Assembly (NCBI GenBank): GCA_963751095.1
Contig: CAVVTK010000009.1
Coordinates: forward strand, 911-64,910
DNA: 64,000 nucleotides
Direction: 5' to 3'
Source: an uncultured Holophagaceae bacterium
Lineage (GTDB): Bacteria > Acidobacteriota > Holophagae > Holophagales > Holophagaceae
Shown here: positions 1 through 64,000 of the stretch, in pieces
Layout of the letters: each line of letters starts with the position of its first letter
Position numbering within the stretch: position 1 is the stretch's first letter
The notes under the pieces: generated by a model
What the model saw: the letters and a program-made list of their open reading frames with translations, nothing else
Database searches by the model: none
Told to the model about the DNA's origin: nothing
Translations under genes and position numbers: made by a program

Positions 1-48
1 GGCCCCCAGGGTCATGAGCCAGAACAGCGCGATTTCCAGGGCCTTCAT
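1..48 (-). CDS. 5' end of a membrane protein gene running off the window (MKALEIALFWLMTLGA...)
   Basis: ATG at 48 (minus) preceded by an AGGAGG RBS; hydrophobic N-terminus; only 16 codons visible. Confidence 0.5.
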   Translation of the reverse strand, partial: MKALEIALFWLMTLGA

Positions 49-205
49 GGGGTCCCTCCTAGCGTTGGACGTTCAAAGCGGGCCGCGGCGCGTGGCCGTG
101 GTCCTGCATTGTCTCACCCGGTTATCAGGTATGGTCGAAGGCCCAGTGTAGCGGTGGCCATGCGAAACTGAAGACCCGACCTGGAGTCAGTTCCCGGAGC
201 CCCCG

Positions 206-559
206 TTGACCACGCCCTCCCCCCTCCACTTTGAAGCCGCCGTCACCCGCCCCCTGTCGGTGGTGTTCCGATCCGGCGAAGCCTGGGAGGGCCACGACTA
301 CACCGTGGAAGTGGTGGCCGCGCGGCAGGGCCTGGACAGCTTCGACGTGGTGGTGGACTTCCGCGACTTGGAGGCGGCCCTGGACCGCAGCCTGGCTCCC
401 CTGCAGGGACGGCTGCTCTCAGACCTGGGCCTGGACGGGCCCCAGGCGCTGGCCCGGCGTCTGCTGGCGGAGCTCGCTCCCTTCGTCCCGGCCCCCGCCC
501 GCCTCAAGGAAGTCGCCCTGACAGACGGGACGGGGCGGCGTCTGGCGGTGAGGGCCTAG
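206..559 (+). CDS. 6-pyruvoyl-tetrahydropterin synthase/QueD-like protein (degenerate)
   Basis: FEAA...GHDYTVEV...VVDFRDL resembles the PTPS/QueD family; several catalytic residues are missing. Confidence 0.6.
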   Translation: MTTPSPLHFEAAVTRPLSVVFRSGEAWEGHDYTVEVVAARQGLDSFDVVVDFRDLEAALDRSLAPLQGRLLSDLGLDGPQALARRLLAELAPFVPAPARLKEVALTDGTGRRLAVRA

Positions 560-565
560 GCCCCC

Positions 566-997
566 ATGCGCCCCTGGATCCCCCTGGCCGCGGTGATCCT
601 CGCCATGGCGCCGCTGACCATCGTGCATCCGGTTCGCGTGGCGGGGCGGAGCATGGAGCCCGCGCTGCGGGGGGGGGATCTGCGCTGGACCCTGCGGGCC
701 TGGGCCAGCCATGCCCCGAGGCGCGGCGAAGTGTGGATCGTGGCGGGCCCCCAGGGTCCGTCCGTGAAGCGCGTCATCGGCCTGCCGGGCGATAGGGTCA
801 CCTGGCAAGGCCCCGATGTCTGGGTCAACGGCCAACGCCTTGACGAACCCTGGGTGACTCAGCCGGAACGCTCCGGCTCAGGAACCCTGACCTGCGGCGA
901 GGGCTACCTGGTCCTCGGGGACAACCGGCCCGAGAGCCAGGACGGACGCACCTGGGGTGCCATCGCCTCCAGCGCCTTACGGGGCCGGGTTCTCTAA
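566..997 (+). CDS. lepB: signal peptidase I (S26)
   Basis: GRSMEP (Ser), VKRVIGLPGD (Lys) and LGDNR..S.DGR motifs. Confidence 0.85.
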   Translation: MRPWIPLAAVILAMAPLTIVHPVRVAGRSMEPALRGGDLRWTLRAWASHAPRRGEVWIVAGPQGPSVKRVIGLPGDRVTWQGPDVWVNGQRLDEPWVTQPERSGSGTLTCGEGYLVLGDNRPESQDGRTWGAIASSALRGRVL

Positions 998-1037
998 GGG
1001 GCCTAGGGATGGGCTACGCTGGAGGGCTGGAGTTTCG

Positions 1038-2339
1038 ATGGACCGACTGGTGATCCAAGGTGGACATCCCCTGCGGGGGCGCATCCGGGTGTCGGGTGCC
1101 AAGAACGCGGCCCTGCCCTGCCTGGCGGCGGCGTTGCTGACCTCAGAACCGCTGGTCCTGTCCAACCTGCCCGCCGTGGCCGACATCCGCACCATGGTGA
1201 AGGTGCTGCAGGCCTTGGGCACGGAGGCTTCACTGGAAGCCCACCCCGATGGCTTCGAGCTCACCGCGAAGCTGGCCTGCGCCGGCTCGGAGGATCCCAA
1301 GGCCCCCTACGATCTGGTGAAGACCATGCGGGCCTCCATCCTGGTGCTGGGGCCCCTCCTCGCCCGCTTCGGCAGGGCCACGGTAAGCCTGCCCGGCGGC
1401 TGCGCCATCGGCGCGCGCCCCGTGAACCTGCACCTGGAAGCCCTGGAGCGCATGGGCGCCCGCATCGAGATCAGCCACGGCTACATCCACGCCTCCGTCA
1501 AGGGCCGCCTGAAGGCCATCGATCACACCTTCGAAAAGGTGAGCGTCGGCGCAACGGAAAACATCCTCATGGCCGCCGCCCTGGCTGAAGGCAACACCAT
1601 CCTGCGCAACGCCGCCCTGGAGCCCGAGATCGGCGACCTGGCCCAGCTCCTGGTGGAGATGGGCGCGCAGATCGAGGGCATCGGCACGGGCACCCTCACC
1701 ATCACGGGCGTCGCGGAACTGCACGGCTGCGAGCACGCCGTCATCGCCGACCGCATCGAGGCCGGCACCTACCTCTGCGCGGTGGCCGCCGCCTGCGGCG
1801 ATGTGGTGCTGGACCGCTGCGAGCCCGAGCACCTGCGCTCGCTGCTGGATCTGCTCGAGCGCTCCGGCTGCGTCATCACGGAGCGGGAGGGCCAGGATGG
1901 CCGCCAGCTGCGCATCCAGCGGGAGTGCGGCCAAAAGCTGCGCTCCAAGGATGTCACCACCCTGCCCTTCCCCGGTTTCCCCACGGACCTGCAGGCCCAG
2001 GTCATGGCCGTGATGACCCAGGCCTGTGGCATCAGCGTCATCAACGAAGGCATCTTCGAGAACCGCTTCCAACACGCCATGGAGCTGGAGCGCCTCGGCG
2101 CCAACCTGCGCACGGACGGCCACACGGCCATCGTGGCGGGCCCCGCTGAGTTGACCGGCTGCACCGTGATGGCCACAGACCTGCGCGCCAGCGCCGCCCT
2201 GGTCATCGCCGGCCTGGTGGCCGCGGGCGAAACCATCGTGGACCGCATCTACCACCTGGACCGCGGCTATTCCGGCCTGGAAAAGAAGCTCCAGGGCGTC
2301 GGCGCCCGCATTGAGAGGGTCGGTGGCGGTCGGGTCTAG
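1038..2339 (+). CDS. murA: UDP-N-acetylglucosamine 1-carboxyvinyltransferase
   Basis: SGAKNAALP, LPGGCAIGARP, PGFPTDLQ, TDLRAS and HLDRGY motifs; ATG at 1038 after GGAG. Confidence 0.97.
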   Translation: MDRLVIQGGHPLRGRIRVSGAKNAALPCLAAALLTSEPLVLSNLPAVADIRTMVKVLQALGTEASLEAHPDGFELTAKLACAGSEDPKAPYDLVKTMRASILVLGPLLARFGRATVSLPGGCAIGARPVNLHLEALERMGARIEISHGYIHASVKGRLKAIDHTFEKVSVGATENILMAAALAEGNTILRNAALEPEIGDLAQLLVEMGAQIEGIGTGTLTITGVAELHGCEHAVIADRIEAGTYLCAVAAACGDVVLDRCEPEHLRSLLDLLERSGCVITEREGQDGRQLRIQRECGQKLRSKDVTTLPFPGFPTDLQAQVMAVMTQACGISVINEGIFENRFQHAMELERLGANLRTDGHTAIVAGPAELTGCTVMATDLRASAALVIAGLVAAGETIVDRIYHLDRGYSGLEKKLQGVGARIERVGGGRV

Positions 2340-2822
2340 GTGGCAGGATCGTCCGCCTGAGTCGCCTGACATCTAGTCAGGCGGCTCTGCCCTGCGGGCA
2401 CCCGCGAACGATTCACCTGGACCGCGGCTATTCCGGCCTGGAAAAGAAGCTCCAGGGCGTCGGCGCCCGCATTGAGAGGGTCGGTGGCGGTCGGGTCTAG
2501 GTGGCAGGATCGTCCGCCTGAGTCGCCTGACATCTAGTCAGGCGGCTCTGCCCTGCGGGCACCCGCGAACGATTCACCTGGACCGCGGCTATTCCGGCCT
2601 GGAAAAGAAGCTCCAGGGCGTCGGCGCCCGCATTGAGAGGGTCGGTGGCGGTCGGGTCTAGGTGGCAGGATCGTCCGCCTGAGTCGCCTGACATCTAGTC
2701 AGGCGGCTCTGCCCTGCGGGCACCCGCGAACGATTCACCTGGACCGCGGCTATTCCGGCCTGGAAAAGAAGCTCCAGGGCGTCGGCGCCCGCATCGAGCG
2801 GGTAGGCGGCGGCAAGGTCTGA
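2253..2822. repeat. 161-bp tandem array (3 full units + terminal partial unit) containing the murA 3' end
   Basis: Units start at 2253, 2414, 2575 and 2736. Each is 87 bp of murA 3' end plus a 74-bp palindromic spacer; the last copy is a synonymous variant ending in TGA. Confidence 0.97.
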
Positions 2823-2830
2823 ATTGCGGA

Positions 2831-2929
2831 GACAGGATTAACAGGATCAGAAGCTGGATTTGCAGGATGCAAGCGGAGATTTGTTTCTCAAATCCTGTTA
2901 ATCAATCATTTCATCCTGTTAATCCTGTC
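2831..2929. repeat. AT-richer element bounded by a perfect 17-bp inverted repeat built from 9-bp units
   Basis: GACAGGATTAACAGGAT (2831-2847) / ATCCTGTTAATCCTGTC (2913-2929); extra partial copy at 2892-2903. Confidence 0.85.
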
Positions 2930-3005
2930 CATTGTTTTTCCGCTTTTCCCTGTGACGACCGCCACCCACCCGGTCGGTTACACTGAATTTACGATCGGGG
3001 GATCC

Positions 3006-3953
3006 ATGTTCGGCGAGATGAAGGTCTTTTCCGGGAGCAGCCACCCGGAGCTGGCGAGAGGCATCGCGACCCACATGGGCATGCCCCTGGGCCGGCTCAA
3101 GGTGACCCGCTTCTCGAACGAGAACATCAAGGTGAAGATCGAGGAGAACGTCCGCGAGGCGGACGTCTTCGTGATCCAGTCCTCCTGCCCCCCCGTCAGC
3201 GACAACCTGATGGAGATGCTGATCCTCATCGACGCGCTGAAGTTCGCCTCGGCCGCCCGCATCACCGCCGTCCTGCCCTACTTTCCCTACGCCCGCAGCG
3301 ACAAGAAGGACGAGGCGCGCATTTCCATCACCGCCCGCCTGGTGGCGGACCTGCTGGAGACCGCCGGCGCCGATCGCGTGCTGACCATGACCCTGCACGC
3401 GCCGCAGATCCTGGGCTTCTTCCGCAAGCCCGCGGACCAGCTGCTGGCCACGCCCATCCTCACCAACTACTTCCTGACCAAGGATCTCACCAACACCACG
3501 GTGGTGGCCACGGATGCCGGCGCCGCCAAGTTCGCCGGCCACTTCGCCAAGCGGCTGTCCGTGCCCATGGCCATCATCGACAAGCGCCGCTTCGACGACT
3601 CCGAGAAGGCCCAGAGCGTGGCGCTGATCGGCGACGTAAAGGGCCGCGACGCCATCATCTACGATGACGAGATCGCCACCGGCGGCTCCATCAAAGAGGC
3701 CGCCCGCATCCTCCGCGAGCTGGGCGCCAAGTCCGTGCGCGTGGGCGTCACGCATCCCGTGTTCTCGGGCAACGCCCTGGAGACCCTCAACTCCGCGAAC
3801 CTGGACGAGCTGGTGGTCACGGACAGCATCCCGGTATCCCCGGAGCGCGCCAAGGCCATGCCCTACCTCAAGGTGCTCTCCACCGCGGCGCTCTTCGGCG
3901 ATGCGATCCTGCGCATCCACGGGGGACGCAGCATCAGCGAGATGATGGACTGA
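3006..3953 (+). CDS. prs: ribose-phosphate pyrophosphokinase
   Basis: PYFPYARSDKK, LHAPQI.GFF, IIDKRR and DDEIATGGS motifs. Confidence 0.95.
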   Translation: MFGEMKVFSGSSHPELARGIATHMGMPLGRLKVTRFSNENIKVKIEENVREADVFVIQSSCPPVSDNLMEMLILIDALKFASAARITAVLPYFPYARSDKKDEARISITARLVADLLETAGADRVLTMTLHAPQILGFFRKPADQLLATPILTNYFLTKDLTNTTVVATDAGAAKFAGHFAKRLSVPMAIIDKRRFDDSEKAQSVALIGDVKGRDAIIYDDEIATGGSIKEAARILRELGAKSVRVGVTHPVFSGNALETLNSANLDELVVTDSIPVSPERAKAMPYLKVLSTAALFGDAILRIHGGRSISEMMD

Positions 3954-5116
3954 TGACCGACCCCCTCGGCCCCATCGAGGCTGTCCCCAGCCTCGAGCTG
4001 CTGGGGCCTCGGGGGCCTGAGATCATCCGGCTCTTCACCCGGCCCTTCCTGCTGATGCACCGGGCCTCGGAGCTGTACACCGCCCGGATCTGCCTGCTGC
4101 TGCTCCTGGACCTGGGCTGGGAGGACCGGCTCCGCGCCGGAACCACGCTCGACCAGCTCTGCCTCGGACTGCCTGACCAGGTCCGGAAACCCCTGGCCTG
4201 GATGTTGCCCTTCCTTGCTTACGAAGGTCTGCTCAGACAGACCGGCGAGGGCTACACCCTGGGCGGGGAGCCGGACCTGGACCTGGCCGTGATCCGTGAC
4301 CTCATGGCGGCCGAGGCTCCCGGCCACGCCGTCAATTTCGACCTGCTGGACGGTGTGCGGGCGCGAATCCGCCCCTACTTCACCGAGGGGAAGGCCGGGG
4401 AGGGACTGCTCTTCGACCTGACGCTCTTCCCCCTCTGGCTCACCTATTTCCGCAACGAGAACCTCTGCTACTACCCCAACAACCTGCTCGCCCTGCTGGC
4501 CCTGCGTGAAGGATTGCCGGACGGGGCCCGGGTGCTGGAATTGGGGGCAGGCGCCGGCTCCTTCGCCCAGTTGGTGGCCCGGCAGGGCGCCGAGCAGGGC
4601 TGGCTCGCCCACATCGCCGAATACCGCTTCACAGACGTGGCCCCGACCTTCCTGCGCCGCGCCCAGCGCGAGTTGAAGGCGGCCGCCCCGGGCCTGCCTC
4701 TGAGCTTCCAGCCCCTGGACCTGAACCGCCCCCTGGGTGGCCAGGGCATCGAGCCCGCCAGCCTGGACGCCATCGTGGGCATCAACGTGCTGCACGTGGC
4801 CCAGGACCTCGAAGCCACCCTGGGCGACCTGCGGAGTCGGCTGAAGCCCTCGGGTCGCCTGGTGATTGGCGAGTGCCTTAAGCCCGCCCTGGACCAGCCC
4901 CTCTACCTGGAGTTCTTCTTCAACTTCATCAAGAGCTTCACCGAGGTCACCCTGGATCCCCGCTGGCGTCCCCGCCACGGTTTCCTCACGCCCGAGGCCT
5001 GGGACGAGGCCCTGCGCCACGCGGGATTCGCCCAGATCACGCACACCCCGCCGCCCCGGCCCCTCATGGACCGGCACCCGAACTTCACGGTGGGGGCCAT
5101 CACGGCCAGCGTCTGA
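3953..5116 (+). CDS. class I SAM-dependent methyltransferase
   Basis: VLELGAGAGS motif I, YRFTDV and NVLH; TGATG overlap with prs. Confidence 0.85.
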   Translation: MTDPLGPIEAVPSLELLGPRGPEIIRLFTRPFLLMHRASELYTARICLLLLLDLGWEDRLRAGTTLDQLCLGLPDQVRKPLAWMLPFLAYEGLLRQTGEGYTLGGEPDLDLAVIRDLMAAEAPGHAVNFDLLDGVRARIRPYFTEGKAGEGLLFDLTLFPLWLTYFRNENLCYYPNNLLALLALREGLPDGARVLELGAGAGSFAQLVARQGAEQGWLAHIAEYRFTDVAPTFLRRAQRELKAAAPGLPLSFQPLDLNRPLGGQGIEPASLDAIVGINVLHVAQDLEATLGDLRSRLKPSGRLVIGECLKPALDQPLYLEFFFNFIKSFTEVTLDPRWRPRHGFLTPEAWDEALRHAGFAQITHTPPPRPLMDRHPNFTVGAITASV

Positions 5117-5123
5117 CTCAACG

Positions 5124-5151
5124 AAGAAGCGGCGCCGGAGCGCCGCTTCTT
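5124..5151. terminator. bidirectional intrinsic terminator
   Basis: AAGAAGCGGCGC-CGGA-GCGCCGCTTCTT between convergent genes. Confidence 0.75.
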
Positions 5152-5173
5152 GTCTGGCCAGGACCGCAGGTCC

Positions 5174-6835
5174 TCAGAAGCCCGTGAAGATCACCACGGA
5201 GTAGGCGGCATAGGTGCCATCGGTCTTGGGCACCACGGCCACCCGGGTCACGGCGGGAGCCACGAGCTTGGTGGCCCAGGCGCTGTCGGGAACAGCCGTC
5301 ACGGTGATGACGCCGGACTGGTTCGCCACTTCGAGCACGGCAGGCTGCATGCCCACAGTGGTGTTCAGGCTCACCTGGATGGTCTGCGTGGCCGAGGCCG
5401 AATTGGTGAAGGTGAAGCTGAGCTGGCCGCCGTTGTACGAAGTGCTGATGGTGCCCTTGGGCAGCGCCACCGGCAGGAAGATCGCGCTGCTGGCATCCCA
5501 GGCGCTGGTGCCACTGTTCCAGACCAGGTCGCTCACACCCTGGACGCGGACATCACCCGAGCCCGCGCAAGCCGCCGCGAAGGCGCCGCTGCTCGTGGAG
5601 GTCACGCCGGGGAAGCCCAGATACCACCACGTGAAGGGATTGGCGTAGGCATGGATCCGGTCGCCGGCCACGGGGTGCGTGTAGGTGAACTGGGTGGCAT
5701 CCGCGGCCTTGATGGCGCCGCCATCCACGGCCCGCTGGATGTTCACGGACTTGGCGTGCATGGGCACCTGCAGCGGATCCTTGACCTCCACCTGGACCTT
5801 GAAGCCCATCCAGATGTCGGCGAGGATCGCCTGGCCCGTACCAATGGCCTGGTCCGTGTGGAAGGTGAAGGTGGTGTCGGCATCGATGGCGATGGCGCGG
5901 GGCGTGCTGGCATTGGTGCTGACCAGCAGTTTGTTGTTCACGCGGTCCACGCCGACGACATGGCCCTCGGGGGTCCAGCCGGGAAGGGCATTGGCCCCGT
6001 ACCAGACGCGCACGGCCCAGAGGGTGCCGTCCGTCTGCATGCGCAGGGAGACCAGGGCGTTCTTGCCCGCGGTCAGGCCGGCGAAGCTGCCCACGGTCTT
6101 GGTGTCGGCATCGAAGAACCAGGCGCCGGCATCCACGTGCACGGTGAGATCGTTACCGCTGTCCGTGTGCAGCACGAAGCTGGAGGCGCCCACGGAGGCG
6201 ATGGTGCCGCGGCGGTGCCGGAACATCAGCTGCCGCATGCCCATCATGCCGTTCGTGTTGGGCCGGTGCCGGACCTGCAGGTTCATCACCCAGTCGCCGT
6301 TGGGCAGCTGGACCAGGAAGAGGGGGTGGCCCAGGTCGAAGTCGACCTGCACGGCGTTGCTGCCGGTGGCGGTCACCACCAGGTCGGTCTCGAGACGCAC
6401 GAGCACGCTGGCGCCATTCACGTGCACCTGGTTGGCGGGCACGGTGGTACCGTCGGCCTTCACCAGGTTCACGCTGGCGGGATCAATGGTGACGCGCAGC
6501 GCATCATAGGTGCCCACGGGGAGCTGAACCGTGGCGAGCAGCTCGCCCACGCTATCGAGGTCCACCAGGTTGATCTTGGCCGTGGCCCCTTCGAAGGCCA
6601 CCACCTCCTTAGTGTGGTCGGCCTTGTTCCGCAGGGTGATCTTGGTGACCACCACCTCGACGGCGGACCACTGGTCCGAGGGCGCGTCGGTGAGGATAAT
6701 CGAGGCCGAGCCGGTGGCTACGGGGGCGGTCGAGGAAGCGGAACCGCCGCTGGTCCCTCCGCAGGCCAGGGTCAGGGCCAGGGTCGTCAGGGCGGGCACT
6801 GCCAGCAGGGAGAGGGTCTTGAGCGAAGGACGCAT
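5174..6835 (-). CDS. DUF4382-like lipoprotein with repeated beta domains
   Basis: Lipobox-like LALTLACGG; ILTDAP...G.Y..LR...VDFDL typical of DUF4382. Confidence 0.7.
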   Translation of the reverse strand: MRPSLKTLSLLAVPALTTLALTLACGGTSGGSASSTAPVATGSASIILTDAPSDQWSAVEVVVTKITLRNKADHTKEVVAFEGATAKINLVDLDSVGELLATVQLPVGTYDALRVTIDPASVNLVKADGTTVPANQVHVNGASVLVRLETDLVVTATGSNAVQVDFDLGHPLFLVQLPNGDWVMNLQVRHRPNTNGMMGMRQLMFRHRRGTIASVGASSFVLHTDSGNDLTVHVDAGAWFFDADTKTVGSFAGLTAGKNALVSLRMQTDGTLWAVRVWYGANALPGWTPEGHVVGVDRVNNKLLVSTNASTPRAIAIDADTTFTFHTDQAIGTGQAILADIWMGFKVQVEVKDPLQVPMHAKSVNIQRAVDGGAIKAADATQFTYTHPVAGDRIHAYANPFTWWYLGFPGVTSTSSGAFAAACAGSGDVRVQGVSDLVWNSGTSAWDASSAIFLPVALPKGTISTSYNGGQLSFTFTNSASATQTIQVSLNTTVGMQPAVLEVANQSGVITVTAVPDSAWATKLVAPAVTRVAVVPKTDGTYAAYSVVIFTGF

Positions 6836-7003
6836 GGGGATCTCCAGAAATCGGAGCCGGGGCTCCTGAGGTGAGAGGGGTAAGCTGACACTCCCTTGGA
6901 CCCCCCTGGGCCGGAATGGTTGACGTACCAATCTGCTCTCCCGGCGCCCCCGGGCCGGCGAAGCCTCCAGACGCGCCCCCGGCCCCTGGAAGCCCGGGTA
7001 ACC

Positions 7004-8563
7004 CTAGGTGGATGTCGGCGGCGTGCGCCGGCCGGGAAAGAGGACCGAGGCGCAATCCGGGCAGACGCCATGGGTGAACTGGGCCTGGGAATGCCGCGAG
7101 ATGTAGGCCTCGATCTGGTTCCAGTAGCCGCCGTCATCCCGGATCTTCTTGCACCTGCTACAGATGGGCAACAGCCCCGTGAGCGTCTTCACCTCACCCA
7201 GGGCCAGGGCCAAGGCCCGCTGGGCGGCTTTCTCCTCGGTCAGGTCTTCCACCAGGGACAGGATCAGCTCCGTGCCATCGGGGTCCCGGATCAGGCTGCC
7301 GTTCAGGCGGACGGGAACCCGGGTGCCGTCGCTCCGGCGGTACTCTTTCTCGTAGGGCCCATAGCGGCCCGTGGTCTTGAGGGACTGGAGTTGCTCGGCC
7401 TCGCGGTCCTCGAAGTCCTTGGGCGTGAGGTCCCAGTAGCTGAGGTCATTGAGTTCATCGATCGGGTGGCCGACGATGGCCGCGAAGGCGGCGTTCACCT
7501 CGAGGAACCAGCCGTCGGCCATGCGGTTCAGCGCGTGCCCCACCGGAGCGTCGTGAAATAGCGTGCGGAAGCGCTGCTCACTGTCCCGGAGTGCCTGAAG
7601 CTGGGCCTTCCGCTCCGTGATGTCCCGGAGAAATGCATAGAACCGCCCCCCCTGCTCCGGTGTGTAGGTGATGATGACTTCCACTGGCCAGGTGCGGCCT
7701 GCCCGAGTCCGGTGGGTGGACTCGAACCGGTCATGGCCCGCCACCACGATCCGTGCCATGCGGGCCGCAGTCTCCGCCGGCGCCTCCGTGGCCTCCAGGT
7801 CCAGCACGCTCATCGTGGCGAGGTCCGCGCGGGAGTAGCCCGAGGCCCGGGCATAGCTTTCGTTGGCTTCCAGGATCCGGCCCTGGCTGTCCAGGATCCA
7901 GAACCCATCCTGGGACGAGTCCACCGCCAGCCGGTACCGCGCCTCCTGCAGCGCCAGCGCCCCTAGGGCCGCAGAGAGATCCCGCGTGCGTTCAGCGACC
8001 TGGCGTTCCAGCGAATGATTGAGGTCGTGAAGTTCCCGGTTCCGCACCGCGACCACATCCAGGAACCAGTTGAGGGAGGACAGCATTGCCCCCAGGGCCG
8101 GGTCTGGCGTGGCGTCATGGGCCTCGTAGGCCGCTGCTGGGGTGAGCCCCGCCTGGATTGCCGCCACCTGGCGGGCCATGGCCTGGTCCATGCCCAGGAT
8201 GTGGCAGACCCACCAGTGCGCCAATTCCCTCAACAGCTCGCGGGCCACGCCTGGCGAGGCACCCTGGACAAGCTCCTGCAGACGCAACACGTCTTGCAGG
8301 AAGCCCAGGTGCTTGGCCTGGTGGGCCTCCACATGGCGCGGGTCCAGGCTGAACTCCGCCATGAGGCGCTGCTCTTCACTGAAGTGATAGTCCGCGTAAT
8401 CGAGAAGTGCCCCGAAGACCTCGCTGAAGGCAGCGGGATCCGCCGGTTCGACCGACTCGAATATGGCGCTGAGCTCGTTGATCAGTTCCACCAGGTGCTG
8501 GTGATGGTCATCCACCGTACCGATGCCGGTGGCGAAGGCAGGGTTCCAGCGGAAGGCAGGCAT
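7004..8563 (-). CDS. bacteriohemerythrin-PAS-PAS sensor with C-terminal Cys motif domain
   Basis: VDDHHQ, HFSEEQ, H..KH and HILGMD hemerythrin ligands; two PAS/PAC domains; C-terminal LPICSRCKKIRDD..GYW...HGVCPDC. Confidence 0.85.
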   Translation of the reverse strand: MPAFRWNPAFATGIGTVDDHHQHLVELINELSAIFESVEPADPAAFSEVFGALLDYADYHFSEEQRLMAEFSLDPRHVEAHQAKHLGFLQDVLRLQELVQGASPGVARELLRELAHWWVCHILGMDQAMARQVAAIQAGLTPAAAYEAHDATPDPALGAMLSSLNWFLDVVAVRNRELHDLNHSLERQVAERTRDLSAALGALALQEARYRLAVDSSQDGFWILDSQGRILEANESYARASGYSRADLATMSVLDLEATEAPAETAARMARIVVAGHDRFESTHRTRAGRTWPVEVIITYTPEQGGRFYAFLRDITERKAQLQALRDSEQRFRTLFHDAPVGHALNRMADGWFLEVNAAFAAIVGHPIDELNDLSYWDLTPKDFEDREAEQLQSLKTTGRYGPYEKEYRRSDGTRVPVRLNGSLIRDPDGTELILSLVEDLTEEKAAQRALALALGEVKTLTGLLPICSRCKKIRDDGGYWNQIEAYISRHSQAQFTHGVCPDCASVLFPGRRTPPTST

Positions 8564-8707
8564 GGTGGACCTTTTTGGGATGGAGGCGGAAACCGCGGGC
8601 GAAGCGCTGCCCCCTCCATCGGCAACCAGCTCCCAGCTGCTTATTCTCCGGCGGACCTGGCAGGGACAGCGCGACCCCCGTTGGGGTTGGTTAGACTGGG
8701 TTCACCC

Positions 8708-9277
8708 ATGGCCACCACCCTGCGGGACCTGATCATCCAGCGCGCCGCCCGGCTCCAGGACCGCCCCGCCCTGACCAACCCAGAATGGGGCACCTTGAGT
8801 TACGCCCAACTCCGCAACCGCGTCGAGGGGGTGGCCTTGGGACTTCTGGCCACGGATCCCCCGTCCGCCGTGTTCTGCGCCACCGGCACTCCCTGGGACT
8901 GGGCCGCCGAGCTGGCCGCGGCCGCCTCGGGCCTTGCCTGGTCCCCCGCCGGGCAGGCCGTGCCCCCCGAGGTGCTGGACGGGCCCCGTTTCAATGACGA
9001 GGCGGGCCGGGGTCCCTATCACGCCCGGGAACAGCTGGTGGGAGCCGACACGCCCTTCACCGCCGGCCTGGACCATGCCGGGCTCATGGCCCGGCTGCGC
9101 CGCCTCAATGTCCAGCTGGGCTGGGATCACGACACGCGGGTGGAGCTGCCCCTGAAGCAACTCGGGGAAGCGCCCCTGAGAGCCGCCCTGTGGAGCGCCC
9201 TGTACGCGGGAGCTCATGCGGTTCTTGGGGCTGCCCAGTGGGACCCGCATCCCTTCGAAGGCTTTTGGCGGGGTTAG
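8708..9277 (+). CDS. short protein resembling the N-terminus of AMP-binding (acyl-CoA ligase) enzymes
   Basis: TLSYAQLRNRVEGVALGL...W pattern; no adenylation P-loop; 189 aa. Confidence 0.55.
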   Translation: MATTLRDLIIQRAARLQDRPALTNPEWGTLSYAQLRNRVEGVALGLLATDPPSAVFCATGTPWDWAAELAAAASGLAWSPAGQAVPPEVLDGPRFNDEAGRGPYHAREQLVGADTPFTAGLDHAGLMARLRRLNVQLGWDHDTRVELPLKQLGEAPLRAALWSALYAGAHAVLGAAQWDPHPFEGFWRG

Positions 9278-9332
9278 GCGAGAGTCCTTGCCATTGGACA
9301 GTCCCTGGCCAATCCTGGACGCGGAGGTCGCC

Positions 9333-10391
9333 ATGGCCCGTGCCGCGTCCCGCAAGCCGCTCGAATCCCCGCGCCCCGACGGCGGCCACCTGGTGAAGCC
9401 GGAACGGCTCCAGCTGGTGCTGGAGGCCATTCGGGATGCCGGGGACCGCGGCATCACCAAGGAGAGCCTCGTCCGCCGGTTGGGGGGCGTGGCCTCGCGC
9501 ACCGTGGACCGGGCGGTGCAATTGCTGGAGGAGCAGGGCGCGCGCTTCGGCAAGGCCCGGCAGGGCCTCCCGGCCGTCATCCACTTCACGCTGGAGAAGG
9601 CCCCGGACTGGGACAGCAAGATCACCCCCCACGCCCGCCTGGCGCTGGAGGTGGCCCTCATGGCCCTGGAGGGCACGGCCACGGAGCTCTGGTTCGACCA
9701 GCTGGAGGGGCTGCGCACCCTGGCGGACAGCCACCTGAGCACCCGCGACCGGGACCTGTTCCGGGCCCTGCAGGAGCATGTCTGCGTGCGGGGGGGCGCC
9801 GACGACCAGCAGGCGCTCGACACGAAGATGCTCACCCAGGTGCTGCTGGCGCTTGGGCATCCCGACGGTCCGCGGGAACTCGAGCTCACCTACAAGGCCG
9901 CCTCCACGGGCCGCACGAGCGCCCGCACCGTGGTGCCCTTCACCCTCACCCATGATGTCTTTTCCGGCGGCGCCTTCCTGCTGGCCTGGGATCCCGCCAA
10001 GCAGGAACCCCGGCACTTCCGCCTGGCCCGCATCGAGGAGGCGAAGGCCCTGGCCCGGCGGGGCCTCATCCCCGACAAGCAGCCGCTGGAACAGGCCCGC
10101 GACCTGCAGATCGGCGGCTGGTACAGCCTCGCCGCGCTCTTCCGAATCCAGGTGCGCGTGTCCGGCACCAACTGGCCCCAGGCGCTGCTGGACGCCCCGC
10201 CCGCCCTGCCCGGCGTGGCAGTCCGCAAGGAAAGGGGTGGCACGGTTCTGCTCGCCTTCCAGGCCACTGAGCTGTCCGGGCCCACCCGCTTCATCCTCCA
10301 GTTCGGGGCGGATGCGGAGGTGCTGGAGCCCAAGTCCCTGAGGGAGCACGTGGGCAGGACTCTGATGGCCATGGCCAGAAAATACCGTTAA
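9333..10391 (+). CDS. HTH-WYL-WCX transcriptional regulator (YafY/PafB-like)
   Basis: N-terminal HTH (SRTVDRAV), RTVVP...FLLAWD...RHFRLARI WYL core, C-terminal FILQFGADAEVLEP.SLR; GGAGG RBS. Confidence 0.88.
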   Translation: MARAASRKPLESPRPDGGHLVKPERLQLVLEAIRDAGDRGITKESLVRRLGGVASRTVDRAVQLLEEQGARFGKARQGLPAVIHFTLEKAPDWDSKITPHARLALEVALMALEGTATELWFDQLEGLRTLADSHLSTRDRDLFRALQEHVCVRGGADDQQALDTKMLTQVLLALGHPDGPRELELTYKAASTGRTSARTVVPFTLTHDVFSGGAFLLAWDPAKQEPRHFRLARIEEAKALARRGLIPDKQPLEQARDLQIGGWYSLAALFRIQVRVSGTNWPQALLDAPPALPGVAVRKERGGTVLLAFQATELSGPTRFILQFGADAEVLEPKSLREHVGRTLMAMARKYR

Positions 10392-10428
10392 AGACACTCT
10401 GGCCTGGTGATTGGCCGAGGCGTATTCT

Positions 10429-10445
10429 GTGGCACCTTTTGTCAC
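10429..10445. promoter_or_regulatory. candidate operator palindrome upstream of the subtilase
   Basis: GTGGCA-CCTTT-TGTCAC imperfect inverted repeat between the WYL gene and the protease gene. Confidence 0.35.
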
Positions 10446-10476
10446 CAGCACCGCCAACCGTCGCCTGAGGCCCGCC

Positions 10477-12432
10477 ATGCCCCTGAGGACCAGCCTGAGG
10501 ATCGCCCTGACCGTGCTGTTCCTGCTGGGCGCGCCGGGGGTCGCCCAGGCGCAAGAGGCAGCTGCCTTATCGGAACCCGAGGACTCCTGGCTGCGCCTCG
10601 GGCCGCCCACGCGGTGGCCCGAGCTCGCCGGGGCGGACGAGCTTCAGGTCCAGGCTCCTTCGGCCTCGGTGAAACCTCCTCGCTCCCCGGCAAGTCCAGA
10701 ACCCTCGCGGTCCGGGACCTACTTCCCCTATGCCCTTGAGTTCAAGGATGCCGGGGCGCGGCAGCGGTTCGAGGCCTTCAGGTGGCCCAAGGTGTCCGCC
10801 TTTGATCGTTTCCTGGAAGTGCTCGTGCCCAAGGAGGACCGCCAGGCGTTGGAGGACCAGGCCAAGACCTTCAAGGATCTGGTCTGGATGGACCGGCTCT
10901 CAGGCGGCGTGTCCCCGCCTCCACCCCCAGCCGCGCCACGCCTGACCAGGGGCCCGGCCCGGAAGTCAGAAGCCATCGTGAGGGGAGGTCATCGAGGCCT
11001 GACCGGCAAGGGCGTGATCGTGGCCATCGTGGATACCGGGGTCGACTTCCGTAACCCCGATTTCATCACCCTGGACGGGCAGGGGCGGCCGGTGTCCCGC
11101 CTCCTCTATCTGTGGGACACCCGCTCGCAGGCCTTCGACCAGGGGAAGGGGGGCACCCGCCCACCCTTGGCCTACCCGAATGGCGCCAGCATCGGCACCC
11201 TCTACACCCAGGTCCAGCTGACGGCAGAGCTGCGCGCCTCCAGGCCCGTGATTGACACCACGGATGAGGACGGCCACGGCACCATGTGCGCGGGCGTCGC
11301 CGCGGGCAACGGGCGCAATGCGCCCGGTCGCCAGGAAGTGCGGGGCGTCGCCCCGGAAGCGGACCTGATCGCCGTCTGCGGACATTCGATTCTTCTCCTC
11401 AATGCCATCGTCGACTGGCTGGACAAGGTGCGCGGCAGCCGGCCCCTGGTCCTCTCCCACAGCATGGGGGGGCAGTGGGGTGGCCATGACGGAATGCTCG
11501 TTCGCGAGCGGGCCCTCAGCGCCCGGTTCCCTGCCGAGACCAGGGGCCGCGCCCTGGTGATCTCCGCAGGGAACGAGGGGAACCGCGATTCCCACGCAGT
11601 CCTCGACCTGCGTCCTGGCGGCCCTGGCAGCCTGCTGGCCTGGAAGGTTCCGGAAGGGGGTACGAGCCTCCGGCTCTACGTGGATACCCCGTCGCCGGAC
11701 GACCTTCGGATCGTCAACCGGAACGGCCAGGCCGTGGACACCGCTCGCATCTCCTGGAGCCCCTACCGAGGATCCGGCCAGATCCTGATTCAATGCCCTC
11801 TGAAGAGCGACGGCCAACTGCTGTTCAGCAGCGCCAAGGGCCGCCGGATCAGGATCGACGCGTATCTGGGCACTTCCCAGGGGGACGCGGATGGCGCCTT
11901 CACCACGGCTGTGACCCGTGAGGCCCTCGTCGGCACGCCTGGCACCACGGACCACGCGATCACCGTGGGAGCCTACATGTGGAACGAACAGTTCGACTAC
12001 CAGGGCAAGGCCTGCACGATGCCCAATGCCTGCGACGGCACGTCCCTGCGGATTGGCGATATCGCGTGCTACTCAAGCCCTGGCTTCAGCCGCTCGGGTG
12101 CGGTCAAGCCGGATCTCGCCGCCCCCTCGGACTATTTCACGGCGAGCCTCGCCAGGAAGGTATCTGGCGAAAGGGTCGGGGAGCATGGGTTCACCGACAC
12201 CTCTGGTGCGTATGTTTCCTTCAATGGCACCAGTGCCGCCACACCCTACGTGGCTGGCGTGATCGCCCTGCTCTTCCAGAAGAACCCCAGGCTGGACCTG
12301 GGCACGCTCAGAGCCATGCTCGCCACGCATGTCACCCGGGATGGCTTCACCGGGGACACCCCCAATCCCCGCTGGGGCCATGGCAAGCTGGACCTGGCTG
12401 CCGTGGACCGGCTCATCGACGCCGCCCGCTAG
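10477..12432 (+). CDS. secreted S8 subtilase (CspA-like, with inserted beta domain)
   Basis: Signal peptide; catalytic VAIVDTG, GHGTMCAG, SAGNEG and FNGTSAATP motifs. Confidence 0.9.
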   Translation: MPLRTSLRIALTVLFLLGAPGVAQAQEAAALSEPEDSWLRLGPPTRWPELAGADELQVQAPSASVKPPRSPASPEPSRSGTYFPYALEFKDAGARQRFEAFRWPKVSAFDRFLEVLVPKEDRQALEDQAKTFKDLVWMDRLSGGVSPPPPPAAPRLTRGPARKSEAIVRGGHRGLTGKGVIVAIVDTGVDFRNPDFITLDGQGRPVSRLLYLWDTRSQAFDQGKGGTRPPLAYPNGASIGTLYTQVQLTAELRASRPVIDTTDEDGHGTMCAGVAAGNGRNAPGRQEVRGVAPEADLIAVCGHSILLLNAIVDWLDKVRGSRPLVLSHSMGGQWGGHDGMLVRERALSARFPAETRGRALVISAGNEGNRDSHAVLDLRPGGPGSLLAWKVPEGGTSLRLYVDTPSPDDLRIVNRNGQAVDTARISWSPYRGSGQILIQCPLKSDGQLLFSSAKGRRIRIDAYLGTSQGDADGAFTTAVTREALVGTPGTTDHAITVGAYMWNEQFDYQGKACTMPNACDGTSLRIGDIACYSSPGFSRSGAVKPDLAAPSDYFTASLARKVSGERVGEHGFTDTSGAYVSFNGTSAATPYVAGVIALLFQKNPRLDLGTLRAMLATHVTRDGFTGDTPNPRWGHGKLDLAAVDRLIDAAR

Positions 12433-12440
12433 GAGCTCCC

Positions 12441-13037
12441 ATGCGACTGTCCTTCCTTGGTCTGTTCTGTTGCCTGGCCCTGAGCGGCCTCTCCGCCGGA
12501 GAGCCGCAAGTCCCCGACTGTCTATCACCGGGAACCTCCGGCAAGGACCAGACGCCCTTCTTCCTCTGCCTCAACGTCCGCCGCGAAGGCTGCGAGGAGC
12601 TGTTGCGGAAGATGCAGGCGGAGTGCGGGCAGGAGTCCGCCAAGTACAAGATCGCCTTCGAGCGCTACCTGGCGCTGCGGACCCGGGCCAATCTGCTGAT
12701 TGACACGGTCGCCTCCGACCTGCGGCAGGGCCGCCGCACCAAGGGGGATGCCTACCTGAAGGCCATGGTCGAGGTCTCCGATGCCGTCAGGGAATTCGAG
12801 GGCACTGACAAGGGCCTTACCTGCGAAGGGAACCCCACCCGCATCCTGGCCATCCTGGCGCCGCTGGTCACCACAGCGCTCTCGGAGAAAGTGCAGGAAT
12901 GGGTGAAGAATTGGATCTCCGGGAAGAAGGAAGAACGGGAGGCTCGCGCCACTGAACTGGCCGCCCAGCGCTGGAAGGCACCCAGCGAGCTGGAGGTGCC
13001 CTTCCCAGGCAAACCCACGACCGCTGCCGCGAAATGA
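12441..13037 (+). CDS. secreted alpha-helical hypothetical protein
   Basis: AGGAG RBS; signal peptide MRLSFLGLFCCLALSGLSA; 198 aa, Cys-containing. Confidence 0.7.
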   Translation: MRLSFLGLFCCLALSGLSAGEPQVPDCLSPGTSGKDQTPFFLCLNVRREGCEELLRKMQAECGQESAKYKIAFERYLALRTRANLLIDTVASDLRQGRRTKGDAYLKAMVEVSDAVREFEGTDKGLTCEGNPTRILAILAPLVTTALSEKVQEWVKNWISGKKEEREARATELAAQRWKAPSELEVPFPGKPTTAAAK

Positions 13038-13044
13038 GCCGGTC

Positions 13045-14604
13045 CTAACGCTTGACCTCCCCGGCCCGGCGATAGGACAGCAGCTCGCGGTGCACGTCGA
13101 TGGTGGGATGGTCCGAGGCGTCCTTGCGCCAAGTGGTCTCCCGCACCTTGATGAACGTCGCCGGGTCCACCCAGTACGTGGTGCCGCCGGGCGAGTGCAC
13201 GCTGGTCTTGGAGACACCCTCCACCCTGAAGGCCAGGACGTTCCCCTGGGGCCCTTCCACAGACTCCTGGCCCACAACCCGCAGATCCCAGGAGATCCGC
13301 CTGCGCCGGAGTTTGGAAACCTCCTCGGGCACCAGCCAGAACTCGCTGATCCACCGCTTGCCGAGACTCAGATCGGCCGGAACCTGGACCCAAGGCAGGC
13401 TGCGCCGGGCTCCCGTGTTGTCACTCAGCAAGTTGCCCAGCTGGTCCCAGCTCTGCTGCTTGACGACCTTCACCTGGCCATCCGGCCGCAGGAAGGACAC
13501 CTTTAGGTCCACCCGGTCGTCCGAGGCCTTGAGCACCTCGTAGACCACGCGGCCCCGGAACCGATTCGGAGCCTTCCAGGTCTCCTGGTATTCCAGGATG
13601 TCGCCGACCCGGAAACGGTTGGTCCCCGAAGGCAGCACCGGCACAGATCCAGGCCGGGCCTGAGGCTGTACGGTCACCTTCTGCATCTGATCAAGCCTGA
13701 ACTGGGCCAGCTCGCTGAAGGGGCCACTGGGGTGGCTCGCGAGGAAAGTGATCAGCGACTCGGGGCTGTTGCTCTTCTCCACCTGGCCCCACTGGGCGAC
13801 CTGCTGGTCCAGCCTGGCGTCTCGTTCCGAATCGGTGAGGGGCTCCCCCTTGCCGGGAAGAAAGTAGAAGTCATCCTCCAGGCTTGTGCTCTCCCATGGG
13901 ATCTGGCGCCCCGAGCTATCCCTCCGGACCCCGAGGCGGACCCGCTTCAGGATGTCCTCGATCCGGGTTCCGGGGCGGGCAAGTTCTTCCAGCAGGTAGC
14001 CCGTGTAGAGGCCGTTGCCCAGGCTGCCGTCGTCGGCCACATGGCCCGGAGCCGTGGCATAGGCCAGGAGGGTTCCAGCGGGTGCGTCCATCGGGGCCAG
14101 ACCCGAACCCGTGGTGGCCTGGCGGAAGGGATTGTCGCGGCAGGCATCCAGCACCAGGATGATGCGCCGCGAGCCGGCTTTCCGGAAAGCCTCCACCACG
14201 GTGCCCAGGTCCAGCGTGGTGGCCCGGGCCTCGGCCGCGGAAGAGGGACTGGCATCCACGGGGATGAGGTAGTTCCGCCAGTCCACCTGGATGCCGTGGC
14301 CAGCATAGTAGAAGACGGCCATCGCCTGGCGGCCGGTCATGCGGCCCGCCGCCGTGGCCAGGGCCGCCTGCATGGACTCGCGGGTGGCATCGAGCCTCTC
14401 CACCACCTCGAACCCGGCCCCCTGCAGGAAGCGGGTCATCGCCTTCGCATCGTTCAAGGGGTTGGCGAGGACCGCCCCCGGATAGGCCGCGTTGCCGATC
14501 ACCAGGGCGACCCGGGCCTCCAGGACTCCCGGTGCAGGGGCCGTCTGGGCGAGGAGGCTCGCGCCGACGACCAGGCCCGCCCAAAGGCAGAGAGGGACAG
14601 TCAT
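13045..14604 (-). CDS. secreted caspase-family (C14) protease with C-terminal beta domain
   Basis: RVALVIGN..Y, FYYAGHG (His) and LDACRDNP (Cys) motifs; signal peptide. Confidence 0.9.
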   Translation of the reverse strand: MTVPLCLWAGLVVGASLLAQTAPAPGVLEARVALVIGNAAYPGAVLANPLNDAKAMTRFLQGAGFEVVERLDATRESMQAALATAAGRMTGRQAMAVFYYAGHGIQVDWRNYLIPVDASPSSAAEARATTLDLGTVVEAFRKAGSRRIILVLDACRDNPFRQATTGSGLAPMDAPAGTLLAYATAPGHVADDGSLGNGLYTGYLLEELARPGTRIEDILKRVRLGVRRDSSGRQIPWESTSLEDDFYFLPGKGEPLTDSERDARLDQQVAQWGQVEKSNSPESLITFLASHPSGPFSELAQFRLDQMQKVTVQPQARPGSVPVLPSGTNRFRVGDILEYQETWKAPNRFRGRVVYEVLKASDDRVDLKVSFLRPDGQVKVVKQQSWDQLGNLLSDNTGARRSLPWVQVPADLSLGKRWISEFWLVPEEVSKLRRRRISWDLRVVGQESVEGPQGNVLAFRVEGVSKTSVHSPGGTTYWVDPATFIKVRETTWRKDASDHPTIDVHRELLSYRRAGEVKR

Positions 14605-14691
14605 GGCCGGGCCCAAGGGTGCATCGCACCTCAAGAAAGAAGTGCCCCAGCTTCGCCCCGGGAGCACCGCGGGTCAAGCCCCTGGAGGAAC

Positions 14692-15504
14692 TCAGTCCAG
14701 CGTGATGGCGCCGTTCACGGTCTCGATGTCGATGCCCTGATCGCTGCCGGGGAAGACGGCGGTGACGCGGTGCTTCTTCACCTCGACCTGCTCGGCGCCC
14801 TTGGCGTTGAAGGAGATGCCGCCGTTGACCGTGCTGGCCTTCAGGCGGCCCTTCATGCCGCCCACCTGGAGGTGGATGGAGCCGTTCACGGTCTCGGCCT
14901 TGATGCCCTGGCCCTGGCCGTCCAGGCCCGAGCCCTTGATGGCGCCGTTGACGGTCTGCAGGTTCAGGCTGCCCTTCACCTGATCGAGGTTGATGCTGCC
15001 GTTCACGGTCTCGGCCTTCAGGTGCTCCTGCAGGTTGGAGGCGCGGATGCCGCCGTTCACCGTGCTGAGGACGGCCTTGCCCTGGGTGCCGCTGACGCTG
15101 ACCTCCCCGTTCACGGTCTCGATCGTGGGCGTCACGCGGCGGGGCACCTTGAGGGTCATCTGGCACTGGGGCCCTTGGTACGAACCCCAGCCGGTGTGCT
15201 TGGGATACTCGCCCCGGATCTCCAGGCTGCCGTGGCCGGCCTCCATCACCACCTTCACCTGCTCGTCCTTGCTGCTGGGCTTGAACTCGCCCGTGAACTG
15301 GACCTCGTCGCGATCCCAGGCCTCCACGCGGATGAAGCCGTTCACGTTCTTCACCTTCAGGGTGGAGCCCGAGGCCAGCGGCAGCGTGCGCGTCTCGGTG
15401 GTCTTCTCCGCCTTGGCGGGCTGGATCACCTGGGACTGGGCCGCCAGCGAGGCGCAGAGGATAACGGCAGCGACAGCCGCGGCGAGGGGTCGGGCGAGGG
15501 CCAT
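14692..15504 (-). CDS. DUF4097-family beta-strand repeat protein
   Basis: Repeated (E/S)TVNG(S/G)I motifs; signal peptide. Confidence 0.85.
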   Translation of the reverse strand: MALARPLAAAVAAVILCASLAAQSQVIQPAKAEKTTETRTLPLASGSTLKVKNVNGFIRVEAWDRDEVQFTGEFKPSSKDEQVKVVMEAGHGSLEIRGEYPKHTGWGSYQGPQCQMTLKVPRRVTPTIETVNGEVSVSGTQGKAVLSTVNGGIRASNLQEHLKAETVNGSINLDQVKGSLNLQTVNGAIKGSGLDGQGQGIKAETVNGSIHLQVGGMKGRLKASTVNGGISFNAKGAEQVEVKKHRVTAVFPGSDQGIDIETVNGAITLD

Positions 15505-15603
15505 GGGAGCCTCCTGGATGTCAGAGATCGTGCGTGGGCTACGAGACATGTCGGAGGGCGTTTAGGGGGAGGGGCGCGGCGTTTGCCTGCCCCTCCCGGG
15601 AAG

Positions 15604-18484
15604 CTAGAACTTCAACCCCGTGCTGAGATACATCCGCCGGGCCCGCCCGTAGTTGGTGGGGCCAGCTGCTCCGAAACCCGCGTTCGGGGCGAAGGGGGTG
15701 CTGTTGGGATCGCCGGCGGCCAGGGCCGCGTAGCCGGTACCGAAGGTCGCCTGCTGCTGGTGGTTGAAGACGTTCTCCACCACTGCCTTCACGTAGGCAC
15801 TGACCTTCCGGCCATTGCCGAAGGCCAGGAGCCGGAAGTCCTGCTGCACGCTGAGGTCCAGGTAGTACTGGGCGTGGTAGGTCCCGTCGCCCCGCTGGTT
15901 GTTCCGGGTACTGGTAGAGGCGCAGCCCGGCGGCCTGGGGATCGATGGCGGGGTTGAGGCTGCTGGGATCGGTGATGACCCGGAGGTGGCTGTAGGTCTG
16001 GGGGCCGTCGTAGCTGAACAGCAGGCCGGTGGTGAGCTCGCCCAGGGGGTTGGTCCAGCGGGCGATGGTGTTGATGCGGGAGCGCAGAGGCACGTGGCCC
16101 AGCAGATAGCCATAAGGATTCGTCACGGCGGGGTCGTACATCGAGACGCCGTTCTGCACCGTGAACCAGTCGTAGCCCGCGCCGGACCCGGGTGCGCCCT
16201 TCACTTCACCCTCGTAGTTGCCCTTCAGGCGGCTCAGCACGAGGTTGCCGCTCACCGTGTAGCGGCCCTTGGCGAGGGCGCCTTCCAGCTCCACGCTGCG
16301 GTAGTCGCGCTTGGCGCCGGGCTCGTTGTGCCAGTAGGTGATGTAGAGGGGACTGCCGCCGCCCGGATTGGCCACGGTGCCGTCGTTTCCGGCCCGGAGA
16401 TCGATGAGGTGGTTCCAGGTCTTGCTGATGAAGGTGGCCTTCAGGTAGCCCTCGCCCAAGGTCTTGTGCTTGAAGTTGTGGAGGGCGCTGAGCTGCACCT
16501 CGTCCACGGTCTGGGCCTGCAGGTTGGGATCGACCTTGATGTTGACGGCGGCATCCGTGTAGGACTGCGGCACAGGATCGTAGTTCGCGGGATTGGCCAG
16601 GGCCGAGAAGGGCTGAACGCCCGCGGGCCCGTTGTAGTTGAAGGTCGCGGCGATGGGGTTGTTCACGTAGGTGGCCACACTCAGCTGGATCTCCAGCGGC
16701 TTGCCGTTGTAGCGACTGAAGGCCGCGCCCAGAATCCAGGCGCTGTCGCCCAGGATGTCGTAGTTCACGCCCAGCCGGGGCGAGAGGGCGTTGTTCGAGG
16801 CCGTGGTCCGCTTCAGGGCCCGGTCCTCGGCGGTGTACTTGTCCCAGCGCAGGCCCAGGTTGGCGTTCCAGTGCTTGTTCACGGACCACTTGTCGTTGAT
16901 GTAGAGGGAGTGCTGCTCGGTCCCCGCCTCTCCAGGCTGGGTCAGGTAGCTGAAGGTGGTGGCGCCATCGGTGTTGACCGTGCCGTTGGCGAGGTCGAGG
17001 CCGCTGGCGTTCACGTAGGAGTTCCAGACCTTGCCGCCGATGAGGAGGTCGAAGGGCGTCTGGGCCCCGGAGGCCTTGGTGGTACCGCGGTAGTAGTCCC
17101 AGCCCAGGTCGAGCTGGTGGCTGCTGTCGGCGCTGGAGGCGAAGTACGAGAACTTCAGGTTGGCGGTCTGGTTGTTCCGGACATCCCCGGGGTCCCGGGG
17201 ATCGAAGTAGCCCGCCCGGTAGAAGTAGCCGTCATCGTTGTTGAAGATGGGCAGCGCCACGTTGTTGGAGCCCACGGCGATGGTCTGGTCCTTCTTCCCG
17301 ACTTTGAGGGACATGGTGAGCACGTCGGTGAGGAGGCTGCGCAGCTGCAGGCCGTAGATCTCCTGGGTGAAGCGCCGCGTGCTGAAGTGGCCGTCGCCGC
17401 TGCCCACGTAGTCGATGTTCGCGAAGGTCTCGTTGTAGCCGTGGTAGGTCCCTACCAGCGTGTGCCGGTCAGTGATGGCCCAGGTGAGCTTCAGCTGCCG
17501 GCGGATGTCCTTGATGTTTTCCGTGTAGGGCGCGCCCACCGGGGCGCCGAGGGCCGCCTGGTCCGTGGGCAGGCTCTGGGCGTTGTCGCGGGCCAGGCTG
17601 AAGTAGCTGGTGTAGAACCAGAGCTTGGACTTCACAATGGGGCCGCCCACCTGGAACATCTTCTCCTGGTTGATCCGGTCGGAGAAGGAACTGGCATCCT
17701 CGCCGCGACGGGCGGCCTTCCAGCGGTCGCTGCTGAGGTCCCAGCGCAGCTGGGCGGTGAACTCGTCGCCGCCGGACTTCGTGATGGTGTTCACCACGCC
17801 ACCCTCCACGTCGCCGAACTCGGCGGGGATGGCGCCCGTGATCACCTGGGTCTCCTCGATGGCGTCGGTGACGAACTTGGCGCGGGGGCCGTTGTAGACG
17901 TTGTCCGCGTAGTTCTGGCCGTCCAGCAGCCAGAGGTTGCCCGTGCCCTGGCTGCCGCGGATCTGCATGCCGCCGCGGTCCTGGTTCAGGTTCTCCACCA
18001 CACCCGGCGCCATGAGGGCCACGTTCAGCGGGTTGCGGTCCACCGGCAGGGCATCGATGGCCTCCTTCGAGAAGTTGGTGGAGGTCTTGAACTCCGTCTT
18101 GTCCTGCTGGACGGAGGAGGCCACCACCTCGACGGTGGTGCCCGCCTCCTTAGAGAGCGTGAAGCGGCTGTTGAGGTTCTGCTCAAGACCCAGCCGCTCC
18201 TCGCGGCTGACGGTGGTGAAGCCGGCCTTGGACAGGCTGATGCGGTAGAGGCCCGGGGGCAGCAGTCGCGCGGCGAAGCGGCCACCGGCATCGGTGACCA
18301 CCACGCGAACGCCCTGCAGCGAGGGGCTGCTGAGGCGCACCTCCACGCCCGCCATGGGCGCGTCCGCGGCGTCTACCACCTGGCCCACGAGGCTGGCGGT
18401 CTGGGTGCCCTGGGCCAGGCCCTGGATCTGCCCGGCGGCAAGAAGGGCGGCCACGCGGCCGAAACTGAGCAGGGTGTGTCTCAT
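15604..18484 (-). pseudogene. TonB-dependent receptor (Oar-like) with a +1 frameshift near 15906-15908
   Basis: Carboxypeptidase-regulatory-like N-terminus, plug and barrel. The C-terminus ending LKF lies in another frame; total length 2881 = 3n+1. Confidence 0.8.
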
Positions 18485-18648
18485 GGCGACCTCCCAAAGG
18501 TGGTTGAGACAGGAAACCTGCGATCCAAACCGTCCCTCTGGAAGGCTTTAGGGGCGAGGCCCACCAGCGCGGGACGAGCCGTGGCCCGGCAGGGGGGAAC
18601 CGCCGGAACCTCCAGGAGGCCGCTATACTCAGCCCTTCCGGAGCGTCC

Positions 18649-18909
18649 ATGTCCCAGTCCATCGACCGTCCCGAGCTCAGCGCCGCCGAGTGGAAGCTCA
18701 TCCAGGATCTGCGCGCCCTGCCTGATGAGCCCCTGCGCAGCCGCGTCCACGCCTCCCTGGGCGAGCTGCTCTACTTCTTCCAGAACCCCAAGTGCCAGGG
18801 CGTCGGCGTGGATGGCTTCCCCTGCGGCACCCCCCGCTCCTCCTGCGATGACTGCCACGCGATCTGGGATGCGCTGGACAAGGTGGCGGAGCGGGTGAAG
18901 AAGGGCTGA
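18649..18909 (+). CDS. small Cys-motif hypothetical protein
   Basis: GGAG RBS, host-like codon usage; C-x8-C-x6-C-x2-C. Confidence 0.7.
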   Translation: MSQSIDRPELSAAEWKLIQDLRALPDEPLRSRVHASLGELLYFFQNPKCQGVGVDGFPCGTPRSSCDDCHAIWDALDKVAERVKKG

Positions 18910-18916
18910 GCAGGCC

Positions 18917-19384
18917 CTACGCCTTCGCCAACCACCGGTCCCCGAAGTTCACCAGCACGGCGCCGAGCAGGAGGAGGAGCGCCCCGGCCACGCGAATCCA
19001 GGAGATGTCGCGCACGGGCAGGCCCAGCAGGCCGAAGCGGTCGAAGAGCAGGGAGGAGACCACCTGCCCCGCCACGATGAGCGAGATCATGGCCGCCATG
19101 CCGATGCGCGGCGCCAGCAGGGTCGAGCCGAACACGAAGAAGGCGCCCAGCACGCCGCCCAGCCACTCCCACCAGGCGATGCGCGGCAGGCCCGCCAGGG
19201 TGTGGATGGGCTGGCCGGTGGCCACGCAGGTGAGCGCCAGGGCCACGGTCCCCACGGCGAAGGAGACCAGGGCCGCGAGCAGGGAGCCGCTGCCCAGCGT
19301 CTGCCGCAGCGAGTTGTTCACGGCGGACTGGAGGGGAATCACCAGGCCGATGACGAAGGCCATGAGCAGCAGGAGCAGAACCAT
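18917..19384 (-). CDS. DMT family inner membrane transporter (YdcZ-like)
   Basis: Q.AVN..L, SF.VG, WW...GG.LGA and GQ...SLL.D.FG motifs. Confidence 0.85.
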   Translation of the reverse strand: MVLLLLLMAFVIGLVIPLQSAVNNSLRQTLGSGSLLAALVSFAVGTVALALTCVATGQPIHTLAGLPRIAWWEWLGGVLGAFFVFGSTLLAPRIGMAAMISLIVAGQVVSSLLFDRFGLLGLPVRDISWIRVAGALLLLLGAVLVNFGDRWLAKA

Positions 19385-19426
19385 CCAGGCACCTCGTCGG
19401 GAAGCGCCGATGGTACCCCTAGTCGC

Positions 19427-20845
19427 TCAGAGTGTCTCCCACGCGGTCCGGGCCTGGCCCGTGGCATCGGCCGTGGCCCCCTTCAGGCGGGATCGTAGGT
19501 CGTCGGGCAGGAGGCGGCCCGCCTCCAGGGCCTGGAGCCTGGAAGGCGGGGTGAGGCCCGGCCACTCACTCACCATGGCCTTCACCCAGGCCTCGTCGCC
19601 CAGGCCCGCCCGGGCGGGCCAGCGCCAGGCATGCCCCAGGCCGGGCTCCCGCAGAGCCTTGATGGCAACCTCCACCTGTCCCGTGCGGCGGGCCACGGCC
19701 GCGGCGGCCTCGGCGGCCTCCCGCTGGGCGAAGGGATCCGCCAGCAGGGCCAGCAGGGGCTGCAGCACCTCGACGCCGCCCACCTTGCCCAGGGCCCGGG
19801 CCAAAGCGAAGCGGGCGCCTTCAGGCGAGCGGGCCAGGGCGTCGATGAGCCACCCGGCATCGGCGTCGCGGGCGGCGGCCACCAGGCCATCGGCGGCGGC
19901 TCGCCGGGCGCCCACGGGGCCCGTGGCCAGCGCATCCAGGTAGGGCGCCAGGCGCATTTCGGGGCCCTCATCCCGGCGCGGTCCCGCCACGGTGGCCAGC
20001 TCCCGGTCCCGGGCCGAGAAGCCCGGCAGCGGTTCCTCGCCCCAGCCCACCGCCTCGGCACTCTCCAGCCAGTCGGTCAGCTCCTGGCCGAAGGCCGCCA
20101 TGTCGGGCAGGCGCTTGGCGGGATCGGGCTGCAGGGCCCGCATCACGAGCCCCGCCATCCGGGGTGGGAAGCCGGGCCGCACGGCCGCCGGGGGCAGCTG
20201 CACCTGCGCGTAGGGCTGGCCCGTCATGAACTCGAAGAGGATCGCCCCCAGGGCGTAGACATCGCAACGGCCATCCACGCGGCGGGGATCGCCGTGCTGC
20301 TCGGGGGCCATGTAGCCCAGGGTGCCCACCACCATCTGGCTGCGGGTGGCGCGGGTGCGGCCCTCCTCGCCCTCCCAGTAGCACACGCCGAAGTCGGTGA
20401 CCTTGAGCTGCCCGTCCGCCGCGAAGAGCAGGTTCGAGGGCTTGAGGTCGCGGTGCACCACGCCCGCCGCGTGGGCCACGCCCAGCGCGCCGCAGACGGG
20501 CATCATCCGGCGGGCCAGGCCCGCGGGGGCTTCGCCGCGGCAGGCCTTGAGGCTGCCGCCGGGCAGAAGCTCCATGATCAGGTAGGGCCAGGCACCGCTG
20601 GTGCCGAAGGCGAAGATCTCCACCAGGCCCGGATGCGACAGGCGGGTGAGCACCTCGCCTTCCCGGAGGAAGCGGCGGACCAGATCCTGGTCGCGGTGGA
20701 CCTCGGGGCGCAGCAGCTTCACTGCGCAAATCGACCCGGTGCGGAACCGGTCCTCGCCCCGGAAGACCAGGGCCATGCCACCTTCGCCCAGGGGCTCCAG
20801 GAGGCGCACGCTGCCGATCTGCGCCGGGGGCCGCAGGCCGCTCAT
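19427..20845 (-). CDS. Hanks-type Ser/Thr protein kinase with C-terminal HEAT-like repeats
   Basis: LGEGGMALV, AVK, HRDLKPSN, DFG and GTLGYMAPEQ motifs; ATGA overlap with the upstream gene. Confidence 0.92.
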   Translation of the reverse strand: MSGLRPPAQIGSVRLLEPLGEGGMALVFRGEDRFRTGSICAVKLLRPEVHRDQDLVRRFLREGEVLTRLSHPGLVEIFAFGTSGAWPYLIMELLPGGSLKACRGEAPAGLARRMMPVCGALGVAHAAGVVHRDLKPSNLLFAADGQLKVTDFGVCYWEGEEGRTRATRSQMVVGTLGYMAPEQHGDPRRVDGRCDVYALGAILFEFMTGQPYAQVQLPPAAVRPGFPPRMAGLVMRALQPDPAKRLPDMAAFGQELTDWLESAEAVGWGEEPLPGFSARDRELATVAGPRRDEGPEMRLAPYLDALATGPVGARRAAADGLVAAARDADAGWLIDALARSPEGARFALARALGKVGGVEVLQPLLALLADPFAQREAAEAAAAVARRTGQVEVAIKALREPGLGHAWRWPARAGLGDEAWVKAMVSEWPGLTPPSRLQALEAGRLLPDDLRSRLKGATADATGQARTAWETL

Positions 20846-21774
20846 GGGGCCGGATACGCCCGGTCGCGTCCTCCAGCCTTGGCGCCGTAGAGGGCGGCAT
20901 CGGCCCGAGCCAGCAGGGCGCCGCCATCCGAGTCCCCCTCCTTGAGCTCGGCCACGCCCAGGCTGCAGGTGAGCCGCAGCTCCAGGCCGCCCTCCAGCTC
21001 TAGGGGATGCTCTGCGAGGGAGCGACGCAGCCCTTCCGCAGCGTGGAGGGCCATCATCACCGAGGTCTCGGGCAGTACGATGAGGAACTCGTCCCCGCCC
21101 AGCCGGCCCACGGGATCCGAGCCCCGGAGGCGAAGGTGGAGGAGGGCCCCGAAGGACTCCAGGGCGCGGTCGCCGGCCCGGTGGCCATGGGTGTCGTTGA
21201 CCTGCTTGAACCAGTCCAGGTCCGCGAGGATCAGGGACAGGGGCCGGCGGTGGCGGCGGGCCAGGTCGAAGTGCGACTCCAGCTGGTGCAGGACCGTGGC
21301 CCGGTTGCCCACGCCCGTCAGCGGGTCCAGCGTGGTGCGGGCCACCATGTCCTGGTGGTAGCGACGCTCGAGGGCATCCATGTGCTTGAGCTTGAAGGCG
21401 TGCCCTCCGACACGCACCACATCCTCGGCCTTCAGCCTCAGGGGGCCGGGATCCGCGTGGACCCGCCTGCCATTGATGAAGACGCCATTGGTGGAGCCCA
21501 GGTCCCGCAGTTCCACGGTCTCCAGATCCGCCGCAATGTTCAGCCGGGCATGGCGGCGGCTCACTTCGGGCTCGGGCAGGCAGAGCCTGTTCTCCGGCGC
21601 CCGGCCGATGCTGAGGCCTTCGAGCGGCAGGGGGATGAATTCGCCCATGGGCTGGCCCACATAGCGGATCAGCACCCACTCGCGGGTATCGAGCTCGCCC
21701 AGGAGTTCCGCGTCCTCCCGCACGGAGGCTGGATCCCAGGGGGGGAGGTCGGGAGGCGTGTGTTCGAGGGGCAT
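20842..21774 (-). CDS. FHA-GGDEF diguanylate cyclase
   Basis: IGR..VSRRH..DLGSTNG (FHA); RGSD I-site and GGDEF. Confidence 0.92.
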   Translation of the reverse strand: MPLEHTPPDLPPWDPASVREDAELLGELDTREWVLIRYVGQPMGEFIPLPLEGLSIGRAPENRLCLPEPEVSRRHARLNIAADLETVELRDLGSTNGVFINGRRVHADPGPLRLKAEDVVRVGGHAFKLKHMDALERRYHQDMVARTTLDPLTGVGNRATVLHQLESHFDLARRHRRPLSLILADLDWFKQVNDTHGHRAGDRALESFGALLHLRLRGSDPVGRLGGDEFLIVLPETSVMMALHAAEGLRRSLAEHPLELEGGLELRLTCSLGVAELKEGDSDGGALLARADAALYGAKAGGRDRAYPAP

Positions 21775-21804
21775 CTGGGAAAGTCTAGCGGAGATCAGCG
21801 ATGG

Positions 21805-22743
21805 CTAGCCTTCGCAGACCTGGTTGCGTCCCCCGCCCTTGGCCCGGTAGAGGGCCGCGTCCGCCCGGGCCAGCAACTGGCCGGCGTTGAGGTCGTCCCC
21901 GGTGCGCTCCGCGATGCCGAGGCTGCAGGTGACCGTGAGCCCGCCGGAAGCCAGGGCGATCGGGGTCGCAGCGATGGCCTTCCGCAGCCGCTCAGCGAAG
22001 GGTCTGGCCCCCGCCAGGTCCGTCTCCGGCAGCACCATGAGGAACTCCTCGCCGCCGATGCGGCCGGCCAGGTCCGCCTCGCGCAGGGTGGCGATGAGGC
22101 GCTCGCCGAAGGTGTGCAGCACGAAGTCGCCGGCGCCGTGGCCGTAGGTGTCGTTCACCTGCTTGAAGTGGTCCAGGTCGCAGACCACTACCGAGAGGGG
22201 CCGGCCGTAGCGCTGGCTCAGTCCGAAACGGTTCTGCAGCTCCGCCAGGGCGCTGCCCCGATTGGCCAGCCCCGTGAGCGGATCCTTGGTGCTGAGGTCG
22301 AGCAGGGTCTCGTGGAAGGCCCGCTCCAGCGGATCGAGAAACACCAGCTTCAGGACGTGCCCGCCGATGGCGATGCGATCGCCAGGACGCAGCTCGGCGA
22401 CTCCGCGCACCAGGTTCCCGTTCACTCGCGTACCGTTGGTGGATCCCAGATCCTCTACGAGGACCCGCCCCTCATCGACCTGGAGGCGCGCGTGCTGGCG
22501 GCTGACCTCGCCATCGAGCAGGGGCACGCCCGAATCCGGCGCCCGGCCCACGATCACCTGCCCGGCCGCCAAGGGGAACACCCGGCCCAGGGCCGCGCCC
22601 GCATAGGCCACCAGGGCCCACTCGGCCGGAGCTGCCAGGGCATCCACCTCGCTCTTGGTGCGCACCACCGTCGGGATCTCGGGCAGCCCGGGAAGGGTCC
22701 CCATGCTCGGGGGCGACTTCTTCGACGAGGCCTTGCGCGTCAT
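21805..22743 (-). CDS. FHA-GGDEF diguanylate cyclase (second paralog)
   Basis: VGR..VSRQH..DLGSTNG (FHA); READ I-site and GGEEF. Confidence 0.92.
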   Translation of the reverse strand: MTRKASSKKSPPSMGTLPGLPEIPTVVRTKSEVDALAAPAEWALVAYAGAALGRVFPLAAGQVIVGRAPDSGVPLLDGEVSRQHARLQVDEGRVLVEDLGSTNGTRVNGNLVRGVAELRPGDRIAIGGHVLKLVFLDPLERAFHETLLDLSTKDPLTGLANRGSALAELQNRFGLSQRYGRPLSVVVCDLDHFKQVNDTYGHGAGDFVLHTFGERLIATLREADLAGRIGGEEFLMVLPETDLAGARPFAERLRKAIAATPIALASGGLTVTCSLGIAERTGDDLNAGQLLARADAALYRAKGGGRNQVCEG

Positions 22744-23528
22744 GGATCCTCCACGAAGCAGGTCACCAGGCTTCCATCGTCCTTTCGCCGGGCCAGAATG
22801 AAGGGTGCGCGAGGCGCCCGGGCCGCCGAGGCCTCCAGCCGAACCATGATCCGGCCCTGCCCGGGATCGTGGCGCAGGTCCGCCACGCCCTTGCTGGGGA
22901 TGCGGAACAGGCCGAGCACCTCCAGGTTCCGGACGTTCTCGCCGGTACCCCGCACCAGCTGCAAGCTGTAGCGCATCCACAGGCCCTTGGGCAGCGCGTG
23001 GATAGCCTCGGCCCGGATGGGCACCGCCAGCGACAGCATGAGCTCCAGGCCGGCTTCGGCGCTCCCTCCTGCCAGCGCGGGATCCAGGCGCCGGGCGCCG
23101 GGCGGGGTCAGCTGCGCCGACAGGCGGCGTGGGGTGGGACGGACGACCGGCTCCAGCCGGCCCAGGGCCTGCGCCTTTCGCGACAGCGGGGGCACAGCCA
23201 CCCGCGCGGCCTGCCCGCCCGCCAGGGGCGTCATGCGGATGACCTCGGCCTCGGCGCCCCAGCGGGCCCAGCCGGATTCAGCGCCAAGGTCCGCCCGGAA
23301 GGGCTCCAGTGCCTTGGCCTCGGTGGTCTCCGCGAACCGGTGCATCTCGCGGCAGGCTGTGACGGGGGGCTCCAGGCCGGCCCGGGCCTCAACCCCCAGC
23401 GGTGCGGAGCCCCGGGCCTTCGGCAGGAAGGGCTCGGCGGCCACCTCCACAACCCGGAGGCCGGCGAAGGCCTGCCGCAGCGTTTCCGCCGCATCCGCCA
23501 TCGCGTCCTTGACTCGGCCGAACATCAA
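22740..23528 (-). CDS. hypothetical protein
   Basis: ORF with 4-bp overlaps to both neighbours in the operon. Confidence 0.6.
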   Translation of the reverse strand: MMFGRVKDAMADAAETLRQAFAGLRVVEVAAEPFLPKARGSAPLGVEARAGLEPPVTACREMHRFAETTEAKALEPFRADLGAESGWARWGAEAEVIRMTPLAGGQAARVAVPPLSRKAQALGRLEPVVRPTPRRLSAQLTPPGARRLDPALAGGSAEAGLELMLSLAVPIRAEAIHALPKGLWMRYSLQLVRGTGENVRNLEVLGLFRIPSKGVADLRHDPGQGRIMVRLEASAARAPRAPFILARRKDDGSLVTCFVEDP

Positions 23529-24073
23529 GAATCCTTCACCACGAGGCTCTGCAGGGCCGCCGTGACGCGCTCCAGGGGCTCGGCCAGGTCCATGTGGTAG
23601 CCCGCCTCCAGCAGCTTCCCCACGGCCTGCTCCTGGGCCGCCGGTTCCACCGCGGAGGCGAACATCACGCGCAGCGGGGCCGCGCCTTCGGCCAGCTGGA
23701 TGAGCAGCTCCCGCGGACCGGCCCGGAAGGTGTCCCCCACTTTGGAGAGCGGGGATTCCTGGCTCTTCTGCACCGCCAGCACCGGGTATTTCACGTCGCC
23801 AGACCAGCCCCCAGCAAGCTCCGTGGCGCTGAGGATGAACAGGTCGGGCGGGGTCTTCAGCTCCTTCAGCAGCGTCTTCTGGATGACCTCCTCCTTGAGG
23901 TGCGGCTCCAGCGACTTGCCATAGAGGATGCTCTGCAGCCGCGTCGGCGTGATGGGCTCGGTGTAGCGGAAGTCCAGCGGAATGCCGGAGGTGTCCGTAA
24001 CCAGGAGGCCGCCGAGGTAGCTCGCGCCCTCCTTGACGGCCATGAAGTACGCGAGCTTGATGGGATCTGCCAT
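23525..24073 (-). CDS. conserved-looking hypothetical protein
   Basis: GAGG RBS, strong codon bias; YLGGLLVTD..GIP.DFRYTEPI.PT.LQ.ILYG. Confidence 0.75.
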   Translation of the reverse strand: MADPIKLAYFMAVKEGASYLGGLLVTDTSGIPLDFRYTEPITPTRLQSILYGKSLEPHLKEEVIQKTLLKELKTPPDLFILSATELAGGWSGDVKYPVLAVQKSQESPLSKVGDTFRAGPRELLIQLAEGAAPLRVMFASAVEPAAQEQAVGKLLEAGYHMDLAEPLERVTAALQSLVVKDS

Positions 24074-24122
24074 GAAGACACCTCTGCCGGGAAGGCTACA
24101 TCCCCATCGGCGGAACCTGCTC

Positions 24123-24150
24123 TTGCCTTTTGTCCCGCTCCTGGTACATT
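24123..24150 (+). promoter_or_regulatory. sigma70-type promoter for tRNA-Gln/Glu
   Basis: TTGCCT-16 bp-TACATT with an extended -10 TG. Confidence 0.45.
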
Positions 24151-24165
24151 GGTTATTCCACTCGT

Positions 24166-24240
24166 TGGGGAGTGGTCTAATGGTAGGACAACGGTTTCTG
24201 GTACCGTCAGGTGAGGGTTCAAATCCTTCCTCCCCAACCA
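24166..24240 (+). tRNA. tRNA-Gln(CTG)
   Basis: Cloverleaf; anticodon arm ACGGT-TTCTGGT-ACCGT; GGTTCAAATCC; CCA end. Confidence 0.95.
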
Positions 24241-24257
24241 TTCACAACTTGTTCAGT

Positions 24258-24332
24258 GGTCCCATCGTATAGCGGTTAGTACACCGCCCTCTCACGGCGG
24301 GAACAGGGGTTCGATTCCCCTTGGGACTACCA
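24258..24332 (+). tRNA. tRNA-Glu(CTC)
   Basis: Cloverleaf; CCGCC-CTCTCAC-GGCGG; GGTTCGATTCC; CCA end. Confidence 0.95.
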
Positions 24333-24888
24333 GCAACGGCCCGGCGCAAGCCGGGCCTTCTTCATGTCCCAGGGGGAATCGAAGTCCCAGCCAGCGCGCA
24401 GGTAGGGCCAGGCTCGGACAGCCTGGGGGGCTGTTCGAGCCGATCCGCCGCAGGCGGAGGCCCGTGCGCATGCTGGCGTGCGAATTCCCCTTGGGACTAC
24501 CAGCAACGGCCCGGCGCAAGCCGGGCCTTCTTCATGTCCCAGGGGGAATCGAAGTCCCAGCCAGCGCGCAGGTAGGGCCAGGCTCGGACAGCCTGGGGGG
24601 CTGTTCGAGCCGATCCGCCGCAGGCGGAGGCCCGTGCGCATGCTGGCGTGCGAATTCCCCTTGGGACTACCAGCAACGGCCCGGCGCAAGCCGGGCCTTC
24701 TTCATGTCCCAGGGGGAATCGAAGTCCCAGCCAGCGCGCAGGTAGGGCCAGGCTTGGACAGCCTGGGAGGCTGTTCGAGCCGATCCGCCGCAGGCGGAGG
24801 CCCGTGCGCATGCTGGCGTGCGAATTCCCCTTGGGACTACCAGCAACGGCCCGGCGCAAGCCGGGCCTTCTTCATGTCCCAAGGGGAA
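24314..24888. repeat. 170-bp tandem array (3 full units + partial) starting with the 3' 19 nt of tRNA-Glu
   Basis: Units start at 24314, 24484, 24654 and 24824 with ATTCCCCTTGGGACTACCA; near-identical. Confidence 0.97.
24338..24363 (+). terminator. terminator-like hairpin after tRNA-Glu (repeated in each unit)
   Basis: GGCCCGGC-GCAA-GCCGGGCC-TTCTTC. Confidence 0.6.
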
Positions 24889-25003
24889 GCCCAGCCGGGC
24901 ACCCGGCGGGTTGAGCATCACACCCAGGTTGGCCACGCGGCCCCTCGAAGCTGGCAGTGCCCGACCTTCTCACCGCTGGCGTTCCCGCCGTGAGAGGGCG
25001 AAA

Positions 25004-25276
25004 TCAGGAGGCCAGCGCCACCAGGGCCTGGACCGTATCCCAACCCTTTGGCGTGAGCACGTAGGAGTGGCTGAGGTCCAGGCTCAGCAGCCCGCCCTCC
25101 TCCAGCTTCGGCAGCGATTCCCCGGCCGGCACGGCCTGGGTCTCGCCCTTGCCCAGCAGCGTGACCACGCCCTCTTCATCGAGGTAGAAGCAGAGGCGTC
25201 CTTCGGCATCCCGGGATGCCAGGTGGAGGACGCAACGGTCGTGGGACGTCAACTGCATGAGAACCTCTGTGATCAT
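25004..25276 (-). CDS. small hypothetical protein
   Basis: 90-aa ORF (start could be the Met at 25258 after GAGG); no recognised motif. Confidence 0.5.
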   Translation of the reverse strand: MITEVLMQLTSHDRCVLHLASRDAEGRLCFYLDEEGVVTLLGKGETQAVPAGESLPKLEEGGLLSLDLSHSYVLTPKGWDTVQALVALAS

Positions 25277-25410
25277 CTGGTCAGCCGACTGATCGGTTCA
25301 CAAGTTAATTGATGTTAAGAAGTGGTTTGAGAACCGCATAAGTAGGCCCTTTCTGCCGATCCATTCCCTCTCGGGTTCGCTTCCAGGCCCGGCCTGTGGT
25401 TGGATGGGGC

Positions 25411-26481
25411 ATGCGCATGCGTTGGTTCTGGACCCTTCCCCTGGCGGTGGCTGCGGCCATCATCTGGCTGAGCGCCCAGTCCCACTATCCGGGCGGCATC
25501 GAGCTGCCCTCCCCCCTGGACAAGGTGGCCCACGCCGCCGTGTTCGGAGCCCTCGCCTGGGCCCTGGATCTTGCTTTCCGGCACAGTCGCCCGGACTTGC
25601 CCATGTACCGGAGACACCTGCTGGTCTTCGGGATGGTGGCCGTGTTTGGCGCCACGGACGAGTGGCACCAGAGCTTCGTGCCCGGTCGGTCCTGTGAGTT
25701 CGGCGACTGGGTGGCGGATGCCCTGGGGGGTGGCCTCGGGCTCCTGGCCGGGAGCGTCCATCTCGTGTTCACGCGCCACCTTCAGGCGCTGTCCTGGTGG
25801 CGCGGCTCGGCACGGCGCTCTGATTCCTCCCGGGACCTGATCCTCGTTGCCGACCCCCACTGGGCGGTGGTGCTCACGGGCCTCGAAGCGACCACGACGA
25901 GCTTCCCCGAAGCCGACTGGCTCTTTCTCGGCGACGTGTTCGATGTGTGGGTGGGTATGCCCGGCATGGAGACGGCCACCCAGAAGGCCTTCCTCGACTG
26001 GGTTCAGGCCCGCAGAACCGCGGGCCGCTGGGTGGGGCTGTGGCTGGGCAACCGGGAGTATTTCCTCGAGCGGCATGCCTCCGGCTTCGACCTCATGGGC
26101 GAGGGCACCGGCGGCATGCTCGAAGGCGAGCCCCTGACCTGGGAACACGGCGATCTCGTCAACACCGCCGACCGGCAGTACCGGCTGTGGAATCTGGTCT
26201 CACGTTCCGGCCTCGTCTGGCTGCTGTTCCGGCTGATGCCCGGCGGTACCGCCCGCCGGGTGTCCGCCTGGATGGAACGGAAGCTCCGCACCACCAACAG
26301 CGCCTACAAGCTGGCCTTCCCGCGACGAGCCTTCCGCGCCGCCGCTGAAGCGCACCCGGGCGCGACCTTCCTCACCGGCCACTTCCACACCCACGAGGTC
26401 GAGGCCAACGGCATCGCCCTGCCCTGGGCCCACGAGGGGCGGTTCATGGTGTGGCGGGGCGGGAAGGTGGAGGAGCTTTAG
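25411..26481 (+). CDS. VanZ-like membrane domain fused to an LpxH-like metallophosphoesterase
   Basis: DKVAH...DEWHQSFVPGRS..DW.AD (VanZ); ADPH, LGDVFD, GNRE, EHGD and GHFH (LpxH-like). Confidence 0.8.
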   Translation: MRMRWFWTLPLAVAAAIIWLSAQSHYPGGIELPSPLDKVAHAAVFGALAWALDLAFRHSRPDLPMYRRHLLVFGMVAVFGATDEWHQSFVPGRSCEFGDWVADALGGGLGLLAGSVHLVFTRHLQALSWWRGSARRSDSSRDLILVADPHWAVVLTGLEATTTSFPEADWLFLGDVFDVWVGMPGMETATQKAFLDWVQARRTAGRWVGLWLGNREYFLERHASGFDLMGEGTGGMLEGEPLTWEHGDLVNTADRQYRLWNLVSRSGLVWLLFRLMPGGTARRVSAWMERKLRTTNSAYKLAFPRRAFRAAAEAHPGATFLTGHFHTHEVEANGIALPWAHEGRFMVWRGGKVEEL

Positions 26482-26699
26482 GCTTTAGGCTTCAGGCTTC
26501 AGGCTTCAGGCTTCAGGCTTCAGGCTTCAGGCTTCAGGCTTCAGGCTTCAGGGTACCTGATGGATGTTTGAGGTGGGCCGACGGCCCGCGCCAGGTTTTT
26601 TGAAGCCGTTCGGATGGGTCGGCGCCGAACTGAACCATTGGCGCCCCGCGCAGCAGGGCATCAGGAAGCTGTTCCTGAAGCCTGTGGCCTGAAGCCTAC
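26475..26699. repeat. heptamer microsatellite (GCTTYAG)x11 with inverted heptamer copies about 120 bp downstream
   Basis: Tandem at 26475-26551; CCTGAAG-CCTGTGG-CCTGAAG-CCTA at 26674-26698. Confidence 0.92.
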
Positions 26700-27283
26700 A
26701 GATCCAGCAGATCCGCCACCTCGCGGCGCAGCTCGGGAATGCCGAGGCCCTTGGCGGCGCTCACCCAGGCGATGTCCGTAGCCTGCAGGTGCAGGCCGGC
26801 AGCCACGTCCTTGCGCTGCTTCAATGCCTTGCTGGGCTTCACCTGATCGCTCTTTGTGGCCACGATGCGGTGGGGCAGGCCCTCGGCCCGCAGCCACTCG
26901 ATCATGGCGTGGTCCAGCTTGGTGGGACCCACCTCCGCATCCACCAACACGAAGACCATCCGCAGAGTGGGCCGGCCCGTGAGGTAGCCCTCCACCATGG
27001 CCTGCCAGGTGGCCCGCTCGGCGGCGGGACCGGTGGCGAAGCCGTAGCCGGGGAGATCCACGATCCAGCGATCCGGTCCGGTCAGGAACACGTTAATGAG
27101 CCGCGTGCGGCCGGGCGTCTTGGACACGCGGGCCAGCTGCTTCTGATTGGCCAGGGCGTTCAGCAGCGAGGACTTGCCCACGTTGCTGCGCCCCACGAAG
27201 GCCACCTCGGCGTGGCAGATGCCCAGCTTCCGGGCATCGGCGGCGGAGGTGACGAAACGGACATCGTTGAGGGGTTGGGCCAT
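26696..27283 (-). CDS. engB: ribosome biogenesis GTPase YihA/YsxC
   Basis: GRSNVGKSS, SKTPGRTR, DLPGYG and TKSD motifs. Confidence 0.95.
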   Translation of the reverse strand: MAQPLNDVRFVTSAADARKLGICHAEVAFVGRSNVGKSSLLNALANQKQLARVSKTPGRTRLINVFLTGPDRWIVDLPGYGFATGPAAERATWQAMVEGYLTGRPTLRMVFVLVDAEVGPTKLDHAMIEWLRAEGLPHRIVATKSDQVKPSKALKQRKDVAAGLHLQATDIAWVSAAKGLGIPELRREVADLLDL

Positions 27284-27325
27284 GGGATTCCAATCTGCTG
27301 CCTTCAGCCTACCGCCAACGGGTCC

Positions 27326-28012
27326 TCACACGGTCACGAGGCTCGTCGGCGCAGGCTGGTCGAAGGCGATGCGGCCATGGTCCAGGCCGATGACGCGCTT
27401 GCGCATCCGCTGGATGAGACTGCGGTCGTGGGTGGCCACGACGACCGTGGTGCCCTGGCCGTTGATGCGCTCGAAGAGGGCCATGATCTCGTGGGCCAGG
27501 TCGGGATCCAGGTTGCCCGTGGGCTCGTCCGCCAGCAGCACCAGGGGATCGTTCACCAGGGCCCGGGCAATGGCCACGCGCTGCTGCTCGCCGCCGGACA
27601 GCTGCAGGGGATAGCTGCTGAGCTTGTGCTGGAGCCCCACCATCTTCAGGGCGCGGAAGGTGCGCTGCTTCTGCTCCGCCGCGCTGACGCCCAGCACCTT
27701 CAGCACGAAGGAGACGTTCTCGAAGATGGTGCGGCTGCGGATGAGCTTGAAATCCTGGAACACCACGCCCAGCTTGCGACGCAGCAGGGGGATCTCCTTC
27801 TCGGCCATGGAGGCCAGCCGGTGCCCCGCCATCTGGATCTCGCCGCTGCTGGGGATCTGCTCGCGGAAGAGCAGCTTCAGCAGGGTGGACTTCCCCGCGC
27901 CACTGGGGCCCGTGAGGAACACGAACTCGCCGGAGTCAATGCTGAAGCTCACATCCGCCAGGGCGGTGTGGATGCGGTCGTACTGCTTGCCGACGTGGGT
28001 GAGGGTGATCAT
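27326..28012 (-). CDS. ftsE: cell division ATP-binding protein FtsE
   Basis: FLTGPSGAGKST, GVVFQDFKL, LSGGEQQRVAIARA and DEPTGNLDP motifs. Confidence 0.9.
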   Translation of the reverse strand: MITLTHVGKQYDRIHTALADVSFSIDSGEFVFLTGPSGAGKSTLLKLLFREQIPSSGEIQMAGHRLASMAEKEIPLLRRKLGVVFQDFKLIRSRTIFENVSFVLKVLGVSAAEQKQRTFRALKMVGLQHKLSSYPLQLSGGEQQRVAIARALVNDPLVLLADEPTGNLDPDLAHEIMALFERINGQGTTVVVATHDRSLIQRMRKRVIGLDHGRIAFDQPAPTSLVTV

Positions 28013-28017
28013 GGGAT

Positions 28018-28092
28018 GGGCTGTCAGCTCTCAGAAAACGCGGGGCGAGCCGGCTCCTAGGCTGACAGCTGACAGCTGACAGCTGATAGCCC
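28018..28092. repeat. short element with heptamer (GCTGACA)n inverted arms
   Basis: GGGCTGTCAGCTCTCAG ... (GCTGACA)x3 GCTGATAGCCC. Confidence 0.8.
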
Positions 28093-28095
28093 TTT

Positions 28096-29268
28096 TCACA
28101 GCCGCTCCACCAGGATCGCCACGCCCTGCCCGCCACCGACGCAGAGGGCCGCAAGACCGAGCTTCTTGTTCTCGTCCTGGAGCAGGTGCAGGAGCGTCAC
28201 CAGGATGCGGGTGCCGCTGGCGCCGATGGGATGGCCGATGGCGATGGCGCCGCCGCGGAGGTTGACCTTGGCGGGATCGAGGTCAGGCAGCTCCGCCAGC
28301 ACGCCCAGGCTCTGGGCGGCGAAGGCCTCGTTCAGCTCAAAGAGGTCGATGTCCTGAAGCTTCACGCCGGTCTTCGCCAGCAGCTTCTGGATGGCGGGCA
28401 CGGGCCCCAGGCCCATGGTGGCGGGATCCACGCCGGCCTGGGCGAAACCGAGGATGCGGGCGATGGGCTTGCGGGCCTTGGCGGCGGCCTCGGAGGCCAG
28501 CACCAGGGCTGCGGCGCCATCGTTGATGCCGCTGGCGTTGCCAGCGGTCACGGTGCCGTCCTTCCTGAAGGCCGGGCGCAGCTTGGCCAGGCCCTCGGCG
28601 GTGGCATCGGTCTTGATGTACTCGTCCCGGTTGAACACCGTGTCGCCCTTCTTCCCGGCCAGCGTCACGGCGAAGACCTCGCGGTCGAAGGCGCCGGCGG
28701 CCTGGGCGGCCGCAGCCTTCAACTGGCTGGCGAGGGCGAAGGCATCCTGGGCTTCGCGGGTGATCCCGTGCCTGGCGGCGACGTTCTCGGCGGTGATGCC
28801 CATGTGGGTATCGCCATGGCCGCACCAGAGGCCGTCCTGGATCATGCTGTCGATGAGCTTGGCGTCGCCCATGCGGGCGCCCCATCGCGCGGCGGGCAGC
28901 AGGTAGGGGGCGTTGGACATGCTCTCGGTGCCCCCGGCCACCACCAGGTCGGCGTCGCCCATGGCGATGGACTGGGCGCCCAGCGAGATGGCCTTGAGGC
29001 CCGACCCGCACACCTGGTTGGGCGTGTGCGCGGGGGTGGCATAGGACAGGCCCGCCTTCAGGGCGGCCAGGCGGGCGACATTCTGGCCGCTGCCGGCCTG
29101 CAGCACGTTGCCCAGCACCACGTCCCCCACCTGCTCGGCGGCAACCTCTGCCCGGGCGAGGGCTTCGGTGATGGCCAGGGCGCCCAGCTGCACGGCACTC
29201 AACGGCTTCAGGGCCCCGCCGAAGGTACCGACGGCCGTGCGGGTGGCGGAGAGGATGTACGCGGACAT
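28096..29268 (-). CDS. acetyl-CoA C-acetyltransferase (thiolase)
   Basis: [22 protein letters not shown] and LCVGGGQG motifs. Confidence 0.95.
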
Positions 29269-29377
29269 GGGGCACTCCTAGGAAGTTCCAGGGTATCGTG
29301 ACTAAACCTTCCCATCCCGGGTTCGTGAACTGCACACCAGGCCCGCCCTGGATCTTTCTTCTCCCACGGGAGCCACC

Positions 29378-30280
29378 ATGACCGTCTTTCGCCGCTGGAT
29401 TCCCCTGTTCCTGGTCGGGAGCGCCCTGCTGGCCCAGGCGCCTCCGCCGCCCCCGCCGCCAGCTCCGCCCGAACCGCCGGCGCCAGTCATCGGCGTGGAC
29501 GTCCCAACGGCCTCCCGCACCGAGCAGCGGACCGAGAAGTTGGCCATGGGCTCCAAGCTTTGGGTGAAGAACCGCAACGGCGGCATCCGGGTCACCGGCT
29601 GGGACAAGGAGGAGGTCACCCTCACCGCGCAGATTCGCGACAGTGCCAAGCGGAAGGTGGAGCTGGTGCTCCAACGCAAGGGCGCCGACCTCGACATCGA
29701 GGCCGTCTTCCAGCAGCCCTCCTGGAGCTTCGGTGTCTACAAGAGCCCCCGCTGCGAAATGACCCTCATGGTGCCCCGCAAGCTGCAGGGCCACTTCCGG
29801 ACCACCAACGGCACCGTCTCGGCCGAGAGCCTGGACGGCTACGCCCGCTGCGAGGCCACCAACGGCAGCATCCTCGTCACCCACATCCGGGGTGAGGTCC
29901 ATGTGGACACCACCAACGGTCCCATCGAGGCCCGAGGCCTGGCGGCCCGCCTCAAGGGCAGCACCACGAACGGCCGGATCATCCTCGAGGACGTGGACGG
30001 CGGCATCCGCCTGGAGACCACCAACGGCAGCATCCGCGCCCGCAACCTCGACGGCTGGGGCGAAGGCATCCACCTGGAATCCACCAATGGCAGCATCGAG
30101 GTGGAGCTGGGCAAGGCCAGCGGCGATCTGCACGCCGAGAACAGCAACGGCCTGCTGGAGGTCAGGGTCAACGGCGCCCAGGTAATCGAACAGACCAAGC
30201 ACAGCGCCCACGTGAAGGTACCCGGCCGTACCCAGACGATCCGCCTCGAAACCACCAATGGCAGCATCCGGGTCAAGTAG
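29378..30280 (+). CDS. DUF4097-family beta-strand repeat protein
   Basis: Repeated TTNG(S/P/R)I motifs; signal peptide and Pro-rich linker. Confidence 0.85.
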   Translation: MTVFRRWIPLFLVGSALLAQAPPPPPPPAPPEPPAPVIGVDVPTASRTEQRTEKLAMGSKLWVKNRNGGIRVTGWDKEEVTLTAQIRDSAKRKVELVLQRKGADLDIEAVFQQPSWSFGVYKSPRCEMTLMVPRKLQGHFRTTNGTVSAESLDGYARCEATNGSILVTHIRGEVHVDTTNGPIEARGLAARLKGSTTNGRIILEDVDGGIRLETTNGSIRARNLDGWGEGIHLESTNGSIEVELGKASGDLHAENSNGLLEVRVNGAQVIEQTKHSAHVKVPGRTQTIRLETTNGSIRVK

Positions 30281-30306
30281 GGCGGCGAGGTAGTACTCTG
30301 GGAACC

Positions 30307-31968
30307 ATGCGCCTGCTGGTTTCCGTTCTCATCTCGATCCTCACCCTGCACGCCCAGACGCCCCGCCTGGCCGACGTGCAGGAGCGGCGGCTGGCCAACG
30401 GCGTCCGCCTGCTGCTGGTGGAGCGGCGGGGCCTGTCCGCCTTCCACGCCACCCTGGTCTTCCGGGGGGGCTGGGCCGAGGAGCCCGCCTCGGCCGCCGG
30501 CGCCATGGATCTGCTGGCCAGGGCCCTCTATGGAAGCACCTGGCCCGAGGACGTGGATCCCGCCAAGGCCCAGCCAGGCCTGGAGGTCCTGCTCAAACAG
30601 GAGGAGGGCCTGCTGGAAGCCCTCCGCCTCGAACGGCTCCGCCAACGCCAGGGATCCGCCGACGCTTCCGCCCTGCCCGCCCTGGAGAGCCACCTGGCAT
30701 CGGTCCAGGCCCGCCTGAGGACGCTTTTCTCGCCTTCCCCGCTGGCCGATCTGTACGCCGCCCGCGGTGGACGCCAGACGGCCGGGGCCACGGCCGATGC
30801 CCTCTTCTCCCATACGGAGCTGCCCCGGGAGGCCTTCGAGTTCTGGTGCCGCACCGAGGCCCAGCGCCTCCGGTCGATCCAGCTGAGCCGGTTCTCGCAG
30901 GTCCGCGCAACCCTCGCCGCCGAGCTCCGTGCCCAGGGAGCCCAGGGGCTGGCCCTGCTGCGCGGTGCGGCCCTGCCCGGCCATCCCTACGGCCGCGATC
31001 TGGCGGACCACCTGCCCTCGCTGGAGGCCCTCCGCTGGTCGGATCTGCGGGCCTTGGCCCGGCGCACCTTGAAGCCCGACCACCTGATGATCGTCGTCGT
31101 CGGCGCCCTGAGTCTGGACAGCATCCTGCCCACCCTGGAGCGCCATCTGGGCACCCTGCCCGCGCCGCCCGAGGGCGAGGATGCGCTGCTGCCAGAGATC
31201 CCCGCCGACCTCGGGGACCGGCGCGTGCAGGCCACCCTGGGCGGATCGCCCAGCCTGCTCTGTGGCTGGCGCCTCCCCACCCGGCGACACCCGGACCACC
31301 TGCCCCTGCGCCTGGCTGGACAGCTGCTGGGGGGCGGGCGCACCGCCCGCCTCGAAAGCCGCCTGGTGCGCCAGAAGGCCCTGGCCCAGCAGTTGGACCT
31401 GCGCATGGACCTGCCGGGCGGCCGGCTTCCGGGCCTGCTGGTGGTCGGCGTGAAGCCCGCCGACGGCCACAGCCTGGCGGAGGTGGAGGGCGCCCTGCAC
31501 AGCGAGATCCTCCGCCTCCAACAGGATCCGATTCCCCAGGACGAGTGGCTGCGCGCCATCGCCCAGCTGGAGGCGGACCATGTCCGGATGCTGGACGAAC
31601 CGGCCGCCCTGGCGCGGGCCCTCGGCGGGGCCTGGGCGGAGGGTGGCGATTGGCGGCTGCTGGAGGCAGACGCCCAGCGCCTCCGCACCCTGACGCCGGA
31701 AGTCGTCCAGGCCGCCGCAAGGGGCTGGCTGAAACCAAGCCACCGGACCACCGTACTACTTGAGCCCACCCCCGGCGGGCCCCTGAACCCGCTCGAGACA
31801 GAGATGGGCCGGGTCCTCCACGCCCTGGCGGCGCTCCGCATCCAGGACCCGGCCCAGCGGGAGCGGCTTGTGTCCGAAGGGCTCCGGCAGCTGCGCATGC
31901 TGAATCCCGAGGAGCGCCAGCGCACCCTGAAGCTGCTCGAAGCCCAGCTCGCCCCGGAGAAGCGATGA
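30307..31968 (+). CDS. M16 (insulinase/pitrilysin) family protein, lacking HXXEH
   Basis: LANGVRLLL, HPYGR and M16C-like segments; GAMDLLARA replaces HXXEH. Confidence 0.8.
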   Translation: MRLLVSVLISILTLHAQTPRLADVQERRLANGVRLLLVERRGLSAFHATLVFRGGWAEEPASAAGAMDLLARALYGSTWPEDVDPAKAQPGLEVLLKQEEGLLEALRLERLRQRQGSADASALPALESHLASVQARLRTLFSPSPLADLYAARGGRQTAGATADALFSHTELPREAFEFWCRTEAQRLRSIQLSRFSQVRATLAAELRAQGAQGLALLRGAALPGHPYGRDLADHLPSLEALRWSDLRALARRTLKPDHLMIVVVGALSLDSILPTLERHLGTLPAPPEGEDALLPEIPADLGDRRVQATLGGSPSLLCGWRLPTRRHPDHLPLRLAGQLLGGGRTARLESRLVRQKALAQQLDLRMDLPGGRLPGLLVVGVKPADGHSLAEVEGALHSEILRLQQDPIPQDEWLRAIAQLEADHVRMLDEPAALARALGGAWAEGGDWRLLEADAQRLRTLTPEVVQAAARGWLKPSHRTTVLLEPTPGGPLNPLETEMGRVLHALAALRIQDPAQRERLVSEGLRQLRMLNPEERQRTLKLLEAQLAPEKR

Positions 31969-33185
31969 GACGGGTCCTGCTGGTCAGCCTGGTCGCCGCG
32001 CTCGCCCTCCAGGCCCAGCCCGGTCCTCAGAGCTTCACCCTGCCCAACGGGCTGCGGGTGGTCCACCTGGAGGACCATGAGCATCCCGTGGTCCGGGTGC
32101 GGCTCCACCTGAGCCTCGAACCGGGCGACACGCCCGCGGATCGACAGGGGCTGCCCCTGTTGGCCATGCGGATGTTCCTCCACTCCGATGCCGCCGATCT
32201 GAAGGCGGAGGGCTTCGACCGCCTGCTGGAGGACTCCGGCATCCAGCTCAGCTCCGGCGCAGAGCCCGGCGCCCTGGAGTGGCGGCTGGCAGCCCGCAGC
32301 CGGGATCAGGACCGGGCCCTGGGCCTGCTGGCGGACCGGCTGCTCCGGACGGTCTTCGACCCCACGGTCCTGGAGACGCAGCGGCTGGCCTGCTGGCGCC
32401 AAGTGGAGCAGCTGGACGCGCCCCCCTTCCAGCGCCTGGAAGCCGCCCTGCTCCAGGGCCCTGGCGCATGCCCCACCGTCGCCAGCCTGGGCGCCATCAC
32501 CCTGGAGGACCTGCTGGCCTTCCGGGCGAAGGTCTTCCGGCCGGACCGGGCCCTGCTCCTGATCCATGGCGACGTGGGTCTGGAACAGGCCAAGCGCCTC
32601 GTGCTGCTGAGCCTGGGATCATGGACTGCCACTGAACCTCCCCGACCGGCGGCCCCCCCCGCCACGGCGGCCCCGGTTGTGGTGGGGGCGGATCCAGGGT
32701 GCATTTCCGCGCCCGGAGGCGGGCTCCGCATCCAGGCTCTCCTGCCCCGGCCGTCGGGCCTCGCGCCGGAGGCCGCCAGCCTGATCGCCCTGCTGATCCC
32801 CGGCGAACCCACGGTTTTTCAGGCGTCCATCGCCTGGCGGCCAGAGGGTCTGCTGGCCACCCTTGATGCCGGGCCGGAGATGACCGGGACGGCTGCCTGG
32901 TCCCTGCTCCAGGAACGCCTCGAGTCTCTTCGCCGGCGCGGATTCACGGCCTCCAACCTGGAGCAGGCCCGAACCGCCTGGACGGCTGGCCGGAGCCTGG
33001 CTTCTCTGGACGCGGAGGCCCAGCTGGACGGCGCCCTAGCCCAGGCCACGGGCCGCGGGGCCACAATGGATCGCATGAAGGCCCTGAGCCTGGATCAGCT
33101 GAATGCCGCACTGCAGGCCTGGCTGGATTCCGGGAGGTTCCGTCGGGGCGCCGCGGGAAGCCGCGAGCGGCAGGCTAGACCCTGA
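31965..33185 (+). CDS. M16 family protein, lacking HXXEH
   Basis: FTLPNGLRV..EDHEHPVV and ITLEDL.AF...FRPDRA.L.I.GD; ATGA overlap. Confidence 0.75.
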   Translation: MRRVLLVSLVAALALQAQPGPQSFTLPNGLRVVHLEDHEHPVVRVRLHLSLEPGDTPADRQGLPLLAMRMFLHSDAADLKAEGFDRLLEDSGIQLSSGAEPGALEWRLAARSRDQDRALGLLADRLLRTVFDPTVLETQRLACWRQVEQLDAPPFQRLEAALLQGPGACPTVASLGAITLEDLLAFRAKVFRPDRALLLIHGDVGLEQAKRLVLLSLGSWTATEPPRPAAPPATAAPVVVGADPGCISAPGGGLRIQALLPRPSGLAPEAASLIALLIPGEPTVFQASIAWRPEGLLATLDAGPEMTGTAAWSLLQERLESLRRRGFTASNLEQARTAWTAGRSLASLDAEAQLDGALAQATGRGATMDRMKALSLDQLNAALQAWLDSGRFRRGAAGSRERQARP

Positions 33186-34053
33186 CCCCGAACCGCGTGG
33201 CCAGGTCGAGGTAGCGGGCCCTGATCCCTTCGATGACCTCTGCCGGAAGGTGCGGCGCCGGGGGCTGCTTGTCCCAGCCGTCCAGCGTCTCCAGATAATC
33301 CCGGAGAAACTGCTTGTCCAGGCTCGGGGGATTCCCGCCAGGCGCCCAGCTGTCCGCCAGCCAGTAGCGGCTGCTGTCAGGCGTCAGGGCCTCGTCGATG
33401 AGGATCAGCTCATCCGCGTCGCTGAGGCCGAACTCGAATTTCGTATCCGCAAGCAGGATGCCCCGCTGAGCGGCCAGCTCGGCGCCGCGGCGGTAGAGGG
33501 CCAGGCTCAGGTTCCTCAGCTTCTCCGCCAGCCCCTGGCCCACGATCTCGGCCATGCGCTCGAAGGAGATGTTTTCATCGTGGCCTTCCTCGGCCTTGGT
33601 GGAGGGCGTGAAGATGGGTTCGGGCAGCCGGTCCGCAAGCCTCAGCCCCGCCGGAAGAGGCACGCCACACACCATCCCCTTGGCCTGGTATTCCTTCCAG
33701 CCGCTGCCCGCCAGGTAGCCGCGTACCACGCACTCGATGGGCAGGGGGCGCGTCTTCTCCACCACCACCGTACGGCCGGCCAGGAACTCGCGATAGGGGA
33801 CCACCGCCTCGGGCCAAGTCTGGTTGCCGCGGAAGTGGTTGGGCACCAGATCCTCGGTGGCCGCCATCCAGTAGGAGGCCACCGCAGTGAGGATCCGCCC
33901 CTTGTCGGGAATGCCTTCGGGCATCACGCAGTCGAAGGCGCTGATGCGATCAGAGGCCACGATGAGCAACTGGCTCCCGAGGTCATAGACATCCCGCACC
34001 TTGCCTCGGCGGAAGACCGGAAACGGGAGATCGGTGCTGAGCAGGACGGACAT
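33175..34053 (-). CDS. purC: SAICAR synthetase
   Basis: RGKVRDVY, SDRISAFD, ECVVRGYLAGSG, DTKFEFG and DEALTPDSSR motifs. Confidence 0.97.
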   Translation of the reverse strand: MSVLLSTDLPFPVFRRGKVRDVYDLGSQLLIVASDRISAFDCVMPEGIPDKGRILTAVASYWMAATEDLVPNHFRGNQTWPEAVVPYREFLAGRTVVVEKTRPLPIECVVRGYLAGSGWKEYQAKGMVCGVPLPAGLRLADRLPEPIFTPSTKAEEGHDENISFERMAEIVGQGLAEKLRNLSLALYRRGAELAAQRGILLADTKFEFGLSDADELILIDEALTPDSSRYWLADSWAPGGNPPSLDKQFLRDYLETLDGWDKQPPAPHLPAEVIEGIRARYLDLATRFGVRV

Positions 34054-34115
34054 GGGGCCCCCTAGTTGGATGGATCAATCATCGCAGGAGAGTGGGTGGG
34101 TTTCAGGCCTCGGTC

Positions 34116-35159
34116 CTACGCCAGTTCCGGAAGCCGCCTGGGCGTGGGCGCCGACCAGTTCAAACCGCCGGGCAGCAACGCGTACCGGTTCATCACGCCC
34201 ACCCAGCGAGCCAGCTCGGACTCACGCACGGAACCATCGGCGCCGGCCAGGGGCAGGCCGAGGAACTGGAGGTAGTCCTGCACCTCAGCACCCGAGACGC
34301 CCAGGAGCCCGGGGAGCCCCTCCAGGTCATAGGCCCGGTCCCCTGGTGGCGCGGCCATGAGCCGGTAGTCGAAGGTCTCCCGCAGCACGGAAGCCGTGGC
34401 CCCGGGGTCCAGTTCCTGGGCGGCATCCAGGTGAGGAAAGGGGTTTCCCCCCATGAGGGCCAGGGCCTGGGCCATGCCGAGGTGGGCCAGCAGGTGGACC
34501 GGATGGACCTTCAGCACGGCCTCGAAGGCCGCCCTCGCCTCCTGGACCCGACCCAGACGCAGCAAGGCCTCGCCGTGGCGCAGCCTTGCCTCCACCCGCC
34601 CAGGTTCCGCCTTCAGCCAACGCTCGGCCACCGCCGCCATCTCCTCGGCCATGCCCTGGGACCGGAAGAAGCCCGTCAGGTAGGCGAGGGCAGTCACATC
34701 CCTCGGCGCCAGGAGGAGCAGGCGGTCCAGGATCTCCGCCGCCCTCAGGGTCTGGCCTTCCTGATCCAGGCGGTGGGACCAGTCCCGCAGAATCTCCACC
34801 TGGCGCGGCACGGGATGGTTGGGGGTGGACCGTGCGGATTCTGCTGGGTGCAGCAGCTGGGTGCGAACCCACAGGTAGCGCAGGGCATTGCGTCCGTCCG
34901 GGCCACCCAGCTCCTCCTCGATGGCGTGGATGATGGTCTTCAGGCCGTGCTCCCAGAGGGGCGGCAGGGGCATCTGGACATGGGTTCGCAGTTCCCGTGT
35001 GAGGGGATCCAGGGGGCTCCCGGCCCGGCCCAGGTGCAGGCGCAGCCTGAGCAGCTCCAGCCCGGGTTCCGGCCCCGGCTGGAAGGCCACGCGCAGGGCC
35101 AGCTCCCCCGTGTCGGGGTCGAAGTCGTCCAGGATCAGGAAACGCAGGTGGGCCCGCAT
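34116..35159 (-). CDS. TPR-repeat protein
   Basis: Several TPR-like helical repeats. Confidence 0.7.
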   Translation of the reverse strand: MRAHLRFLILDDFDPDTGELALRVAFQPGPEPGLELLRLRLHLGRAGSPLDPLTRELRTHVQMPLPPLWEHGLKTIIHAIEEELGGPDGRNALRYLWVRTQLLHPAESARSTPNHPVPRQVEILRDWSHRLDQEGQTLRAAEILDRLLLLAPRDVTALAYLTGFFRSQGMAEEMAAVAERWLKAEPGRVEARLRHGEALLRLGRVQEARAAFEAVLKVHPVHLLAHLGMAQALALMGGNPFPHLDAAQELDPGATASVLRETFDYRLMAAPPGDRAYDLEGLPGLLGVSGAEVQDYLQFLGLPLAGADGSVRESELARWVGVMNRYALLPGGLNWSAPTPRRLPELA

Positions 35160-35252
35160 AAACGTGAGATTAACAAAGATCTAGATCCAAAGGAGGTTGA
35201 CCGGCCCTGAACCAGGGCTGATCATGCAGTATTCAGATGATCGGGGGTTACC

Positions 35253-35837
35253 ATGCGCAGGGGACTGTTGTTCGTGTCATTGCTAGCTAGCCTGCCGGCC
35301 TCGGCCGGTGAGTTGGGCCTGCTGATCGACAAACAAGCCGGAAAAGCCCAGACGGCCGCCTTCAGTGGCCAGAAATACGATGCCGTGAGCCCCACGGGAC
35401 TTGGCATCCGGGGTGGTTTCGATGTCCTCGACCTGAAGATCGCCGCCCTGCAGCTGAATGCGACATGGCACAACAAGACCAAGGGCGATCTGGATTTTGG
35501 CACGGGCAAAGTGGGCGAGCTCGAGAACCAGTACCGGGCCGCGGGCGCCATGGTGAATTGGAAGCTCCTCGTCAATGTGGGCGCCGGGGTGGAGTACCGC
35601 TCGGAGAAGCTCACCTTCCGCCCGAGCGGTGGGGGTAGCACGGACAGCACCCTTGGCCGCCCCTGGGCCCGCGTGAATGTAGGGTTCAGCATTCCCACCC
35701 CAGTGGTGAGCCCCTTCTTCCTCCTCGAAGTAGCGGCACCCCTCTCCAAGAAGGACTCCACAACCACCGTCAAGGACCTCACCGACGCCATGGCTCCCCA
35801 GGTGCAGATTGGCATTTATGGCGGCATCCGCTTCTAG
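35253..35837 (+). CDS. small outer-membrane beta-barrel protein
   Basis: Signal peptide, amphipathic strands, C-terminal GIRF. Confidence 0.7.
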   Translation: MRRGLLFVSLLASLPASAGELGLLIDKQAGKAQTAAFSGQKYDAVSPTGLGIRGGFDVLDLKIAALQLNATWHNKTKGDLDFGTGKVGELENQYRAAGAMVNWKLLVNVGAGVEYRSEKLTFRPSGGGSTDSTLGRPWARVNVGFSIPTPVVSPFFLLEVAAPLSKKDSTTTVKDLTDAMAPQVQIGIYGGIRF

Positions 35838-35855
35838 GCCCAGGCCTTGAATGCG

Positions 35856-35883
35856 AAAGGGGCGCCCCAGGGCGCCCCTTTTT
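35856..35883 (+). terminator. intrinsic terminator
   Basis: AAAGGGGCGCCC-CA-GGGCGCCCCTTTTT. Confidence 0.75.
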
Positions 35884-35914
35884 CGTATCATTAGGGCACT
35901 TTCACCGAGGGACG

Positions 35915-36676
35915 ATGGAACTCCGGATCCTGGGCTGCAGCGGCGGGGAGGCAGATGGCGAGCGCCTGACGGGCCTGCTCGTGAACGGCTGTGTGGCCAT
36001 CGATGCCGGTTCCATCACCTCGGCCCTGACCGTCGAAGAGCAGGTCGGGATTCAGCATGTGTTCCTCAGCCACTCGCACCTGGATCACATCTGCACCCTG
36101 CCCTTCTTCACCAAGAACATCTTCGGCCGCACCCACGAGGCCGTGGAGATTCATGCCCTGCCCGAGACCCTGGATGTACTGCGGCGCCATCTCTTCAACG
36201 ACGAGCTCTGGCCCGACTTCAGCGTGATTCCCAGCCCGAACGATCCCACCATCCGCTACCTGGAGCTGATACCGGAGCACACCTACGACGTGTGCGGTCT
36301 GCGCATCACGCCCATCCGGGTGAACCACCTGGTGCCCTGCGTGGGCTACAAGGTCGATGACGGGAAGGATGCCTTCATCTTCACCAGTGACACCGCGGAG
36401 ACCGATCGCATCTGGGGGTTCGCGAACGCCACGCCTAACCTGCGGCTCGTCATCACAGAAGCCAGCTTCCCCAACGAGCAGGCCCGCCTGGCGGAAGCCT
36501 CCAAGCACCTCACGCCCGCGAAGCTGGGCGCGGAGCTGAAAAAGCTGCAGCGCGACGTGCCTGTGAGGATCTACCACCTGACGCCCGGGGACAAGGCCAC
36601 CATGCTGCCTCAGCTTCAGTCCCTCGGGGACCCCAGGGTGAGCCTCCTCGGCCAGGATGAGCGCATCTCCTGGTAG
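35915..36676 (+). CDS. MBL-fold 3',5'-cyclic-nucleotide phosphodiesterase-like protein
   Basis: LGCSGG, IDAG, SHSHLDHI, H.FN..LWPDF and HLTP motifs. Confidence 0.8.
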   Translation: MELRILGCSGGEADGERLTGLLVNGCVAIDAGSITSALTVEEQVGIQHVFLSHSHLDHICTLPFFTKNIFGRTHEAVEIHALPETLDVLRRHLFNDELWPDFSVIPSPNDPTIRYLELIPEHTYDVCGLRITPIRVNHLVPCVGYKVDDGKDAFIFTSDTAETDRIWGFANATPNLRLVITEASFPNEQARLAEASKHLTPAKLGAELKKLQRDVPVRIYHLTPGDKATMLPQLQSLGDPRVSLLGQDERISW

Positions 36677-36679
36677 GGG

Positions 36680-37069
36680 TCAGGCCTCGGGAAACGCCGA
36701 ATGCAGGGCCGCGAGGGCCTCTTCATAGGCACTCGGCAGGGCATCCGCCAGAACGGGCAGGTCATCCAGATGGCCCTGCCGCGCCGGCGCCTCGATGCGG
36801 GAGACCAGCTCCGCGAACCGCACCAGGCCCAGGTTGCTCAGCGCCCCCTTCAGCTGGTGGGCCTCCATCATGGTCTGCTGAACATCCCGGGCGCACAGCG
36901 CGCTCTGCAGCAGGGCCAGCCGAGCCGGCACATCCTCCTGGAAGAGGGTGATCAGCTCATGGACCAGCACCGGTGACGCTCCGAGGTCGAGGAGGTCGCG
37001 CAAGGGCTGGGGATCGAGGACCGGCAGGTCGTTCAACGCTCCCTCCGAAGGGGTATCTGCAGAAGCCAA
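36680..37069 (-). CDS. stand-alone Hpt domain protein
   Basis: AHQLKGALSNLG phospho-His motif. Confidence 0.85.
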   Translation of the reverse strand: MASADTPSEGALNDLPVLDPQPLRDLLDLGASPVLVHELITLFQEDVPARLALLQSALCARDVQQTMMEAHQLKGALSNLGLVRFAELVSRIEAPARQGHLDDLPVLADALPSAYEEALAALHSAFPEA

Positions 37070-37134
37070 CAGTGTAAGTGGCTTCGAGGATGATTCCCCG
37101 CCCGCGGATCAGCCAGAGGGTCAATGAGTCCGGA

Positions 37135-37557
37135 TCAGAATCCGTGCCCGGCGGGGTGCCCTGCGGCCTGGAGTCGGATCAGGCTGGCATTCAGCTTCGC
37201 CTGGGCCGCAGCCATGTCGTGCTCGGTCTGGGCGTCCTTGAGTAGCTTGAGGGCCCGCTGCCGGGAGGCCTCGGCCCGCTCCAGGTCCAGCGTGTCCATG
37301 GTCTCGCTCTCCCGGGCCAGAATGGTCACGTGGTCGGGGCCGATCTCAGCGAAACCGCCGAACACCGTGAGCCAGTGCTTTTGGCCATCCAGGATGTAGT
37401 AGAGCAGGCCGTCGCCCACCTCGGTCATGACGGGCGTGTGGCCCGGCAGGATGCCGTAGTAGCCGCGGGAGGCCGTAGGGAACTGCACCTCGGCAACCTC
37501 AGCCGAAAAGACCGACCGCTCGGGGGTCACTACTTCAAGTTTGATGGATTGGGACAT
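37135..37557 (-). CDS. atpC: ATP synthase F1 epsilon
   Basis: [16 protein letters not shown] and GGFAEI motifs. Confidence 0.95.
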
Positions 37558-37618
37558 GACCGGCTCTCTGGATTGCTCGGAATCCGCGGTGCGGATTCCG
37601 AGTAGGGGAACTGCGAAT

Positions 37619-39953
<2,335 letters not shown>

Positions 39954-39957
39954 CGGA

Positions 39958-41562
<1,605 letters not shown>

Positions 41563-42105
41563 TTAGGCGGTGAGAAGCTGCGTCTTGAGCTGGCGGAGCT
41601 GGCCCTGGAGCGAGGCATCCAGGACCGTGGAGCCCACCTGGACCTTCACGCCGCCCAGGAGGGTGGCGTCCTGGTGCCAGCTGAGGCGGATGGTCTTGCC
41701 GGTGCGGGTGCCCAGCGAAGCGATGAGGGCCTTGGCCTGGGCGTCCGAGAGGGGCTGGGCGCTGGTCACCTTGGCCTCCACGATGCCGGCGCGCTCATCC
41801 ACCTGGTCGGCGAAGGTGCGGCGGATGTCGGGCAGCAGGTTCAGGCGGCCCGCTTCGGCCACCACCTTGAAGAAGTGCCGCATGGTCTCGCTCACCTTGG
41901 CGGTGGCTAGGATGGCCTCGAAGACCTGGGCCTTCTTGGTGGGCAGCACCAGGGGCGAGGCCACCAGGCGGGAGAGGTCGGCATTGGCGGCCACGGTGGT
42001 GGCCACGGTTTCCAGCTCCTGCAGAAGCTGGGGCACGTTCCCCTGCTTGTCGGCGATCTGGAGGAGGGCCTTGGCGTAGCGCCGGGCGGTCAGGCGGCTG
42101 CTCAC
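41563..42105 (-). CDS. atpH: ATP synthase delta
   Basis: ARRYAKAL, LLGG and D.SL motifs; operon position. Confidence 0.93.
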   Translation of the reverse strand: MSSRLTARRYAKALLQIADKQGNVPQLLQELETVATTVAANADLSRLVASPLVLPTKKAQVFEAILATAKVSETMRHFFKVVAEAGRLNLLPDIRRTFADQVDERAGIVEAKVTSAQPLSDAQAKALIASLGTRTGKTIRLSWHQDATLLGGVKVQVGSTVLDASLQGQLRQLKTQLLTA

Positions 42106-42840
42106 TGGGCGCCTCCGATCTGCTGAATGGCACGGTCCACAGCCTTGGCGGCCTCGGGACCCTGCAGCTTGGCTTCCAGGCGCTTGGCGGCGCCCTCGAC
42201 GGCCAGCTCGGCCACCAGGGCCCGCAGCTCCTGCTCGGCCTGGCGCTTCTGGTAGCCGATCTCGGCCTGGGCCTGGGCGAGGATCACGATGGCTTCGGCC
42301 TTGGCGGCCTCCAGCACGCGCTGCTTCTCGGCTTCGGCATCGGTCTCGGCCTTGGCCAGGATGCCCGCCAGCTCGCCTTCGAGCCCGGCCATCTTGGCCT
42401 CCATGTCCTTCATCTGGGCCTCACCCTCGGCCTTGTCTCGCTCCGCCTGGGCGAGCATGGTCTCCAGCTCTTCCTTGCGGGACTTGAACATGGCAGACAG
42501 GGCGCCCTTCAGGATGAAGAAGAGGCCCGCGCCGTAGATGGCGAAGTTCAGCAGCTGAACGAGGAAGGCACCGCCGTTGCCGTATTCCTTGCCGAAGAGA
42601 ACCATGGGGGGCTTGTGGTGGACCCCGCCGTGGGCCTCGGTACCTGTGAGTCCCGCCGGAGGCGGCGTGGGCCTCTCCCTGCTGGGCTTCGTGACCGGCG
42701 GGCTGGGCCGCATGGCCGGCTGCGGTGGCTTCCTGCTTCTCGGCAGCCGGGGCCGGGTGGGCATCATGGGCCTGGGCCACCAGCGCCAGGGGGCTGAGGG
42801 ACAGCAGGACTGCCAGGGAGAGTCGGGTCAGCTTGTGCAT
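42102..42840 (-). CDS. atpF: ATP synthase F0 subunit b, apparently with a +1 frameshift near 42640-42665
   Basis: Signal/His-rich N-terminus in one frame, QLLNFAI TM and coiled coil in another; length 739 = 3n+1. Confidence 0.8.
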
Positions 42841-42842
42841 GC

Positions 42843-43355
42843 TCAGGCCTGCTTCAGAAGGGTCTGGGCCATGGATTCGGCCAGGGCGTCCACCTGGGCC
42901 AGCAGGTTCTGCTTGGCCATCGCCTGCTGGGCCTTGAGGGATTCCACTGCCGCCTGCCGCTCGGCCTGGGCCCTGGTCCTGGCTTCGTCCAGGAGGTGCT
43001 GCTTCTCCTTGCCGGCCGCGTCCGACAGCGCCTTGCGCCGGTCAAAGGCCTGGGTCCGGAGCTCCTTCAAGCGGGCCTGGTAGTCCTTCTGCCGGGCCTC
43101 CAGAGCGGCGGCAGCCTGGGCCTTGGCATCGCCGCCGGCATTCAGGTCGCGGTCGCGGTCCTCCATCACCTTCGTGATGGGCTGGAAGAACACCACGCGG
43201 AGGTAGAAGTAGAGCACCACGAGCAGGATGATCACGAAGAGCAGGGCCGGCAGGTCCGGGCGCATGGGATCCGGCATCTGGGCCAGGATGCGCGCGACCG
43301 GACCACCCTCTTGCGGGGATCGGAGCGTCAGATTCGCCAGTTCCAGCAGCGCCAC
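42843..43355 (-). CDS. ATP synthase F0 subunit b'
   Basis: TM helix, F.PI.KVM..R, then coiled coil; first gene of the atp operon. Confidence 0.85.
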   Translation of the reverse strand: MALLELANLTLRSPQEGGPVARILAQMPDPMRPDLPALLFVIILLVVLYFYLRVVFFQPITKVMEDRDRDLNAGGDAKAQAAAALEARQKDYQARLKELRTQAFDRRKALSDAAGKEKQHLLDEARTRAQAERQAAVESLKAQQAMAKQNLLAQVDALAESMAQTLLKQA

Positions 43356-43549
43356 AGGCCACCCTCCAGAGACATCCCAAGGCCAAGGCTGACAGTTCAG
43401 CCAGGGTCACACCGACACCAGCTGATGGTCCGCGGGAACCTCTGGCACGGGAGTCCTAAAACCCTACCAGATTGGTCCCATTCCCTCAATCCAGAGCTTT
43501 GTCCTTGACCCTTCCGGGCCTCTGTGGGAGGATTTCGGTTCGGCGATTC

Positions 43550-43625
43550 GGGCGATTAGCTCAGTCGGTAGAGCAGCTGCCTTACACGCAGCATGTCGGC
43601 GGTTCGAGCCCGTCATCGCCCACCA
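43550..43625 (+). tRNA. tRNA-Val(TAC)
   Basis: Cloverleaf; GCTGC-CTTACAC-GCAGC; CCA end. Confidence 0.95.
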
Positions 43626-43652
43626 GGCATCTGGTGAAAGCAGTAAACGCAA

Positions 43653-43729
43653 GGGGTTGTAGCTCAGTCGGTTAGAGTGCCAGCCTGTCACGCTGGAAGT
43701 CGCGGGTTCGAGCCCCGTCAGCCCCGCCA
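43653..43729 (+). tRNA. tRNA-Asp(GTC)
   Basis: Cloverleaf; CCAGC-CTGTCAC-GCTGG; CCA end. Confidence 0.95.
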
Positions 43730-43761
43730 AAAAATGCGCCCAACCGGGCGCATTTTTTTTT
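43730..43761 (+). terminator. intrinsic terminator
   Basis: AAAAATGCGCCC-AACC-GGGCGCATTTTTTTTT. Confidence 0.9.
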
Positions 43762-43763
43762 GC

Positions 43764-44077
43764 GGCGGGGCTGCCGGGACTCGGGCCCGCGAGTGGGCTG
43801 GTCACACCGTCGTGGAGGCCCTCCAGTGGAGGGCCGGAGCAGGGGTGGCCAGACCGGCAGACGCAAGCCCGCAGGGCGCTGCGGCTGCGGTTCGAGCCCT
43901 CGACCGTGGGGGTCGGCGCGAGTGGCGGGGAACGGGGCTGCCGGGACTCGGGCCCGCCCCCGCAACGCATGCGTTGCGGGGATCCAGCGTCGAGTGGGCT
44001 GGTCACACCGTCGTGGAGGCCCTCCAGTGGAGGGCCGGAGCAGGGTGACCAGACCGGCAGACGCGAGCCAGAAGGGC
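43764..44077. repeat. two degenerate structured repeat units downstream of tRNA-Asp
   Basis: CGGGGCTGCCGGGACTCGGGCCCGC at 43766 and 43933; ~79-bp block at 43791 and 43992. Confidence 0.88.
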
Positions 44078-44088
44078 GCCGGCGCCCC

Positions 44089-44499
44089 CTACTCCCGCAA
44101 CCCCCACATCTTCACGATCTTCCCCGCCTTCACCTGGTAGATCACCAAGGTCTCGATGGGGTCACCCTTCCCCGCCCGGCCCTTGATGATCTCCTTCTGG
44201 ATCACAAAGGAGCCGGAGAGCATCTGGGCCTTGGCCGAGGCGTGCAGGTCCGGGTTCGCCTTGAACCGCTCGGCATACAATTCCCGCAGCCGGGCCTTCC
44301 CCGTGGGCGCCGAGGTGCCGGGGATCTCGGAGACCTCCACGTCATCCGCGAAGAGGGCCAGGAAGCCCTCCAGGTCATGGGCGTTGAACAGCTCGAGCTG
44401 CCGCTCCACCGTGCCCGCCGGGCTGAGATTCTTGGGAGTGGGCGCGGCCAGCAGCAGCGCGGGTATCAGCAGGTAGGACAGCGATCGGATCATGAGCAC
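44089..44499 (-). CDS. SnoaL/NTF2-like secreted protein
   Basis: VERQLELFNAHDLEGFLALFADD and IYQVKAGKI. Confidence 0.8.
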   Translation of the reverse strand: MLMIRSLSYLLIPALLLAAPTPKNLSPAGTVERQLELFNAHDLEGFLALFADDVEVSEIPGTSAPTGKARLRELYAERFKANPDLHASAKAQMLSGSFVIQKEIIKGRAGKGDPIETLVIYQVKAGKIVKMWGLRE

Positions 44500-44592
44500 T
44501 CCGGACGGGAAGCACCACTGTAACGGCCCCTCCCGAAATCCGCCCGTGCCCTTTCGACCTATGCCCGATAGACTGAAGGGCTTGGAACAACC

Positions 44593-46173
44593 ATGAAACT
44601 ACCCCTCGTCGCCCTCTGCGGACGCCCCAATGTGGGCAAGTCCACCCTCTTCAACCGGCTCACCCGCAGCCGGGCGGCCCTGGTCCACGACCTGCCGGGC
44701 ATGACCCGCGACCGCAGCTATGGCCGGGTCACCTGCCTGAGCGAAGAAGGCGAACCTGAGGAAGTCTTCGAGCTGGTGGACACGGGCGGCCTTGATTTCG
44801 AGGGCGACGACGTCATCACCCAGGGCATCACCCGCATGGCCCAGGCCGCCCTCGAGGAGGCCCACGTGGCCATCCTGCTGGTGGACGGCCACGACGGGCT
44901 CACCGCCGGGGACGAGGAGATCGCCGCCCGCCTGCGCCGCATGGGCAAGCCCCTCCTGCTCGTCATCAACAAGCTGGACGGCATGAAGGGGGGCGCGCCG
45001 GACGGCGGCTTCTACGGCCTGGGCTTCGACGAGGCCTTCGCCATCTCCGCGGCCCACGGCGCCGGCGTGCCCGAGCTCATCGCCGCCATCCGTGCCCGCC
45101 TGCCCTTCCACCGCACCCCCGAAGAAGCCGAGACGCACGAACTGGGGGACGAGCGGCGCTTCGCCCTCATCGGCCGTCCCAACGTGGGCAAGTCCTCCCT
45201 GGCCAACCGCCTGCTGGGCTACGAGCGCAGCCTCGTCAGCGAGGTGGCGGGCACCACCCGCGATACCGTGGATACCGTCATCCACGTCCAGGACAGGGTC
45301 TACCGCCTCATCGATACCGCGGGCATCCGCAAGAAGGGCAAGACCCACGAAGGTGCCGAGAAGCTCAGCATCCTGAAGGCGAAGCAGGCCATGGCCCGGG
45401 CCGACGTCAGCCTGCTGCTGCTGGATGCCGTTGAAGGCGCCACCCACCAGGATGCCGTGATCGCGGGCTATGCCCAGGAAGCCGGCGCCGCAGTCATCCT
45501 CGTGGTGAACAAGTGGGATCTGGTCGAGAAGGACACCCACACCATTTACGGTGCCGAGGAAGATCTCCGCCGCAGCCTGGGCTTCCTGCACCACGCGCCG
45601 ATGATCTTCCTGTCCGCCCTGACCGGGCAGCGCGTATCGAAGATCTTCGGCATGATCGATGAGCTGGCAGAGGCCCACGCCCGCCGCATTCCCACGAGTG
45701 AGCTGAACCGGTTCCTGCGTGGATCCGTAGATGCCATGAGCCCCCACGCCATCGACGGGAAGCTGCCCAAGCTCTACTTCATGACCCAGGTGGGGGTGCG
45801 CCCCCCCAGCTTCGTCATCAAGACCAACACCGACCGCGGCCTGCATTTCAGCTACGTGCGCTACCTGGAGAACCGCCTGCGCGAGCAGTTCGGCCTGGCG
45901 GGCGTGCCCCTGCGGCTCAGCATCCAGAAGAAACAGAAGGGCGAGGACGAGCCGGTAGAGACTGCCGTGGTGCGCCGCATCCTGGATCCCGGCGAAGGCC
46001 TGAAGCCCTCCCGCAGCAATGAAGCGCTCCAGGCCCAGAAGGCCGACAAGATCAAGCCCCGCCCCCGACCCAAGAAGAAGGAAGCCCCGAAACCCGCCGC
46101 CAAACAGGCGCCCCGGAAGGGCCCCGGCGCCCCGCCCAAGCGGGTCCGGCAGAAATCCACCAAGCGGCCTTAG
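44593..46173 (+). CDS. der: ribosome biogenesis GTPase Der
   Basis: Two GRPNVGKS G domains, DTAG, KH-like C-terminus, basic tail. Confidence 0.96.
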   Translation: MKLPLVALCGRPNVGKSTLFNRLTRSRAALVHDLPGMTRDRSYGRVTCLSEEGEPEEVFELVDTGGLDFEGDDVITQGITRMAQAALEEAHVAILLVDGHDGLTAGDEEIAARLRRMGKPLLLVINKLDGMKGGAPDGGFYGLGFDEAFAISAAHGAGVPELIAAIRARLPFHRTPEEAETHELGDERRFALIGRPNVGKSSLANRLLGYERSLVSEVAGTTRDTVDTVIHVQDRVYRLIDTAGIRKKGKTHEGAEKLSILKAKQAMARADVSLLLLDAVEGATHQDAVIAGYAQEAGAAVILVVNKWDLVEKDTHTIYGAEEDLRRSLGFLHHAPMIFLSALTGQRVSKIFGMIDELAEAHARRIPTSELNRFLRGSVDAMSPHAIDGKLPKLYFMTQVGVRPPSFVIKTNTDRGLHFSYVRYLENRLREQFGLAGVPLRLSIQKKQKGEDEPVETAVVRRILDPGEGLKPSRSNEALQAQKADKIKPRPRPKKKEAPKPAAKQAPRKGPGAPPKRVRQKSTKRP

Positions 46174-46208
46174 GCTTGGGCTAACCTGGGCCACCCTCCG
46201 GAGTGCCC

Positions 46209-47465
46209 ATGCCCCTGCGATGCCTCGCCGCCTGCCTGCTGTCGTTGAGCCTCTCCGCCCAGGACCGCCCCCTGGTTCTCAAGGCCGCCCGGCTGCTGAA
46301 CGTGCGCACCGGGAAGGTGGAGACACCTGGGCAGCTCTGGATTCAGGCCGGCCGCATCCAGGCCGGTCCCCCACCCGCCGGGGCTGAGACCCTTGATCTC
46401 GGCAATCGGACCCTGCTGCCCGGCCTCATCGACTGCCACACCCACCTGCTGTTCCCCGCGGGCCTGGGGGAATTGGGCTACCTCAAGCGCAGCCCCGGCA
46501 CCCTGGTGCTCGATGGCGTGGTGAACGCCCGCAAGGTCCTGGAAGCCGGCTTCACCACAGTGCGGGACGTGGGCGCCTCCGCCGGTTTCGGCGACGTGGC
46601 CCTGCGGGACGCCATCGCCCGTGGTGCCATTCCCGGGCCCCGCATGCTGGTGGCCGGGCCGGCGCTCTCCATCACCGGTGGTCACGGTGACCTCAACGGC
46701 TTCCCGCCCCACGTGCACGTCGGAGACGACCACATCGTGGACAGCCCCGACCAGGGGCGGCACGCCGTGCGCGAGTGGCACAAGCGGGGCGTGGACCTCA
46801 TCAAGCTCCACGCGACCGGCGGGGTGCTCTCCAATCATGACGATCCCGGCGCGCCCAGCTTCAGCCCGCCCGAGTTCAAGGCCATCGTGGAGGAGGCCCG
46901 GCGCCGAGGCCTCGACGTGTGCGCCCATGCCCACGGTGACGCGGGAATCCTGGAGGCGACCCTGGCCGGCGTGCGCTCCATCGAGCACGGCAGCCTGCTG
47001 AGCCCCGCCACGGCCAAGGAGATGAAGGCCCGCGGGACCTTCCTCGTGCCGACCCTCTACGCGCTGGAATCAATCCTGCTGCCCGGCAATCCCTACAAGA
47101 TCCCCGAAGGCTCCCTGGTGAAGGCCCGGGCCATCCTGCCGCTCCGGAAGGCGGGCTTCAAGGTCGCGCTGGAGGCCGGCATCCCCATCGCCTACGGCAC
47201 GGATATCGGGGTCTTCGAGCACGGCCAGGTGGCGGCGGATTTCCACTACCTGGTGAGCTACGGCATGACGCCGCTCCAGGCCCTCCAGAGCGCCACCCTC
47301 GTCGCGGCCGACCTGCTGCGCATGGGGAGCGAGGTCGGTAGCCTCGAACCGGGCCGGCTGGCCGATGTGATCGCCGTGGACGGGGACCCCCTGACCGACA
47401 TCAGCACCCTGGAACGGGTCCGATTCGTCATGAAGGGTGGAAAGACCCTCCTGAAAACCCCTTGA
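46209..47465 (+). CDS. secreted amidohydrolase (Xaa-Pro dipeptidase-like)
   Basis: PGLIDCHTH, GFTTVRD, AHAHG, SIEHG and GTD motifs. Confidence 0.88.
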   Translation: MPLRCLAACLLSLSLSAQDRPLVLKAARLLNVRTGKVETPGQLWIQAGRIQAGPPPAGAETLDLGNRTLLPGLIDCHTHLLFPAGLGELGYLKRSPGTLVLDGVVNARKVLEAGFTTVRDVGASAGFGDVALRDAIARGAIPGPRMLVAGPALSITGGHGDLNGFPPHVHVGDDHIVDSPDQGRHAVREWHKRGVDLIKLHATGGVLSNHDDPGAPSFSPPEFKAIVEEARRRGLDVCAHAHGDAGILEATLAGVRSIEHGSLLSPATAKEMKARGTFLVPTLYALESILLPGNPYKIPEGSLVKARAILPLRKAGFKVALEAGIPIAYGTDIGVFEHGQVAADFHYLVSYGMTPLQALQSATLVAADLLRMGSEVGSLEPGRLADVIAVDGDPLTDISTLERVRFVMKGGKTLLKTP

Positions 47466-47580
47466 TCATTTCCTGCAAAATCGACCTCGGAATTGATTAT
47501 TAAATATTGATAAAAATAAACTTATTTAAATTTATTCTAAATAGAATTGATTCTCAAGAAAATTAACAACCCTTAACTTG
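47466..47580 (+). promoter_or_regulatory. AT-rich regulatory region upstream of the M4 protease
   Basis: Abrupt AT-rich block with small palindromes (ATTCTA-AA-TAGAAT) and repeated AATTGATT. Confidence 0.5.
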
Positions 47581-47739
47581 AGAGGGCGGAGCGCCTGCCA
47601 TGAAGCTGACTCCAACGCCCCCGTTCTTTCCACACTTCACCCCAGGCCGCTGCGCATCAGACCGCTGCTGTCGGGAGCCACCCAGGCCGGAAGAACCTGT
47701 GCGGCTGTGAAACCCCCTTCCCCCGTTGAGGAGTTGCCC

Positions 47740-50064
47740 ATGGCGACTACCAAAGGCCGCTTGGCCCTGTCCTTCGTCACCGCGGCCCTGGCTGCCGGTT
47801 CCCTTTTCGCCGGTTCGCCGCAGGAAACGCTGCGCGTGAACGGCGCTGCTGACCGCCTCCATGCGAACCGCACCCAGCTGGGCCTGGATGCCGATCACGC
47901 GTTCAGCCTGCGCACGTCCCACTCGGACGAACTGGGCCAGACGCATGCCCACTTCACCCAGTTCTACAAGGGCGTGCGGGTCTGGGGCGGCGACGCCATC
48001 ACCCACACCGATCGCAGCGGCGCCGACCTGCCGCTGACGAACGCCCTGCACAAGAACGTCCTCCTCAACGTGGCCCCCTCCCTCATGGCGGGCGAGGCCC
48101 TGGCCGTCGCCCAGGCTGACCTGGCCCCCAAGGGCGCCTTCGCCTACGCCCCGACTTCGGAGCTGGTGGTCTACCCCCAGGAAGTGGACGTCATCACTCG
48201 CCGCGCCGGCCGTCAGGCCCTCGACCAGGAACTGGACGCCACTGCGGTGACGCGCCAGGTGGTCCGCTACACTCTGGCCTACCATGTGCACACCGAGCTC
48301 GAGAACGAAGTCGATGGCATCAAGCACACCGACTACATGATCGACGCCCACACCGGCGCCATTCTCAAGACCTGGAACACCCTGCACACCGCCGCCGCCA
48401 CCGGCACCGGCAACAGCCAGTACAATGGCGTGGTCACGGTCAACACCAACAGCATCACGGGCGGCTACGAGATGCGGGACATGACCCGCGGCGCCGCCGG
48501 CAACTACGTGACCAACGCGAACCACGCGGCCACCACCTCCACGGCCGTCGGCACCATCTACAGCGACGCCGACAACACCTGGGGCGATGCCGCCAACTAC
48601 GTTGAAGGCAGCTCCACCACCGCCGCCAATGGCCAGACGGCCGCCGTGGACGCCATGTACGGCATGGCCAAGTCCTGGGACTTCTACAAGCTGGTCTACG
48701 GCCGCAACGGCATTGACGGCGCCGGCAGCACCACCTACAGCCGCGTGCACATCGGCAGCGCCTACGACAATGCCTTCTGGTCCGACAGCTGCTTCTGCAT
48801 GACCTACGGCGACGGCACCAGCTTCACCACCCTCACCGCCCTGGACGTGGCCGGTCACGAGATGAGCCACGGCGTCTGCGCCCGCACCGCCAACCTGACC
48901 TACTCCGGTGAGTCGGGCGGTCTGAACGAGTCCAACTCCGACATCTTCGGCACCATGATCGAGTTCTACGCCCGCGGCGGCTCCGGCGCCACCATCGGCA
49001 ACACCGGTGGCAACTGGACCATCGGCGAGCAGCTCTCGGCCACCCCCCTGCGCTACATGTACAAGCCGAGCCTGGATGGCGCCTCACCCGATGCCTGGTC
49101 CTCCACCGTCGGCAGCCTGGACGTGCACTACTCCAGCGGCCCCATGAACCGCTGCTTCTACTTCCTGAGCGCGGGTGCCACCACCACCGGCAACACCAGC
49201 ACCACCCTGCTCCCCTCCGGCATGACCGGCATTGGCAATGACCAGGCTTCGGCCATCTGGTTCCGCGCCCTCACCACCTATCTCACCGCCAGCTCCAACT
49301 ACGCCGCCGCCCGCACCGCCGCCATCAACTCGGCCAAGGACCTCTACGGCGCTGGCAGCGTCCAGGAGCAGGCCGTGTGGAACGCCTTCCGCGGCATCAA
49401 CGTGGGCGCCGCCTGGTCCACCAGCACCGACACCACGGCCCCCACCGCCACCGCCTCCGAAACTGGCACCACGGGCACCATCACCCTTTCCGCTACGGCT
49501 TCCGATGCGGTTGGCGTCACCAAGGTGGAGTTCTACATCGACGGCGCCCTGGTCGGCACCGACACCACCTCGCCCTACAGCGTCACCTACAACTCCGCGA
49601 ACCTGACCAACGGCACCCACAGCCTCGTCGCCAAAGCCTATGACGCCGCCGGCAACATCGGCTCCTCCACCGCCGTCAGCTTCACCACCAGCAACACCAG
49701 CACCGGCACCACCTTCAACGAGGTCGAGAGCAACAACACCCGCACCACCGCCAACGTGGTCGGCGACACCGTCAACAAGATCGGCGGCTACATGGGCACC
49801 ACCACCGACAACGACTACTTCAAGATCAACATCGCCCCCGGTCGCACCGCCACCATCAACATGACCGGCCCCACGGGCGTGGACTACGATCTCTACCTCT
49901 ACAACAGCAGCGGCACTCAGCTGAAGAGCAGCCTGGGCGCCACCGCCACTGAGACCATCACCTACTCGAACACCTCCGCCACTGCGACGGTGTTCTATGT
50001 CCGGGTGAAGGCCTACAGCGGCTCCAGCACCACCACCCCCTACAACCTCGCCCTCACCCGCTGA
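47740..50064 (+). CDS. M4 (thermolysin-like) metalloprotease with propeptide, Ig-like and PPC domains
   Basis: NAFW, HEMSH, GGLNES and DVHYSSG motifs; C-terminal Ig-like and PPC (DYDLYLY) domains. Confidence 0.93.
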   Translation: MATTKGRLALSFVTAALAAGSLFAGSPQETLRVNGAADRLHANRTQLGLDADHAFSLRTSHSDELGQTHAHFTQFYKGVRVWGGDAITHTDRSGADLPLTNALHKNVLLNVAPSLMAGEALAVAQADLAPKGAFAYAPTSELVVYPQEVDVITRRAGRQALDQELDATAVTRQVVRYTLAYHVHTELENEVDGIKHTDYMIDAHTGAILKTWNTLHTAAATGTGNSQYNGVVTVNTNSITGGYEMRDMTRGAAGNYVTNANHAATTSTAVGTIYSDADNTWGDAANYVEGSSTTAANGQTAAVDAMYGMAKSWDFYKLVYGRNGIDGAGSTTYSRVHIGSAYDNAFWSDSCFCMTYGDGTSFTTLTALDVAGHEMSHGVCARTANLTYSGESGGLNESNSDIFGTMIEFYARGGSGATIGNTGGNWTIGEQLSATPLRYMYKPSLDGASPDAWSSTVGSLDVHYSSGPMNRCFYFLSAGATTTGNTSTTLLPSGMTGIGNDQASAIWFRALTTYLTASSNYAAARTAAINSAKDLYGAGSVQEQAVWNAFRGINVGAAWSTSTDTTAPTATASETGTTGTITLSATASDAVGVTKVEFYIDGALVGTDTTSPYSVTYNSANLTNGTHSLVAKAYDAAGNIGSSTAVSFTTSNTSTGTTFNEVESNNTRTTANVVGDTVNKIGGYMGTTTDNDYFKINIAPGRTATINMTGPTGVDYDLYLYNSSGTQLKSSLGATATETITYSNTSATATVFYVRVKAYSGSSTTTPYNLALTR

Positions 50065-50082
50065 GGAACCAGTCTCTCCAGG

Positions 50083-50110
50083 ACAGGGCCGCGCGAGCGG
50101 CCCTGTTTTT
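50083..50110 (+). terminator. intrinsic terminator
   Basis: ACAGGGCCGC-GCGA-GCGGCCCTGT-TTTT. Confidence 0.85.
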
Positions 50111-50125
50111 CGTTAGACTGCCCCC

Positions 50126-50806
50126 ATGGTTGTCCTGATCGCAGAGCCAGACGAGGTCAATGCCCGGCGGATGATCGAGGGTCTGGCCTCGGAGGGACTC
50201 CTCTGCGAGTGGGCGAAAACAGGGCCGGAGGCCCTGGCCCGGGCCTCCGCCTGCGAGGCCCTGGTGGCAGAGATCGCCCTGCCGGGGCTGTCGGGCATGG
50301 ACCTCGTCGGGCGTTTGCGGGAATCCGGCATCACCACCCCCCTGATCTTCGTGACGGCACTCTGCACCCCGGAACACCGGGTGCGTGGCCTCGAAGCCGG
50401 GGCCGACGACTACCTCTGCAAGCCCTTCACCGTGCCGGAACTGGCGGCCCGGCTGCGGGCCCTCATCCGGCGAAGCCGGATGCCCTCGCGGCTCCGTCGG
50501 GTGGGTGTGGCCGACCTAATCTGGGAACCGGATCTGCGTCGCGTGCACCGGGGTGACCGCCGACTCGACCTGACGCCCAAGGAATACACCCTGCTGGCCC
50601 TCCTGCTGGAGCACCCCGGACAGGTCGTCAGCCGGGATGAGATGGCCCTGGCCCTCTGGGGTGGCGAGAAACAGCGCCCCGACCTGCGCAGTCCCAATGC
50701 CCTGGATGCCCAGATCCGGCGGCTCCGGGCGAAGGTGGACGATCCTTTCGACCGCCCTCTGCTGCACACCCAGCGGGGGCGGGGCCTGCTCATCGAACTC
50801 CGGTAG
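50126..50806 (+). CDS. OmpR-family response regulator with atypical receiver
   Basis: GADDYLCKPF, LTPKEY and winged helix; phosphoacceptor position reads E (AEIALPG). Confidence 0.88.
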   Translation: MVVLIAEPDEVNARRMIEGLASEGLLCEWAKTGPEALARASACEALVAEIALPGLSGMDLVGRLRESGITTPLIFVTALCTPEHRVRGLEAGADDYLCKPFTVPELAARLRALIRRSRMPSRLRRVGVADLIWEPDLRRVHRGDRRLDLTPKEYTLLALLLEHPGQVVSRDEMALALWGGEKQRPDLRSPNALDAQIRRLRAKVDDPFDRPLLHTQRGRGLLIELR

Positions 50807-50809
50807 GAC

Positions 50810-52492
50810 TCAACGTTCCAGCAGCACCTTGGCGTGCTCCAGAGCCTCGGTGCGATCGGGCTGGCCGGACAGGAGCCGCGCCAGTTCCCGGGTGCGGACC
50901 TCCCCCGCCACCCAGCTGAGGGCGCTGCGCGTGCGGCCGCCCTCGGTCTCTTTGTGCAGGCAGCCGTGCCGATCCGCCCGGGCCGCCACCTGGGCCAGGT
51001 GGGTGACAGCCAGGACCTGGTGGGCACGACCCAGTTCTGCCACAGCCTGCCCCACGGCCAGGGCCGTCTCACCCCCGAGCCCCGCGTCCACTTCATCCAG
51101 CACCAGGGTGAGGCCGTCGCGAACGCCCGCCCCCAGGACCAGCCCAGCCCCCACCAGGGCCAGCATGAGGCGGCTCAGCTCACCGCCCGAGGCGATCTTG
51201 GCCAGGGGCCGGAAGCCTTCGCCGGGGTTGGGTTCGATCCAGATGGCCAGTGCCGAGAAGCCTGTGGCGGCCACCCGGACGGGCCGACCACTCTGCTCGA
51301 CGGGGCTGTTGGAGTCTTCGGCCAGGGCCAGACGCAGCTGGATCCGGGCCCCCTTCATCCCCAGGTGAACCAGGCGTTTCTGCACCTCGGCCTCCAGCTT
51401 GGGCAGGGTCGCCATGCGCTGGCCGTGCAGGGCGTCAGCCCCGCGACGGTAAGTCTCCACGACTCGCGCCAGGGCCGCTTCCAGTTCCTTGACGGGCGCG
51501 TCACCCGCCAGCAGGGAACGCTGCTCGGCCTTCAGGGTGAGCAGCCGCTCCGGGAGTTCCTCCGGTTCACAGCGGTGGCGGCGGGCCAGGCGTTCGTACT
51601 GCGCCAGCCGGGCCTCCATGGCCTCGATGCGATCCGCGCCCGCACCGGCCCAGCGAAGGGCCTGATCTTGGGCAAGGGCGAGCAGATCCTCCAGTTCCAG
51701 CACTGCGGAGCGCAGCCGGTCCTGCTCGGCCACGGCATCGGGCCAGTGGGCCACGGCCCGCATCAGGGCCTTGTGGGCCAGTTCGACCTTGGGCAAGCCC
51801 TCGTTCAGAGCCTCGGCCGCTTCGCGGAAAGCTCCCTCCAGATGCACCGCGTGGCGGAGGGGCTCGCGGTCCGCCTTGAGCTGGGCCCATTCCCCCGGCT
51901 TCGGGGCCAGCTTGTCGAGGTCGGCGAGGGCCTCGGCCAGCTGCTCCAGGCGCTGTTCCCGGTCCGCCTGGCTCCGGCGCCGGGCCTTGAGCGCCCCTTC
52001 CGCCTCCCGCACCGCCGCAGCTTCGACTTCCAGGCAGGGCTCGATGCCCAGCACCTCGTCGATCAGGGTCAGATGCCGATCCTCGCCCAGCAGGGATTGG
52101 TGGTCATGCTGGCTGGTGAGCCGCATCCAGAGACGCCCGGCCTCGCGCAGATCGGCCAGGGCGCAGCTGGCCCCGTTGATCCAGGCGCGGCTGCGACCCG
52201 ACCCGATCTCCCGGCGCAGCACCACGGGCTGTTCCTCGGGCAGGCCCCGGTCCTGCAGGAAGGCCCGCCAGGCCTCAAAGCGGCCCTCGACCACAGCCTC
52301 GACCGTGGCCCGTTCCGCGCCGTGGCGCACCAGCTCCGCATCGCCCCGGGCGCCCACCAGCAGCGAGAGCGCGTCCACCAGCAGCGACTTCCCCGCACCG
52401 GTCTCGCCCGTGAGCACCGTGAAGCCCGGCCCCCAGTCCAGGGACAGGTCTTCCACCAGGGCCAGGTTCTGGATGCGCAGGGAGGCAAGCAT
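50810..52492 (-). CDS. recN: DNA repair protein RecN
   Basis: LTGETGAGKS, KIASGGELSR, LDEVDAG and VTHLAQVAA motifs. Confidence 0.95.
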   Translation of the reverse strand: MLASLRIQNLALVEDLSLDWGPGFTVLTGETGAGKSLLVDALSLLVGARGDAELVRHGAERATVEAVVEGRFEAWRAFLQDRGLPEEQPVVLRREIGSGRSRAWINGASCALADLREAGRLWMRLTSQHDHQSLLGEDRHLTLIDEVLGIEPCLEVEAAAVREAEGALKARRRSQADREQRLEQLAEALADLDKLAPKPGEWAQLKADREPLRHAVHLEGAFREAAEALNEGLPKVELAHKALMRAVAHWPDAVAEQDRLRSAVLELEDLLALAQDQALRWAGAGADRIEAMEARLAQYERLARRHRCEPEELPERLLTLKAEQRSLLAGDAPVKELEAALARVVETYRRGADALHGQRMATLPKLEAEVQKRLVHLGMKGARIQLRLALAEDSNSPVEQSGRPVRVAATGFSALAIWIEPNPGEGFRPLAKIASGGELSRLMLALVGAGLVLGAGVRDGLTLVLDEVDAGLGGETALAVGQAVAELGRAHQVLAVTHLAQVAARADRHGCLHKETEGGRTRSALSWVAGEVRTRELARLLSGQPDRTEALEHAKVLLER

Positions 52493-52559
52493 GCGATCAG
52501 TCTAGCGGGGGCCGGGGCGCCCGGGCCTTGCATCCCCTCTGCTCATCGTCAGAGGAGGC

Positions 52560-53618
52560 TCACTCCAGATGCGATACAGGCTGATCCGGGTGCCACATGC
52601 GCCAATGAATCGCCAGCTGTCGGACCCGGGTCCGGCTAGCTGCGAGGTTGAGCTTTGGGTCCCCCAGGACCGGGTCATGGGTCAGCAGAAAGAGGAACCC
52701 GGGGGGCAGATGGTCCCTGTCACCGGGCAACTGCAGGCAGGTCCAGAGCAGTTCCAGATACTCCCGCTCTCGCTCAGGGGTCTGTGTGGCAAGATCCGGT
52801 TGCATTCTGCGGAAGTAGCGGAGCCGCTGATCCGGCGTCAGATCCGTGCGATGAAGGGCCGGTCCGAGGGCCCAGAGCTGACCCTCATCGGCACCCTGGA
52901 CCACCTGCCGCTTGAGCTTCTGTTCCTTCCAATACTCGTTGGGAGAGAGATCCCCCATCCCTGCCGCCGGGTTCACCCAAAGCCAGGGGTCAAAGGCCGA
53001 TCCCATCTGGACCGAGGCCAACACCAAGAGGGAGGGCACCACGACCAGGGCGAGGGTCCCTGGCGCCATCCGCGACACCCACCGTCGCCCGCCAGCCAGG
53101 AGGAGGAACGGAAAGACGAGGGCGAAGAGAATCGGGAAGCCGGGAAGAAAAATCGGGAAGAGTGCCCAAGCCAGGAGCCCGGAAAGCAGGCGCACCCGAC
53201 GCGACCAGGGCAGCGGCCGGAGGAGGAAGGGGGAAATCAGCAGGATCCCCACCATGGCACCAAGCAGCAGTCGCGCTCCATAGAGCAGGTAGAGCGGGAT
53301 GACACCCGATCCGAGAAGAGTGACCCAGGGGGCCGAGAAGGCCTGGAGAACTCCCATCTCCCTGGCAACTCCGAACCAGTGGCCAACGGCCAGGAGCAGC
53401 GCAAACAGGAGCCCCATGGCAAGGGAGATAACCAGTGGCGAGGCTAAACCCACCAAGACCCCCACTCCGGTACCCCAGAGCAGGGCGCCAATTGCGGAGC
53501 CACCCCCGCAGCTTCTTCGGTAGAGGTCATCCAGGTTCCGCTCCAGCAGTCCCGCCCTGCTTCGCGCGGAGTCACGGGGTGGCAACCCAGACCGTGGGGG
53601 CGGGATCGGGGCGTCCAT
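52560..53618 (-). CDS. multi-pass membrane hypothetical protein
   Basis: About 6 hydrophobic segments; atypical codon usage; start uncertain. Confidence 0.55.
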   Translation of the reverse strand: MDAPIPPPRSGLPPRDSARSRAGLLERNLDDLYRRSCGGGSAIGALLWGTGVGVLVGLASPLVISLAMGLLFALLLAVGHWFGVAREMGVLQAFSAPWVTLLGSGVIPLYLLYGARLLLGAMVGILLISPFLLRPLPWSRRVRLLSGLLAWALFPIFLPGFPILFALVFPFLLLAGGRRWVSRMAPGTLALVVVPSLLVLASVQMGSAFDPWLWVNPAAGMGDLSPNEYWKEQKLKRQVVQGADEGQLWALGPALHRTDLTPDQRLRYFRRMQPDLATQTPEREREYLELLWTCLQLPGDRDHLPPGFLFLLTHDPVLGDPKLNLAASRTRVRQLAIHWRMWHPDQPVSHLE

Positions 53619-53750
53619 CAGGGAAGGTTCATAGGGGGTAGGTCCAGTCCACTGCAAGCATCAGCGGAGACTGTATCGCGAAGTGAATGATCGAGGTGGT
53701 CTGGATCCGATGCTGGACAGCGCAGCAAGGGGGCCCCGTCGGCCTTCCAG

Positions 53751-54239
53751 CTACTTCCCGCGCTGGGTGATCAACCTGCGCATCGCCTCCATCTCCTGAT
53801 CCACGCCCGCGGCCTGGGCTGCGAAGCTGCGCTGCACCACCACGTCCGGTGTGACGCTGGTATCGGGTGTGGTGACGCCGTAGCGCGCCGCCAGGAGCGG
53901 GATGTCCACTGCCACCCCCGAATGGGGCAGCGTGACCCAGGTCAGCTGCCCGCCATTGAGTCCCCGCTGGTTACCGCCAGTGGCCTGGCCCACCAGGGTG
54001 GCAACACCACTGCGCTGGAGCAGGTCCGCCAGGACGAAGGTCGCTGAGCTGTTCTCGGGGCCCACCAGCGCATAGGTCTTGCCGGCATAGGGCTGCCCTG
54101 CGGGCTGGATGAAGCGCTGCGCGTAGGGGCGGGATTTGAGCTGGAACTTGCCTGCGGCGGTGCCTTCGGTAATGAGGACCAACCGGGCCTGCAATCCTTG
54201 ACTGACCCCCTGCTGCTTGACCTGTCCCCTGGTCTGCAC
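53751..54239 (-). pseudogene. C-terminal fragment of an S41-family peptidase
   Basis: YALVG..NSSA, LVGQATGG and VTPDV motifs; no N-terminal part upstream. Confidence 0.6.
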
Positions 54240-54368
54240 CTGAACCTCCTCGTCTGGACTTCCCTTGGATGCCGTTCAGGCCGGTTCGTTCGGGCCATCT
54301 CCAACCTGGGAGCGCCCTGGGAGACCCCGGGGTAGGGTCGCCGGTCATACTGGTTTCGGAGGATCCCC

Positions 54369-55367
54369 ATGCCCTACCGGAAGCCCTGCGCCAGCGTCCT
54401 GGAGGCCATCGGCAACACGCCGCTGGTCCGGTTGCGCCGCGTCGTCGAACACCTTCCGGTCGAAGTCTTCGCCAAGCTGGAGTTCCTGAACCCCATGGGC
54501 AGCAGCAAGGACCGGATCGCGAAATACATGATCGAGGCCGCGGAGCGTGACGGCCGGCTGAAGCCCGGCGACCTGATCATCGAGAACTCCTCGGGCAACA
54601 CGGCCATGGGCATGGCCCTCATGGCCATCCAGAAGGGCTACCGCCTGAAGGTGGTGGTGCGCGACACGATCTCCCAGGAGAAGCTGAACCAGCTGCTGGC
54701 CCTGGGCGTCGCGGTACAGAAGGCCGACACGAGCCTGCCTCCCGAACATCCCGAGAGCTACAACAACCTGGCCGTGAAGCTGGCCCGCGAAACGCCCGGC
54801 TGCTACTTCCCCGACCAGCACGGCAACCGCGAGAACAACGCCGCCCACTACCACGGCACGGGCCCCGAGATCTGGGAGCAGATGGAGGGCCGCATCGACT
54901 ATCTGGTGGCGGGGGCTGGCACCGGGGGCACCATCGGCGGAGCGGGACGCTACCTGAAGGAGAAGGATCCGAGGATCAAGGTGGTGGCCGTGGATCCCGT
55001 GGGATCGGTCTTCTCGCCCCACTTCCGGGGCGAGAAGGAGCCCAAGGCCGGACCCTACAAGATCGAGGGACTGGGGGACGAGTTCCTTATCCCCACCATG
55101 GAGTTCGAGGTCATCGACGACATGCTTCAGGTCACCGATGCCCAGGCCTTTCACCATGCCCGACGCCTGGTGCGCGAAGAGGGCGTGTTGGGCGGCGGCT
55201 CCAGCGGTGCGGCACTCTGGGCGGTGCGGGAGGTGGCGAAGCAGCTGCCGCCCATGGACCGCCCGGCGCGCATCGTCACCGTGTTCCCCGATGGGGCGGG
55301 CCGCTACCTCAGCAGCATCTTCAACGACGCCTGGCTGGCGGAACGCGGACTCCTGGAGACGGAATGA
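54369..55367 (+). CDS. PLP-dependent cysteine synthase/cystathionine beta-synthase family
   Basis: IGNTPLV, KLEFLNPMGSSKDR, SSGNT and GTGGT motifs. Confidence 0.93.
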   Translation: MPYRKPCASVLEAIGNTPLVRLRRVVEHLPVEVFAKLEFLNPMGSSKDRIAKYMIEAAERDGRLKPGDLIIENSSGNTAMGMALMAIQKGYRLKVVVRDTISQEKLNQLLALGVAVQKADTSLPPEHPESYNNLAVKLARETPGCYFPDQHGNRENNAAHYHGTGPEIWEQMEGRIDYLVAGAGTGGTIGGAGRYLKEKDPRIKVVAVDPVGSVFSPHFRGEKEPKAGPYKIEGLGDEFLIPTMEFEVIDDMLQVTDAQAFHHARRLVREEGVLGGGSSGAALWAVREVAKQLPPMDRPARIVTVFPDGAGRYLSSIFNDAWLAERGLLETE

Positions 55368-56326
55368 CGGCCTTCTCCGGCACCTACGTCGAGGCCGTCC
55401 GGCAGGCCCTCTTCGATGCCATGGGGGCTGATCCCCGTGTCTGCTGCCTGGGCGAGGACATCGGCGCCTACGGCGGCGCGTTCCGGGCCACGGAGGGCCT
55501 GTTGGCGCGCTTCGGCCCGGATCGGGTGATCGATACGCCCATCGCCGAACAGGCCATCGCCGGTTCCGCCATCGGGCTGGCCCTCATGGGCCAGCGGCCC
55601 GTGGCGGAGTTCCAGTTCATGGACTTCGCCCTGCTGGCCTCGGATCTCATGGTGAACTTCGCCGCCAAGGCCCACTGGCGCTGGGGCGCCACGGTGCCCG
55701 CGGTCTTCCGGGGTCCCTCCGGCGGGGGCAACGGCGGCGGCCCCTTCCACAGCCAGAACCCCGAAGGGCATTTCCTGGGCAGCCCCGGCCTGAAGGTCGT
55801 CGCGCCGGGCACGGTGCGCGATGCCTACGCCCTGCTGCGGGCGGCCATCGAGGACCCAGACCCCGTGATGGTCTTCGAGCACAAGCACCTCTACCGCAGG
55901 CTGAAGGATCAGTGGAAGGAGGCCCCCACGGCCCGGCTCGGCGAGGCGGCCCTGCGCAAAGATGGCGCCGCGGGCTGCATCATCACCTACGGCGCGGCCC
56001 AGCACGTGGCCCTGGCGGCCGTGGCCGACCTCGACGTGGCCGTGCTGGACCTGCGCACCCTCTGGCCCCTGGACGACGAGGCCATCGCGGCCCTGGCGCA
56101 GCGCACCCACCGGGTGCTGGTGCTCACTGAGGCCAGCCGCACCTACGGGCCCGGCGCGGAGCTGGCGGCCCGCATCGGCGAGACCTGCTTCCCCTGGCTC
56201 GATGCGCCCGTGCTGCGGGTGGGCGCCGCGGACACGCCCACGCCCGCCAGCCCGCCCCTGGAAGCCGCGGCCCTGCCCAGCGCTGAGCGGGTGCGCTCGG
56301 AGCTGGACCGCCTGCTGGCCTGGTGA
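55364..56326 (+). CDS. 2-oxoacid dehydrogenase E1 beta subunit
   Basis: GEDIG.YGG.F, DTPIAE, EFQFMDF, HSQ and DLRTL.PLD motifs. Confidence 0.93.
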   Translation: MTAFSGTYVEAVRQALFDAMGADPRVCCLGEDIGAYGGAFRATEGLLARFGPDRVIDTPIAEQAIAGSAIGLALMGQRPVAEFQFMDFALLASDLMVNFAAKAHWRWGATVPAVFRGPSGGGNGGGPFHSQNPEGHFLGSPGLKVVAPGTVRDAYALLRAAIEDPDPVMVFEHKHLYRRLKDQWKEAPTARLGEAALRKDGAAGCIITYGAAQHVALAAVADLDVAVLDLRTLWPLDDEAIAALAQRTHRVLVLTEASRTYGPGAELAARIGETCFPWLDAPVLRVGAADTPTPASPPLEAAALPSAERVRSELDRLLAW

Positions 56327-56329
56327 GGG

Positions 56330-57265
56330 ATGGCCCTGCGCACCCTGGTCCTGTTGCTGGCCTGCGCCATCCTGCCGGCGGCCCCGAAGGCCATCTGGGT
56401 GTGGGAGACGGAGACCCTGCGCCTCCTGGATGACCGGGCCTACGAGGCCCGGGTCGTGGGTCTGCTGCGCGACCACGGCTTCCGCACGCTGTTCCTGTAC
56501 GCCGACGACTACCGGGCCCGCAATTCCATCCTGAACGAGCGGGCGGCCTACCGGGGCCTCCTCACCCGCCTCCATGCGGCGGGCTTCCGGGTCGAGGCGC
56601 TGCTGGGTTCGTACCCCATGAAGACCTGGGAGTACGTGCTGCCCGAGCGCGACCAGGCGGCCCGCGCCATGATGCAACACATCCTGGACTACAACGCCGC
56701 CGCGGCGGCGCAGGAGCGCTTCGACGGCGTCCACCTGGACATCGAGCCCCATGCCCTGGATTCCTGGAGCGACGAGACACGAGCGCCCCTGTCGCGGATG
56801 TTCCTGGCCCGGTCCCGGGAATGGGTGGCCATGGCCCGCCAGGCGGGAAAGGACTTCCTCGTGGGCGCGGCGATCCCCTTCTGGTACGACGGGTTCACGG
56901 TGGCGTGGGAGGGCGTGACCAAGCCCCTGAACGCCCACCTGCAGGACCTCTACGACTACGTGGCGGTCATGGACTACCGGAACCGCGCGGAGGGACCCGA
57001 CGGGATCATCGCCCATGCCCGCGAGGAGATCGCCTATGGCACGGCGCAGGGGAAGTCTGTCCTCCTGGGGCTCGAGACCGGCGAGGCGCAGCCTCCGAAG
57101 GTGACCTTCCGGAACCGGGGCCCGGCCGCGCTGACCCGCGAGATGGCCGCCACCGAGCAGGCCTTCGCCCGGAAGCGGGCCTTCGGGGGCTTCGCCATCC
57201 ACCACCTGCGGACCTGGCTGGAGCTGCTCGAAACCCCGGCTCCCGCCCCCTCCGGGCGGCCCTGA
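56330..57265 (+). CDS. secreted glycoside-hydrolase-like TIM-barrel protein
   Basis: Signal peptide; WVW, FDGVHLDIEP (DxDxE-like), VMDY and GLET motifs. Confidence 0.65.
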   Translation: MALRTLVLLLACAILPAAPKAIWVWETETLRLLDDRAYEARVVGLLRDHGFRTLFLYADDYRARNSILNERAAYRGLLTRLHAAGFRVEALLGSYPMKTWEYVLPERDQAARAMMQHILDYNAAAAAQERFDGVHLDIEPHALDSWSDETRAPLSRMFLARSREWVAMARQAGKDFLVGAAIPFWYDGFTVAWEGVTKPLNAHLQDLYDYVAVMDYRNRAEGPDGIIAHAREEIAYGTAQGKSVLLGLETGEAQPPKVTFRNRGPAALTREMAATEQAFARKRAFGGFAIHHLRTWLELLETPAPAPSGRP

Positions 57266-57266
57266 C

Positions 57267-58133
57267 ATGCCTCCCCACCTTCGGCGCTTCGCCGCCGCCC
57301 TCCTCGTGCTGGCCGTCTGCGGTTGGGTGCTGAGCGAGGCGCCCACGCAGGATGGCGGGCTCCTGGCCGCCCGGGCTCTCCAGGAGACGGGTCGCGCCCT
57401 GGTGGAGGCCGGGCGCTACGCCGAGGCCCTGCCCCTGACCCGCGAGCTGCACGAGGCCTATCCCACCAACCACGTCTACCTCAGCCGCCTCGCCGACATC
57501 CACGAACACCTGGGCCGGTGGCCGGAGTGCGCCGCCGCCTGGGAGGCCTACCTGAAGGTCTCCCCCACGCCCTGGGAGGCCTTCCCGTAGCTGGGGGACG
57601 CCTACTTGAAGATGGGGCGGCCGCAGGCGGCCCTCGAGACCTTCGCCCGCTGGTCGGAGCTGGAGCCGGACAGCCCTGAGGCGGCCTACTTCCACGGCCG
57701 GGCCTTCGAGCGGCAGCAGGAGTTCCAGAAGGCCAGGAGCATCTATCGTCAGGGGCTCAGGCAGCATCCGAACAGCAGCGACCTACGCGTGGGACTGGCG
57801 CGCATGACCCTCTTCCTGGGCAGCACCGTCGAAGCCCGACGCCTGGCCGAGGAGGCCGTGAGGCGGGCCCCCGCCGCGGTGGACGCGCGACTGCTCCTGG
57901 GCATGGCGCTGCGCGCCGAGGGCAAGCTTGGCGCAGCCCGCCGTCAGCTCGAGGCGGCCCAGACCCTGAGCCCCGACTACCTGGATCTCCTCCAGGTGCT
58001 GGGGGCCGTGGCGGAGCAGCAGGACGACCTGCCCGCGGCCCGCGCCGCCTACGGCCGCGTTCTGCAGCTGCAACCCGGCCATGCGGCGGCCCGGGCGCGG
58101 CTCGCGGAGCTGTCAAAGGGAGAGAGGCCCTGA
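57267..58133 (+). pseudogene. TPR-repeat protein interrupted by an in-frame TAG at 57588-57590
   Basis: ORFs 57267-57590 and 57606-58133 share a frame; the TPR reads EAFP*LGDAYLKMG across the stop. Confidence 0.8.
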
Positions 58134-60622
58134 TGCGCCGCTCCTTGCGCCTGGCGGCCCGCGGGGCCCTCCTTCTGGTGATGGTCGCCTCCGCCACCGC
58201 CTGCCTGCTGGTGGACCTCCCCTTCACCTACCAGGCCGTGGTGCGGGCCGGTCTCCTGCCCTGGCTGCCTAGCGCCATGCGGCTCCAGCCCTGGGCCCTG
58301 CTCCTGGCCGTCGCGGCCAACGCCATGGTGGACCGGCGGTCCCCCGGTTCCTCCCTTGCGCCTTGGCGGGCCTGGTACGTGGGAGCCATGGCCCTCGGCG
58401 CCTTGGCGCTGATCCCCATCTCCGGCCTGAGCCACCTGGCGCCTGGATTCCCCGCCCGCCTGGGCACCCTGGCCTTCCTGGCGGCCGCCGGGACGCTGCT
58501 GGCCCTGGATCTGATCGAGGCCCGACTGGCGTGGCCCCAGCGCGAGCCCGGCTCGGACGATGCCCGCCGCCTCTTCGTGTCGACCCTCCTCACGGCGGCG
58601 CTGGTCACCCTGACCTTCTTCGCCATCGGCCTGGGCCGAGCCCTGGCCTCGGGAACCGCCATCCATCTCAGGGAGGTCGCCACCACGCTGGGATGGAGCT
58701 TCCTCGCCCATGGGCTGGTACTGTCCATGGCGGCGGTGGCGCTCCTGGGGCTCCAGGCCGCGGCGGGCTTCTTCCCGCGGGTTCGCGCGGCGGAGTTCCT
58801 GCTCACCCTGCTGGCCCTCGCCGCCTCCTTCGCCGGCATCCTCCTGGTGGTCGTCTTCCCCGGCATCGCCTTCGCCGGGCCCTTCTCCTGGGCCGTGGCC
58901 CTGCTGCTGGGGTTCTGCGTGGCGGCCCTGCTGGCCCAGATGGGACTCGGGGAGCGCCCCGTGGGCAGCGCCCTGGCGGCCTTCCTCCGCCCCCTCCACC
59001 CGGTCCGGGTGAGCCACTGGAGCGTGGCGGCGGGCCTGCTCCTGGCCCTGGGCGTGGCCCTCCTGTTCGGGCTGAAGATCGCGCGCTTCGACTGGAACCA
59101 GCTCTTCCAGCAGCTGGGCGCGATCCTGACGGCCGTCCTGGTCTTCACGCCCATCTACCTGAGCCAGTCCGCCACCGCCGGGCCCCACTCCTGGTCACCC
59201 CGGCTCTTCGCGGCGCCGCTGGTGCTGCTGGCCCTGTTCCGGCTGTGGGGCACGCCCCTGCCGCAGCCTTCAAAGAGCTGGCTAGCGCGGCCGGCGGCGA
59301 GCGCCGTGGCGGCGCACACGGGCTTCGATGCCTCCGCCCTCCTGGTGGCCAACCTGTTGCGGCCCTCCGCCGGCAACGAGGAGTCCATCTATCGGATCCT
59401 TTTGGCCAACAGCAACATCCCCCACGCGGTGAAGGTCGACGCGAAGGACCTGCGCTTCGCCGATCCCCTGACCCCCTCGACCGTGGACCGGCCCGACATT
59501 TACATCTTCGTGGTGGACAGCCTGCGCCAGGACTACCTGGGGGCCTACAACCCGCGGGTGACCTTCACGCCGAACCTCGACCGCTTCGCGGCCGAGAGCA
59601 CCGTGATTCCCAGGGCCTTCACCCGCTACGGCGCCACAGGTCTCTCCGAGCCTTCCATCTGGGTCGGGGGCATGCTCCTGCACAAACAGTACATCGTCCC
59701 CTTCCACCCCCTGAACGCGCTCCAGAAGCTGGTGGAGGCCGACGGTTACCGGCCGTACCTGTCCATGGATTCCATCCTCGACGTGGTGGTGAAGCCCACG
59801 CCGGACCTCGTCAGGCTGGATGCGGGCATCGGCACCGGGGACCTCCGCCTGGGCGCGACCCTGAAGGACCTCCAGGGGAAGCTGGACCAGGCCCCCAAGA
59901 ATCGTCCCGTCTTCATCTACACCCAGCCCCAGGACCTCCACATCTCTTCCATCAGCCGCGAGGGCAAGGACATCCCGCGTGGTGAAGATTACCCGGGCTT
60001 CTACGCGCCCTACGCCAGCCGCCTGCGCCGCCTGGATGCGGAGTTCGGGGCCTTCATCCAGTACCTGAAGGACCGGGGCCGCTTCGACCGCAGCCTCATC
60101 ATCTTCACGGCGGACCACGGGGATTCGCTTGGAGAGGAAGGGCGCTTCGGCCACGCCTACACCCTGTTCCCCGAGATCATGAAGGTGCCCCTGCTCCTCC
60201 ATGTGCCGGAAAAGCTCCGCGCGGGGCTGGTCATGGATCCGAAACAGGCGGCCTTCCTCACGGACATCACACCGACGCTCTACTACCTGCTGGGCCACCG
60301 CCCCCTGGCCGCGGATCCCGTCCTGGGGCGCCCCCTCTGGACCCAGACGCAGGCCGAGCAGGACCGCGCCCGCCGGGACCACCACCTCATCGCCTCCAGC
60401 TACGGCGCCGTCTGGGGCATCCTCAGCGGCGACGGGAAGACCCTCTATGTCTCTGATGGCGTGAACTTCGCCGACCACTGCTTCGGCCTCGGCTCCGATC
60501 CGAAGGGAACCCGGATCCCCGTCACACCTGAGTTGAAGCAGCGCTACGACCGGTTGATCCTTCAGGAGATCGACCACCTCAACGCCTTCTACGCATTCAC
60601 TCCCGGAAAAGGATCCCCATGA
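58133..60622 (+). CDS. multi-TM membrane protein with alkaline-phosphatase/sulfatase-like (LtaS-like) domain
   Basis: About 11 TM segments; IFVVDSLRQD, TPNLDRFA, FTADHG..LGE.G..GH and VPLLL motifs. Confidence 0.85.
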   Translation: MRRSLRLAARGALLLVMVASATACLLVDLPFTYQAVVRAGLLPWLPSAMRLQPWALLLAVAANAMVDRRSPGSSLAPWRAWYVGAMALGALALIPISGLSHLAPGFPARLGTLAFLAAAGTLLALDLIEARLAWPQREPGSDDARRLFVSTLLTAALVTLTFFAIGLGRALASGTAIHLREVATTLGWSFLAHGLVLSMAAVALLGLQAAAGFFPRVRAAEFLLTLLALAASFAGILLVVVFPGIAFAGPFSWAVALLLGFCVAALLAQMGLGERPVGSALAAFLRPLHPVRVSHWSVAAGLLLALGVALLFGLKIARFDWNQLFQQLGAILTAVLVFTPIYLSQSATAGPHSWSPRLFAAPLVLLALFRLWGTPLPQPSKSWLARPAASAVAAHTGFDASALLVANLLRPSAGNEESIYRILLANSNIPHAVKVDAKDLRFADPLTPSTVDRPDIYIFVVDSLRQDYLGAYNPRVTFTPNLDRFAAESTVIPRAFTRYGATGLSEPSIWVGGMLLHKQYIVPFHPLNALQKLVEADGYRPYLSMDSILDVVVKPTPDLVRLDAGIGTGDLRLGATLKDLQGKLDQAPKNRPVFIYTQPQDLHISSISREGKDIPRGEDYPGFYAPYASRLRRLDAEFGAFIQYLKDRGRFDRSLIIFTADHGDSLGEEGRFGHAYTLFPEIMKVPLLLHVPEKLRAGLVMDPKQAAFLTDITPTLYYLLGHRPLAADPVLGRPLWTQTQAEQDRARRDHHLIASSYGAVWGILSGDGKTLYVSDGVNFADHCFGLGSDPKGTRIPVTPELKQRYDRLILQEIDHLNAFYAFTPGKGSP

Positions 60623-61842
60623 AGCCCATCGCCAGGATCCACCGGCCCGTGCTGCTGCTCACGGCGGGGCTGGCCCTGTGGGGGCAGGAGGGCGTGGACG
60701 AGCTGTTCGCCCGGGCCCGCCGCCTCGCCTTCGACGGCAAGCGGGCCGAGGCCCTCGAGCTCTGCCGTGCCGCCCTCCAGCGCAGCCCCGGCTACCACGA
60801 CATCCGCATCCTGGTGGGACGGATCCACGCCTGGGACGGACGCTACGACGAGGGCCGGATCGAGCTCCTGCAGGTGCTGCGGACCGAGCCGGGCCACCTG
60901 GACGGACGTGTGGCCCTGGTGGACCTGGAGCTCTGGTCGGATCACCCCCGGTCCGCGCTCACCCTCTGCGACGAGGGCCTGGCCCTGCACCCGGCCCAGC
61001 CCCTTCTGCTGTTCCGGAAGGCCCGGGCCCAGAAGGCCCTGGGCGCCTACCCGGAAGCCCTCGAGACGGCCAAGCAGTCCCTGGTGGCGGATCCGGGGCT
61101 GTATGAGGCCCGCCAGCTCATCGAGAACCTCGCCGAGCTGAGCCAGCGCTCGAAAGTGTCCCTGACCCAGACCTACGATCACTTCGACCGCACCTTCGAC
61201 CCCTGGAGGATGACCTCCCTGGGCGTGGCCCACCGCTTCGACGCCGGCTCCCTCATCGGCCGCGTCAACCGTGCCTCCCGCTTCGGCGACACGGGGAGCC
61301 AGCTCGAGGTGGACGCCTACCCGCGCTGGAAAGACGGCACCTATTTCTACCTCAACGCCGGGTTCTCCGAGTCCAGCCTCTTCCCCCACCGCCGCTATGG
61401 CGGAGAGATCTTCCAGACCTTCCCCCGTGGCTTCGAAGGCTCCCTTGGCTTCCGCCACCTGCGCTTCAGCGCCTCGACCGTCACGATCTACACCGGCTCC
61501 CTGGGGAAGTACTGGGGCGACTACCTCTTCAGCCTGCGGGCCAACGCCACGCCCAGCTCCATCGGCTCGTCGGAATCCGGCTCCATCGCGGTGCGGCGCT
61601 ACTTCGGGGATGGCGAGAACCACCTGACCGTCAGCCTCGGTTCCGGCGTCTCGCCGGACCAGCCGAACCCCAACGCCGAGATCCTCAACCTGCGCTCCCG
61701 CAAGGCCAGCCTCGCCGCCCAGGGGTGGATCCACCGGCGGCTCATCCTGTCGGGCAGCCTCGCCTACGAGAAGCAGCAGCTTGGCCAGGGCGTCGAGCGG
61801 GCGCAGACGACCTTCGGAGCCGGGCTGGAGTGGCGGTTCTGA
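60619..61842 (+). CDS. TPR + YaiO-family outer-membrane beta-barrel protein
   Basis: N-terminal TPRs; DAYP...Y.YLNAG....LFP motif; C-terminal WRF. Confidence 0.8.
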   Translation: MKPIARIHRPVLLLTAGLALWGQEGVDELFARARRLAFDGKRAEALELCRAALQRSPGYHDIRILVGRIHAWDGRYDEGRIELLQVLRTEPGHLDGRVALVDLELWSDHPRSALTLCDEGLALHPAQPLLLFRKARAQKALGAYPEALETAKQSLVADPGLYEARQLIENLAELSQRSKVSLTQTYDHFDRTFDPWRMTSLGVAHRFDAGSLIGRVNRASRFGDTGSQLEVDAYPRWKDGTYFYLNAGFSESSLFPHRRYGGEIFQTFPRGFEGSLGFRHLRFSASTVTIYTGSLGKYWGDYLFSLRANATPSSIGSSESGSIAVRRYFGDGENHLTVSLGSGVSPDQPNPNAEILNLRSRKASLAAQGWIHRRLILSGSLAYEKQQLGQGVERAQTTFGAGLEWRF

Positions 61843-61899
61843 TTTCATCACGGGCACGGGAAACCGCTGAACCGATCGCTTGTTTGCTAATCTCTCCCC

Positions 61900-62304
61900 A
61901 TGAGTCGGAAGTGGCCTGACCCCACCCGGGTCCTAGTCGTGGAGGATGACCAGGCAACCGCCCGGCTCATCCAGGCGCGCCTGGAGATGGAGGGATTGAA
62001 GGTCCTCATGGCCCCCAACGGCGTCGAAGGCCTCGAACTCCTCCAGCGCGAGGCCATCGACCTCGTCACCACGGACTTGATGATGCCCGCCATGAATGGC
62101 TTCCGCCTCGTCCAGGAGATCCGCGACCTGCCGCCACCCAAGGGGCGCGTCCCCATCCTGCTCATCTCCAGCAACCAGAACGAGCAGGACATGATCCGCT
62201 GCCTGGCGGCCGGAGCCGACGACTACATGACCAAGCCCATCTCGGCGCAGGTGCTCGTGGAGCGTCTCTGGCGCATGCACCAGCGCTCCCTCAACGCGGG
62301 CTGA
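61900..62304 (+). CDS. single-domain response regulator (REC)
   Basis: VVEDD, TDLMMP and GADDYMTKP motifs. Confidence 0.92.
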   Translation: MSRKWPDPTRVLVVEDDQATARLIQARLEMEGLKVLMAPNGVEGLELLQREAIDLVTTDLMMPAMNGFRLVQEIRDLPPPKGRVPILLISSNQNEQDMIRCLAAGADDYMTKPISAQVLVERLWRMHQRSLNAG

Positions 62305-62312
62305 GGCAGACC

Positions 62313-63392
62313 ATGCACCTGCCGCCGGCGATGGTGCTCCAGGTCCTGATCTGGGGGACGGTGATCCTGGGCGGCCTGGTCTCTGCCCTGATCCTCCTGG
62401 GCATGGGCATCCAGCTCCGGCAGGACCGGCAGAACCGGCATCGCATCGCCCGCTACCAGGCCTGGGAGACCGATCTGGCCACCTACCTCTTCAGCGGCGA
62501 AGCCTCCTCCCGCGCCTTCCCGAGCATCGCGAAGGAGGACCGGCAGCTCTTCCAGAAATTCCTCACCCGCTACCACGCCACCCTGGCCGGCCAGGAGGCG
62601 GAGGCCCTGCGGGAGCTCTACCTGGGCCTGGGGGTGCATCAGTCCCTCCCCCGGCGCCTGCAGCACCGGCAGACCACCGTCCGCGCCCAGGCCGCGCAGG
62701 AGGTGGGGATCTTCAAGCTGGGGGAGTATCTGGAAGCCGTCGTCCCGCTCCTGGCTGACCCAGTGCCCTACGTGACCCATCTGGCGGCGCAGGCCCTCAC
62801 CCTGAGCGGCGACCTCCGCTTCGCCAGGCCCGTGGTGGATTGGGTGCTGCGGGAGGAACGCTACCAGCGGGAGCGGCTGCTGCGGGTGCTCGAAGGCTTC
62901 GGCCCGGACCTCCTCCCCTGGCTGGAGGCGCACCTCGAGCCGCCCGTGACCGCGCCGGAGCCCTGGATCCTCTTCGCCCTGCTGGCGGGGTCGCACCGAC
63001 ACCGTGAGAGCGAGCACCGCCTGCTGGAGCTCCTCGCCAGCCCCGACGTGGACATCCAGGCCTCGGCCCTGAAGGCGCTCGCGGCCCTGGCCGACCCCCT
63101 CACCTATGCCCGGGTGGAACCCCTGGCCCGGCACGAGGCCTGGCCCGTCCGGGCCCAGGCCGCCAAGGCCCTGGGCCTCATCGGCGGACCCGATGCCATC
63201 CCGGCCCTCATCGCCCTGACCAGCGATCAGATCTACGAGGTCCGCCGCAACGCGGCCCAGGGCATGGCCGACCTGGGCCATGCCGGCACCTCGGCGCTGA
63301 CCTGGCTGGCGGAAGATCCCACGGCGGACCGCTTCGCCCGCGACATCGCGCGGGAGCGCCTGGAGTGGGCCGACGAGCGGGGACACCAGTGA
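62313..63392 (+). CDS. membrane-anchored HEAT-repeat protein
   Basis: N-terminal TM; VRAQAAKALG and VRRNAAQGM HEAT/PBS repeats. Confidence 0.85.
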   Translation: MHLPPAMVLQVLIWGTVILGGLVSALILLGMGIQLRQDRQNRHRIARYQAWETDLATYLFSGEASSRAFPSIAKEDRQLFQKFLTRYHATLAGQEAEALRELYLGLGVHQSLPRRLQHRQTTVRAQAAQEVGIFKLGEYLEAVVPLLADPVPYVTHLAAQALTLSGDLRFARPVVDWVLREERYQRERLLRVLEGFGPDLLPWLEAHLEPPVTAPEPWILFALLAGSHRHRESEHRLLELLASPDVDIQASALKALAALADPLTYARVEPLARHEAWPVRAQAAKALGLIGGPDAIPALIALTSDQIYEVRRNAAQGMADLGHAGTSALTWLAEDPTADRFARDIARERLEWADERGHQ

Positions 63393-64000
63393 GTTTCCGC
63401 GCCTTCGTCACCGTCTTCATCGAGTGGGGCATCCTGGCCTACTTCCTGGCCCTCCACCTCACCCACCTGTCCCTGATCCTGCGGGCCTTCTTCTCCATCC
63501 GCCGCTACCTCGAGGAGGCGGAGACCGATCGCCTCGACACCGCCTTCGAGACCAGCCACTACAAGCCCATGACCCTCATCTGCCCCGCCTACAACGAGGA
63601 GGCGGGCGTGGTGCCCAGCGTGAACAGCCTCATCAGCCTGCGCTATCCAGAGTTCCAGGTGGTGGTGGTGAACGACGGCAGCAAGGACGCCACGCTGGAG
63701 AAGCTCATCGCAGCCTTCAAGCTGAAGCCCAGCGCGCGCGTGCTGCGCCAGCTCCTGCCCACCAAGGAGGTACGGGGCATCTACGAAAGCGCCTACGTGC
63801 CCAACCTGGTGGTGGTGGACAAGGCCAACGGCGGCAAGGCTGACGCCCTCAACTGCGGCATCAACCTGGCCCGCTACCCGCTGGTCTGCTGCATGGACGG
63901 GGACAGCCTGCTGGAGAACGACTCGCTCCTGCGCATCGCCAGGCCCTTCATGGACCGGCCCCACCTGGTGGCCTCGGGCGGCGTCATACGCCCCCTCAAC
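63389..64000 (+). CDS. GT2 processive glycosyltransferase (PgaC/IcaA-like), partial
   Basis: GTG overlapping the upstream TGA; CPAYNEE, VVNDGSKD, NGGKADALN and MDGDS motifs; runs off the window. Confidence 0.9.
   Translation, partial: MSFRAFVTVFIEWGILAYFLALHLTHLSLILRAFFSIRRYLEEAETDRLDTAFETSHYKPMTLICPAYNEEAGVVPSVNSLISLRYPEFQVVVVNDGSKDATLEKLIAAFKLKPSARVLRQLLPTKEVRGIYESAYVPNLVVVDKANGGKADALNCGINLARYPLVCCMDGDSLLENDSLLRIARPFMDRPHLVASGGVIRPLN

Follow-up and report, generated by a model that had tools for sequence, protein, structure and literature searches.

How does an essential gene come to carry its own last codons four times over, with the final copy spelled in different codons? The question is raised by murA in a 64,000-nucleotide stretch of DNA, here called the window, from the genome of an uncultured Holophagaceae bacterium (G000; 73% complete). 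Counts for the genus and family use the other G-numbered genomes. We conclude that the 161-bp unit repeated behind this gene is very probably a non-autonomous element that was inserted there, whatever its exact kind. The original prediction had treated it as the special case of one essential gene; genome-wide repeat searches instead place the murA insert among about 20 of similar design at gene and tRNA ends in G000.

The murA array

The target gene is murA (NCBIfam TIGR01072, 540 bits against a cut-off of 392.7), with prs downstream (Table 1). In the assembly sequence, three identical 161-bp units start at 2253, 2414 and 2575, each composed of an 87-nt murA end joined to 74 nt of spacer; the fourth murA end lies at 2736-2822. 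Sequence comparison bears out the predicted identical core, which occupies positions 1-59 of the unit in all four ends. Past position 59, copy 4 differs from copies 1-3 at 9 of 28 nt (unit positions 60, 64, 69, 72, 78, 79, 80, 86 and 87), and such clustering in the last 28 nt has a chance probability of 1.3e-5. The differences are almost all synonymous, as had been claimed, amounting to six synonymous codons (stop included) and one R/K exchange. Copy 4 had also been described as written in host-typical codons, which agrees with its CAI (0.73, versus 0.58 for the element-type end), although it nonetheless contains the rare codon GTA.

The spacer folds as described in the prediction, with z=-4.0 as RNA (0/200 shuffles) and z=-4.0 as DNA, and among four homologous spacers, changes on both sides occur at 2 of 32 consensus pairs. 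We found no second site for this spacer elsewhere in the G000 assembly and no terminator-like U-run or promoter-like site within 2200-3050. When 13 element loci were searched against Rfam, the tRNA genes alone matched and the spacers gave no match.

Table 1. Features of the murA array and of a second array in the window (positions within the 64,000-nucleotide stretch).
Feature	Position	Strand	Remarks
murA	1038..2339	+	intact; element-type end GGGRV, TAG
Native 4 nt (CTAC) just upstream of junction	2249..2252	+	outside the repeated unit, matched by the arm
Gene-end copy 1 (active)	2253..2339	+	first 59 nt as in the displaced copy; 9 of the remaining 28 nt differ
Three-part arm	2333..2356	+	2333-2342, 2343-2346, 2347-2356
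74-nt non-coding spacer, unit 1	2340..2413	+	outer stem, two hairpins
12-bp hairpin in unit 1 spacer	2359-2387		genus-wide ACATCNAGT apex
Small hairpin in unit 1 spacer	2388-2400		
Unit 2	2414..2574	+	identical to unit 1
Unit 3	2575..2735	+	identical to unit 1
Displaced murA end (GGGKV, TGA), native by comparison	2736..2822	+	
Separate dispersed palindrome, native flank marker	2831..2929	.	directly behind murA also in element-free G067, G062, G012 and G021
prs (ribose-phosphate pyrophosphokinase)	3006..3953	+	
Second array, same design as that of murA	24314..24888	+	170-bp units from T-loop of tRNA-Glu (24258-24332); terminator, antisense arm, hairpins

Native and element-borne gene ends

In a tree of 390 nt of upstream murA sequence, G000 pairs with G067 (89/84, not starred) within a group that includes G062, G009 and G012. 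G067 is element-free and ends in GGGKV-TGA, its last 28 nt differ by 1 from copy 4 and by 8 from copies 1-3, and its murA continues into the same downstream palindrome as copy 4. Because this nearest empty relative is near-identical over the last 28 nt and shares the palindrome, copy 4 is the displaced native end of murA, the role that the prediction had assigned to it. The palindrome itself is built on a repeat of the GGATTAACA type, is scattered through G000 and many of its relatives, and belongs to a separate repeat family. The prediction had also looked to the ends of element-free relatives for a decision between the two versions. The empty sister genome with its GGGKV-TGA end agrees, but a GGGRV end in a relative is uninformative because the genus is polymorphic here, with empty murA ends reading RV before the stop in 19 of 30 cases and KV in 10.

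The suggestion that the element carries its own selected version of the gene end was not supported as worded. Within positions 1-59, a host's active copy differs from its displaced one by 0, 2 and 1 nt in the three genomes that carry the murA element, and active copies from different murA hosts differ by 4-9 nt, so this part follows each host; the last 28 nt of the active copy in G000 lie three changes from a natural empty allele, that of G009. At guaA, the 5' part tracks the host in three of five hosts, and an element-specific codon is TAT in 5/5 active copies versus TAC in 5/5 displaced ones. On the simplest reading of these alleles, the gene-end copy would be the working allele of a former host, its 5' part overwritten by the current one.

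The synonymous bias that the prediction drew from murA recurs at several loci. Synonymous codons outnumber non-synonymous ones by 36 to 1 at murA, acyl-CoA dehydrogenase, guaA, lepA and a glyoxalase-fold gene that we take to be hppD-like from its C-terminal motif. Across all 10 protein loci examined the figures are 55 and 14, against a chance expectation of 27% synonymous; two loci contribute 13 of the 14 non-synonymous codons, and three loci have no difference at all. Folding energies do not support the idea that the recoding serves the fold: swapping in the displaced end makes little difference at murA (-34.7 versus -34.1 kcal/mol), and seven loci show no consistent sign.

Distribution among related genomes

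A homologous spacer is present in 3 of 133 family genomes, namely G000, G001 and G071 (i.e., 2 of the 132 others), with four further weak spacer matches of 23-27 nt left out of the count. These carry three, two and one murA units, respectively, and the two units of G001 differ from each other at 2 spacer or stop positions. A murA match was obtained in 111 of the 133 genomes, and of these only the three carriers and G095 possess a second murA end. Empty sites in most relatives and a variable number of units are what the prediction expected of a non-autonomous insert when it proposed comparing the murA-prs region. The larger islands that it offered as a further outcome are absent: none with a displaced murA end occurs in the 111 genomes, a search that a decayed displaced end would escape.

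The three carriers share the same junction base in three different downstream contexts, each of them common to empty relatives, and grouping them as a single clade is rejected (p-AU 0.012, on the tree of 390 nt). In G095, which belongs to another genus, a different murA element is joined about 10 nt further on and has only the hairpin apex in common. Spacer identity among the carriers is 63-65 of 74 positions, while identity in upstream murA is 88-91% and at third positions 75-78%. Since spacer identity is not above murA identity, though above that of third positions, these values would be compatible with old vertical inheritance and many losses.

Beyond the family set, the junction pattern gave 29 matches in GTDB, with the spacer in two titled Geothrix records only; these possibly duplicate counted genomes and were not added to the totals. 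The genome record of cultured Geothrix rubra (L245) has a two-unit murA array. A pattern scan of metagenomes returned two matches, both lacking the element context and ascribed to chance, and none of 62 pattern matches in a viral scan had the element layout on inspection. The murA-prs interval varies among relatives from about 70 bp to more than 3 kb and holds unrelated genes, making it an insertion hotspot.

Related inserts and hairpin modules

The protein targets of the inserts in G000 include guaA, lepA, uvrB, rpsT, and the genes for an acyl-CoA dehydrogenase, a biotin-carrier protein, a glutaredoxin-like protein and a hexapeptide-repeat protein, together with the glyoxalase-fold gene. About 10 tRNA genes are also targets, including the tRNA-Glu of the window. 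Other arrays in G000 show internal differences between units. In some cases, the copy taken as last belongs to an older element and has further decayed copies behind it, so the equation of last copy with native end needs checking case by case.

Stacked elements of different age lie behind the biotin-carrier and acyl-CoA dehydrogenase genes (L073 and L071, in G000:C18 and C13), their gene-end copies progressively decayed. In the window, the span 43653-44080 contains a tRNA-Asp with a stack of two elements behind it, both partly decayed; the stack includes an antisense arm and a hairpin capped by CCAGTGG. Heptamer tandem repeats also occur in the window, at 26475-26552 (11.1 copies) and 28061-28090 (4.3 copies).

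The ACATCNAGT-capped hairpin of the murA spacer recurs throughout the genus, at tRNA as well as protein targets, and most of the listed matches have perfectly paired stems; the raw count of the pattern is only modestly above its control. Two other modules are present in 66 and 80 of the 133 family genomes. Modules also stand alone or form 72-74-bp tandem arrays with no gene end. In G000, related modules make up 40 clusters. REP families are marked by many near-identical dispersed copies with a GT(A/G)G foot; the murA spacer starts with GTGG and has one site only. The duplicated segment often stops at the arm described below and thus spans one stem-loop.

In G017:C2 (L146), an element duplicates the apparent 5' start of uvrA, so gene starts may be targets too. 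A protein-gene target (L137, L165) has a junction like that of the tRNA T-loop, and the right end of the murA element together with the core also reads CGATTC. Retargeting from tRNA elements to protein genes is possible, although this is speculation from sequence likeness. A 226-bp array that looks related to the palindrome at 2831-2929 lies at G000:C11:125556 behind an ORF that resembles a GxxExxY nuclease.

The antisense arm

Many elements carry, just past the stop or terminator, a stretch that is antisense to the uninterrupted target and crosses the junction, a feature that is new and absent from the original prediction. In the murA unit, 2333-2342 is antisense to target positions +1 to +10, while 2347-2356 forms a stem with the right end of the same unit. 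Between them, 2343-2346 is looped out in the fold and antisense to native positions -1 to -4, with 3 of 4 matches in G000 and 4 of 4 in G071.

For the arm statistic, 9 of 15 targets in G000 were picked for a clear arm by their downstream pairing (lepA was kept at score 6). The next five bases of these arms make 30/45 Watson-Crick matches to the native upstream sequence versus 10/45 to the element's own end; the control means are 12.6 (random) and 14.2 (permuted), and 0 of 20,000 reach 30. The signal is carried by five tRNA targets, and the four protein targets alone reach 10/20 (p=0.058), partly through register shifts. No clear arm was found at six targets, namely acyl-CoA dehydrogenase, guaA, the BCCP-like gene, uvrB, rpsT and the element of G095.

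In 17 of 20 genomes with an element at the hexapeptide-protein gene, the arm is complementary to the four-fold degenerate third position of a Gly codon, across three states of that position; the tally was made by eye on 30 of 52 matching genomes, in which kin are not independent. A 3-nt bubble follows in this arm, and then 5-6 bases that match the native upstream sequence. Arm stubs are also seen behind some sites with no recognisable element (9/9 in 2 of 10). Covariation of arm and target could come from quasi-palindrome correction instead of function.

Candidate enzymes

The prediction recommended searching for integrases and HUH nucleases. G000 has five PF00589 recombinases, none of them on the contig of the array (C9), which agrees with the observation that no integrase is nearby. 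Its recombinase genes include XerC- and XerD-like ones, an integron integrase and two phage-type integrases. The HUH side of that search yielded no Y1 enzyme and an interrupted IS91-type Y2 transposase. Profile searches of G000, at 73% completeness, found no Y1/RAYT (PF01797) or TnpA, no reverse transcriptase (PF00078), no IS110 DEDD recombinase (PF01548) and no serine resolvase (PF00239).

PF01797 is likewise absent from G001 and G071 and is present in 8 of 61 other genomes of the genus, where the Y2 transposase occurs in 16 and the family-B module in 47. The integron integrase is found in all three carriers and is over the cut-off in 41 of the 61. Its association with the element is one of co-occurrence only; it is a candidate enzyme and was undetected in some well-assembled genomes that have related modules (G003 and G081). 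No gene-bearing version of the element was found. There is also no repeat-flanked candidate gene in G000, since no two module clusters lie less than 3.9 kb apart on a contig. One Y1 copy in G068, among five identical copies, lies about 230 bp from a ACATCNAGT hairpin.

The Y2 transposase gene of G000 is interrupted by an 82-nt hairpin insert (L167:2041-2122, in G000:C13) related to the module of the guaA element. The chromosomal integron of G000 extends over C10:18292-33051 and comprises intI and a cassette array, in which a 445-bp cassette-like unit is repeated about three times.

Discussion

The order of parts is native upstream sequence, gene-end copy, arm, hairpins and displaced end. We consider it an even call that the unit, a hairpin without genes that supplies the working 3' end of murA, travels as a folded single-stranded circle mobilised in trans and that its arm sets the insertion point. 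The unit would leave as a circle of gene end and spacer and fold back on itself, the arm pairing with both the gene-end copy and the right end of the circle, while 3-5 nucleotides that match the target just upstream would stay looped out. A host or other trans-acting single-strand recombinase, with the integron integrase as leading candidate and XerCD next, would then exchange one strand, and replication would resolve the product. The left junction would recreate the target, allowing repeated rounds or unequal crossing-over to build tandem arrays. Once inserted, the element's copy would serve as the live gene end under protein selection, so that after transfer it would differ mainly at synonymous sites, and recombination within the shared stretch would swap its 5' part for the sequence of the current host.

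Junctions have no shared consensus across targets, and the tetranucleotides differ between them. More tentatively, and short of an even chance, the inserts may represent a class of self-guided minimal mobile DNA: hairpin elements of 70-130 nt whose three-part arm would recognise an empty target on both sides of the insertion site. On that view, a single enzyme with no sequence preference could place them in tRNA T-loops or at the gene ends of murA, guaA, lepA, uvrB or rpsT, each time restoring the gene and moving synonymous gene-end alleles from one species to another. The family is large in this genus and apparently undescribed. We found no description of the class in the open literature, and the available text of the Geobacter and Pelobacter genome papers lists multicopy sequences without this model.

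Other accounts of the array differ in how much they would change. One concerns the number of units and not the element: a single unit may have been unrolled three times by the assembler, which we consider unlikely, if still a real chance. In its favour, the three units are identical and the 59-nt core turns even one unit into an assembly-graph loop. The read data consist of short-read contigs only, neither of which gives the copy number; X2 has the exact spacer and junction, the 191-nt piece in X1 (161+30) fits one unit, several or a circle, and either run may be the source of the assembly. Since the units of G001 differ and other arrays in G000 vary internally, tandem growth is real for the class. 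Rather unlikely, in our view, is a REP/BIME-like capture, by which a dispersed hairpin repeat would settle behind the stop and a nick nearby would lead to copying of the gene end by rolling-circle replication or slippage, with divergence arising through later homologous exchange between relatives and the arm as a by-product of fold-back correction. Modules that stand alone or in arrays free of gene ends fit such an origin, as does a duplicated segment that often ends at the arm, and the available text of PMC2817692 describes four cases in which the 3' end of rayt is built into BIME units and proposes rolling-circle amplification. However, Y1/RAYT is missing from the three carriers and rare in the rest of the genus (8/61), the Y2 enzyme is in 16/61 others and its G000 copy is interrupted, the junction base is identical in three separated lineages, and the arms match sequence outside the duplicated segment.

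The model of the original prediction, a classical attP-only satellite, would have a minimal double-stranded circle inserted by a murA-specific, phage-type tyrosine integrase supplied from a larger island. The layout does match the attL/attR pattern of islands that restore their targets, the available text of PMC8627217 documents ICEs at tRNA genes, guaA, radC and dusA, the tRNA junctions fall in the T-loop, and G000 has two phage-type integrases. We nevertheless judge this improbable: the 111 genomes with a murA match include no such island, about 20 unrelated targets with common modules would need many integrases, and a double-stranded attP offers no reason for an antisense arm. Least probable to us is an old immobile duplication, inserted once in an ancestor, passed down vertically with gene conversion keeping its copies alike, deleted from most lineages through direct-repeat recombination and recently amplified here. 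Spacer divergence fits host divergence, the copies follow the host in their 5' part, and direct repeats delete easily. Yet a dead displaced copy should gather non-synonymous changes, and 36 of 37 changed codons at the five loci are synonymous; the element would have to have been lost from 58 of the 61 other genomes of the genus, less those with gaps; and murA of G095 holds a second, different element.

If the arm sets the target, as we have proposed for a gene-less insert moved in trans, a small DNA fold would program site-specific insertion without a gene of its own, and it would be worthwhile to isolate the responsible enzyme as a retargetable integrase. This would also explain the long-noted tandem repeats linked to tRNA genes and provide a route for exchanging the last 10-45 codons of core genes between species. 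The self-guided reading, if true, would amount to natural DNA-guided, retargetable integration. Duplicated gene ends can also mislead assembly and annotation. Empty murA alleles are plentiful and the record of cultured Geothrix rubra has the array, which together offer a testable case.

Several known systems share parts of this design. Integron cassettes recombine in single-stranded form, folded with some bases looped out; they make circles and stack in tandem at a regenerated site. The elements resemble them in folding, looped-out bases and stacking, and the carriers have IntI; in contrast, the targets here are gene ends and not attI, the junctions show no attC core consensus (judged by eye), and intI lies on contig C10. 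The tyrT terminal repeats of E. coli are tandem units of about 170-180 bp, each containing the tRNA 3' end. To our knowledge, no arm or mobility has been described for such arrays, and unlike them, the present elements also occupy protein genes, with synonymous allele replacement.

Target-restoring ICEs, IMEs and prophages, as far as the available text of PMC8627217 describes them, insert at a conserved gene end, restore the gene with an element copy and leave a displaced fragment downstream, and guaA and tRNA T-loops are targets of theirs as well as of the present elements. A restored target, a displaced distal direct repeat and empty sites in relatives are all found here, while an own or adjoining integrase and a larger autonomous element at the site are not; in place of an island there are 74 nt of cargo, hairpin modules common to unrelated targets and an arm across the junction. 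REP, BIME and REPIN sequences with RAYT, in the portion of PMC2817692 available, are similar in their short hairpins near stops, tandem amplification, non-autonomy and inclusion of a gene 3' end in the repeat. By comparison, the unit here replaces a working gene end, its arms differ per target, and neither RAYT, the cognate Y1 HUH enzyme of such systems, in the carriers nor a transposase gene flanked by the repeats was found.

In IS608, a 4-nt guide base-pairs with target sequence directly upstream of the cut, engineered longer pairing retargets the element, and the intermediate is a single-stranded circle, according to the available text of PMC5934647. The elements described here likewise have bases complementary to the target upstream of the junction (30/45 versus 14.2 permuted; p=0.058 for protein targets alone). 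They differ from IS200/IS605 elements in that neither TnpA nor TnpB is present, no fixed tetranucleotide target is used and the linear guide pairing varies per target, whereas IS608 has no copy of a target gene. The element resembles target-restoring islands in how it works, BIMEs in its amplification and IS608 in its guide-like pairing, yet it lacks a defining feature of each.
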